DNA from: an uncultured Gammaproteobacteria bacterium
GTDB taxonomy: Bacteria; Patescibacteriota; Patescibacteriia; Patescibacteriales; UBA12465
NCBI GenBank assembly: GCA_964440365.1
Contig: CAYTRX010000003.1
Location: 1-43,128 of the forward strand
Length of the DNA stretch: 43,128 bases
Direction: 5' to 3'
Both the position numbers and the translations under genes were made by a program. The notes under the pieces were generated by a model, which was given only the letters and a program-made list of their open reading frames with translations, was not told the origin of the DNA and did not search any database. Shown in pieces: positions 1-43,128 of the stretch (within the stretch, counting starts at the first letter, position 1; each line of letters begins with the position of its first letter).

Positions 1-107
1 CTCATCTAATCTTAGCCACACTAGTTCGAACTTCGTCCACGACCCCGAGCCAACACATTTTTGGTGTAGTAGACCGACAGCAGTCGTCTAATATTACTAA
101 AAAATTT

Positions 108-138
108 AAAGAACTCAGTTTAGGCTGAGTTCTTTTAG
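108..138 (+). terminator. Rho-independent terminator-like hairpin
   Basis: Stem AAAGAACTCAG (108-118) pairs with CTGAGTTCTTT (125-135) around a 6-nt loop, followed by a T-run. A-rich 5' flank could make it bidirectional. Confidence 0.6.
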
Positions 139-221
139 TTAAGTCAAATGAGTTAAAAAAGCTTTAAATGAAGGGTATCCTTAGTTCGAATCCGAGCCCT
201 GTTTATTTTTAACAGTAATAG

Positions 222-230
222 TGCTATAAT
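222..230 (+). promoter_or_regulatory. Extended -10 promoter element TGcTATAAT
   Basis: TG at 222-223 and TATAAT at 225-230, about 20 nt upstream of riboswitch stem P1. The -35 region (TTTATT) is weak. Confidence 0.4.
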
Positions 231-250
231 ATAATCACAATTGAATAATC

Positions 251-350
251 TTTTTATAAAGAGCGCAGTGAGGGAAATAGCCCGATGACCTGCTAGTAAC
301 CCTGAAGTAAACCATTCAGAAGGTGCTAAATCTAGCCCTAGATGGAAAAA
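251..350 (+). promoter_or_regulatory. SAM-I (S-box) riboswitch aptamer
   Basis: The conserved S-box blocks occur in canonical order: P1 5' strand TTTTTATA, AAGAG, GAGGGA, GCCCGATGA (k-turn), GTAACC, P3 hairpin CTGAA/TTCAG, AAGGTGCTAAATCTAGC, a short P4 hairpin, and P1 3' strand TGGAAAAA. Matched by eye to the known yitJ/metF-type consensus; no covariance model was run. Confidence 0.7.
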
Positions 351-461
351 ATAAAGGTCAATTTTTTATTTTCATCAATAAAAACTCTTTCTCAATCGTG
401 TGTATTTTTGGCGGATTGGTAGGAATTGTTATTAGGGGTATTACTTTATTAATAAAAAAAT

Positions 462-1667
462 ATGATAAAAACAAAAAGAAATAAAATACTTGGTTTTTTT
501 GGGGTGTTGATAGCTATTTTTATCTTAGTCGTCTTATTTTATAGCCCGATAATTTTTCAAGAAGGGAATCCCACGCCTTTGGCGAAAGGGATAATTCGAC
601 TAAATTTTACTCAAGACAAAATTATTAAATTGGACATGAACGGGGGCAGATATTTGACTAAGAGCAATAATGGTCAAGAAGTTATTAAATTATATATGAA
701 TGATAATGGGTATAATTTTATTGAACAAATGGGGTCTGGTTATTTTTTTCAATCCATAACAGGGGAAAGCGCTGTTGCGACTCATAAGCATTACAGTAGG
801 TTTTATTCGCTTTGGAATATAATAGAAAATATAAATAATACAGAAAGTAATAATGATTTGTGGACGACAATAACGACTGGTGATGGCATAACGTTTCAAT
901 ATCCGAAAGAAATATTGGCAGAGCATATTAGTGAAGCGAAGTGGCCGCCAAAATTAATAATTGAAGACAGGTCTTTTATTTGTAATCCGTCTGGTAATGA
1001 AATTCAACAGGGTGGGCAAACTGAACAACGTTTGGTTGACAACCGAGTATATTGCATAACTAAAGAAAGCGAAGGGGCGGCTGGTAGTATATATACTACT
1101 TATACTTACGAATTTCCGAAAGATCATCAAACTGGAGTTATCACTTTTACCCTACGCTTTGTTCAGTGTCAAAATTATGATGATCCAAAAGCGTCAGAGT
1201 GCGAAAGTGAACGATCCACTTTTGATATAGACGGCACTGTAGATAGAATTGTTCAAAGTATTAAAATTAAATCTGAACAATTATCTATCGCTGAAGAATT
1301 AAAAGACTGTTTACCAAAAAGTGATACAGCTAGTCATGAAAAATGTAATGAGTTGTTAGCTACAATCAGAAATTTCGATGATTGCGTTAAGGCTGGCTTT
1401 GCTATCATAAAATCAAATCCACCCCAATGTGCTTCACCAGATGATAGAACCTTTACTGACGAAACCAATAGCACTTGGGATGTAGTTTTAGCAGCTCTTA
1501 ATAATTGTGAAGTTGAGAGCGTTTTCCAAACTCATAGTAAGCTGGTTACTCTCAATCTTAAAAATGGCAATGAGCTGACAGCCTATGAACCTCAAATTGA
1601 TGATGTGATGGAGGTGGTTGATGGATTAAAGGGCAGGTGTAGTGATGTTAGAATGGCTACCGAATAG
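462..1667 (+). CDS. Hypothetical membrane-anchored, Cys-rich extracytoplasmic protein (401 aa)
   Basis: Long ORF with an N-terminal basic stretch plus one hydrophobic helix (ILGFFGVLIAIFILVVLFY). The rest is soluble with paired Cys residues in the C-terminal half. No family recognised. Confidence 0.75.
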   Translation: MIKTKRNKILGFFGVLIAIFILVVLFYSPIIFQEGNPTPLAKGIIRLNFTQDKIIKLDMNGGRYLTKSNNGQEVIKLYMNDNGYNFIEQMGSGYFFQSITGESAVATHKHYSRFYSLWNIIENINNTESNNDLWTTITTGDGITFQYPKEILAEHISEAKWPPKLIIEDRSFICNPSGNEIQQGGQTEQRLVDNRVYCITKESEGAAGSIYTTYTYEFPKDHQTGVITFTLRFVQCQNYDDPKASECESERSTFDIDGTVDRIVQSIKIKSEQLSIAEELKDCLPKSDTASHEKCNELLATIRNFDDCVKAGFAIIKSNPPQCASPDDRTFTDETNSTWDVVLAALNNCEVESVFQTHSKLVTLNLKNGNELTAYEPQIDDVMEVVDGLKGRCSDVRMATE

Positions 1668-1778
1668 AGAAATAGTACTAGTAATCGGATTCGAAACTTT
1701 TTAATTAGATGTCTTTAGAAATAATTTAGCTAATATTAGATGCTGAGAAGGGAAATCGTGTTTTAAGACCGACTCCTG

Positions 1779-1800
1779 TTCGAATCCCATGGCGGGAGCC
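1779..1800 (+). other. tRNA 3'-end-like fragment (T-loop TTCGAAT, T-stem 3' strand CCCAT, acceptor 3' strand GGCGGGA, discriminator G, then CC)
   Basis: The layout matches the 3' third of a tRNA; U1-A72 with discriminator G is the style of tRNA-Asn. The upstream sequence cannot form the matching T-stem, acceptor or anticodon arm, so this is a fragment rather than a gene. Confidence 0.4.
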
Positions 1801-1889
1801 GCGTATAAATAAATAAAAATACCCATATAAAATGGGTATTTTTATTTATCACGCGGCCACGTGAACACCGAAGGTGTTTTTACGTGGCC
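1798..1889 (+). other. Two adjacent GC-clamped nested hairpins
   Basis: H1 spans 1798-1857: a GCCGCG/CGCGGC clamp, an internal loop, a ~17-bp AT-rich stem and a 7-nt loop. H2 spans 1855-1889: GGCCACGT/ACGTGGCC enclosing AACACC-GAA-GGTGTT. They share 3 nt, so they are partly mutually exclusive. Confidence 0.5.
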
Positions 1890-1917
1890 ATTAAACCATT
1901 GATACTTAATATAATAG

Positions 1918-1942
1918 ACCACTAAAATATAGTGGTTTTTTT
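1918..1942 (+). terminator. Rho-independent terminator
   Basis: Stem ACCACTA/TAGTGGT with a 5-nt loop, followed by TTTTTT. Confidence 0.6.
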
Positions 1943-1953
1943 CTTAATTTTGC

Positions 1954-1982
1954 TTGACCGAGTATTTAAAGTTTTATATACT
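1954..1982 (+). promoter_or_regulatory. Sigma70-like promoter (TTGACC, 17 nt, TATACT)
   Basis: -35 at 1954-1959, exact 17-nt spacer, -10 at 1977-1982, about 60 nt upstream of the ATG at 2041. Confidence 0.45.
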
Positions 1983-2040
1983 AATCATAAAACATATAAA
2001 TTTTTTGTGTTTTACTTGATAGTGTAATAAAAATAAAAAT

Positions 2041-2643
2041 ATGAAAGGAGTTGTTTATATAATGACAACAGCTGTTTCTGGTTTGATTAAAATAGGTCAA
2101 ACTGGTACAGCTAATTTTCAGGAGAGAATGCGTTTTCTGGAGGCAAATGGTTATTATAATGTATCTGGTCTTAAAAGATTTTTTGCTATTGAGCTTGATG
2201 ATTATACTAATAAGGAGAATCTTTTAAAGGAGATTTTTAACAAACATCGTGTTGGAGATAGTGAATTATTTGCTCTTGATTATGATTTGGTGCGACAGCT
2301 TTTATTATCGTTTGATGGTAGGGTGGTTTATCCTAAGGGTATAAACAAAAAAAAGGAATTTGATAAAGTTGTAAAAGCAAGAGAGCAGGGAGCGAGATTT
2401 AGTTTTTATAGAAAAGGAATAAAGAATGGAGAAAAAATTACTTTTGTAGATGATAAAGAGATTAGTGCAAAAGTGGTTGGCGAGCGTGAAGTGGAATATG
2501 GTGAGCAAGTTTGGAAACTTTCACCTTTGACTTATAAGATATATGAGCAAAAAGGAAGATTGAATGATAGTGGAGCATATCAGGGAGCTCGTTATTGGCA
2601 ATATAATGGCAAAAGATTAGGAGATTTACCTGATATCAATTAG
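2041..2643 (+). CDS. GIY-YIG superfamily / T5orf172-type nuclease domain protein with a DUF4357-like C-terminal region
   Basis: N-terminus GVVYIMT...GLIKIGQTGT...RMRFLE fits the T5orf172 (GIY-YIG-like) pattern. The C-terminal half is lysine-rich. Family assigned from motif memory only. Confidence 0.6.
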   Translation: MKGVVYIMTTAVSGLIKIGQTGTANFQERMRFLEANGYYNVSGLKRFFAIELDDYTNKENLLKEIFNKHRVGDSELFALDYDLVRQLLLSFDGRVVYPKGINKKKEFDKVVKAREQGARFSFYRKGIKNGEKITFVDDKEISAKVVGEREVEYGEQVWKLSPLTYKIYEQKGRLNDSGAYQGARYWQYNGKRLGDLPDIN

Positions 2644-2723
2644 ATTAAAATAGAGTGTAATCTATAATTTATTATAAATATTATGTTGGTTATCGTTCCG
2701 CTACCTTACCGGAACTACTTGCT

Positions 2724-2927
2724 TTGGGTGAGATTTATCCCGAACTTCAAAAAGAGTTTTCTATTGTGGCTTTGGGTTCTTTCTGGCACGATATTTATAA
2801 TGAGCGTGTTGTGCCCACTCTCGGTTTACTTCACGGTAAGCGCGATCTTGATCAATCTCTTTTTATCGGTGATTGGAATGATGATTGCCGTTTTTTAGCC
2901 GTTAAAATAACTCTTTCGGATAATTAA
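2724..2927 (+). pseudogene. Possible gene remnant or small ORF without an ATG start
   Basis: The frame is open from 2661 with protein-like composition (..ATLPELLALGEIYPELQKEFSIVALGSFWHDIYNERVV..FIGDWNDDCRFLAVK) but has only a TTG start. It looks GC-richer than its flanks and is followed by a good terminator. Confidence 0.25.
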
Positions 2928-2934
2928 GTTAAAT

Positions 2935-2966
2935 CCCGCTTCTCAATGTAGAGCGGGTTTTTTATT
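2935..2966 (+). terminator. Rho-independent terminator
   Basis: CCCGCT/AGCGGG stem followed by TTTTTTATTTT. Confidence 0.65.
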
Positions 2967-3062
2967 TTAAATTATATTAAGATAATTATGAAAATTAGGC
3001 AAATCAGCCCATAATTAAGGCTTTGAGATAATATATACATATATTTAGTAGTTTTTCTAAGC

Positions 3063-3092
3063 AATAATATATATCTTTACTTAAATCTTATT
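3063..3092 (+). repeat. Direct repeat copy 1 (AATAATATATATCTTTACTTAAATCTTATT)
   Basis: 29/30 identical to 5554-5583. Weaker similarity extends about 15 nt further upstream in both copies (GTTTTTcTAAgcAATAAT versus GTTTTTgTAAatAATAAT). Confidence 0.8.
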
Positions 3093-3103
3093 ATAAATTG
3101 GAT

Positions 3104-3131
3104 TAAAAAAAACCGCTTTTTATAGCGGTTT
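3104..3131 (-). terminator. Rho-independent terminator of the GT2 gene
   Basis: On the - strand, stem AACCGCT/AGCGGTT is followed by a run of 8 T, 15 nt after the stop codon. Confidence 0.7.
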
Positions 3132-3145
3132 AAGATTTTAAATTT

Positions 3146-5413
3146 CTAAAAACAATAATATAACCTAATATTTCCAAAAATAAGTCCGTAAGAACCGAAC
3201 TCGCTCATGGCATTAGAGTAGATTATTGATAGGTCTAGGGATATTTTTTTGGTAATATCGCCCTTTGTTGTTATTTTTAGACAATAAAGACCTTTTTGAT
3301 ACTCATTAACAATTTGCAATCCTCCTCCAAGTTCCGGTTTAATTATGATATTATCATTAAAAACCGCAATATTCTTATGCACACTTATTGTGTGAGTATC
3401 AAATCTTTTGGGGCAGAAATAATACAAAGATGTATTATTGGCTCTTATGAGCTTATTGGTGAAGTTTATTACAAACCAATCTTTAACCACCCAGATAACT
3501 TTAGCGGTATAAATATTTTTTAAATTATTGTCGGTAAATTGTTGGTTAGTATAAGCACCTACAAGAGTGATTTTTTTAATGGTAAAATCTAATGAAATAC
3601 CATTAGAAAATACTGAGTGCCTATCTTCTATTGCTTCTTTAGTCTCGATAAGAGATCGAGAAAACATTAGTTCTATATGAGCATTTTTAAAGGGATCAAT
3701 AGCGATTACTCCGTCATACAGGAATGGTTTCCATTTAGAAAAACATTGTTCAGCTGACACATCAAAGGTAATGCGCTTCATTTTGTAATAAGCGCTAAGT
3801 CCAGTGTAGGGGATGTTATTTTTATAATCCTTATTTTTGTTGGCGATTAATGTATTACCAGTTTTTATAGTAAAAAATAAGGAATCTTTTCCAATTCCAT
3901 ACCCTACCCATGATTTTAGCACGATATTTTTATCACTATCTTTAAGAATATCTGATCCTAGTTCGACTCTATTATTATTTTGTGAAAACACTAAACCTGA
4001 TGAGAGCAAGAAAAAGAGTGTCATGCCTATGAGCTTGCTTTTTTTTGTTCCCCAATTTTTCTTTAGTTTTAGTATTTCACTAAAATAACCAGCAAGAGTT
4101 GCCGGAGTTTGTATAACTTGGAAAAATATCACATAAAGTATCATCCCAATTACATTTTTAGACATAGACAAGCCTATGTCTCGAAATGTTTTTCTCTGAA
4201 CAAGGTATAAGATTGTTGTCAAAGATAGACTAAGAGGTATAACCCATAAGGTTTTTTCGCCAGCCAGTAAATGATAATCAAAGAATAAGGAAGCAATTAT
4301 TGATGGCACAAAAATAAAAGCAAAAACAAAATCAATATAAGGAAATAATAGATTATACCAAATAAAGATTGTTGATAACCTTGCTTTAAAAAGTAGCCTC
4401 CAATTTACACGAAAAGCCTCAATCATTCCTCTTGACCATCTTTTTCTTTGATGAAAAAACATCTTGTAAGTAGTCGGCGTGTCCGTTAAGGCAATTGCCT
4501 TGGTACAGTGGTAGGTTTTGTGACCCGCTTTGAGAATGTCCCAAGATAGAACGATGTCTTCGCCAACGACTTGCTTCCATCCACCCATTTCAATCAATAA
4601 TGATTTATAATAAGCTGAGAAAGCGCCTTGGCAGACTAAAGTTCCGGAATACATCGATTGTATTCTTTTAACTAGTGATATTCCAAATAGATAATCCCAT
4701 TCCTGTATTCTGGTTATCCAGCTTTTTTTGGGATTACGAGACACTACTGCTCCAGCTACCGAACGATTTTCGTTATTTAAATGACACACTAACATCTGAA
4801 GAGAGTTACTTGTTCCTAGAGTTGTGTCAGCATCCATTGAAACAATAACGTCATACCGAGATTCTTTTAGTCCCGCATTTAAAGCAGCAGATTTACCACT
4901 ATTTGTCTCTAATGTTATTAAGCGATAATAGTGTTTTCTTTGTTGTTTTGAAATAAAATTTCTAACAACATCTGAAGTTTTATCGCTTGAACCATCGTCA
5001 ATTACAATGATTTCTAGCTCGCCCTTAAATTCCTGAGCTTCAATTGCTTCCAAAGGTTTTAATACATTTTCTTCTTCGTTGAAGGCAGCGATTAAAACAG
5101 TGGTATTTATTACCTTATCAAGATCTACTTTATGTCTTTTGTCAAAGGCCATTGAGCAATACATAAACATAATAATAAATCCAGGAATAAAGGCGATTCC
5201 AGATAGGGCAAATAGCATAAAAAATAACGAAGTTATTTCTCGTACTTCAGCAATCCACCCTTTCGCAATCCAGATCGATATTCCCATCCATAAAGATGCT
5301 AAGAATATCGAAACAATAAACTTGGCACACAGCCGTTTTCTACTTCTTGATTCTTTTTTGTCATCAAATGAGGTGTCAGCTTTTTCTTCCATTATTTTTT
5401 CATTTTCATTCAT
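3146..5413 (-). CDS. Processive family-2 glycosyltransferase (PgaC/IcaA/cellulose-synthase-like) fused in frame to a C-terminal signal-peptide plus beta-barrel-like module
   Basis: GT2 motifs DDGS, SMDADT, GEDIVLS and QRKRWSRG lie between flanking TM helices (aa 1-455). From aa 456 there is a Sec-signal-like segment (KKSKLIGMTLFFLLSSGLVFSQ), then about 275 aa of beta-rich sequence ending ..GNIRLYYCF. Confidence 0.8.
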   Translation of the reverse strand: MNENEKIMEEKADTSFDDKKESRSRKRLCAKFIVSIFLASLWMGISIWIAKGWIAEVREITSLFFMLFALSGIAFIPGFIIMFMYCSMAFDKRHKVDLDKVINTTVLIAAFNEEENVLKPLEAIEAQEFKGELEIIVIDDGSSDKTSDVVRNFISKQQRKHYYRLITLETNSGKSAALNAGLKESRYDVIVSMDADTTLGTSNSLQMLVCHLNNENRSVAGAVVSRNPKKSWITRIQEWDYLFGISLVKRIQSMYSGTLVCQGAFSAYYKSLLIEMGGWKQVVGEDIVLSWDILKAGHKTYHCTKAIALTDTPTTYKMFFHQRKRWSRGMIEAFRVNWRLLFKARLSTIFIWYNLLFPYIDFVFAFIFVPSIIASLFFDYHLLAGEKTLWVIPLSLSLTTILYLVQRKTFRDIGLSMSKNVIGMILYVIFFQVIQTPATLAGYFSEILKLKKNWGTKKSKLIGMTLFFLLSSGLVFSQNNNRVELGSDILKDSDKNIVLKSWVGYGIGKDSLFFTIKTGNTLIANKNKDYKNNIPYTGLSAYYKMKRITFDVSAEQCFSKWKPFLYDGVIAIDPFKNAHIELMFSRSLIETKEAIEDRHSVFSNGISLDFTIKKITLVGAYTNQQFTDNNLKNIYTAKVIWVVKDWFVINFTNKLIRANNTSLYYFCPKRFDTHTISVHKNIAVFNDNIIIKPELGGGLQIVNEYQKGLYCLKITTKGDITKKISLDLSIIYSNAMSEFGSYGLIFGNIRLYYCF

Positions 5414-5553
5414 TTTATATTTTTTTTTTATTTAGTTGTAAATGTTCTTAATAAATTAATTAAAAATTAATTATTTAATAATTAAATAACAAATTAATAA
5501 AAATGTCAAGATGTGTAGGTAATATGCACATACATTTGGCGGTTTTTGTAAAT

Positions 5554-5583
5554 AATAATATATATTTTTACTTAAATCTTATT
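5554..5583 (+). repeat. Direct repeat copy 2 (AATAATATATATTTTTACTTAAATCTTATT)
   Basis: 29/30 identical to 3063-3092. Lies between the GT2 start and the pgeF start. Confidence 0.8.
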
Positions 5584-5616
5584 GGGTTATTGATATGATT
5601 ATGATATAATATAGGC

Positions 5617-6306
5617 ATGAAAAATAATAAAAAAATTTCTTTCGGAATTTCTAAAAAAACAGATGGGCAAATGATATTAAGCGATGACCCGGGTCCTTTT
5701 TTAAATAGAAAAAAATTTTTTAATAAAAAAAATATTGATATAAAAAATGTTGTTTCGGCAAAGCTTAATCATGGAAATAGTGTTAAGGTTGTTAATAAAA
5801 ACTCCCGAGGAAAAATAATTAATTCAGTTGATGCTTTAATAAGTGGGGATCGCCAAGTTTGTTTATCTGTTACCGTTGGTGATTGTCTTCCAATATTGTT
5901 TTATGATGATAAAAATCAAATAATTGGCATCGCTCATTCTGGTTGGAGGGGTACTTTAAGTAATATTAGTTTTGCTGTTATCAAAAAAATGGAAGAAAAT
6001 TTTAAATCTAATCCTAAAAACATTAAAATCTTCATTGGCCCTCATATTAAAAAATGTCATTTTGAAATAAAGAAAGATCTTATTGATAAATTTAAAATAT
6101 ATAATAAATATATTATTTATCGAGATGATAAAATTTTTGTTGATTTAGAGAAGATTATTGTTGCCCAACTTTTGGAAGTGGGGGTGCTTAAAAATAATAT
6201 AAGTATTTCTGGTATCTGTACTTATTGTAATAAAAATTATTTTTCTTTTCGTCGAGATCGTCCCGAAAAAGTAGCCTCACAAATAGCCTATATTATGTTA
6301 AATTAA
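5617..6306 (+). CDS. pgeF: Peptidoglycan editing factor PgeF / YfiH (DUF152, laccase-domain) family protein
   Basis: Motifs GDCLPI, IAHSGWRGT and C-terminal CTYC..FSFRRD are typical of the YfiH family. Confidence 0.8.
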   Translation: MKNNKKISFGISKKTDGQMILSDDPGPFLNRKKFFNKKNIDIKNVVSAKLNHGNSVKVVNKNSRGKIINSVDALISGDRQVCLSVTVGDCLPILFYDDKNQIIGIAHSGWRGTLSNISFAVIKKMEENFKSNPKNIKIFIGPHIKKCHFEIKKDLIDKFKIYNKYIIYRDDKIFVDLEKIIVAQLLEVGVLKNNISISGICTYCNKNYFSFRRDRPEKVASQIAYIMLN

Positions 6307-6336
6307 GTTTTTATTATTAAATTATAAAACAAAAAT

Positions 6337-6368
6337 AAGGCAAGAGTTTTTTACCCTTGCCTTTTTAA
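6337..6368 (+). terminator. Rho-independent terminator
   Basis: AAGGCAAG/CTTGCCTT stem followed by TTTTT. Confidence 0.6.
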
Positions 6369-6452
6369 AAGATTTTAGTTAAGATGAAGTATTAAAAAGA
6401 TCTTTAACAAGAATAAAAATAGCACAAAATATATTAACCAAAAATTATCAAA

Positions 6453-7922
6453 ATGAAAGTAAAAAATCAGACTCAGACTCAGCCAGAAATTCCTATGAGT
6501 GGCAAAAACATTATGGTCCCAGACACTAATGTTTTAATTGAAAGTTATGAATCAGTTAACGAACTTCGTCGTGGGGGAAATTTGTTAGTGATTCCGTTAA
6601 CAGTTATTCATGAACTAGATGCTCTAAAAGATGATCCTCGTGTTGGCTATGCAGTGAGGAGAGCTATTGGGCTAATTGATGAGGCTCAGGAGCTCCAGGA
6701 TGAAACTTTAATTGTTGAATCTGGTTTAAATTTTTCAAGATTAAACTTGGATAAAAATAAGCCAGATCATCAAATTATCGCCTGCTTAAACTATGTTTAT
6801 TTGAAATGGGTAAATAAGCAGGAGCCATATGCTGGTTACGACAAAATTAAAATGATCACTAATGATTTGGGGGTCAAAATTTTGGCTCGAAGTGTTAATA
6901 AAAAACACAAAATCATTATTGAACAATATAAAAAAGGACTTGTTAAAATCCAAAAAAAGGATTTAGAGGTTCCTTATATTTACATAGCCCCAGAAAAAGT
7001 GGCTATGGATTGGACTAAAAATCGTTTTTTTTCAGTCAATAGTTTATCTGCCAAAATCCCTGACGGCTCGGCCTTTATTGGTTATACCAATAGAAAAAAT
7101 TCTAAAAGAGGGGAATTTGCGGCGGTTAGACGTGGAGATATGTTTGAGATTGTTAATCCGCAGATTTCGTCTTGTGGAATTCGCCCCAAGATAGCGAAGG
7201 ATTTTGATACACCCAATTGGGAGCAAGCCCTCGCTCTTTATTATTGTCTAAACCCAGACTTTGATTGCGTCTTCTTGCAAGGAGCTGCTGGTTCAGGTAA
7301 AACTTTAATCGCTATGGCGGCTGCCTTAGAACAAAAACAAAAAGGGCTCTATGATAAAGTTTTGATTTTCCGGGTCCCCGAGCCAGTAGATCGGAAAAAA
7401 ACTTTAGGCTTATTGCCTGGAGATGCCGGAGCAAAAATTGGTTTATATCTAAGACCAATTGCTCAAGCTTTAAAGAAATTAATCACTAATACTAATAGCG
7501 ATTATATCTCCACTAATAATGCTAAAAATAATCGAAAAAAAAACAATGGAGGAGAGGAAAATCAGAGAAAAGGGTCAAATTTAATGGTCCACGTCGATGA
7601 TCTCTTTGAGAGATATGGTATTGAGGTGGCAGTTTTAGAATATGTTCGTGGGGAAAATATTGATCATTGCATCATTATTGTTGATGATGCCCAAAATATT
7701 TCCGAACATGAAGCTAAAACTCTGATAACCAGAGTCGGGGAGGGGAGCAAAATCATTTTTACAGGGGACCTAAAGCAAATAGATTCCCCTAATTTAACAG
7801 AGTCCAGTAGCGGTTTTGCTCACCTCATTAAAAAAATGGGGCATGATGCTAAAATCGGGGTAGTTACCTTAAAACAAGCTCTGCGAAGTCGTCTAGCGAC
7901 TTTGGCTAATAAATTTTTGTAA
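6453..7922 (+). CDS. PIN-domain plus PhoH-like ATPase (YlaK/PhoH2 type)
   Basis: N-terminal PIN signature (VPDTNVLI..IPLTVIHELD) and PhoH-like P-loop GAAGSGKT plus a IIVDDAQN Walker B. A low-complexity N/K-rich insert lies between them. Confidence 0.8.
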   Translation: MKVKNQTQTQPEIPMSGKNIMVPDTNVLIESYESVNELRRGGNLLVIPLTVIHELDALKDDPRVGYAVRRAIGLIDEAQELQDETLIVESGLNFSRLNLDKNKPDHQIIACLNYVYLKWVNKQEPYAGYDKIKMITNDLGVKILARSVNKKHKIIIEQYKKGLVKIQKKDLEVPYIYIAPEKVAMDWTKNRFFSVNSLSAKIPDGSAFIGYTNRKNSKRGEFAAVRRGDMFEIVNPQISSCGIRPKIAKDFDTPNWEQALALYYCLNPDFDCVFLQGAAGSGKTLIAMAAALEQKQKGLYDKVLIFRVPEPVDRKKTLGLLPGDAGAKIGLYLRPIAQALKKLITNTNSDYISTNNAKNNRKKNNGGEENQRKGSNLMVHVDDLFERYGIEVAVLEYVRGENIDHCIIIVDDAQNISEHEAKTLITRVGEGSKIIFTGDLKQIDSPNLTESSSGFAHLIKKMGHDAKIGVVTLKQALRSRLATLANKFL

Positions 7923-7952
7923 TCCAAACAATACAATTTTTAAAAAATAAAT

Positions 7953-7978
7953 AGACCTAAAATACTTAGGTCTTTTTT
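7953..7978 (+). terminator. Rho-independent terminator
   Basis: AGACCTAA/TTAGGTCT stem followed by TTTTTT. Confidence 0.7.
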
Positions 7979-8054
7979 AATAATAAAAATTTTATAAAAA
8001 ATAAAGGATTTGAAAAAATAAAAAAAGCTTGCTACACTATAATTAGATAGCTCT

Positions 8055-8621
8055 TTGAAAACAATTTTAAAATATGCAGATATGAAAACAAATCACAATT
8101 ATGAAACAGAGACATTTGTTTCTCTGCTATTTCATTATCCAGATTATTTTTTCTCCTATTCAGAATTTAATCATTTAGTTGATTTTAATAAAGGGGAAAA
8201 ATTAATAAATCGGATTAAAGATTTAAATGCTACCGAAAACCCTGATAGCGCTTTAAGAAAAAGAATAGAGTTGATGAGTAATCAAATTAGTGAACATTTA
8301 AAAACTCTAAAAATCATAATCTTTTTAACAGGTTCTTACTTAATAGATTATGATGCCTGGCTTAGTGCCAAGGATCTTGTTTTTCAAGGTGTAATGCTTG
8401 ATTTGGATTATTTAAAGAAAAAGAAGATCTATCGAAAAAAAGATTCTTTAATTAAGGATCTTATTTTCACCACCCTAAGAATCTATGTCTATAACTTTGG
8501 CCCCTCTATTCTTGATGGAGAATTAAGAAGCTTTCTGATGGTCAATGACTATTTAGATGAAGTTATTTTTCCTCAAGATTGTTTTGATGATGAAGAAGAT
8601 GAAGATGAAAGAGAGTGGTAG
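8055..8621 (+). CDS. Hypothetical protein with an acidic C-terminal tail
   Basis: ORF with a TTG start at 8055 (first in-frame ATG at 8082). Ends DDEEDEDEREW. No family recognised. Confidence 0.5.
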   Translation: MKTILKYADMKTNHNYETETFVSLLFHYPDYFFSYSEFNHLVDFNKGEKLINRIKDLNATENPDSALRKRIELMSNQISEHLKTLKIIIFLTGSYLIDYDAWLSAKDLVFQGVMLDLDYLKKKKIYRKKDSLIKDLIFTTLRIYVYNFGPSILDGELRSFLMVNDYLDEVIFPQDCFDDEEDEDEREW

Positions 8622-8634
8622 AAATATAATAAAT

Positions 8635-8672
8635 AGCCGTTTTAAAAATAAATTACGGCTTTCTTTATTTTT
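8635..8672 (+). terminator. Rho-independent terminator
   Basis: AGCCGT/ACGGCT stem followed by a T-rich tract. Confidence 0.5.
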
Positions 8673-8876
8673 AATATTATTAAAATTTTAATAATAAAAA
8701 TATGTTTTTCTTGCTTAGGTTATAAATAAAAATCTTTAACAAAAACTATAATTTAATTAAATTAAAAAATTAATTTTATTTACTTAATAAAAATTGATAT
8801 AAAAAATATTAGAGAGTTTAAAAAAATATACTCTTTTTTATTGTTTGGATTATTAATAAAAATTATTAGCAAAATA

Positions 8877-8907
8877 AAAAAGGACTATTTTAAATAGTCC
8901 TTTTATT
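8877..8907. terminator. Bidirectional terminator hairpin
   Basis: AGGACTATTT/AAATAGTCCT stem with an A-run on one side and a T-run on the other. Sits immediately after the hppA stop on the - strand. Confidence 0.65.
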
Positions 8908-11319
8908 TTATTTATAATCCCTTTTCTTTTTTATTAGCAATCCGTAAAAACTTTTACGGACGAAGAAGAGGGCTATAACGAATAAGGCTAAGCCGAATAA
9001 TCGGTGCCAGATACTATAGCTAACCACTCCATTATTGGCAACTGATGTTGCCACTCCAATCTCTACAGCAATTAAACCGAAGAGAGAAGAGAATTTAATA
9101 ATGGGGTTAAAGGACACCGAGGTGGTGTCTTTAAAAGGATCACCGACAGTATCACCAACAATAGTAGCATCATGTAAATCGCTTCCTTTTTCATCCAGAT
9201 CAACTTCTACTACCTTTTTAGCATTATCCCAAGCTCCGCCAGCATTAGCCATATAAATAGCTCTGAATAAGCCACTAATAGTTAATCCCATTAGATAGGC
9301 TATAAAGAAATTTGGGTCAATCATAGCGAAACCCAAAGTAAATAGCACTAATGCTGGAATAATTATTTCGCCTCCTTTTTGGGCGAATTTAGTGCAAATT
9401 TCCGTCACTGTTTGCGAATCTTTATCTCGAGCTTCGCTTAAGTTAAAATTAAAATTCTCTCGCACGAATTTTGTGGCTCGGTGAGCTCCAGACACCACTG
9501 CTTTTATTGAGGCTCCAGAGAACCATTCAACAAAAGCTCCACCAGCCAAAAATCCTAATAAAACTGGAATTTCAGTTAGTGATAAGTTTAGCATATTATT
9601 TTTTTCCAATAACATAATATTAGAAAAAATCATAATGATTGCTCCAGTTACCGCTGTGCCAATTAAAACTGGCTTAATAGTTGCTTTGAAAGTATTCCCG
9701 CAACTATCATTTCTTTCCAATCTTTTTTTAGCGTTTTCAAAATTTGGTGTAAAGCCAAAGCCTCTCTCTATTTCCTCCTTTATTCCTGGAATTTTTTCTA
9801 TTTGAGAGAGCTCATACACTGATTGAGCATTATCAGCTACTGGTCCATAAGAATCCACAGCTACGCTAACTGGTCCCATGCATAGCATTCCAAAGGCAAT
9901 TAAACCAGTGGCAAATATCGGTACGTGCGGAATTTGTTCCATGCCAGGTAATTGGGCCATAACAAAGCCAACTAACATAATTCCAACAAAAATCATTCCT
10001 TGCCAATAGGCTGAAAAATGACCACTGGATAGTCCTGATAGGATAACTAGGGGTGATCCGCCTTCACGTCCTGATTGAACGATTTCTTTACAATGAATAG
10101 AATTAGCAGATGTAAATATCTTGGTTATTTCTGGCACAATAACTGAGGTTAGTACCCCTAGGCTAATAATACTAGCAAGTTTCCACCAAATTCCACCACT
10201 TAAATCACCAATTAAGAAATAGCTAAGAATAAAACTAATACTTATACAACTGATAGCTGTAATCCACAATAGTCTCATTAGGGGTTCTTCAAAGTCAAAA
10301 TCATTTTGATGACGGTATTTTCTTTTTAAAATTGCTCTGTTGATAAAGTATGAAATGCCAGAGAAGACATCCATAACAAATCTCATAAAGAAAATCCAGA
10401 CAATTAATTTTGCTTGGAGATGAAAATCTGGAATAGCTAGAACTATAAATGAAATTAGGGCCACTCCAGTAACGCCATAGGTTTCAAAGGTGTCAGCTGT
10501 CGGACCAACACTATCTCCAGCATTATCTCCAGTACAGTCAGCAATAACTGCTGGGTTTCGTGGATCATCTTCACCGACTTTAAAAATAATTTTCATTAAG
10601 TCGGCTCCGATATCAGCGATCTTGGTAAAGATACCGCCGACTAATCTAAGCACTGAGGCTCCTAGTGATTCGCCAATAGCAAATCCTAAGAAACAGTAAG
10701 TTACCATTTCTCTGGGAACAAATAATAGTAAAGATACCATTATTACTAGTTCCAAAGAAATTAGGAAGAGCCCAATAGCTACTCCAGATTGAAGAGGAAT
10801 AGCTGATACTCCCCAAGAATCTTTTCGTAAACTGGCAAAGGCTGATCGGGAATTAGCCCAAGTATTTAAACGAATTCCATACCAAGCAACGGCATAAGAG
10901 CCAATTATTCCAATAAGGGAAAAAGCTAAAACTGTTAAAGCTACTTCCCAAATAGAATATTGACCACTTTCTACTTGTGATAAGTAAAAGAATATTATCA
11001 CAAAGATGGGAATGAAGAGAAATAGCAAGAATTTCCCTTGTCTGACCAAATAAGTTTTACAGGTTTTGTAAATCTTTTCTGACACACTTAAAAGGGATTG
11101 ATGGGCGGGATTTTTTTTAACACTATGCCTCATGTATAGACTGAAGCCTAGGGTTAAAATAATAATGAGGGTTCCATAGGCTAGGAGATCCCAACCATTG
11201 ATACCTCCCAAGAGATCAAAAGTTGATTCTCGGAGGTCAGGCACCTTGAAACTAGCGTCTTGTGCAAAAACAGACACTGTGCTTATCAAGGTAAGCATAA
11301 ATAAAATAACCTTTTTCAT
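8908..11319 (-). CDS. hppA: Membrane-bound proton-translocating pyrophosphatase
   Basis: Motifs GGIFTKIADIGADL, DDPRNPAVIADCTGDNAGD, DTVGDPFKDT and GNTFKA; the Lys in GNTFKA is the position used to distinguish K+-independent enzymes. Start placed at the MKKV ATG (11319) behind AAAGG rather than at the upstream ORF start (11382). The N-terminus looks like a signal peptide. Confidence 0.9.
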   Translation of the reverse strand: MKKVILFMLTLISTVSVFAQDASFKVPDLRESTFDLLGGINGWDLLAYGTLIIILTLGFSLYMRHSVKKNPAHQSLLSVSEKIYKTCKTYLVRQGKFLLFLFIPIFVIIFFYLSQVESGQYSIWEVALTVLAFSLIGIIGSYAVAWYGIRLNTWANSRSAFASLRKDSWGVSAIPLQSGVAIGLFLISLELVIMVSLLLFVPREMVTYCFLGFAIGESLGASVLRLVGGIFTKIADIGADLMKIIFKVGEDDPRNPAVIADCTGDNAGDSVGPTADTFETYGVTGVALISFIVLAIPDFHLQAKLIVWIFFMRFVMDVFSGISYFINRAILKRKYRHQNDFDFEEPLMRLLWITAISCISISFILSYFLIGDLSGGIWWKLASIISLGVLTSVIVPEITKIFTSANSIHCKEIVQSGREGGSPLVILSGLSSGHFSAYWQGMIFVGIMLVGFVMAQLPGMEQIPHVPIFATGLIAFGMLCMGPVSVAVDSYGPVADNAQSVYELSQIEKIPGIKEEIERGFGFTPNFENAKKRLERNDSCGNTFKATIKPVLIGTAVTGAIIMIFSNIMLLEKNNMLNLSLTEIPVLLGFLAGGAFVEWFSGASIKAVVSGAHRATKFVRENFNFNLSEARDKDSQTVTEICTKFAQKGGEIIIPALVLFTLGFAMIDPNFFIAYLMGLTISGLFRAIYMANAGGAWDNAKKVVEVDLDEKGSDLHDATIVGDTVGDPFKDTTSVSFNPIIKFSSLFGLIAVEIGVATSVANNGVVSYSIWHRLFGLALFVIALFFVRKSFYGLLIKKKRDYK

Positions 11320-11484
11320 ACCTTTAAAATTTTGTTGTGAATGTGCGTTAATTATCAAGCGATAATTAAAATAAATTAACAAAATAATAAATATTAGTCA
11401 ATATCTATCGTCTTTTGTCAATTTGATTTTTTTAAAAAATAGAGTATAATAATATTATATTTAGAAATAATTTATTGTGTTTTT

Positions 11485-13845
11485 ATGAAGGATAATATGA
11501 CTCCCAAGAAGTTTTATTGTTTAGATATGTTTCCTTATCCATCAGGCTCTGGATTACATGTTGGTCACGTTGAAGGCTATACAGCTTCTGATATTTTTAC
11601 TCGTTATAAAAAGATGAACGGTTTTGCTGTTATTCATCCGATGGGTTGGGATTCCTTTGGTTTACCAGCTGAAAACTATGCTATTAAAACCGGTATTCAT
11701 CCCGCTCAAACTACTGATGCGGCTATTGCTACTTTCAAAAAGCAAATGAATAATCTTTCACTGGCTTATGATTGGGAGCGAGAAATTAAAACTTCTTCAC
11801 CAGAATATTATAAATGGACCCAATATTTATTTTTACTTTTATATAAAAATGGCTTGGCTTATAGAAAAAAAGCTCAGGTTAATTGGTGTGAAAAATGTTC
11901 TACGGTTTTAGCTAATGAACAGGCCGAGAATGGAATTTGTGAACGTTGTGGTGGAGCTTTAATACAAAAAGATTTAGAGCAATGGTTTTTCAAAATTAGT
12001 GATTTTATTGAAGACCAAGAATATCAGGGACGTCAGATTAAAGGCTTAATTAATGGCTTAGATGATGTTGATTGGCCAGCAACTACCAAAACAGCCCAAA
12101 TTAATTGGATTGGAAAAAGTTTAGGGGCGCAAATTGATTTTAAGGTTAATACTAAATCAAAACAAGAATATAATTTAAGAGTTTTTACTACTCGTCCTGA
12201 CACCTTATACGGTTGCACTTTTATGGTTGTTAGTCCGGAACACGAAATGATAGAGAAATTACGTGATAGCATTGAAAATTTAGAAGAAGTAGATAATTAT
12301 ATCAAGCAAAGTAAAAGCAAAACAGAAATGGAAAGACTTTCCAATAATAAAGATAAGAGCGGGGTTGAAATAAAAGGTTTAACAGCTATAAATCCAATTA
12401 ATCAAAAAAATATTAAAATTTTTGTGGCTGATTATGTTTTGTCAACTTATGGTTTTGGAGCAATTATGGCTGTACCAGCTCACGATGAAAGAGATTATGA
12501 ATTTGCTAAAAAATATAATTTAGAAATTATTGAAGTTATTAGTGGTGGCGATATTAGTCAAACTGCTTATAGTGGTACTGGAACTATTATTAACTCAGAG
12601 CTCATCAATGGCCTAGAAATAAAGGAAGCCCAAGAAAAAATAATAAAATTTTTGGAAGAGCAGGGGATTGGGCAAAAAAGTATTAATTATCGTTTACGTG
12701 ATTGGTTAATATCCCGTCAAAGATATTGGGGCGCTCCTATCCCAATTATTTATTGTGATCATTGTGGTGAAGTTCCTGTCCCAGAAAAAGACTTACCTGT
12801 TTTATTACCTGACGATGTTGATTTTTTGCCAAATGGAGAATCACCTTTAAAATATTCCGAGTCTTTTCATCAGGTTTCTTGTCCTCAATGTGGACGAGCT
12901 GCTCGACGAGAAAACGATACGATGGATACCTTCGTTTGTTCTTCTTGGTATTATTTTAGATATCTTGATCCGAAAAATACCGAAGAGTTCGCTAGTCAAG
13001 AAAAAATAAATACTTTGATGCCAGTTGATTTATATATTGGAGGGGCTGATCATAGTGTTATGCACTTACTTTATGCTCGTTTTATGACTAAGGTTTTACA
13101 TAAATATGGCTATACCAATATCAATGAGCCTTTCAAAAAACTACGTCATCAGGGCATGATTTTAGCCGAGGATTCGAGCAAGATGAGTAAGTCCAAGGAT
13201 AATGTCGTTAATCCAGATGATGTAATTGCTGAATATGGTTCAGATACCTTACGGATGTATGAAATGTTTATGGGCCCCTTAGAAGATCCTAAACCTTGGA
13301 ATACCAAAAATATTTTAGGAGTAAAAAGATTTTTAGAAAAAGTAGAAGCTCTATCTGATAATTTAAGTGAAGCCGGGGAAGATAATAAAGAACTTTTGAT
13401 TGAATTAAATAAAAGTATTAAAAAGGTTAGTGAAGATATTGAAGATTTAAAATTTAATACCGCAATTTCTCAATTGATGATCATGCTTAATGTTTTTGCT
13501 AAGGCGGAAAAAAATAATAAAAAACATTTCTCTACCTTTTTAATTCTTTTAGCTCCTTTTGCTCCAGTTTTGAGTGAAAAACTTTGGTACAAACTAGGAC
13601 ACTCCGAATCTATTTTTTCTGAAAAATGGCCAAGCTTTGATGATTCATTAATCGCTGAAGGAAAAATAAAATTAGCGGTGCAAATTAATGGCAAAACTAG
13701 ATCAACAATTGAGATCAGCCAAGACGCCAGTGAAGAAGAGGTAATTAAGCTTGCTCAAGCTGATAAAAACGCTGGAAAATATTTAAGCAATTCTTATCAA
13801 AAAGTTATTTATGTTAAAAATAGAATTATTAATTTTATTATTTAA
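11485..13845 (+). CDS. leuS: Leucyl-tRNA synthetase
   Basis: HVGH (HIGH) and KMSKS motifs, an editing-domain insertion and Zn-binding Cys pairs. Full length, 786 aa. Confidence 0.95.
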   Translation: MKDNMTPKKFYCLDMFPYPSGSGLHVGHVEGYTASDIFTRYKKMNGFAVIHPMGWDSFGLPAENYAIKTGIHPAQTTDAAIATFKKQMNNLSLAYDWEREIKTSSPEYYKWTQYLFLLLYKNGLAYRKKAQVNWCEKCSTVLANEQAENGICERCGGALIQKDLEQWFFKISDFIEDQEYQGRQIKGLINGLDDVDWPATTKTAQINWIGKSLGAQIDFKVNTKSKQEYNLRVFTTRPDTLYGCTFMVVSPEHEMIEKLRDSIENLEEVDNYIKQSKSKTEMERLSNNKDKSGVEIKGLTAINPINQKNIKIFVADYVLSTYGFGAIMAVPAHDERDYEFAKKYNLEIIEVISGGDISQTAYSGTGTIINSELINGLEIKEAQEKIIKFLEEQGIGQKSINYRLRDWLISRQRYWGAPIPIIYCDHCGEVPVPEKDLPVLLPDDVDFLPNGESPLKYSESFHQVSCPQCGRAARRENDTMDTFVCSSWYYFRYLDPKNTEEFASQEKINTLMPVDLYIGGADHSVMHLLYARFMTKVLHKYGYTNINEPFKKLRHQGMILAEDSSKMSKSKDNVVNPDDVIAEYGSDTLRMYEMFMGPLEDPKPWNTKNILGVKRFLEKVEALSDNLSEAGEDNKELLIELNKSIKKVSEDIEDLKFNTAISQLMIMLNVFAKAEKNNKKHFSTFLILLAPFAPVLSEKLWYKLGHSESIFSEKWPSFDDSLIAEGKIKLAVQINGKTRSTIEISQDASEEEVIKLAQADKNAGKYLSNSYQKVIYVKNRIINFII

Positions 13846-13847
13846 TT

Positions 13848-15476
13848 ATGTCAGCCTTATATCAAAAATATCGTCCCCAAAAATTTTCTGAAATCTTCGG
13901 TCAAAATCACATTAAGCTAAGCTTACAAAATGGGATTCTGCGTCAACAGATTTCACACGCCTATTTATTTTGTGGTCCCCGAGCGGTTGGTAAGACAACT
14001 TTAGCACGTGTTTTTGCCAAGGCCATTAATTGTCAAAATCGATCGGAAAAAGATTTTGAACCCTGCAATGCTTGTCCCATTTGTGAGAGCATTAATAATT
14101 TTAGCAATTTAGATATTATTGAAATTGATGCCGCTTCCAATACCGGTGTTGATAATGTTCGAGAAAATATTATATCTCTAAGTCGGGTTAAATCTTCCAA
14201 TAATAAATATAAAGTTTTTATCATTGATGAAGTGCATATGCTTTCTCTCTCAGCTTTTAATGCTTTGCTTAAAACCTTGGAAGAGCCACCGAAAAATGTT
14301 GTTTTTATTCTTTGTACCACCGAAGTTTATAAAGTGCCACTAACAATCATCTCTCGTTGCCAACGTTTTGACTTTAAAAGAATTGGTGTTAACGATATGG
14401 TAAAAAAATTGGAGCATATTATTAAAAATGAAAAACTAGAGGTTGATAGGGAAGTCTTGGATTTAATTGCCTTAAAATCAGATGGACATTTACGTGATGC
14501 TGAGAGCTTATTGAGCCAAATTATTGCTATTTCTGATCGAAAAATTGATTTAGCCAGCGCTAATTTAATTATTCCTTATAACGATCTTGAGGAAAATATT
14601 AAAATACTAGAAGCGATTAGTAAAAAAGATTTAAGTACGGCTATTAAAATAATAAATGAAATTAGTCGAAATAATATTAATTTAAAAAATTTTTTAAATG
14701 ATTTAATTGAATTATTGCGCAAGATGATTTTAAGTAAGGTTAACGCTTCTTTGCCTAGTGCTTTAGGTTTGGATTTAGGTGAAAAATTAGAAATTAAGAT
14801 CAATAATTTGAATCAAGCCTTTTCCTTGTCCGATTTAGTAATGATGAGCGAAGAGTTTTTAGAGGCCAGTAAAAAATTAAATACCGCTTTAATTATCCAA
14901 CTGCCTATTGAGTTAGCTTTAATTTCTATTTATAGCAAGCTTGACTCTACTACAAAAACTTTCATTAAAGAGACCAGGGAGAAAGACTGTGAGCAAGAAA
15001 CCATTACCAATACCAAAAAAGAAGAAAAACAGGAAAATTTAAATAAAGCCGAAGAAGATGCTTTGTCTAAAAAAGAAATTGAAGACTTTAAAAAAAATCA
15101 AATAAATAAGGAAGTTTCAATCAATAAAGATGAGGTGCTTTCACTTCAGGATATTAAATCTGGTTGGACTGAATTTGTTAATAAGCTAAAACCTCATAAT
15201 CACTCCTTATCTTTTATCTTGCAGAGTTGTAAAATTAGCGGACTTCAAGATCAAAAAATTTCTTTGTCTTTTAAATATCGTTTTCATAAGGATCGTCTTG
15301 ATAGTCCAGAAATGAAAAAAGTAGTAGAGGATGTTTTGCGTGAAGTTTTTTGCCATGATTTAAAAGTAGAAACAGAGGTTGACGAAAATTTAGAATTAAA
15401 TAATAAAAAAGATAAGTCACAAAATCAGATTATTGATAATCTATTAAAAACTTTTGGTGGACAAGTCATCAATTAA
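13848..15476 (+). CDS. dnaX: DNA polymerase III subunit gamma/tau
   Basis: GPRAVGKTT P-loop, the CNACPIC zinc module, IIDEVHML and SRCQRF sensor motifs. Confidence 0.9.
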   Translation: MSALYQKYRPQKFSEIFGQNHIKLSLQNGILRQQISHAYLFCGPRAVGKTTLARVFAKAINCQNRSEKDFEPCNACPICESINNFSNLDIIEIDAASNTGVDNVRENIISLSRVKSSNNKYKVFIIDEVHMLSLSAFNALLKTLEEPPKNVVFILCTTEVYKVPLTIISRCQRFDFKRIGVNDMVKKLEHIIKNEKLEVDREVLDLIALKSDGHLRDAESLLSQIIAISDRKIDLASANLIIPYNDLEENIKILEAISKKDLSTAIKIINEISRNNINLKNFLNDLIELLRKMILSKVNASLPSALGLDLGEKLEIKINNLNQAFSLSDLVMMSEEFLEASKKLNTALIIQLPIELALISIYSKLDSTTKTFIKETREKDCEQETITNTKKEEKQENLNKAEEDALSKKEIEDFKKNQINKEVSINKDEVLSLQDIKSGWTEFVNKLKPHNHSLSFILQSCKISGLQDQKISLSFKYRFHKDRLDSPEMKKVVEDVLREVFCHDLKVETEVDENLELNNKKDKSQNQIIDNLLKTFGGQVIN

Positions 15477-15497
15477 AATAAATATTAAAATAAATAT

Positions 15498-16754
15498 ATG
15501 CTAGATATTAAAAAAATACGTGAAGAGAAAGATTCTATTGAAAAATCTCTAAGAAAAAGATTGGGGGCTGAAGCCTTAATTGATTTAGACACAATTATCA
15601 ATTTAGATGATCAAAGGAAAGATTTAATTCCACGTTTAGAATCTTTACAGGCAGAAAAAAATAAATTATCTAAAATAAAACCTGATCCAGAAACTATTGA
15701 GAAAATAAAAACAAGCAGTATTGAAATTAAAAAACTGGAAGAAGAGTTAGCATCACTTGAAAATAGTTTAAAAGAAGCTTTGTTAGCTCTACCCAATATT
15801 GTCGCTGATGATGTTGTGGCTGGTGGTAAGGAAAATAATAAAGTTTCTTATACTTTTGGTGTTCAGCCTAAATTTGATTTTCCAGCTAAAAATCACATGG
15901 ATTTAGCTGAAGATTTGGATATTATTGACTATAAACGAGCCGCTAAGATGTCTGGCTCTGGTTTTTGGGTATATAAAGGTTGGGGAGCCTTGTTGGAATG
16001 GGCTTTATTATCGTATTTTATTTTTTATCATAGTAAAAATAATTATACTTTTTTAATTCCACCCTTTCTTTTAAATGAGGCTTCAGCCTATGCCTCTGGT
16101 CATTTACCAAAATTTGGGGAAGATTTATTTTGGTTAAAAGATGAAAATCTTTGTCTTAATGCTACAGCTGAAATGATGTTGGGTAATTTTCATCGCGATG
16201 AAGTTTTAAATGAAAAAGATTTGCCCTGTCGGTATATTGCTTATTCTGCTTGTTTTAGACGAGAGGCTGGTTCTTATCGTCAAGAAGAGCGGGGCATGAT
16301 TCGAGGGCATCAATTTAATAAAGTAGAAATGTTTCAATATACCAAACCAGAAAAATCTTGGGAAGCTTTTGCGGAAATGAAGGAACAAGCAACAAAATTA
16401 TTAGAAAGTCTAGGTTTACATTTTCAAATTAGTGATTTAGCAGCAGGCGATTGTTCAGCCGCTATGGCTAAAACAGTTGATTTAGAAGTCTATATTCCGA
16501 GCATGGGAACTTATCGTGAAGTTTCTTCAATTTCTAATGCTTTAGATTACCAAGCTCGTCGAGGAAATATTCGTTATAAGGCCTCTGATGGAAAAAATTA
16601 TTTTCCTCATACTTTAAATGCCTCGGGCTTAGCAACCTCTCGTCTGATTCCAGCTATTTTAGAACAAAATCAACAAGCTGATGGCTCAGTTATTATCCCC
16701 GAAGTTTTACGTCCTTTTATTCCGGGAAACCCAAGTATAATTAAAAAGGCCTAA
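15498..16754 (+). CDS. serS: Seryl-tRNA synthetase
   Basis: N-terminal coiled-coil arm and a class II core (FRREAGS.., GHQFNKVEMF, ..TLNASGLATSR). Confidence 0.95.
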   Translation: MLDIKKIREEKDSIEKSLRKRLGAEALIDLDTIINLDDQRKDLIPRLESLQAEKNKLSKIKPDPETIEKIKTSSIEIKKLEEELASLENSLKEALLALPNIVADDVVAGGKENNKVSYTFGVQPKFDFPAKNHMDLAEDLDIIDYKRAAKMSGSGFWVYKGWGALLEWALLSYFIFYHSKNNYTFLIPPFLLNEASAYASGHLPKFGEDLFWLKDENLCLNATAEMMLGNFHRDEVLNEKDLPCRYIAYSACFRREAGSYRQEERGMIRGHQFNKVEMFQYTKPEKSWEAFAEMKEQATKLLESLGLHFQISDLAAGDCSAAMAKTVDLEVYIPSMGTYREVSSISNALDYQARRGNIRYKASDGKNYFPHTLNASGLATSRLIPAILEQNQQADGSVIIPEVLRPFIPGNPSIIKKA

Positions 16755-16758
16755 AACC

Positions 16759-17688
16759 ATGAGAGTACTTCTAACAATAATTTTTTATTCTTTTTATTTA
16801 CTTTTTCCTTTAATTATTTTTCTTTTTCTGGTTTTATGGCGACAAAAAGAAAAATCAATTGAATTAATTTTTTTAATAATTTTTTTTCTTTTTTTATTAT
16901 GGGCTCGTTTTGCCGAACCACATATTTTAAGAGTAAAAAAATATAATTTTTTTACTTCTTCGACATTAAACGAAGAAGAGAGAGAAAAAAAATCTTTAAA
17001 AATTGTTGTTTTTTCTGATTTACATGTTGGTGTTTTTCGTCAGCCTCGAAAAATAGAGCGAGTAGTAAACAAGGTTAATAAGTTAAAACCAGATTTAGTT
17101 TTAATTCCAGGTGATTTTGTTTATTATTCTCGAGTTGAAGATTTAGAAGAGCAATTATCTGCTTTAGCCAAATTAGAAGCTCCGGCCGTAGCTGTTTTAG
17201 GTAATCATGATTATGGTAAAAAGAAAAAGGATTTATCAAGAAATATTAGTTCCGTTTTAGAAGCTAAAGGTGTTTTAATGTTGGATAATAAAATAAAGCA
17301 ATTATTTATTAAAAATCAAAAAATAGAAATAATTGGTTTGGCTGATATTTGGGCAGCTGAGCCTGATTATAGTATTTTACAAGAAACATCTGCTGATGCT
17401 GATTTAAGCTTAATTCTCGCTCATAATCCAGATACTGCTTATAAGATTTTGCAAGAAGAGGGGATTGAAGCTCACTATGACTTAATGATTTCCGGTCATA
17501 CTCATGCTGGTCAAATTAGATTTCCTTTCTTATACAAGCACCTGATTCCTAGTCGTTATGGTTTTGACCAAGGTTTTTATAAAGTATCCGGTCGTGATGT
17601 TTTTGTTAGTGGCGGAATAGGGAATTCGGCTCTACCTTTACGTCTGTTTATTTTCCCTGAAATTAGCTTGATAAATATTGACTTTTAG
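16759..17688 (+). CDS. Membrane-anchored metallophosphoesterase (YkuE/calcineurin-like)
   Basis: FSDLHVG, GDFV, GNHD and GHTHAGQ motifs after two N-terminal TM helices. Confidence 0.8.
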   Translation: MRVLLTIIFYSFYLLFPLIIFLFLVLWRQKEKSIELIFLIIFFLFLLWARFAEPHILRVKKYNFFTSSTLNEEEREKKSLKIVVFSDLHVGVFRQPRKIERVVNKVNKLKPDLVLIPGDFVYYSRVEDLEEQLSALAKLEAPAVAVLGNHDYGKKKKDLSRNISSVLEAKGVLMLDNKIKQLFIKNQKIEIIGLADIWAAEPDYSILQETSADADLSLILAHNPDTAYKILQEEGIEAHYDLMISGHTHAGQIRFPFLYKHLIPSRYGFDQGFYKVSGRDVFVSGGIGNSALPLRLFIFPEISLINIDF

Positions 17689-17730
17689 TATTAATAATTT
17701 CTTTATATTTTTATAATTAATAAAAATAAT

Positions 17731-17931
17731 ATGCCCACTTCAACAAAAAATAAATTTAATGATTTTAATAAGCTTTATAGTTTATCAAAAACCTTAAGAT
17801 TTGAACTAAAACCAATTGGAAAAACTAGAGAAAATATAGAAAAAAATAACCCCAGTTTTATTAAAGATAAAGAAATTAAAGAAGCTTATCAAATTTTAAA
17901 AGAAGAAGAACCCTTAGTCTTTTTTTCTTAA
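17731..17931 (+). pseudogene. cas12a: cas12a (cpf1) N-terminal stump, 66 codons
   Basis: [31 protein letters not shown] is the hallmark Cas12a N-terminus (compare FnCas12a [26 protein letters not shown]). Similarity ends near codon 57, and a stop follows 9 codons later. No other frame continues the protein. Confidence 0.8.
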
Positions 17932-18110
17932 AAAGAGAAGGCTCTTTAACAATAATTATTTTAAATCAAAAGTATAAGTCACTATGTTGGTTATTATTGG
18001 TTTTTCAAAACCTCAGTCCTTATTTTTTAAAATCTCGCTATAATGGGCCTAAAGTCATGAAGCTTCATGCTCATTTGTATCTTTTCGTGCCTATTATAGC
18101 GGGATTGACT

Positions 18111-18269
18111 ATCTATAACCACTATAAGATTTCTACTTTTGTAGATATTCCTAGCTTGGAGCATATCTCTTATCTATAACCACTATAAGATTTCTACTTT
18201 TGTAGATATTCTTTTATACCATTATGGGTATATATCTATAACCACTATAAGATTTCTACTTTTGTAAAT
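18111..18269 (+). CRISPR. Type V-A mini CRISPR array: 3 repeats of 36 nt, 2 spacers
   Basis: The repeat is ATCTATAACCACTATAAGATTTCTACTTTTGTAGAT, found at 18111-18146, 18172-18207 and 18234-18269. The third copy has a G-to-A change (GTAAAT). The 3' end TCTACTTTTGTAGAT is the Cas12a crRNA handle hairpin. Spacers are 25 nt (18147-18171) and 26 nt (18208-18233). Confidence 0.85.
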
Positions 18270-18281
18270 ATAAATTAAATT

Positions 18282-18309
18282 AGATATTAGATTAAATATC
18301 TTTTTTTTG
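18282..18309 (+). terminator. Rho-independent terminator directly after the array
   Basis: AGATATT/AATATCT stem with a 6-nt loop, followed by 8 T. Confidence 0.55.
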
Positions 18310-18350
18310 TTATAATATAACATAAACAATTTAGATAAATTTAAATAAAA

Positions 18351-20405
18351 ATGAGGCAAAATGTCAGAAAAATACTTATATTTGCTATATTTCTCGCAGT
18401 TTTTTTTGTTTTTCCCAACTCTTCGGCTTTAAGCAGAAAAACTGAATTTCCTAAAATAGCTAATTATTTTCTCAAATGGACCATTGAAGATCACGAAGTG
18501 CCCGCTTTAGCCAAGTGGGATCTTTTAGTTTTGGATATGGAAGTGCAGGAAAATAGTCGAGAAAATCTAAAAAAAATCCGCCAATTAAATCCTAAAATTA
18601 TTATTCTGGCTTATATCACTTCACAAGAAGCTAATGCTGATATCTATAATAGCCCTTGGAGTTCTAAGGCTACTTTAAGAAAAAAATTGATTAATAATAT
18701 TGATGATTCTTGGTGGTTAAAAGATAACAATAATACTCGAATTAGTTTTTGGCCGGGAACCAATATGCTTAATTTAAGTAATTATGCCGGAGTTAATAAT
18801 CAGGGAAAACGATGGAATGATTTTTTGCCGGAATTTGTTAAAAATGAAATTATTTCTACTGGTCTTTGGGATGGTGTTATGTATGATAATATTTGGGGCG
18901 ATATTGTTTGGGTAGATAATAAAATTAGTATTGATGGTAGCGGACAAATTAAATCAATTAACAAAACAAATACTGCTTGGGCTAATGGAGTAAAAAAAAT
19001 GCTAATAAAAACTCGACAATTATTTGGACCAAATTATTTAATTTTAGCTAATGGTCGAGTTCATTTAGCTTATCAAGACGCTTTAAATGGAGTTTTATTT
19101 GAAAGTTTTCCTGCTGAATGGGAAAGTAGTGGTGATTGGGGGAAGATTTTAACAACTTATTCTGATATCCAAAAAGTAAATCAAAGTCCTCAAGCTAGTA
19201 TTATTAATTCTTCTGATTCTAGCCAATATAGTTATCAAAAAGTCCGCTTTGGTTTAGGGAGCGCTTTACTCGGAAATACATCTTATTTTTCTTTTGATTT
19301 TGGTCCCAGCGATCATAGCCAAACTTGGTGGTATGACGAATATGATGTTAATTTAGGAAAAGCACAATCCGCTCCCTATAATTTATTAGATAAAAATAAT
19401 TCTTCTTATAAAAAAGGTTTATGGCGACGAGATTTTGAAAAGGGGATTGTGCTTGTTAATTCCACCGATGTTGAACAAACTTATGTTTTTAAAAATGAAG
19501 AATTTGAAAGATTGAATGGCAGTCAAGATCGCAGCGTTAATAATGGTTCAGTAATCAACTTTATTAAAATGCGGCCTAATGATGGCGTAATTTTATTTAA
19601 AAAGAATTCAATTGTCAGCACTATTAAAAATAGTAGCTTTAATAATGGTGATTTTATTCGTGTTTTTGACTACGAAGGTCGGCAAACTCGAAGCAGTTTC
19701 TTTGCTTATTTAGAAAACTTTCCTGTTAATTCTCAAATTTTAATTAGTGATATTGATGATGATGGTTATGATGAAACCTTGGTTAATAGTAAGGGAATTA
19801 TCAGTATTTATAAAAATGGTGTAAAAATTAATGAATTTAAACCTTACGATGGACTTTTTAAAGGCGAAATTTCTTTTGCGGTAGCTGATTTAAATGATGA
19901 TGGCACCAAAGAAATAATCACTGGAGCCGGGCAGGGAGGTGGTCCACATGTCAGAATTTTCTCTAAAGAAGGCCGATTATTAACCGGAGGGTTTTTTGCT
20001 TATGATCAAAATTTTAGAGGCGGGGTTCGGGTAGCGGTAATGGATCTTGATGGTGATGGCAATAAAGAGGTTATTACGGCCGCTGGTTTAGGTGGTGGTC
20101 CACATATCAGGGTTTTTGATAAAGATGGTCGACCTTTGACTGGGGGATTTTTTGCTTATGAACAAAATTTTAGAGGAGGTGTTTCTTTAGCTACTGGAGA
20201 TGTTAATGGTGATGGCGAACGAGAAATTATTACCGCTCCTGGTCAAGGAATGCGTCCTGAAATAAAAATATTTACTAAGGATGGGAAATTTTTAAAATCA
20301 TTTTTGGCTTACGAAAGCAGTTTTACCTCTGGTCTCAGAGTAATGAGCGATGATCTAGGATCTGATGGCATTTTTGAAATTTTAAGCGGAACCATTAGTT
20401 TTTAA
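18351..20405 (+). CDS. Secreted protein with C-terminal FG-GAP/VCBS-like repeats; N-terminal domain possibly glycoside-hydrolase-like
   Basis: Signal peptide (ILIFAIFLAVFFVFPNSSA). Repeated D-x-[DN]-x-D-G...E-[IV]-I-T and GGGPH-[IV]-R-[IV]-F units in the last ~250 aa. Assignment of the N-terminal domain is tentative. Confidence 0.7.
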   Translation: MRQNVRKILIFAIFLAVFFVFPNSSALSRKTEFPKIANYFLKWTIEDHEVPALAKWDLLVLDMEVQENSRENLKKIRQLNPKIIILAYITSQEANADIYNSPWSSKATLRKKLINNIDDSWWLKDNNNTRISFWPGTNMLNLSNYAGVNNQGKRWNDFLPEFVKNEIISTGLWDGVMYDNIWGDIVWVDNKISIDGSGQIKSINKTNTAWANGVKKMLIKTRQLFGPNYLILANGRVHLAYQDALNGVLFESFPAEWESSGDWGKILTTYSDIQKVNQSPQASIINSSDSSQYSYQKVRFGLGSALLGNTSYFSFDFGPSDHSQTWWYDEYDVNLGKAQSAPYNLLDKNNSSYKKGLWRRDFEKGIVLVNSTDVEQTYVFKNEEFERLNGSQDRSVNNGSVINFIKMRPNDGVILFKKNSIVSTIKNSSFNNGDFIRVFDYEGRQTRSSFFAYLENFPVNSQILISDIDDDGYDETLVNSKGIISIYKNGVKINEFKPYDGLFKGEISFAVADLNDDGTKEIITGAGQGGGPHVRIFSKEGRLLTGGFFAYDQNFRGGVRVAVMDLDGDGNKEVITAAGLGGGPHIRVFDKDGRPLTGGFFAYEQNFRGGVSLATGDVNGDGEREIITAPGQGMRPEIKIFTKDGKFLKSFLAYESSFTSGLRVMSDDLGSDGIFEILSGTISF
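19935..20246 (+). repeat. Two tandem 156-nt (52-codon) in-frame coding repeats (FG-GAP units)
   Basis: Unit GGGPHVRIFSKEGRLLTGGFFAYDQNFRGGVRVAVMDLDGDGNKEVITAAGL versus GGGPHIRVFDKDGRPLTGGFFAYEQNFRGGVSLATGDVNGDGEREIITAPGQ. More diverged units flank them. Confidence 0.8.
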
Positions 20406-20456
20406 TTGCCTTTTGGGTATAAATTTATTATAATTAAGATATAATTTAATAAAAAT

Positions 20457-22256
20457 ATGAAAAATAAAGAAGATAATTTTATTATTGAAAGCGAAGAAAA
20501 AGATTCTCCGGCTGTTAGCATTAGTCCAGAGAAATTAGAAGTAAAAAAACACGGAAGCTTGGTTGTCGGAACTCTAAATCTAGCTCTTAATCCGCTTAAA
20601 AAACGTAATGAAATGTATTATCGAGGTAATCCTTGGTATTTAGTGGTTGATATTGTTATTCTTTTTCTTTTAGCCGCCTTGGCTTTATTTATTTTTTTTA
20701 ATACCAATTGGGGACCAGCTAAAAGGGTCGAGCTTTCTCTTAATACCAGTTCGGAAAACATTTCTTCTGGTTCTTCGCTTTCTTTAGATTTAAATTATCA
20801 TTCTTATGTTGAAGCTGAGGACGCAATGCTTTATCTAAGTTTGCCCGATAATTTTATCATTGAATCAGTTCAACCAGCCAATCTTTTTTTACCAGAAAAA
20901 AATGCTTTTAATTTAGCTCATATTGAAGATGGCATGCACGGTAAAATAAAAATTAATGGTTTAGTTTGGGGTGATTCTTCACAACAAAAAATTAAATTTA
21001 ATCTTAGATGCTCCTCTTGTGGTAAAAATGGCGTTTCTAATACTTTTTTACTCAATATTGATCAAAAAGCACTGGATGTTAAGATTGAAACTGATAATAA
21101 AGTTTATGCCAACAGCGAATTTGAGGGGCAAATTATCCTAAAAAACAATACTAATAATGATTTAAATGATGTTTACCTTGATCTTGGGCCCGATATTGAA
21201 TTACGACAAAGCGATAAAAGCATCATTGATCATAAAATAAAAATTGACCATTTAAGACCAGGGGAAGAAAGTAAATTTTCCTTCTTCGCTCTTACTACAA
21301 AAAATGACATTTTTAAAATTCAGAGCAATTTTAATTTAAAAATCAAAGATAATGAATTTTCTTTTTCTGGAAAAGAAAAGGAGGTTGCGATCAAAGAAGC
21401 TGATTTAAATTTAGAAATAAAAAGCAATGCGAAGAATGTTGATAATGGTGAAAAAATTAATTATTCTTTGTCCTACGAAAACAAGGGCGAAGAGGCAAAA
21501 AATTTAATTATTAAATTATCATCAAATAATCCTAATTTCTCCTTAACTTCTTTGCAGGCTGGCAATTTAAGCGATGGATTCAGATTAGAAGGTAATAATA
21601 TTTTGATTGACACTTTAAAAGCTAAGGAAAGTGGTCAAATTAATTTAAGTGCAAGTTATAAACAACATCGATTTTTAAGCAATCAGGAACTAGCCTTAAA
21701 AGCTGAGCTTTCTTATCAATCAGGTGAACAACAGGTAAAACATAATTTTATTTCCAATAAAAATAGACTTAATTCTCAGGTTTCAGTTTCTGCTTCTGCT
21801 TATTATTATAGCCCACAAGGCGATCAATTGGGTGTTGGGCCATTACCACCAGCTGTCAATATGAGCACTAAATATTGGGTGCTTTTGGAATTAAATCTTT
21901 TAGGCAATGATTTGGACAATGTTTCTCTTAGTGCTGAATTAGCTAAAAATGTTTCTTTTTCTGATAATAAAAGAGTTTTAAATGGTGATTTAAAATATGG
22001 TGAAATTGGCAAACGTTTAATCTGGGAACTAGGCTCAATAAGTGGTCCCAGCAATAAATACCGAGCTAATTTTGAAATCAGCTTAAGCCCTGATGAGCAG
22101 GATTTAGGTAAAGTTTTAAATCTTTTAGAGAAAATTGAATTAAGGGCTCACGATAAATTTACTGGGGAAGAAATAAATTTAAATATAGCTAATATTGATA
22201 CTAATTTAAAAAACGATAAACTCTCCTCGGGTAAGGGGCAAGTTGTTAGTTTCTAA
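20457..22256 (+). CDS. Hypothetical membrane-anchored surface protein with repeated beta-rich domains
   Basis: Cytoplasmic N-terminus, one TM helix (YLVVDIVILFLLAALALFIFF), then about 500 aa of beta-rich sequence. No catalytic motif recognised. Confidence 0.65.
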   Translation: MKNKEDNFIIESEEKDSPAVSISPEKLEVKKHGSLVVGTLNLALNPLKKRNEMYYRGNPWYLVVDIVILFLLAALALFIFFNTNWGPAKRVELSLNTSSENISSGSSLSLDLNYHSYVEAEDAMLYLSLPDNFIIESVQPANLFLPEKNAFNLAHIEDGMHGKIKINGLVWGDSSQQKIKFNLRCSSCGKNGVSNTFLLNIDQKALDVKIETDNKVYANSEFEGQIILKNNTNNDLNDVYLDLGPDIELRQSDKSIIDHKIKIDHLRPGEESKFSFFALTTKNDIFKIQSNFNLKIKDNEFSFSGKEKEVAIKEADLNLEIKSNAKNVDNGEKINYSLSYENKGEEAKNLIIKLSSNNPNFSLTSLQAGNLSDGFRLEGNNILIDTLKAKESGQINLSASYKQHRFLSNQELALKAELSYQSGEQQVKHNFISNKNRLNSQVSVSASAYYYSPQGDQLGVGPLPPAVNMSTKYWVLLELNLLGNDLDNVSLSAELAKNVSFSDNKRVLNGDLKYGEIGKRLIWELGSISGPSNKYRANFEISLSPDEQDLGKVLNLLEKIELRAHDKFTGEEINLNIANIDTNLKNDKLSSGKGQVVSF

Positions 22257-22262
22257 ATATTT

Positions 22263-23429
22263 ATGATTGATTTTTTGCGAAAAATGAGAAAGGCTAAGTA
22301 TCAAACCTTAAATAATTTGGAGATTATTGAGGAAAATATTTTACATAATATCAACTTTCTTTATTCACTACAAAAACAAGCCGAAATGTTTCCGGTGCTT
22401 AAATCAAATGCCTATGGTCATGGATTGAAGGAATTGTGTCAAATTTTGAATAAAAGTCAAATTAAAATGGTAGCAGTTGATTCTTATCCAGAAGCTCAAA
22501 TAGTTTATAAATATTTTAAAGGTAAGGTTTTGTTTTTAAACGAAATGCCTCTAAAAGTTTATCGTTATACCAAAAAGAAACGTAGCGAATTTGTTGTTTA
22601 TAATCTAGAAACCCTAAAATATCTCTCTCGTTATCGAAAAAAAGCTAAAATTCATCTCTTTTTAAATACTGGCATGAATCGAGAAGGCATTTCTGATTTA
22701 AAAATATTTCTAGAAAAGGGCTTAAAATATCTAAATAAAGTTGATATTACCGGTTTTTGTTCACATTTAGCTGAAGCTAATTCACTTGATTCCAGCATGA
22801 ATATCGAACAAGAAAAACGTTTTATGCAAGGTTTAGACTTATTACGTGAATATAAAATATTTCCTAAATGGCTTCATTTGGGGGCTTCGGCTGCTGTTTT
22901 TACATTAGATAATAAGAATTTAAGTGCTTTTCGCCCTGGATTAGCTCTTTATGGTTATTCGCCCTTTCCAGAAGACCATAATTTTAGCGCTCTAGCTCAA
23001 AAAGAATTAAAACCAGCTTTAAGAATATATTCTCAAATTATATCTGTACAAAAAATCAGAACAGGAGATTGGGTTTCTTATGCTGATACTTTTCGGGCTG
23101 AAAATGATTTTGATTTAGCAGTAATTCCCTTCGGCTATTTTGAAGGTTTAAATCGTAGATTGTCCAATAAAGCCAAATTTTTCTTAGAAAGCCAAAAAAA
23201 GAATCAAGAAAGCTTATGGCTACCACTACGAGGCTTGGTTTGTATGAATATGACTTGTTTAGATGCTGGTTTAGGCAAAACTGATCATTTATTGGGGGCA
23301 AAAATTCAACTTATTTCTGATTTAAAAGACCGGGAAAACTCTTTAGAAAATTTGGCTAAATTAAGCGAAATGAGCCCTTATGAATTTTTAGTAAAAATAA
23401 ATCATTCCATTCATAGAAAAATAGTATGA
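22263..23429 (+). CDS. alr: Alanine racemase
   Basis: PLP-lysine motif VLKSNAYGHG near the N-terminus, with typical length and C-terminal beta domain. Confidence 0.85.
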   Translation: MIDFLRKMRKAKYQTLNNLEIIEENILHNINFLYSLQKQAEMFPVLKSNAYGHGLKELCQILNKSQIKMVAVDSYPEAQIVYKYFKGKVLFLNEMPLKVYRYTKKKRSEFVVYNLETLKYLSRYRKKAKIHLFLNTGMNREGISDLKIFLEKGLKYLNKVDITGFCSHLAEANSLDSSMNIEQEKRFMQGLDLLREYKIFPKWLHLGASAAVFTLDNKNLSAFRPGLALYGYSPFPEDHNFSALAQKELKPALRIYSQIISVQKIRTGDWVSYADTFRAENDFDLAVIPFGYFEGLNRRLSNKAKFFLESQKKNQESLWLPLRGLVCMNMTCLDAGLGKTDHLLGAKIQLISDLKDRENSLENLAKLSEMSPYEFLVKINHSIHRKIV

Positions 23430-24514
23430 AAGAAAGATTAAAAAGACGAAACTTAAGTCATCGCAATAAGAGAAGTTTCTCTGGCTCCTTTCGAGCTAAG
23501 AAAAAAAGAAATAAACACAAAATTTTACTATTTATTATTTTAGTATGTTTTTTTATTTTAATTTCTTTTTTAGTCTATCTTTTTTTTATCTCAAATTTTT
23601 TTCATATTAAAGAAATTAAAGTAGAAAATATTATTAATGAAAATACCCAGATTAAAAATTTAAATGAAGATGACTTTATTAAAAATGAAGAATTGAAGGG
23701 TATTATTAAAAAGCAAATTGAGGAGGGAAGAGGTCTTTTACCACAAAAAAATATAGTGTTTTTTAGTAAAAAAAAGCTTAATGAGAGCTTGGGCGACTAT
23801 AATTTTGCTAATATTTCTTTGAAAAAAAATATTTGGCAAAAACGTCTAAGTCTACAAGTTAAGGAGAGGGAAGAGGCCTTATTATATTTAGAAAATGGAA
23901 TTTATTATTTTTTGGATAAATCAGCTGATGTTGTTAAAACCCAAAAATCATGCGAACAAGTAAAATTAGAGACAGAAGAAATAGCTAAGAAAAAAGCTGA
24001 AGAAGAAAACTTAAAACAATTAAATAACTCCGAAAACCAAAGCTCAGAAAATTTGGAAACTGCGGAAAAATTAGTAAAAGAAGATAATTCTCCGCTGATT
24101 TCTTCATCGGAAGATCATTTAGACAATTCAGCTAACATCAATTGCTTGGATCTTAAAAAGGATTTTGGTGAAGGAATTTTTTTACCCTTAGTAGAAAACA
24201 TTTCTGACACTAAACGTCTCAGTGAAAATAAAAAACATGTTAATTTAAGTGAGGAATATTTATCTTTTGTTTTTAATTTATATTCTAGCTTGGGCGGTGA
24301 GTCAGAACTTAATTTTAAAAAAATAATTTTAGATGAAGAATGTGATACCGTTAAACTAAAACTAAATAATAATTTAGATATTTATTTAAGCCTTAAATAT
24401 CCTTTTGAAGAGCAAATATCAAAATTTTTTATTATTAGTCGTGAGCGACCATCAGAATTAGTTGGCAAAAAATATATTGATCTACGTTATGGCGATAAAA
24501 TTTTTTGTTATTAA
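23426..24514 (+). CDS. FtsQ/DivIB-like cell division protein (tentative)
   Basis: Basic N-terminus, one TM helix, then a POTRA-like start (FHIKEIKVEN) and an acidic/coiled insert. ATGA start/stop overlap with alr. Confidence 0.4.
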   Translation: MKERLKRRNLSHRNKRSFSGSFRAKKKRNKHKILLFIILVCFFILISFLVYLFFISNFFHIKEIKVENIINENTQIKNLNEDDFIKNEELKGIIKKQIEEGRGLLPQKNIVFFSKKKLNESLGDYNFANISLKKNIWQKRLSLQVKEREEALLYLENGIYYFLDKSADVVKTQKSCEQVKLETEEIAKKKAEEENLKQLNNSENQSSENLETAEKLVKEDNSPLISSSEDHLDNSANINCLDLKKDFGEGIFLPLVENISDTKRLSENKKHVNLSEEYLSFVFNLYSSLGGESELNFKKIILDEECDTVKLKLNNNLDIYLSLKYPFEEQISKFFIISRERPSELVGKKYIDLRYGDKIFCY

Positions 24515-24553
24515 AATAATTTATTAATATTAAAAATAATTAAATATAAAAAT

Positions 24554-24697
24554 ATGGGAGAGAAAAGTTTTAAATTTATTTTTGGTTTAGCAGTATTTAT
24601 GTTCTGCTTAGTGGTAATTGGAATCTTTTTAATTATTTTAAAGATTATGCTACTCTTTATGCCAGAAATAAATATAATGGGTCTTCGTATTACTTAA
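24554..24697 (+). CDS. Possible 47-aa small membrane protein
   Basis: ATG ORF MGEKSFKFIFGLAVFMFCLVVIGIFLIILKIMLLFMPEINIMGLRIT, below the ORF-track cutoff. One strong hydrophobic helix. No clear SD sequence. Confidence 0.3.
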   Translation: MGEKSFKFIFGLAVFMFCLVVIGIFLIILKIMLLFMPEINIMGLRIT

Positions 24698-25284
24698 AGT
24701 TAAACAAAATATATAGCTTAAAGATAGGCATATAAATCTAAGGAAGATATCTTTTAGGCGTATTAGCATCCTAAAAGAGAGCAAAACATTAATCTCTATA
24801 ATAAAATCCATTAAAATAGCTTATTTTAGTGGATATTAGAAAAAGCTTTACATTATGACTATTATTGTTTATACTAGATATATAAGGTTAATTAATATAC
24901 ATAATGAGAAGTAATATAGTATAAAAAATAAAGCCCCTTAAAGCCCTCCCTAACTTCAATTATCCCTATTTTTATTATATTAATACCTTTAAAGTTATAA
25001 ATTAATTTAATATTAGTAGACCAAAATATCTCTATTATAATTATTATTTTAATTTTGAAAGACTAAAATTTAAATTGTTTTACCTATCTTTACTCATCTT
25101 TTGTCCTAAATTTTAATCTTATTTATTAAGATATAACCCAATTCCCTCCTTAGAAGCTCCTTATACCTTTAAAAAACCTAATTTTATATATTATTTTGCC
25201 TAAATTTAAGTAATTTTTAGAATATAAGAGATATTTTAATAATATTTACAATATAATAGTTAAAATAGCTAAAAAACATCGTTT

Positions 25285-25312
25285 TTAGCCTAAATTTAGC
25301 CAATTATTAGCC
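25285..25312 (+). promoter_or_regulatory. Three TTAGCC hexamers phased at exactly 11 bp
   Basis: Hexamers at 25285-25290, 25296-25301 and 25307-25312. The first two flank the 10-nt palindrome CTAAATTTAG. The set ends 15 nt before the recombinase ATG. Confidence 0.35.
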
Positions 25313-25326
25313 TGTTTATTTAAAAT

Positions 25327-26292
25327 ATGAATAAAGCTGAAAAACCAATAATTAAATACTTGACTGATTTTATAAATTATTGTGAGATTGAAAAAGGCCT
25401 CGCCTCTAAAACTCAGGAAAATTACTCTCGTTTTTTGGGTGATTTTTTTACTTGGTTAGAAAAAAATAATCTAGCTAACTTAAAACCAAGTCAATTAAAT
25501 GAAGAGCACATTTGGCGTTATCGTCTTTATCTTTCTCGGCACACAAGTTTACGTCGTAAAGTTGAATTAAAAAAAGCTAGCCAAAATTTATACCTCATTG
25601 CCCTGCGATCTCTCCTAGAATATTTTTCCGAAAAAAATATTAAATCTTTAGCCCCTAATAAAATAAAATTAGCTAAGGATAATGCTGATCGGGAAATTAA
25701 TTTTTTAAACTTGGAGCAAATAAAGAAATTGATGGAGGCCGTTGATACCTCAACCGAGCCGGGTTTAAGAGATCGCGCTATTTTAGAGACTTTATTTTCT
25801 ACTGGTCTTCGAGTGGCTGAACTTTGTGCGCTTAATCGAGATCAGATCAAAATTGATCAAAAGACCAAAGATTTAGAAATTGTAATAATTGGCAAAGGTA
25901 GTAAAATAAGAACGGTTTATTTTTCTCAACGAGCTGTTTACTGGTTAAAAAAATATTTAGATAAGCGAAGTGATTTAGATAATGCCCTTTTTATTAATTA
26001 TTGGCGAGCTGCTAAAAAAGGTAATATTGATCGACGTCTAAGTGTCAAAAGCGTTGATGAAATAATGAAAAAATATGTAAAAATTGCTGGTTTGCCAAGT
26101 ATTTCTACCCCTCACACCCTAAGACATTCCTTTGCCACCAATCTTTTGGCTAAGGGAGTTGATCTACGTTTAGTACAAGAATTTTTAGGTCACAGAAATA
26201 TCGCTACTACTCAAATATACACTCATGTTACCAAAAAACAATTGCGCGATATTCATCGAGATGTTTATTCAGACAATAGTTTAGATGAATAA
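25327..26292 (+). CDS. xerC: Tyrosine recombinase, XerC/XerD family
   Basis: N-terminal SAM-like core-binding domain and C-terminal catalytic residues (..RDRAILETLFSTGLRVAEL.., HTLRHSFATNLL, GHRNIATTQIYTHV). XerC versus XerD, or a single-Xer system, cannot be decided. Confidence 0.85.
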   Translation: MNKAEKPIIKYLTDFINYCEIEKGLASKTQENYSRFLGDFFTWLEKNNLANLKPSQLNEEHIWRYRLYLSRHTSLRRKVELKKASQNLYLIALRSLLEYFSEKNIKSLAPNKIKLAKDNADREINFLNLEQIKKLMEAVDTSTEPGLRDRAILETLFSTGLRVAELCALNRDQIKIDQKTKDLEIVIIGKGSKIRTVYFSQRAVYWLKKYLDKRSDLDNALFINYWRAAKKGNIDRRLSVKSVDEIMKKYVKIAGLPSISTPHTLRHSFATNLLAKGVDLRLVQEFLGHRNIATTQIYTHVTKKQLRDIHRDVYSDNSLDE

Positions 26293-26432
26293 AACCTAAA
26301 ATACAATAAAATTACTAAATTTAATTTTATATTATTAAGGTTTAAATAATATTTCAGGACTTAAATATAGTTTCACTAAAATATAGTTTTTCTAATCATT
26401 AATTATCTTAAAATATTAAAAATAATAAACAA

Positions 26433-26467
26433 AAAAACACCATAGATAAAAGGTGTTTTTGTTTTTT
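26433..26467. terminator. Bidirectional terminator
   Basis: AAAAACACC/GGTGTTTTT stem with T-runs on both strands, between the convergent xer and M23 genes. Confidence 0.7.
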
Positions 26468-26487
26468 AAATATTTTATTTAACAAAT

Positions 26488-27732
26488 TTAAGGCAAATAA
26501 GTTAAGGGATTAACTGGAATACCATCTTTTCTGACCTCAAAGTGAAGGTGCGGACCAGTTGAAAAAGCTCCAGCTCCTGCGGTCCGAGGTGTTCCCCCAG
26601 TTTTACCAATAACTTGTCCAGAGCTAACATAATCATCTTGAGAAACTGAAACAGCTGAAACATGACCGTAAACTGTTGAGAAGCCATCAGCGTGAATAAT
26701 CATAATATAAGCATAATTGGTGCTACCATCATATTTTACCCGAGCAACATAACCAGAAGCGGCTGCTCGTAAGGTTGTGCCTTGAGCAGCACGAATGTCA
26801 ATACCAGAATGCTCACCAATACTTTTACGGAAAGGATAACTAGGGTCATGAAAAGTAGCGGTAATAGTATTTTTAGTAACTGGCCAAACAAAACCACTAA
26901 GACTTTGTTCTAAAATATCACTTCCCTTTTTAGCCAATTTTTCTCTAACCGTTTTTTCCAAAGAAGCAATTTCTGCCATTGCTTGATCATTTTCCTTCTT
27001 AGCTTTTTCTAATAATTTTTTATATTCCGCCTCTGATTTTTTAGTTTCACTCAAAACAAATTCTTTTTGAATTAATTCTCCTTCTAAAATTTGTTTTTTA
27101 TTTTCTAATTCCGCTTTTAACTCGGCTAAGTTCTTTTGCTTTTCTTGTAAAACACTTCCCTGCTCATCTAATTTTTGTTTAGAATCTTTAAGCGCAGCTA
27201 AACTAACGCTAATTTCTTTATTGGTATTTTCCAAATAAGTCAGTTGATTTATAAAATCAGTTAAAGAATCATTTAATAAAATTGCCTCCAGTGGACTAGT
27301 TTTGTTTTGTTTGTAAATCAACTTAAGAAGTGTGGCGATATGCTCTTTTTCTTTTTCTATTTGCTTTTCCTTATTCTCAATATCAATTTCAATTTTTTTT
27401 ATTTCTAAATTATTTTTACTAAGCTCTAAAGTAGCCGCTTCAATTTCTAGCTCTGATTGACTTAGGCGACCATCAAGTATTTCTAATTGATTTTGTAAGG
27501 TATCTTGCTCTTGAGCTTTTTGCTTGATTAATTTTGAATATTCCTCCTGTCTTTTAGCAATATTTTCAATTTGTTTTTTTTGATTTTGAATTTGATCATT
27601 GATAACCCTAATTTCCTCATCAATGACCTCATCATAAGAAGAAAAAGCAAAACCAGACTTTAGAAAAAAAGCCATTGATAAAATCAATAAAGAACAAAAC
27701 AAAAATATTATCTTATTTCTCTTTCTTTTCAT
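26488..27732 (-). CDS. M23 family metallopeptidase with a long N-terminal coiled coil (EnvC-like)
   Basis: Signal/anchor sequence, about 230 aa of heptad-rich sequence, and an M23 domain with HSGIDI and GPHLHFEV. Confidence 0.85.
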   Translation of the reverse strand: MKRKRNKIIFLFCSLLILSMAFFLKSGFAFSSYDEVIDEEIRVINDQIQNQKKQIENIAKRQEEYSKLIKQKAQEQDTLQNQLEILDGRLSQSELEIEAATLELSKNNLEIKKIEIDIENKEKQIEKEKEHIATLLKLIYKQNKTSPLEAILLNDSLTDFINQLTYLENTNKEISVSLAALKDSKQKLDEQGSVLQEKQKNLAELKAELENKKQILEGELIQKEFVLSETKKSEAEYKKLLEKAKKENDQAMAEIASLEKTVREKLAKKGSDILEQSLSGFVWPVTKNTITATFHDPSYPFRKSIGEHSGIDIRAAQGTTLRAAASGYVARVKYDGSTNYAYIMIIHADGFSTVYGHVSAVSVSQDDYVSSGQVIGKTGGTPRTAGAGAFSTGPHLHFEVRKDGIPVNPLTYLP

Positions 27733-27769
27733 ATTTAAATATATTTATACCTCCATTATAACATAATAA

Positions 27770-30247
27770 TTAGAGGAAAACAATGTTTTTGGGGTCAATT
27801 AAATCAATTAAGCGACTCTTAGTAGCTGGATAAGTCTTATCACCATGATTTCTGAAAGTACTATAAGATAAAAAAACTTCTTTTTTAGCTCGAGTTAAGG
27901 CAACATAAAAAAGTCTCTTTTCTTCTTCTAAGTCATCGCTACGATACAAAGGAAAAGAGCCCTCATTTAAGGCTAATAAAAAAATATAATCAAATTCTAA
28001 GCCCTTGACTTGATGAATAGTAACAATTGGTATTCTTCCCTGCTCTAATCCCAAAAAATCAATATTTTTTACTAAGCTGGAAAAATGAATTAAATTTTGC
28101 AGCGATGAACGAGGATCTAAATCTTCTTTATCTTTATCAGAAAAGAAACGTCGTAAAGTATTAAATGATTTTTCTCGCACTAAAGCATTTTTATCTTTTT
28201 GATAATAATCAGCCAAACCTGATTCCTGCCAAATAAAATCCAAAAATTCAGCTGGGCGAAGTTTATTAGCCTCCTTTTCAAAATTTTCAATACTAGAAGC
28301 TAATTTAATAAATTTAGCCTTATACTTATTCCACAGCCCAATTCTTTTTTCCTGAGTCTTTTTTAAATTTTTAATTAAATATTGCAATAGCTCAACAGTA
28401 GCCGCTACATCATCGTCAGCGCTATGGGTAGCTGCTTGAAAACCAAGAGTTTTAGCAATATAACTTAGTTTATACGACTCTAAAGACAAAATTCTCTTGG
28501 CTAAATCTAGAGTGTCATAATAATTTTTAAAAACAAAATCAATTCCATAACGTTTAGCGTTTTCAAAAATCATATTTAAGTCAAAAGAAACATTATGTCC
28601 GACTACGATCGATTCCCCAATAAACTCTTTTAACTCTAATAAAACCTCCTTTGGATCTCTGCCCTTTTCAGCCAAGAATTCATCACTAATTTGATGAACA
28701 AAAAAAGCGGAGCCAACTGATTTTTTACTTTTTAAATAATGATGAAATTCCTGTCCCACTTTTCCGTCTATTATTTCACGAGCATAAATTTGAACAATCT
28801 CATCTACGGCTGGATTGATACCGGTTGTCTCTGTATCCAGGACTACTATTCGTCCTTTGGTGCTTAAATCCAAAAGTTCAGCTAAGGGTTCTAAAAAATT
28901 ATAATTTTTAAAACTTAAAAAATCAGAAATATTTAAAGCACATTCTCGACCAGCTTGATTAATTTTAGCCAAAGTTTCTTCGCCAATATTTTTAGGTGGT
29001 CGTTGAATTATTCTTTTAGCTGAAAAAAGATCAGCCTTATTAAAAATTATTTTTAAATAAGCAAAAATATCCTTAACTTCTTGTCGTCGAAAGAAATCAT
29101 ATTGATCCACCGTTAAAAAAGAAAGTTTATTTTGAGCAAAGATTTCGGCAATTTTAGGAATAAAAGAATTAAGTCGATTCAAAACAGCAATCTTAGCTTG
29201 GGGGTCCTGATCTTTTATTTTTTTTATATTATCTAGTACCCAAGAAACTTCTTCAGAAAAATTATAAGCTCGAAAAACTTTAACTGGTTTTTCTTGGTCT
29301 TTAATATCACCCTCTGTACTAGCATCATTGATTTCCTTAGTTTGCGGATTTTCCATGTTTTTTAAAACTGATAAAAAAGTTTTTATTAAAGCTGGATTGG
29401 AGCGATAATTTATTTTTAAAGATAATTCTTTGACTGGAGCAAAATGTTCTTTAAATAAACGAGCAATAAAAAGTGGCCGAGAATCACGAAAACTATAAAT
29501 CGTTTGATCAATATCACCAATAAAAGAAATATTTTTATACTCTCGGGCAAGTTCTTTGATTATTAAATACTCTGATAAATGAGTGTCCTGAAATTCATCT
29601 AATTGAATAAAGCGATAACGTTGTGACCATCTTTTTCTTATTTCACTATTAGTACTTAAAGCTTCAAAGGTTAATAAAACTAATTGATTAAAATCAAAGG
29701 CGTTTTGTGCCAGCATTTTTTCTTCATATTCTTGAGCAAAGGAAAGCAGATCACTGGGTAATTCTTTGACCTCCAGTCGATGACCCGCTAATTGACGTAA
29801 AATCGCAAAACGATATTTAAAAATCTGATCCATAATATTGATGATCTCTCGGTCATTTTCTAAATGAATACTTCGACTTTGACTTAAAATATTTTTAACT
29901 ATTTCTTTTTGTTCATCCTCGTCAATGATAATAAAATCAGAACTAATTCCCAAAGTTTTAGCCTCCGCTTTAAGAAAATAAGCACAAAAACTATGAAAAG
30001 TTTGAATACTTAAAGCGTCAAAATCATTTTTATCATCAATTAATTTTTTTAAACGTCCCCGCATCTCCTCGGCCGCTCGATTAGTAAAAGTTAGAGCTAA
30101 AATTTCCCGAGGTTTTATCCCTAATTTTAAAGCCCGAATAATACGTTCACTTAAAACTGTTGTTTTTCCTGTGCCAACTGGAGCATTAAGCAAATAAGCA
30201 CCCCAAATACTATTTATTATTTCTTCTTGTTCTTTATTGAATTTCAT
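27770..30247 (-). CDS. UvrD/PcrA-like superfamily 1 helicase with an inserted DnaQ-like 3'-5' exonuclease domain
   Basis: Helicase motifs: APVGTGKT, LTFTNRAAEEM, IQLDEFQDT, and C-terminal VTIHQVKGLEFD..LFYVALTRAK. Between them (aa ~465-630, nt ~28360-28860) lie exonuclease motifs VVLDTETTG, VGHNVSFDLNM and HSADDDV. Confidence 0.85.
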   Translation of the reverse strand: MKFNKEQEEIINSIWGAYLLNAPVGTGKTTVLSERIIRALKLGIKPREILALTFTNRAAEEMRGRLKKLIDDKNDFDALSIQTFHSFCAYFLKAEAKTLGISSDFIIIDEDEQKEIVKNILSQSRSIHLENDREIINIMDQIFKYRFAILRQLAGHRLEVKELPSDLLSFAQEYEEKMLAQNAFDFNQLVLLTFEALSTNSEIRKRWSQRYRFIQLDEFQDTHLSEYLIIKELAREYKNISFIGDIDQTIYSFRDSRPLFIARLFKEHFAPVKELSLKINYRSNPALIKTFLSVLKNMENPQTKEINDASTEGDIKDQEKPVKVFRAYNFSEEVSWVLDNIKKIKDQDPQAKIAVLNRLNSFIPKIAEIFAQNKLSFLTVDQYDFFRRQEVKDIFAYLKIIFNKADLFSAKRIIQRPPKNIGEETLAKINQAGRECALNISDFLSFKNYNFLEPLAELLDLSTKGRIVVLDTETTGINPAVDEIVQIYAREIIDGKVGQEFHHYLKSKKSVGSAFFVHQISDEFLAEKGRDPKEVLLELKEFIGESIVVGHNVSFDLNMIFENAKRYGIDFVFKNYYDTLDLAKRILSLESYKLSYIAKTLGFQAATHSADDDVAATVELLQYLIKNLKKTQEKRIGLWNKYKAKFIKLASSIENFEKEANKLRPAEFLDFIWQESGLADYYQKDKNALVREKSFNTLRRFFSDKDKEDLDPRSSLQNLIHFSSLVKNIDFLGLEQGRIPIVTIHQVKGLEFDYIFLLALNEGSFPLYRSDDLEEEKRLFYVALTRAKKEVFLSYSTFRNHGDKTYPATKSRLIDLIDPKNIVFL

Positions 30248-30267
30248 ACTTATGTTAATATATTATT

Positions 30268-30906
30268 ATGAATTTAGACAAAGAAAAATTATTATTTAAA
30301 AATGGTCATCAATTAATTGCGGCTATTGACGAAGCGGGACGTGGACCTTTAGCTGGTCCAGTAGTTAGTGCTTGTGTTATAATTGATCCCAGTTTTAAAA
30401 TTAGTCCAGAGCTTGAAAAAATTCGTGATTCTAAAAAACTTAGCCCTAAACAACGACAAGAATTATTTCCCTTAATTAAGAAAAATGTTAAAGCAGTTGC
30501 TATTGGAGTTTGTGATAATAAAATTATTGATAAAATAAATATTTTACAAGCTACTTTTCTTTCAATGAAGAAGGCTTTAAAAAATACTGGACTATCAGCT
30601 GATATTGTGCTACTTGACGGCAAATTTCCTATTCCTAATTTAAATATCAAACAAGAAGCTATTATTTCTGGTGATGATCAAGTTTTCTCTATTGCCATGG
30701 CTTCTATTATTGCCAAATGTAGTCGTGATTTTTTAATGGAAGAAATGGATAAAAAATATCCCCAATATAAATTTGCTCAGCACAAAGGTTATGGCACCAA
30801 ACTTCATTTGGAAATGATAAGTCTTTTTGGTCCCTGCCCTATTCATCGCCTTTCCTTTGCTCCCTTTTCTTTTAAAAAAGAGCAAATAAAAAAAATATTA
30901 ACTTAA
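30268..30906 (+). CDS. rnhB: Ribonuclease HII
   Basis: DEAGRGPLAGPVV and DSKKLS motifs. Its 3' end overlaps convergent gltX by 9 nt. Confidence 0.9.
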   Translation: MNLDKEKLLFKNGHQLIAAIDEAGRGPLAGPVVSACVIIDPSFKISPELEKIRDSKKLSPKQRQELFPLIKKNVKAVAIGVCDNKIIDKINILQATFLSMKKALKNTGLSADIVLLDGKFPIPNLNIKQEAIISGDDQVFSIAMASIIAKCSRDFLMEEMDKKYPQYKFAQHKGYGTKLHLEMISLFGPCPIHRLSFAPFSFKKEQIKKILT

Positions 30907-32352
30907 AGCTTTTTTGATTCGGGCTAGACTTTTTTCTTTACCCAAAACCCAGGCTAATTCAAAAGGGCTGGGACTATTTTTCTGTCCCGATAACACAACT
31001 CGTAATGGCCACAAATAATCGCCATTTTTTTTATTATTTTCCTTTAGATAAGGGATAATTAAATTTTCTAAAAATTCTTGTTGCCAATCCTCCTCCTTAA
31101 CTTCTGTTAAAATATCAAAAAGTTCTTTTAAATTATTTTTTACCTCTTCTAAGTTTAGGGATTTCCAGATAAGTAAATCTTTCTCATATTCTATTTCATC
31201 TTGAAATAAATAAAAAGACAAATCAGAAATATCTGATAATTTTTTTAATCTTTCTTGCGAAACGCTAATAACTTTTTCTATCAAAGCTGGATCAGTTTTT
31301 TCATCAATTAATTTATCTTTTTCTAAATATGGTCGACACAGATCAACTAATTCACTAATACTTTTTTGTCGAATATAATAAGCATTATAAAAATCTAATT
31401 TTTCAATATCAAAAACAGCTGGAGAAGCACCAATACCAGCAATAGAAAACTTTTCAATAATCTCCTCTAAGCTCAATATTTCTTGATCATCTTTGGGATG
31501 CCAACCAATTAAAGCACAAAAATTTATAAGTGCCTCGGGCAAATATCCTTTTTCTTTATAATCCTCAACAAAAACATCACCCTGTCTTTTGCTTAATTTT
31601 CCCCCACCTTTATTTAAAATTAAAGGTAAGTGAATAAATTTAGGTGCTGTCCAACCGAAAGATTTATACAATAAAGCATTTTTGGGAAAACTAGAAATCC
31701 ATTCATCTCCCCGACTAACATGACTTATTTCCATTAAATGATCATCTACTACGCTCGCAAATTGATAAGTTGGAACACCGTTAGACTTAATTAAAACCTG
31801 ATCATCTAAATCATTACTATTAAAAACAATCTTGCCTCGCAATTCATCATACACTTCCACGCAAGTATTAAGTGGCATTTTTTGACGAATAACATAGGGC
31901 CAGCCTTCTTTTATTTTAGCCTCAACCTCAGCTGGGCTTAAATTACGACAATGACCATCATAACGTGGCGCCTCCTTCCTTTTTTGTTGCTGATCACGCA
32001 TCTCAGCCAATCTCTCTTCACTACAAAAACAATAATAAGCCTCACCCTTGTCTAATAATTTTTGTGTATATTCTTTATAAATATCTAAACGTTGGCTCTG
32101 GATGTAGGGACCATAAGCCCCTCCTAGATGCGGTCCTTCATCAAAATCAATTCCCAACCAAGAAAGTATTTTTAATAAACTTTCCAAAGCGCCTTTCACT
32201 TCCCTTTTTTCATCAGTATCTTCAATGCGTAAAATAAAATCACCACCCTGACTTTTAGCCAAAAGATAAGTGAATAAAGCGGTACGCAAATTACCAATGT
32301 GTAAAAATCCAGTAGGCGAAGGAGCAAATCTTAATCTAATTTTTTTATTCAT
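30898..32352 (-). CDS. gltX: Glutamyl-tRNA synthetase
   Basis: RFAPSPTGFLHIGNLRTAL (HIGH region) and KLSKR. Confidence 0.95.
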   Translation of the reverse strand: MNKKIRLRFAPSPTGFLHIGNLRTALFTYLLAKSQGGDFILRIEDTDEKREVKGALESLLKILSWLGIDFDEGPHLGGAYGPYIQSQRLDIYKEYTQKLLDKGEAYYCFCSEERLAEMRDQQQKRKEAPRYDGHCRNLSPAEVEAKIKEGWPYVIRQKMPLNTCVEVYDELRGKIVFNSNDLDDQVLIKSNGVPTYQFASVVDDHLMEISHVSRGDEWISSFPKNALLYKSFGWTAPKFIHLPLILNKGGGKLSKRQGDVFVEDYKEKGYLPEALINFCALIGWHPKDDQEILSLEEIIEKFSIAGIGASPAVFDIEKLDFYNAYYIRQKSISELVDLCRPYLEKDKLIDEKTDPALIEKVISVSQERLKKLSDISDLSFYLFQDEIEYEKDLLIWKSLNLEEVKNNLKELFDILTEVKEEDWQQEFLENLIIPYLKENNKKNGDYLWPLRVVLSGQKNSPSPFELAWVLGKEKSLARIKKALS

Positions 32353-32381
32353 ATTTTTTATTTAAATATTTATTATTTTTT

Positions 32382-33125
32382 TTAAATTTTTTGGCGAGTA
32401 AAAAAACGCCATTGAATAAATTTTCCCATAAAAACAAAAACCGCTCGATAAATTCTCTTATACCTTTCGGGTTGCTTAATTAAACGCCAAAGCCATTCTA
32501 ATCCAATTCGACGCAAAAATAAAGGCGCTCGTTTTGCCTTACCGCTAATAAAATCCAAGGCTCCGCCAATTCCAATTCCAACTTTAAGACTTGGAATTTT
32601 AGCCAAATTATAAAAAACAAATCTTTCCTGCTGTGGAGCCCCAAAATTACAAACCAAAATATCTGGAGCAAAATGTAAAATATTATCACTATAAGTTTTG
32701 GGCCAAGTATGAGGATCAAGATTCTTGATTACGAAATTTAACTCTGGGTATTTTTCCTTTAAAGCTGATGAGATATCGGAGCTAGAAGACAAACCTTTTT
32801 CATTATTAATAATTAAAATTTTATAGGCTTCTTTTTCAGCTAAAGAAAAAATGTCTAAAATAGAATCGGAGCCAGTTAAACGCTTAATTTTTCGCCCCAT
32901 CAAGGCAGCCGCAATATTTAAACCAAAACCATCGGGCAAAGATAGATCAGCTTTATTTAAAATCTTTAAATATTCTTCATCTTTCTGAGCTTTTAAAATT
33001 ATTTCTGGATTAGGGGTAACAATATAATTTTGCTTAGCATTTTTCATTAAACCCTGAAAATAACGCAAAAAATTATCTCGACTTAAATCACTATTCAAAT
33101 TTACGCCCAAAATATTTATTTTCAT
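32382..33125 (-). CDS. WecB/TagA/CpsF family glycosyltransferase
   Basis: VTPNPEI, ADLSLPDGFG and C-terminal GLEWLWRL motifs typical of the family. Confidence 0.8.
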   Translation of the reverse strand: MKINILGVNLNSDLSRDNFLRYFQGLMKNAKQNYIVTPNPEIILKAQKDEEYLKILNKADLSLPDGFGLNIAAALMGRKIKRLTGSDSILDIFSLAEKEAYKILIINNEKGLSSSSDISSALKEKYPELNFVIKNLDPHTWPKTYSDNILHFAPDILVCNFGAPQQERFVFYNLAKIPSLKVGIGIGGALDFISGKAKRAPLFLRRIGLEWLWRLIKQPERYKRIYRAVFVFMGKFIQWRFFTRQKI

Positions 33126-33506
33126 AAAAATTAAGAAAATTAAAAAAACAGATCCCCTATTAAATTAATGGCCTAATTATATCAAACTAATAGCATAATT
33201 ATAAGTTAATTATATAAAAAATACCAGTTTTAGTAAACCTTTAAACAAAGAGTTCAAAGATGGTTTTTTGTCTTAATATGGGTTAAAGCGATAAGATTAA
33301 ATTATTTTCTTAATAAGATTATTATATTTTAAAAAATTTTCTTGACTTAATTTTAAAAATATGATAATAATATCTTTTTGGAATCATGTTTGATTAGGAT
33401 CATGTTTAAAAATAAAAAATAGCCTTATTTAATAAAAATAGTTTTTTAATTTTTCCAAGCATTAAAAGTCAATAAAAATAGGCTATTTATAAAAAGCCAA
33501 AAAGGC

Positions 33507-33535
33507 TTGACATTATTTTTAAAATATGCTATGAT
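33507..33535 (+). promoter_or_regulatory. Strong sigma70-like promoter (TTGACA, 17 nt, TGcTATGAT)
   Basis: -35 at 33507-33512, an exact 17-nt spacer carrying an extended -10 TG (33527-33528), and -10 at 33530-33535, 45 nt upstream of the GT4 ATG. Confidence 0.5.
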
Positions 33536-33580
33536 TGATAGTTATATAAAAAAATAAAAAATATCTAAACATACAAAATT

Positions 33581-34744
33581 ATGAAAATATATATTATTGG
33601 ACAAAAAGGGCTTCCAGCTCATGGAGGCGGAGTAGAAACCCATGTAGAAAATTTGGCTACTCAATTAGTCAATAATGGACATGAAGTTTTTGCTTATACT
33701 AGAAGAAACTATACCAGCAAAAATTTTACAGAATTTATGGGTGTTAAACTCATTTCCCTGCCTAGCATTCCAACTAAAAATTTAGATGCAATTAGTCATA
33801 CCTTTTTTTCGGTTTTAGATTTTATTTTTAGAAGAAGAAAGGCTGATGTTATTCATTTTCACTCTATTGGCCCAGCTTCTTTGATTTGGCTGGTAAAAAT
33901 TTTTCGTCCAAGAGTGAAGGTTGTCTTTACTTTTCATAGCCAATGCTATTTAAATTCTAAATGGGGAAAATTTGCTAAATTTTATTTATCTTTAGGAGAA
34001 AGAATTGGTTGTCAGATGGCTGATGAATTAATCACTGTTTCTAAAAATTTAAAAAAATATGTGGAGGAAAAATATAATCGTCAAGCTATCTATATTCCCA
34101 ATGGTGTAAATACTAATGAAAAATTAGCAGCCGAAGAAATTAAGGAAAAATGGGGCTTAGAAAAAAATTCCTATATTCTTTCAGTCTCTCGCTTAGTAAA
34201 AAGAAAAGGTTTAGAATATTTAATTTCAGCTTATAATCAAATAAATACTAATAAAAAATTAGTGATTGTCGGAGATGGTGATTTTAGTGAAAATTTAAAA
34301 GATTTAGCTAAGGGCAATTCCAATATTATTTTTACTGGATCTCAAAGTGGAAAAACTTTACAAGAATTATATTCTAATGCTTCCCTTTTTGTTCAAGCTT
34401 CGGAAGCTGAAGGTTTATCAATTGCCTTATTAGAAGCCGCTTCTTATCAATTAGCAATTTTAACCAGTGATATTGAGGCTAATTTAGAAGTATTAGGCGA
34501 AGATGCTTTTAGCTTCACTTCAAAAAGTATTGTTGATTTAAAAGAAAAATTAAATTTATTTTTAAATGATGCTAATACTAGAGAAAAACTTGACATAAAT
34601 ATTAAAAAAGTTTATAATAAAATACTGCACGAATATAATTGGTCAAATATCAGTCAAGAAACTATTTCTTTGTATCAAGGAAAGCAATTTGAGGCTGTAA
34701 AGAAAATAGCAAGCGTTGATGGTAGTTATGGTAGTGTAATTTAA
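33581..34744 (+). CDS. Family-4 (GT-B) glycosyltransferase
   Basis: N-terminal GGVETHV and C-terminal EAEGLSIALLEAAS (E-x7-E) motifs. Confidence 0.85.
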   Translation: MKIYIIGQKGLPAHGGGVETHVENLATQLVNNGHEVFAYTRRNYTSKNFTEFMGVKLISLPSIPTKNLDAISHTFFSVLDFIFRRRKADVIHFHSIGPASLIWLVKIFRPRVKVVFTFHSQCYLNSKWGKFAKFYLSLGERIGCQMADELITVSKNLKKYVEEKYNRQAIYIPNGVNTNEKLAAEEIKEKWGLEKNSYILSVSRLVKRKGLEYLISAYNQINTNKKLVIVGDGDFSENLKDLAKGNSNIIFTGSQSGKTLQELYSNASLFVQASEAEGLSIALLEAASYQLAILTSDIEANLEVLGEDAFSFTSKSIVDLKEKLNLFLNDANTREKLDINIKKVYNKILHEYNWSNISQETISLYQGKQFEAVKKIASVDGSYGSVI

Positions 34745-34794
34745 TATTAAGTTTATTAATATAAAAAATAGTTCTTTGAAAAAAATATTTTTGT

Positions 34795-34848
34795 GGTTAA
34801 TATCTAAAAGGCCTTTAGTTTAATCTAGAGTTTTTTTAGATATTAACC
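34795..34848. repeat. Perfect 15-bp inverted repeat GGTTAATATCTAAAA / TTTTAGATATTAACC with a 24-nt spacer
   Basis: Arms at 34795-34809 and 34834-34848. The spacer contains a second near-palindrome (CTAAAAGGCCTTTAG). No T-run follows. Ends 22 nt upstream of the lipoprotein ATG. Confidence 0.7.
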
Positions 34849-34870
34849 CCTTAAAATATTATTATTTATT

Positions 34871-35428
34871 ATGAAAAAAATTTTAATTCTTTTAATGACA
34901 GCCCTTTTTGTTGTTATGGGCTGCACCGACCAATGGGCTGTTGATGGCCCAAACGGAAATGCTCCAAACAACCCTAACTCCGAAGGAAACGATGTTTCCA
35001 ACCCTATGGTTATCGAGTATAACCATACAGGAATGGTAAACTACAGCGGCCCAATTGCCGCTGATCCAATCTTTATCTCACGGGAAACCGTGGGACAAAG
35101 CTCCGTGGAGCATTACAAGTTGACCTGGAATGCCTCTCCGGTCAACCCAAATTCCTTGGGGCTAGTGCGGCTATCCATCCCCCATGTCAATAGACATGGA
35201 AACACCGTCTACGCAAATGAAGCGTATGACGCGACTTATTACTTTGAAGGATCCGATCATGACTGGATCTATTTCAAAGTAGTATCCATTCCTAACCAAA
35301 TATTGAAGTTTAATATCGCCATTAAAACGGCGAACTCTACAAATTGGGATGGAAATACTTGCAAATGGTTCCACCACATCCTACCGGATGATGGTGTGAA
35401 CAATATATATACCATCACAACTCAGTGA
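34871..35428 (+). CDS. Hypothetical lipoprotein
   Basis: Signal peptide with lipobox (LFVVMG-C). Composition is visibly GC-richer than neighbouring genes. No family recognised. Confidence 0.7.
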   Translation: MKKILILLMTALFVVMGCTDQWAVDGPNGNAPNNPNSEGNDVSNPMVIEYNHTGMVNYSGPIAADPIFISRETVGQSSVEHYKLTWNASPVNPNSLGLVRLSIPHVNRHGNTVYANEAYDATYYFEGSDHDWIYFKVVSIPNQILKFNIAIKTANSTNWDGNTCKWFHHILPDDGVNNIYTITTQ

Positions 35429-35446
35429 TGGTAGGCATAACTCTCA

Positions 35447-35474
35447 AAGGTTGATCAAGATCAACCTTTTTTTA
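35447..35474 (+). terminator. Rho-independent terminator
   Basis: AAGGTTGATC/GATCAACCTT stem followed by TTTTTTT. Confidence 0.7.
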
Positions 35475-35534
35475 TTTCCCAAACACCTTGACTCAAATTA
35501 AATTTTATAATACTATCTTATGATATCAAATTAA

Positions 35535-36170
35535 TTGTTGAACCTTAAAAAAATAAAAGAGATGAAAGAAAAAGAAAGAATTTCTGACTATCAGCTAGAG
35601 CTCCTTCTGAGTAAAATGGCTGATGCCCTACAAGCTGGAGTTATCAGCGAAAACGAAGTCCTAAGATTTTTGCAGGGAAAATCCACTAATTCCCCAAAAA
35701 CCCTTCCAAGTATCATTGAGGTTAATTATTTTTACAGTTTAGAAGAAATGATTAACCGAAGCGCTTGTAATTGGAAACACTCCTTAGTAAAAAAAGAGTA
35801 TCCTCCCTGGCCAGAAGAACTCAAAGATCAAAAACATTTCTTATACGCTAAGTTATTTGTTTTTGATCAGGAGCTTGAAAGCCAAGAGGCTATTGATGCA
35901 ATGAAGAGAGCCGGCTATCGTCCCGCTACTATGGCCGAAGCTATAGCCTTCATTGACTTTATTAGAACTCAAAACAAGGAGCAAAGAGAAGAGTTGAGAA
36001 ACACTCTAAGTAAAGCTCAAATTATTTCTCTAAAAACCGAAAACGCCACCAAAGAAATGGTAGCAACCTTTAATCTTAGTAAGGTCGGTAAAATCATTGG
36101 CTGGATTGATTTACTGCCCTTTACTAGTAAATGGCCAGCTGGATCTCAATTCCTGGGCATTTTCGAGTAA
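35535..36170 (+). CDS. Hypothetical protein
   Basis: ORF with a TTG start at 35535; the ATG at 35562 (MKEKERISDY) is the more likely start. GC-richer like the preceding gene. No family recognised. Confidence 0.6.
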   Translation: MLNLKKIKEMKEKERISDYQLELLLSKMADALQAGVISENEVLRFLQGKSTNSPKTLPSIIEVNYFYSLEEMINRSACNWKHSLVKKEYPPWPEELKDQKHFLYAKLFVFDQELESQEAIDAMKRAGYRPATMAEAIAFIDFIRTQNKEQREELRNTLSKAQIISLKTENATKEMVATFNLSKVGKIIGWIDLLPFTSKWPAGSQFLGIFE

Positions 36171-36280
36171 AAAATTTTCAAAATAAACAAGATCGAAACA
36201 TCGACCTTTTTTTAAACAAAAAAATATCCCTTTATATTATCAAAAACTATCCACCCATAATTCATTTTCCAAAAAAAACA

Positions 36281-36320
36281 AAAACCCCGAAATCTATTTT
36301 TTTCGGGGTTTCTATTTTTA
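36281..36320. terminator. Bidirectional terminator
   Basis: CCCCGAAA/TTTCGGGG stem with T-runs on both strands. Sits directly after the pyrG stop. Confidence 0.75.
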
Positions 36321-36323
36321 AAA

Positions 36324-37994
36324 TTATTTTTTCAAGGAATTAATAAATCCTAAAAACAAGGGATGTGGCGCTAAGGGGCGAGAAAGATATTCCGGATTAA
36401 ATTGAACCCCGATAAAAAAAGGATGGTTTTTTATCTCAATTGCCTCCATAATTTTTCCATCTGGTGAATATCCAGAAAATACTAAATTATTTTTTTCTAA
36501 TAAATCTTTATAATCATTATTAAACTCTAAACGATGACGATGTCTTTCACTAATAACCCCTTTTACTCCTTGTTTAGTATAAAGCTCAGCTAACTTAGTC
36601 CCCTTCTTTAATTCACAAGGCCAAGCTCCGAGACGAACACTTTTACCATTCCCTTTTTTTCGATTTAATTTTTCTTGCTGAGCATTAACATGAAAAAGGA
36701 ATTCTTGATTTGGCAAATCTAACTCTTCGGAACCAGCATTTTTTAATTGACAAACATTTCGAGCAAATTCAATAACAGCTACCTGCATGCCATAAGAAAT
36801 TCCCAAAAATGGTACTTTATTTTCTCGACAATATCTAACAGCCTTAAGTTTTCCAGAAAAACCTTTGGTCCCCCAATCCTGAGGCATAATAATTCCATCC
36901 ATATTTTTTAAAATATCAACTCCCTTTTTTTCAATTTCCTCAGCATTAAACCATTCTATTTTGGGTTTAATTCGGTATTGGGTAGCCGCATGTTTAATAG
37001 CACCAACCAAAGAGGTGTATAAATCATGTAATGGATAAACACTATCTCGGTCTAAATATTTTCCAATAATACCAATTTTAACCTCCTTTTTCGCCCCATC
37101 CATATTTTTAATCATCTGCTTCCATCGTAGTTCCTCATCCTTAGAAGCTTTAGTGGGTTTAGCTTTCAAGCCTAATTTTTTTAATAATTTATTACCAAAA
37201 TCATCTTTTTCAAAATTAATTGGAATTTCATAAATTGAGTCCGCATCGGGAGCCGCAATAATATCTTCTTTTTGCACATTACAATGAATAGCTACTTTTT
37301 CGCGACACCCATTATCAATCTCTTTTTCAGAACGAAGTACAATAAAATTTGGCTGAATTCCAGCACCATTTAAAGTCCGAACAGCATGTTGGGTTGGCTT
37401 AGTTTTCATTTCGCCAATTTTATTGGGTACTGGTAAATAAGAAACAATTACAAATAAAATATCTTGAGCATTTTTTAATTTCATCATCCGAGCGGCTTCT
37501 AAAAACAATAAATTTTCATATTCTCCAACTGTGCCCCCAATCTCAATTACCATAATTTCAGCCTGTGATATTTCAGCTGCTTTTTTTATGCGCCGACTAA
37601 CCTCCTGTGGAATATGGGGCACCACCTGAACACATTTTCCTCCATACTCTAAATTTCTTTCTCGATTAATGACACTCTGATAAACTCGACCGGTGGTCAT
37701 GTAATTCGCCTTTAAAATATTTTTATTTAAAAATCTTTCATAATTTCCTACATCTTGATCGGTTTCATCAGCATCATCGGTAACAAAAACCTCCCCGTGC
37801 TCAATTGGATTCATCGTTCCCGCATCAACGTTGATATAGGGGTCAATTTTAATAGCCGAAACATTATAACCCTTATTAGAAAAAATTTTAGCAATTGAAG
37901 CGGTTGTAATGCCCTTGCCAACCCCGGACATCACGCCACCAACAACAAAAACTAATTTGGTTTTAGTTTTTGTTTTGTTTTTTTTCTTAGACAT
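36324..37994 (-). CDS. pyrG: CTP synthase
   Basis: GGVMSGVGKGITTASI N-terminus and a C-terminal glutamine amidotransferase domain (GISYGMQ, HRHRLEFN). Confidence 0.95.
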   Translation of the reverse strand: MSKKKNKTKTKTKLVFVVGGVMSGVGKGITTASIAKIFSNKGYNVSAIKIDPYINVDAGTMNPIEHGEVFVTDDADETDQDVGNYERFLNKNILKANYMTTGRVYQSVINRERNLEYGGKCVQVVPHIPQEVSRRIKKAAEISQAEIMVIEIGGTVGEYENLLFLEAARMMKLKNAQDILFVIVSYLPVPNKIGEMKTKPTQHAVRTLNGAGIQPNFIVLRSEKEIDNGCREKVAIHCNVQKEDIIAAPDADSIYEIPINFEKDDFGNKLLKKLGLKAKPTKASKDEELRWKQMIKNMDGAKKEVKIGIIGKYLDRDSVYPLHDLYTSLVGAIKHAATQYRIKPKIEWFNAEEIEKKGVDILKNMDGIIMPQDWGTKGFSGKLKAVRYCRENKVPFLGISYGMQVAVIEFARNVCQLKNAGSEELDLPNQEFLFHVNAQQEKLNRKKGNGKSVRLGAWPCELKKGTKLAELYTKQGVKGVISERHRHRLEFNNDYKDLLEKNNLVFSGYSPDGKIMEAIEIKNHPFFIGVQFNPEYLSRPLAPHPLFLGFINSLKK

Positions 37995-37998
37995 AGGA

Positions 37999-39294
37999 CT
38001 ATTTAGAATTAATTGTATTTAGGTTAAAAAATTTTTGCGCCTCTTCACTATCAAAAAATTTTTTAGCGGCATCCATTTGCGGATCTTTATCTTGAAGATA
38101 TTCTTCATAACTTATCTCAATTTCCATATCGGCTTTTATACCCTCCTCATTGATATCTTGGCCTTTAGGAGTTAACCATTTAGCAACCGTCATTTTTAAA
38201 GCTGAACCATCTTTTAAATTTCCCAGAATTTGAACCGACCCCTTACCATAACTAGTTTCGCCAATAATATAAGCCTTTTTATGATCTCTTAAAGCCCCAG
38301 CAATTATTTCCGAAGCTGAAGCACTGCCTGAATTTATTAAAACTAAGGTTGGATAATTGGCTAATCTATTTAAGCCTCGGGCTGGATAATCCAAACGAGT
38401 GCCATCAGCAAACTCTTCAATAACAGCTACCTCACCATTGATCCATTCACCCAAAACTTCAACCGCTGCCTCTAAATATCCGCCAGGATTACTACGTAAA
38501 TCTAAAATTAATTTTTTAGAAGCTGAAGCAACAAAATTTTTAACTGCTTCAGCAAAAAGCTCACTAGTATCATCATTAAAAGATGAAATTTTAATTAAGA
38601 AAACATCATTTTCTAATTTTTTATACTCAACACTCTTAACTATAATAGTATCACGAATAATTTTAACCTCTCGAATTTCATCGGCCATTGGATTATAAAT
38701 ATTTAAGATCACCTCTGTTCCTTTTGGTCCTCTAATTTTGGCTACTGCCTGATCAAGACTCAATTCCTTGGTGCTTTCAGAATTAATTTCTAAAATTTTA
38801 TCACCCGGAATAAGACCGGCTCGACTAGCTGGACTACCATCTAAAGGCGAAATAATTGTTAGTAATCCATCACGAATTCCAATTTCAGCTCCAATACCAT
38901 CAAAACTACCTGACATATCTTCTTCAAAATCTTTGTTTTCTTTGGGATTCATAAACTCAGTATAAGGATCGGCAAAAGAAGCTACTAAACCCTTTAGAGA
39001 GCCATAAAACATTTGTTTATCAGTAACTTGATCACGATTAGGATGCTGACTCCTAAGCTTTTCCCAAACATCCCAATACATATTAAAATCAATATTTTGT
39101 GCCCATTGCCCATCAACTTTACTATACTTTCCTTTTAATTTTCCCAAATAAAGAACCTCTTTTTCGGCCATTTTTTTAACTGTATCACTTTCTACTGCCA
39201 AATAAGCACCGGCTGAAAAAAAGAAAAAAATAATCATTAACATGACTATAATTCGCAATAAACTAAATATAATTTTCTTTACTTTTTTATTCAT
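37999..39294 (-). CDS. S41 family carboxy-terminal processing peptidase with a PDZ domain
   Basis: TM anchor, PDZ region (GLIPGDKILEIN) and catalytic region NSGSASASEI..GKGSVQ. Confidence 0.85.
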   Translation of the reverse strand: MNKKVKKIIFSLLRIIVMLMIIFFFFSAGAYLAVESDTVKKMAEKEVLYLGKLKGKYSKVDGQWAQNIDFNMYWDVWEKLRSQHPNRDQVTDKQMFYGSLKGLVASFADPYTEFMNPKENKDFEEDMSGSFDGIGAEIGIRDGLLTIISPLDGSPASRAGLIPGDKILEINSESTKELSLDQAVAKIRGPKGTEVILNIYNPMADEIREVKIIRDTIIVKSVEYKKLENDVFLIKISSFNDDTSELFAEAVKNFVASASKKLILDLRSNPGGYLEAAVEVLGEWINGEVAVIEEFADGTRLDYPARGLNRLANYPTLVLINSGSASASEIIAGALRDHKKAYIIGETSYGKGSVQILGNLKDGSALKMTVAKWLTPKGQDINEEGIKADMEIEISYEEYLQDKDPQMDAAKKFFDSEEAQKFFNLNTINSK

Positions 39295-39316
39295 AATTAT
39301 TTTCTTATTATTTTTA

Positions 39317-39922
39317 TTACCCTCTTATTATTTTTAAATTTTGTGGATCACGAATATCAATAATTTTAGAAGGTCGACGTTTCGGTCGATAACCCTTTAA
39401 TTTAACTAAATAATCAGCTTGATATTTTTGTTTATTAAAAAAAGAAAAAATCTTATTGAGATTATTTAAAGCCTGTTGTCCACTTAAATTACAACTAGTA
39501 GAAATTAAGGGAGCATCTAAGTCTTTTATTATTTTACTCAAAAATTTGTCTTTTGGCAAACGAAGCGCTAAACCTTCTTTATCAGTATTAGAAAAAAAAG
39601 AAAGTTTATTTTTTTTAAGCTTTAAAATAAAGCTAGTAACCCGAGAATGACGATTATTAAAATAATTTTGTATAATTTTTTCTTGCTCACTACTGATAAT
39701 AAAATATTTTTTAGCCATTGTTAGGTCAGCACATAAAATAATAAAAGATTTTTTCTTTGGTCGATTTTTAATTTGATAAACTCGCTCCACGGCTGCCCTA
39801 TTCTCTGCCAAACAAGAAAAACCATAAAAAGTATCGCTTGGCAAAACTAAAACAGCCCCCCGATTTAAGAGTTGCTGTATTTTTTGACTGGAAGAGTTTT
39901 TGGATGAAGCTAAAATTAACAT
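39317..39922 (-). CDS. tsaC: L-threonylcarbamoyladenylate synthase (YrdC/Sua5/TsaC family)
   Basis: LVLPSDTFYGFSC and ..STSCNLSG.. motifs of the YrdC fold. Confidence 0.7.
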   Translation of the reverse strand: MLILASSKNSSSQKIQQLLNRGAVLVLPSDTFYGFSCLAENRAAVERVYQIKNRPKKKSFIILCADLTMAKKYFIISSEQEKIIQNYFNNRHSRVTSFILKLKKNKLSFFSNTDKEGLALRLPKDKFLSKIIKDLDAPLISTSCNLSGQQALNNLNKIFSFFNKQKYQADYLVKLKGYRPKRRPSKIIDIRDPQNLKIIRG

Positions 39923-39978
39923 AGCATAAATTATCTATCACTTATTTAAGATCTAAATTATTTAAGTAAATTATTTAA

Positions 39979-40497
39979 CTATTTAACAAAAGACTCAATT
40001 GCCTCAATTGTTGTTGGGACAAAAGGTTTAGCCCAAGAAACAGCCTTAATCAAAAACAGTGCTATTTCTGATCCTTCCACTATTTTAGACAAAAGATCGT
40101 TGGAAAAAGAATAAGAAATAGCAATAAAAACAATACTGCCTAAAATAAAAAGCCCTTGTATCAAACCTAAGAGAGCCCCTAAAATCCGATTAGCCAAAGA
40201 AAGTAAAGGCAAGGAGGTAATAATTTTTAATATTTTAGCAATTAAATTAAAAGCTAAATTCAAAACAAAGGACGAAAGCGTTAAAACAATAATAAAAGAT
40301 AAGGTTTTGCCAAGCGCCTCCGAACCAAAGCCAATAGCGGGAAACCACTCATAAACTTGTTCAAAAAACTTAAAAGAAATAATAATAGATAAAATCGTGG
40401 CTAAAATACCTAAAATCATCTTTATTAAACCCTTATAAAGTCCATACAAAATGAAAAGACCTAAAAAAATCAATAAAACTAAGTCTAATGTTGGCAT
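39979..40497 (-). CDS. cvpA: CvpA family membrane protein
   Basis: Four-TM small protein with the typical N-terminus (LDLVLLIFLGLFILYGLYKGLI). Confidence 0.7.
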   Translation of the reverse strand: MPTLDLVLLIFLGLFILYGLYKGLIKMILGILATILSIIISFKFFEQVYEWFPAIGFGSEALGKTLSFIIVLTLSSFVLNLAFNLIAKILKIITSLPLLSLANRILGALLGLIQGLFILGSIVFIAISYSFSNDLLSKIVEGSEIALFLIKAVSWAKPFVPTTIEAIESFVK

Positions 40498-40535
40498 AAT
40501 AGTATAAAATTAGCTGATAATAATATTAAAATTAA

Positions 40536-41204
40536 TTAATGAATAATAATTGTAAACTCACCCTTACTAGCATCTTTATCTTGTTCAAATATTTTGCACA
40601 ACTCAGCGATATCTTGATTATAAAAACTATAAAACATCTTGGTTAATTCCCGAAAAATCATGACCTTCTTCTTGGTTCCCGAAGCCTTAATTTCCTCTAA
40701 TAATTTTTTAATGCGATGCTTGGATTCATAAAAAACAACCGGATATTTAGCCTCCAAAATCTCTTGCAACATCTTATTCCTTCCCTTTTTATGAGGCAAA
40801 AAGCCAAAAAAAATAAATTTATCGGCCTTAATTCCAGAAACCGACAAGGCTGTTATTATAGCTGAAGGACCCGGAATAGCCTCAATTTTTATCGCCGCAT
40901 TTTTATTTCTAATAAAGTCTACCAATTGTCCCCCCGGATCAGAAATATTTGGTGTCCCCGCATCACTAATTAAAGCAACTGATTTGCCCTTTTCTAAATC
41001 CCGCAAAACTGCTTCATACTTATTCGGTCCTGAATGATGGTGAAAGGATACTAGGGGTTTTTTAATCTGATAATGCGATAAAAGTTTTTGCGCTACCCGA
41101 GTATCCTCACTTAGAATATAATCAACTTCTGATAAAATGCGGAGCGCCCGAAAAGAAAAGTCTTCTAAATTACCAATCGGTGTCGCTACAATATATAAAG
41201 TCAT
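40536..41204 (-). CDS. rsmI: 16S rRNA (cytidine1402-2'-O)-methyltransferase
   Basis: LYIVATPIGNLEDFSFRAL..ILSEDTR N-terminus and DAGTPNISDPG. Confidence 0.85.
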   Translation of the reverse strand: MTLYIVATPIGNLEDFSFRALRILSEVDYILSEDTRVAQKLLSHYQIKKPLVSFHHHSGPNKYEAVLRDLEKGKSVALISDAGTPNISDPGGQLVDFIRNKNAAIKIEAIPGPSAIITALSVSGIKADKFIFFGFLPHKKGRNKMLQEILEAKYPVVFYESKHRIKKLLEEIKASGTKKKVMIFRELTKMFYSFYNQDIAELCKIFEQDKDASKGEFTIIIH

Positions 41205-41210
41205 ATATAT

Positions 41211-42923
41211 TTAACTTATTAAATTTTCCTTTCTTTCTTTGACATACTTTAACCAAGAATCAAAAACATCAACAAAAACTCTAAAAGGAGCTTCAATAAT
41301 AAAATCTAAAATAAAAACAAAAATATTAATTCGTGAAGCATTATCAGAAAGAAATTTTCCAGTAGCGACAATTGGTGTATAGAAAAAATCTAAAATAAAA
41401 GAAAAGAAACCTTCTTTCGGCTCAATAATAATAAACTTCTTAATATCGCGTTTAATTCTAAAACTAAAGAAACTAGCAAAGGTTAAGAAAAATAAGAAAA
41501 TAATAATACTAACCCAATTAAATCCCAAAAAGGTTAAAAATTTAACAATAAAGTAAATGGTTAAAGAAAAACCACCAAAATAAAGAATGGTGAAAGAAAT
41601 GTCCATTGCCAAGGTTCGTTTAGCTGGTTTTTTAAGCAAAATTGATTTAGCCTTTCTTTTTTCATTAAAAACAATCTCCTCTACCCCACTAATTATTTTT
41701 TTGGTATTTTCCTGAGCCGGTGTCCAAGTAAAAAGTATCATTAAAAATAATAAAACAGCTGGAAAGCTAATATTAATAGCTAAGGTCAATAAATTAATTT
41801 CTTCTCCAAAAAATTTAACCGCTGGAACTTCTAGCAAAAAAACAAAGATTGATTTAGTTAAAAAGATATAAATAATACTGCGAAAACCAGAACGCCATAA
41901 CTTCTTTTTAATTTTAGCAAACCTTTTTTCACAATTCTCTTTAATAGTATTGATGAAGGCTTTATAGTTATTAGACGCTTGATCATAAATTCTCATTGGA
42001 TTTTCCCAAATAGTTTCCTCTAATATTGAAAAATAAAGTGAATAAGATTTAGTAACTTTATCTAATTGTCGCTTTAAAGGATGTTTTAATTGCTCTTGAA
42101 TACTGGCATAAATAACATCAATTTTGGAAGCAATGTCCTCAATTTCTTCAGTCTTTAGGTCATCGTGTGACCATCGATTATTATAATATTTAAAAATGGC
42201 AAAGGTTAATAAATCATCATCATAGTTAAGATAATTTCTCACAACCGCTAAATAAGTTTGAATATCTAAATCTTCATCATAGGGTAAATTTTTCGGTAAA
42301 CGAATACTATCACGCAAAATCTCAAACATATCTAATACTATTTCTTGCTGAACATTATCTCGAGTTAAATTCATTTCAATCTCTGAAGCAGCCAAAGAAG
42401 TAATTAATTTGAATAATTTTTTTTGTGCCTTTTGCGTTCTTTTGCGTGATTTTTCTTTATTAAAATTGAAAAAAAGGTGAAAAAAATTATCTTTCTCTTG
42501 TAATAAATCCTCTAATTTAATATATTTTTCAAAAATATTGGCTACTTCCTGAATCTTTGACTCCAGTATTTTATTGTTTTCTAAATAACCTGCTTGAATT
42601 AATTCGGTCATTAAATGCAAGGCCATTTCTTCACTCTTAGCCTTTTTTAAAAGACCTTCAATTATCATATGTCTTTTAAAGATACGTTTAATAGCATTTT
42701 TACGTAATAAATGATCGTCATCATAGTCCACCGCATTTCTAATCTTTTCATAAACTAAAGTTAATTTGGAGGTCATGCTGGAAACGACAATATTATTAGA
42801 CGAATCTTTAGTGTTTTTTTCTAAACCATTTTTCTTAATATAAATCAATTGAAAAAGACGTTTGGCGGAAAGGGTCAAACTCAAAGATTTTTCCTTCTTT
42901 TTTATCAAATTAGGGCTAACCAT
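41211..42923 (-). CDS. Hypothetical protein: helical soluble N-half, multi-TM C-half
   Basis: 570-aa ORF with about 330 aa of charged helical sequence followed by 5-6 hydrophobic helices. No motif recognised. Confidence 0.65.
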   Translation of the reverse strand: MVSPNLIKKKEKSLSLTLSAKRLFQLIYIKKNGLEKNTKDSSNNIVVSSMTSKLTLVYEKIRNAVDYDDDHLLRKNAIKRIFKRHMIIEGLLKKAKSEEMALHLMTELIQAGYLENNKILESKIQEVANIFEKYIKLEDLLQEKDNFFHLFFNFNKEKSRKRTQKAQKKLFKLITSLAASEIEMNLTRDNVQQEIVLDMFEILRDSIRLPKNLPYDEDLDIQTYLAVVRNYLNYDDDLLTFAIFKYYNNRWSHDDLKTEEIEDIASKIDVIYASIQEQLKHPLKRQLDKVTKSYSLYFSILEETIWENPMRIYDQASNNYKAFINTIKENCEKRFAKIKKKLWRSGFRSIIYIFLTKSIFVFLLEVPAVKFFGEEINLLTLAINISFPAVLLFLMILFTWTPAQENTKKIISGVEEIVFNEKRKAKSILLKKPAKRTLAMDISFTILYFGGFSLTIYFIVKFLTFLGFNWVSIIIFLFFLTFASFFSFRIKRDIKKFIIIEPKEGFFSFILDFFYTPIVATGKFLSDNASRINIFVFILDFIIEAPFRVFVDVFDSWLKYVKERKENLIS

Positions 42924-42992
42924 AATTATCTTTTTTAAACTTTATTAGATATCTTTATATTACTATATTTCAAATTAAATATCAATGCCCTA

Positions 42993-43021
42993 TTGACTTC
43001 TTTTCATAAATTTACTAATAT
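42993..43021 (+). promoter_or_regulatory. Sigma70-like promoter (TTGACT, 17 nt, TAATAT)
   Basis: -35 at 42993-42998, a 17-nt spacer and -10 at 43016-43021, about 48 nt upstream of the secE ATG. Confidence 0.4.
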
Positions 43022-43068
43022 ATAAACACAAGCCCCCAAGGCTTTTTTAATTACATTTTTATAAGAAT

Positions 43069-43128
43069 ATGGGATTAAATAAATATGTAAAAGAATCTAT
43101 TATTGAGCTAAAAAAAGTTTCCTGGCCA
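43069..43128 (+). CDS. secE: Preprotein translocase subunit SecE (5' end; runs off the window)
   Basis: MGLNKYVKESIIELKKVSWP contains the conserved SecE E-[LM]-KKV-SWP motif. Confidence 0.6.
   Translation, partial: MGLNKYVKESIIELKKVSWP

What the first reader, a model, noticed from the sequence alone, without database searches (positions are those of the whole stretch)
17731..18309. Decayed type V-A CRISPR locus: 66-codon Cas12a stump, no adaptation genes, but a transcription-ready 3-repeat array
The ORF at 17731 begins with the unmistakable Cas12a N-terminus (..[21 protein letters not shown]..) but loses similarity at about codon 57 (nt ~17900) and stops at 17931. About 180 nt later come three 36-nt repeats ending in the Cas12a handle TCTACTTTTGTAGAT. 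The spacers are 25 and 26 nt, the distal repeat has a G-to-A change, and an intrinsic terminator follows. Roughly 3.5-5 kb (the rest of cas12a plus cas4, cas1 and cas2) is absent, and housekeeping genes flank the locus. Four explanations are possible. One is genuine erosion of the defence locus. A second is an orphan array serviced in trans by a Cas12a encoded elsewhere, since Cas12a processes its own crRNA and needs no tracrRNA. A third is retention of crRNA-like transcripts for a non-defence role. The fourth is a metagenomic assembly collapse. A speculative extra point: the retained peptide covers the first WED-domain strands that contact the repeat RNA.
Basis: partly seen in the sequence, partly recalled or inferred. 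Interest (0 to 1): 0.7.

Follow-up and report, generated by a model that had tools for sequence, protein, structure and literature searches.

The report
Recently deleted Cas12a CRISPR locus remnant
An uncultured Patescibacteria (CPR) bacterium lost all four genes of its Cas12a CRISPR defence locus in one clean 5.4-kb deletion that left a 66-codon fusion stub, the leader and a two-spacer array; because sister strains carry intact, differently deleted and empty versions of the same site, this is ordinary recent gene loss, not a new kind of system.

Summary
ORF 17731-17931 starts with a true Cas12a N-terminus. After a 179-nt leader come three 36-nt V-A repeats, the last with G->A, separated by spacers of 25 and 26 nt.

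An intact allele of the same site was found in other samples: SerRS, metallophosphoesterase, cas12a (1259 aa), cas4, cas1, cas2, leader, repeat, GHL15. Its flanks are 99.8-99.9% identical to the window.

The window carries a 5,382-bp (1,794-codon) deletion. It runs from cas12a codon 58 to cas2 codon 84. The 66-aa ORF is therefore an in-frame fusion of Cas12a(1-57) and Cas2(85-93, EEEPLVFFS).

The same junction appears in assemblies of five other sequencing runs. The breakpoints share no sequence. Assembly collapse is therefore excluded.

Other strains show a 5,754-bp deletion that also removes the array, cas-positive alleles whose array has collapsed to one repeat, and an empty site. An 88%-identical copy of the cassette sits elsewhere in a more distant genome.

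The deletion is recent, and the leader is 0/209 different from the intact allele, so survival of the array needs no selective explanation. No protospacer, self-target or second cas12a was found. Use in trans remains untestable.

A side finding is a covariation-supported structured leader module (18005-18110). It is shared by 26 of 80 V-A loci and absent from Rfam.

The parts
17689..17730 (+). Intergenic region upstream of cas12a. It is the left edge of the V-A cassette and contains a promoter-like TTTATA-17-AATAAT.
   Evidence: Identical to the intact allele L089 5200-5241. The promoter-like match is 9/12 and no better than chance. Similarity to the repeat (a possible standalone repeat unit) was tested and rejected: 72% of shuffles score as high.
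17731..17901 (+). cas12a codons 1-57 (N-terminal WED strands and the start of REC1).
   Evidence: 100% identical to codons 1-57 of the 1259-aa Cas12a of L089. Matches PDB Cas12a chains at E 4.7e-8.
17901..17902 (.). Deletion junction. 5,382 bp are missing relative to the intact allele (L089 5413-10794). There is no microhomology.
   Evidence: blastn and direct reading of both breakpoints. The same junction is present in L001-L005.
17902..17931 (+). cas2 codons 85-93 (EEEPLVFFS) plus the native TAA stop, fused in frame to cas12a codon 57.
   Evidence: Identical to L089 10795-10824, the end of the 93-aa Cas2. The Cas2 C-termini of 14 related V-A loci end ..EE(E)xx[ILV][ILV]F[FML]x*.
17932..18110 (+). 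Complete CRISPR leader (179 nt).
   Evidence: 0/209 mismatches to L089 10795-11003. The distance from the cas2 stop to repeat 1 is 164-192 nt in relatives.
18005..18110 (+). Conserved structured leader module. It consists of an AAACC-N4-GTCYTTAT box (18008-18023), an outer helix (18031-18048 / 18089-18106), an AAAG/CUUU helix, an internal loop with conserved UC and UUGUAU, and an inner hairpin.
   Evidence: Covariance-model hit of 67.8 bits, E 1.9e-9. Covariation is 92.5% paired against 74.6% in shuffles, with 106 double-change cells against 33. The RNA fold gives -38.4 kcal/mol, z -5.2. Rfam has no match at gathering threshold; the relaxed scan gave only chance-level hits to unrelated families.
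18111..18146 (+). Repeat 1 (ATCTATAACCACTATAAGATTTCTACTTTTGTAGAT).
18147..18171 (+). Spacer 1 (25 nt).
   Evidence: Unique in the window. No protospacer found.
18172..18207 (+). Repeat 2, identical to repeat 1.
18208..18233 (+). Spacer 2 (26 nt).
   Evidence: Unique in the window. No protospacer found.
18234..18269 (+). Terminal repeat with G->A at 18267.
   Evidence: The same variant is the only repeat left in the cas-positive alleles L089, L102 and L088.
18282..18308 (+). AT-rich hairpin plus T8 at the right edge of the cassette; a weak terminator candidate.
   Evidence: RNA fold -7.9 kcal/mol, z -2.0. Not detected by the G+C-rich terminator scan.

Best explanation
This is the remnant of a type V-A CRISPR-Cas cassette that lost its genes in a single recent deletion.

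The deletion removed 5,382 bp, from cas12a codon 58 through cas4 and cas1 to cas2 codon 84. It joined the two ends without microhomology and, by chance, in frame. The result is a 66-codon Cas12a(1-57)::Cas2(85-93) ORF under the old cas12a promoter. Everything downstream of the cas2 stop is untouched: the 179-nt leader, two canonical repeats, two spacers, the degenerate terminal repeat and the terminal hairpin.

What is shown: the deletion, its exact end points, its presence in several independent samples, and the co-existence in the species of intact, otherwise deleted and empty alleles.

What is inferred: the array may still be transcribed, either from its leader or by read-through from the cas12a promoter 380 nt upstream. 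Without Cas12a, which itself matures V-A crRNAs (established knowledge), the transcript cannot be processed or used. The array is therefore a non-functional relic that has simply not had time to decay.
For: Intact allele at the same site:
- L089 (SRR13001971) and L090/L102 (SRR13001970) carry SerRS, an identical metallophosphoesterase, cas12a (1259 aa), cas4 (182 aa), cas1 (316 aa), cas2 (93 aa), leader, repeat and GHL15.
- Window 13001-17901 equals L089 512-5412, and window 17902-18148 equals L089 10795-11041.
- The L089 Cas12a aligns end to end with FnCas12a (E 1e-154).
- tblastn of the four Cas proteins against the window finds only Cas12a 1-57 and the Cas2 tail.

The junction is real:
- The same junction, leader and start of repeat 1 occur in contigs from SRR31904127, SRR25621789, SRR25621790, SRR25621791 and SRR27197515.

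The deletion is recent:
- Mismatches to L089 are 3/4901 in the left flank, 9/4197 in the right flank and 0/209 in the leader.

The locus is unstable in this population:
- L093 and L094 carry a 5,754-bp deletion that also removes the array.
- L092, L095 and L096 end exactly at that branch point.
- L089, L102 and L088 have arrays collapsed to one terminal-type repeat.
- L103 is cas-positive with a different leader-proximal spacer.
- L097 and L098, about 98% identical strains, have an empty site.

Other checks:
- TGA is a normal stop codon here, so no recoding hides a longer gene.
- No cas gene lies elsewhere in the window.
Against: - The complete genome is not available, so a second cas12a able to use this array cannot be ruled out.
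- Transcription of the array was not and cannot be measured here.
- Reads from the window's own sample could not be mapped, so the number of repeats (three) could be an under-count if the assembler collapsed the array.
- The in-frame junction at an exact codon boundary could in principle reflect selection, but the chance expectation of 1 in 3 is high.
Confidence: 0.9

Rival explanations
1. Orphan array serviced in trans. A Cas12a encoded elsewhere in the same genome, or on a resident mobile element, processes and uses the two crRNAs.
For: - Cas12a needs no tracrRNA and matures its own crRNA (established knowledge).
- The leader and the canonical repeats are intact.
- Distant arrays often match a cas cluster encoded in trans in complete genomes: 75% of distant arrays do (PMC7145637).
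- An 88%-identical cassette whose repeat has an identical 3' handle exists in a related genome (L106).
Against: - No cas gene is found in the 43-kb window.
- Intactness of the array is fully explained by recency: 0.13% flank divergence predicts about 0.3 changes in the leader.
- No protospacer was found for either spacer.
- From general knowledge, CPR genomes are about 1 Mb and rarely carry even one CRISPR-Cas system.
- L106 belongs to a different organism, with housekeeping genes only 70-75% identical.
Confidence: 0.06
2. The array, the leader transcript or the 66-aa fusion peptide has been retained for a non-defence role, such as regulation or a crRNA-like RNA.
For: - crRNA-like mini-arrays that regulate genes exist in several CRISPR types, and repeat-like elements are common in V-A loci (10.1101/2023.03.03.530964).
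- The fusion is in frame.
Against: - Such regulators need the effector, which is gone.
- Neither spacer has a partial match (up to 3 mismatches) anywhere in the window. blastn-short against the window plus 1.3 Mb of related loci found no match beyond chance (longest 16 nt, E about 1).
- Other strains lose the array as well (L093, L094) or have an empty site (L097, L098), so nothing indicates that it is needed.
- There is no conservation signal beyond recency.
Confidence: 0.02
3. Assembly artefact. A metagenomic assembler joined the start of cas12a to the end of cas2 and collapsed the locus.
For: Intact and deleted alleles co-exist in the species, and some contigs stop at allele branch points (L092, L095, L096).
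Against: - Contigs from five other runs, three accession series apart, carry the identical junction.
- The breakpoints share 0 nt, and the nearest shared string (TTCACGAAGAA, 11 nt) is offset by 21 nt and shorter than any assembly k-mer.
- The junction lies in unique coding sequence, not in a repeat.
Confidence: 0.02

Closest known systems
Canonical type V-A CRISPR-Cas loci of Patescibacteria/CPR, for example the PeCpf1 locus of Peregrinibacteria GW2011_GWA2_33_10 (L027 here)
   Same: - The same gene order in the intact allele: cas12a-cas4-cas1-cas2-leader-array.
- The same 36-nt repeat with the handle AUUUCUACUUUUGUAGAU.
- The same spacer length of 25-27 nt.
- The same structured leader module.
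   Different: The window retains only 57 codons of cas12a and 9 codons of cas2, so it has no effector and no integrase.
Remnant of a lost V-A locus in Francisella hispaniensis (Shmakov et al. 2023, 10.1101/2023.03.03.530964)
   Same: A V-A locus is missing between the same flanking genes that hold it in relatives, leaving repeat-derived debris.
   Different: - In Francisella the remnant is a standalone repeat unit next to the last degenerate repeat, which suggests repeat-to-repeat recombination.
- Here the break lies inside two coding sequences, has no homology, and leaves the leader and a working-looking array.
- No standalone repeat unit lies upstream of cas12a here.
Orphan and distant CRISPR arrays in complete genomes (Bernheim et al. 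2019, PMC7145637)
   Same: A short array without neighbouring cas genes. Orphan arrays are short on average and are interpreted as remnants or as arrays used in trans.
   Different: Here the origin of the orphan state is caught directly: the parental allele is available and the deletion is mapped to the base.
crRNA-like regulatory mini-arrays (CreR/crlRNA type)
   Same: Two to three repeats with one or two spacers next to cas sequence.
   Different: There is no effector. The spacers have no partial target in the window (up to 3 mismatches) and only chance-level matches in the fetched loci. The repeats are the ordinary array of the intact locus.

Membership tests
[quoted passage not shown] | Full-length Cas12a effector with RuvC and Nuc domains | tested here: not met
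   Only codons 1-57 remain in the window. The intact allele L089 has 1259 aa with the REC1, PI-like, RuvC and NUC Pfam domains.
[quoted passage not shown] | Adaptation module cas4-cas1-cas2 | tested here: not met
   Only the last 9 codons of cas2 remain.
[quoted passage not shown] | CRISPR array of ~36-nt repeats with the 3' handle UCUAC-N3-5-GUAGAU, on the same strand as and downstream of the cas genes | tested here: met
   Three repeats at 18111-18269 on the + strand, with a handle identical to that of 25 of the 26 aligned V-A loci.
[quoted passage not shown] | Leader adjoining the first repeat | tested here: met
   The 179-nt leader is identical to that of the intact allele and contains the conserved leader module.
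Deletion remnant (pseudogenised locus) | An intact homologous allele at the same chromosomal site, with both breakpoints mappable | tested here: met
   L089, L090, L102 and L103. The breakpoints are L089 5412/5413 and 10794/10795.
Deletion remnant (pseudogenised locus) | The junction is reproducible in independent data | tested here: met
   Contigs from five other runs carry it.
Orphan CRISPR array (sensu Bernheim 2019: no cas cluster in the genome) | No cognate cas cluster within 20 kb | tested here: met
   No cas gene within 17.7 kb upstream or 24.8 kb downstream.
Orphan CRISPR array (sensu Bernheim 2019: no cas cluster in the genome) | No cognate cas cluster anywhere in the genome | not testable with these tools
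   Only one 43-kb contig is available. The species is not among the GTDB representatives (best Cas12a N-terminus 63%), and the repeat is absent from the JGI metagenome contigs.
crRNA-like regulatory mini-array | A spacer partially complementary to a promoter or gene of the host locus | tested here: not met
   Neither spacer matches elsewhere in the window with up to 3 mismatches. blastn-short against the window and the fetched loci gave only chance-level matches.
Any Rfam RNA family (for the leader module) | A match at or near the gathering score | tested here: not met
   The only hit at gathering threshold in the window is a SAM riboswitch at 251-357. The relaxed scan of 17690-18360 gives only chance-level hits to unrelated families.

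The most novel reading that the evidence does not exclude

Its layout is a conserved AAACC-N4-GTCTTTAT box followed by three nested helices. The outer and inner helices covary freely. They enclose an asymmetric internal loop with the near-invariant sequences AAAGUC and UUG(U/C)AUCUUU. The module ends about 10 nt before repeat 1.

A covariance model finds it in 26 of the 80 V-A loci fetched from GTDB, mostly CPR. It is always on the array strand, always abuts the first repeat, and occurs nowhere else in those loci.

Francisella V-A integration needs at most 3 nt of leader in vitro (PMC13034035). The module is therefore more likely an RNA-level element of the pre-crRNA 5' end, acting in stability, in folding insulation of the first repeat or in regulation, than an integrase docking site. 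The cas-less allele in this window would then be a natural test case for what the module does without Cas proteins.
Probability: 0.5. Interest if true: 0.55.

Novelty: new member of a known kind. Interest (0 to 1): 0.32.

Why it matters
Loss of CRISPR-Cas and the origin of orphan arrays are usually inferred from presence/absence patterns. Here the event is caught within one species of an uncultured CPR bacterium, with the parental allele, the exact breakpoints and at least four other structural states of the same 5.9-kb cassette:
- a cas-positive allele with a growing array;
- a cas-positive allele whose array has collapsed;
- a deletion that removes the cas genes and the array;
- an empty site;
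- a horizontally transferred copy elsewhere.

This is a clean worked example that orphan V-A arrays can arise by non-homologous deletion inside coding sequence, and that an intact-looking leader and array is no evidence of function when the deletion is recent. It does not change how V-A systems are thought to work. The structured leader module is the only part that could open a new question.

Tried and rejected
1. Alternative genetic code hiding a longer gene. Rejected: the stump ends in TAA, and TGA ends 2 of 30 long ORFs and never occurs in frame.
2. The end of the ORF as frameshifted cas12a. Rejected: it is the cas2 tail.
3. Microhomology-mediated deletion. There is none at the junction. 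An 11-nt direct repeat (TTCACGAAGAA) lies 21 nt inside the left side and spans the right breakpoint, but a simple crossover there would give a different product.
4. A standalone repeat unit upstream of cas12a, as in many V-A loci. Not significant.
5. Protospacers. Four exact 20-mer scans of IMG/VR and blastn against GenBank phages and PLSDB plasmids gave nothing above chance.
6. Self-targeting as the cause of the loss. There is no match in the window or in 1.3 Mb of related loci.
7. The same repeat in JGI metagenome contigs. No hit.
8. The window's own genome in the GTDB representatives. Not present.
9. Spurious ORFs over the array, used as handles to find more array variants. They are not on record.
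10. Direct look-up of the L089 Cas2.
11. A sigma-70 promoter in the leader. Hexamer matches are at chance level, and the conserved box does not fit the -35/-10 spacing consistently.
12. The first covariance model used an RNAalifold structure with only 7 pairs, because MAFFT mis-registered AAAGTC in nine sequences. Covariation was therefore counted on alignment A2 instead.

Full report
**1. Observation**

The sequence is as described.
- ORF 17731-17931 encodes 66 aa. Residues 9-57 align to residues 3-50 of solved Cas12a proteins (best 6iv6, E 4.7e-8; 26 Cas12a chains in all).
- 179 nt after the stop codon there are three 36-nt direct repeats at 18111-18146, 18172-18207 and 18234-18269. The start-to-start spacing is 61 and 62 nt.
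- The repeats end in the Cas12a handle TCTACTTTTGTAGAT. The third carries G->A at 18267.
- The spacers are 25 and 26 nt.
- The window has no ORF longer than 825 aa. tblastn with the four Cas proteins of the intact allele finds nothing in the window except the stump and the cas2 tail.
- The flanking genes are housekeeping: DnaX, SerRS and a calcineurin-like phosphoesterase upstream, and a GHL15/FG-GAP protein downstream.
- The organism is a low-G+C (31%) bacterium that uses the standard code. Its closest named LeuRS relatives are 'Patescibacteria group bacterium' at 72% identity.

**2. The parental allele and the exact lesion**

I looked up the exact neighbouring phosphoesterase protein in public assemblies. 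This returned contigs in which the same site holds a complete V-A locus.
- L089 (SRR13001971) and L090/L102 (SRR13001970) read SerRS, phosphoesterase, cas12a (1259 aa; REC1, PI-like, RuvC, NUC), cas4 (182 aa), cas1 (316 aa), cas2 (93 aa), leader, repeat, GHL15.
- That Cas12a aligns end to end with FnCas12a (residues 9-1259 to 6-1299, E 1e-154).
- Window 13001-17901 equals L089 512-5412 (3 mismatches in 4,901). Window 17902-18148 equals L089 10795-11041. The right flank differs at 9 of 4,197 positions.

The window therefore lacks L089 5413-10794, which is 5,382 bp or 1,794 codons.
- The left breakpoint is the boundary between cas12a codons 57 and 58.
- The right breakpoint is the boundary between cas2 codons 84 and 85.
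- The 66-aa ORF is an in-frame fusion of Cas12a(1-57) and Cas2(85-93, EEEPLVFFS), ending at the native cas2 stop.
- The Cas2 assignment was already visible from 14 related V-A loci, whose Cas2 proteins end ..NEEEEILFF..HEEEELIFFK and the like.
- The breakpoints share no base. An 11-nt direct repeat (TTCACGAAGAA) lies nearby, but it is offset by 21 nt on the left side, so a simple crossover there does not give the observed product.

**3. Not an assembly artefact**
- The 66-aa protein is encoded on contigs from five other runs: SRR31904127, SRR25621789, SRR25621790, SRR25621791 and SRR27197515.
- These contigs are identical to the window through the junction and the leader. They stop inside repeat 1, at the point where a k=31 graph must branch if there are at least two repeats.
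- The junction lies in unique coding sequence.

**4. A locus in flux**

The same site shows further states.
- L093 and L094 (ERR6222548, ERR6222540) carry a 5,754-bp deletion (L089 5328-11081) with 2 nt of microhomology. It removes everything from cas12a codon 29 to beyond the array and leaves a 30-aa ORF.
- Contigs L092, L095 and L096 stop exactly at that branch point.
- L089, L102 and the k141 contig L088 have only one repeat, of the terminal G->A type. L089 and L102 are cas-positive; L088 begins inside the leader. The array has collapsed in that lineage.
- L103 (ERZ21942150) is cas-positive with a different leader-proximal spacer. Adaptation has therefore been active in the species.
- L097 and L098, about 98% identical in the flanks, have an empty site with a short unrelated intergenic stretch. 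L099 and L100, which share the same phosphoesterase variant, carry cas12a.
- L106 and L107 (NCBI GCA_040364275.1 and GCA_040436515.1) hold the whole cassette at 87.7% nucleotide identity over 5,847 nt, with 24 repeats. It sits next to different genes, and the housekeeping genes there are only 70-75% identical to the window's. The cassette therefore moves horizontally.
- L006 (ERZ965088) has the long allele with TGA instead of AGA at codon 93. Four of its nine differences from L089 fall in the last 80 nt of the contig, so this is weak evidence.

**5. What the remnant does**
- Shown: the leader (0/209 differences) and the two canonical repeats are untouched.
- Inferred: the array can still be transcribed, from whatever promoter the leader holds or by read-through from the cas12a promoter, which is now 380 nt upstream.
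- It is established that Cas12a itself matures V-A crRNAs. Without it the transcript is inert.
- Flank divergence is 0.13%. About 0.3 substitutions are therefore expected in the leader by drift alone, so its perfection says nothing about selection.
- Neither spacer has a match in IMG/VR (four exact 20-mer scans), in GenBank phages or PLSDB plasmids, in the window itself, or in 1.3 Mb of related loci.
- Use in trans cannot be excluded without the genome, but nothing supports it. The species is not among the GTDB representatives and its repeat is not in the JGI metagenome contigs.

**6. Comparison with what is known**
- Orphan and distant arrays make up 12% and 23% of arrays in complete genomes. 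Orphans are short on average and are regarded as remnants or as arrays used in trans (PMC7145637).
- A lost V-A locus leaving repeat debris between conserved neighbours has been described in Francisella hispaniensis (10.1101/2023.03.03.530964).
- The present case is the same kind of thing with a different scar. The break is non-homologous and inside two genes, and the leader and array are spared.
- It fails the membership test for a functional V-A system, having no effector and no integrase. It meets the test for a deletion remnant.
- Whether it is an 'orphan' in the strict genome-wide sense is untestable here.

**7. Side finding: a structured leader module**

The leaders of many fetched V-A loci share a module that ends at repeat 1.
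- An alignment of 26 leaders gives an RNAalifold consensus of three nested helices.
- On that structure 92.5% of cells pair, against 74.6% in shuffles and 39-50% when partners are slid. There are 106 double-change cells against 33, and no shuffle out of 500 reaches the observed values. All 9 outer-helix pairs and all 4 inner-hairpin pairs covary.
- The sequences AAAGUC and UUG(U/C)AUCUUU that line the internal loop, and an upstream AAACC-N4-GTCTTTAT box, are nearly invariant.
- A covariance model finds the module in 26 of the 80 GTDB V-A loci plus the window and L089. It is always on the array strand, always abuts the first repeat, and has no copies elsewhere in 1.18 Mb.
- The window's copy (18005-18110) folds at -38.4 kcal/mol, z -5.2.
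- Rfam has no match, and two full-text searches found no description of it.
- In F. novicida no more than 3 nt of leader matter for integration in vitro (PMC13034035). This argues for an RNA-level role, but that is inference only.

**8. Verdict**

The explanation is ordinary: a recent, non-homologous, in-frame deletion of the cas genes in one lineage of a population in which this cassette is repeatedly gained, trimmed and lost.

Noticed in passing
window 18005-18110 (also L007, L009, L011, L013, L014, L018, L020, L021, L024-L027, L033, L043, L046, L056, L058, L063, L065, L071, L072, L075, L076, L078, L081, L082, L089): A conserved, covariation-supported structured module in the leader of V-A arrays. 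It has an AAACC-N4-GTCTTTAT box and three nested helices with an invariant internal loop (AAAGUC / UUGYAUCUUU), and it ends about 10 nt before repeat 1. It matches no Rfam family and was not found in the literature searched. Its function is unknown.
   Followed up: partly
L106 4675-11960 and L107 (NCBI GCA_040364275.1, GCA_040436515.1) compared with L089 5214-11045: The whole V-A cassette recurs at 87.7% nucleotide identity, with 24 repeats, at a different chromosomal position in a genome whose housekeeping genes are only 70-75% identical to the window's. This points to horizontal transfer of a self-contained cassette of about 5.9 kb.
   Followed up: partly
L097 6029-6082 and L098 (strains about 98% identical in the flanks): An empty site. 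The phosphoesterase stop is followed by a small hairpin (TGACT-TTT-AGTCA) and a T-run, then GHL15. In cassette-bearing strains the cassette appears to be inserted within that terminator hairpin, and the cassette ends in a hairpin of its own in front of the same T-run.
   Followed up: partly
L089 11005-11040, L102, L088 147-182: L089 and L102, which are cas-positive, and L088, which starts inside the leader, have an 'array' of a single terminal-type (GTAAAT) repeat and no spacer. The gene-less window allele keeps two spacers. L103, another cas-positive contig, has a different first spacer. Array content and cas content decay independently.
   Followed up: yes
L093 3125-3217, L094 1419-1511: A second, independent deletion of 5,754 bp with AT microhomology removes cas12a from codon 29 onward, cas4, cas1, cas2, the leader and the array, leaving a 30-aa ORF. 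Three further contigs (L092, L095, L096) stop exactly at its left breakpoint.
   Followed up: yes
L006 2654-2656: The long allele in a wastewater assembly (ERZ965088) has TGA where L089 has AGA (cas12a codon 93). This may be a nonsense allele, but 4 of the contig's 9 differences lie in its last 80 nt, so it may be an end-of-contig error.
   Followed up: partly
L089 5428-5438 and 10789-10799 (the left copy is deleted in the window; the right copy's last 5 nt survive at window 17902-17906): An 11-nt direct repeat, TTCACGAAGAA (..HEE.. in both Cas12a and Cas2), lies 21 nt from the left breakpoint and spans the right one. It may hint at a two-step event or at misalignment, but it does not explain the junction.
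   Followed up: partly
window 251-357 (+): A SAM riboswitch (RF00162, 54.1 bits, E 7.5e-10) lies upstream of the 401-aa ORF at 462-1667.
   Followed up: no
window 19938-20233: A 156-nt tandem duplication (1.9 copies, 75% identity) lies inside the GHL15/FG-GAP gene. It corresponds to repeated FG-GAP units.
   Followed up: no
window 25327-26292 (+): A 321-aa ORF. Its counterpart in the related loci L097, L101 and L102 carries Phage_integrase (tyrosine recombinase) domains, about 7 kb downstream of the cassette site. No link to the deletions was examined.
   Followed up: no
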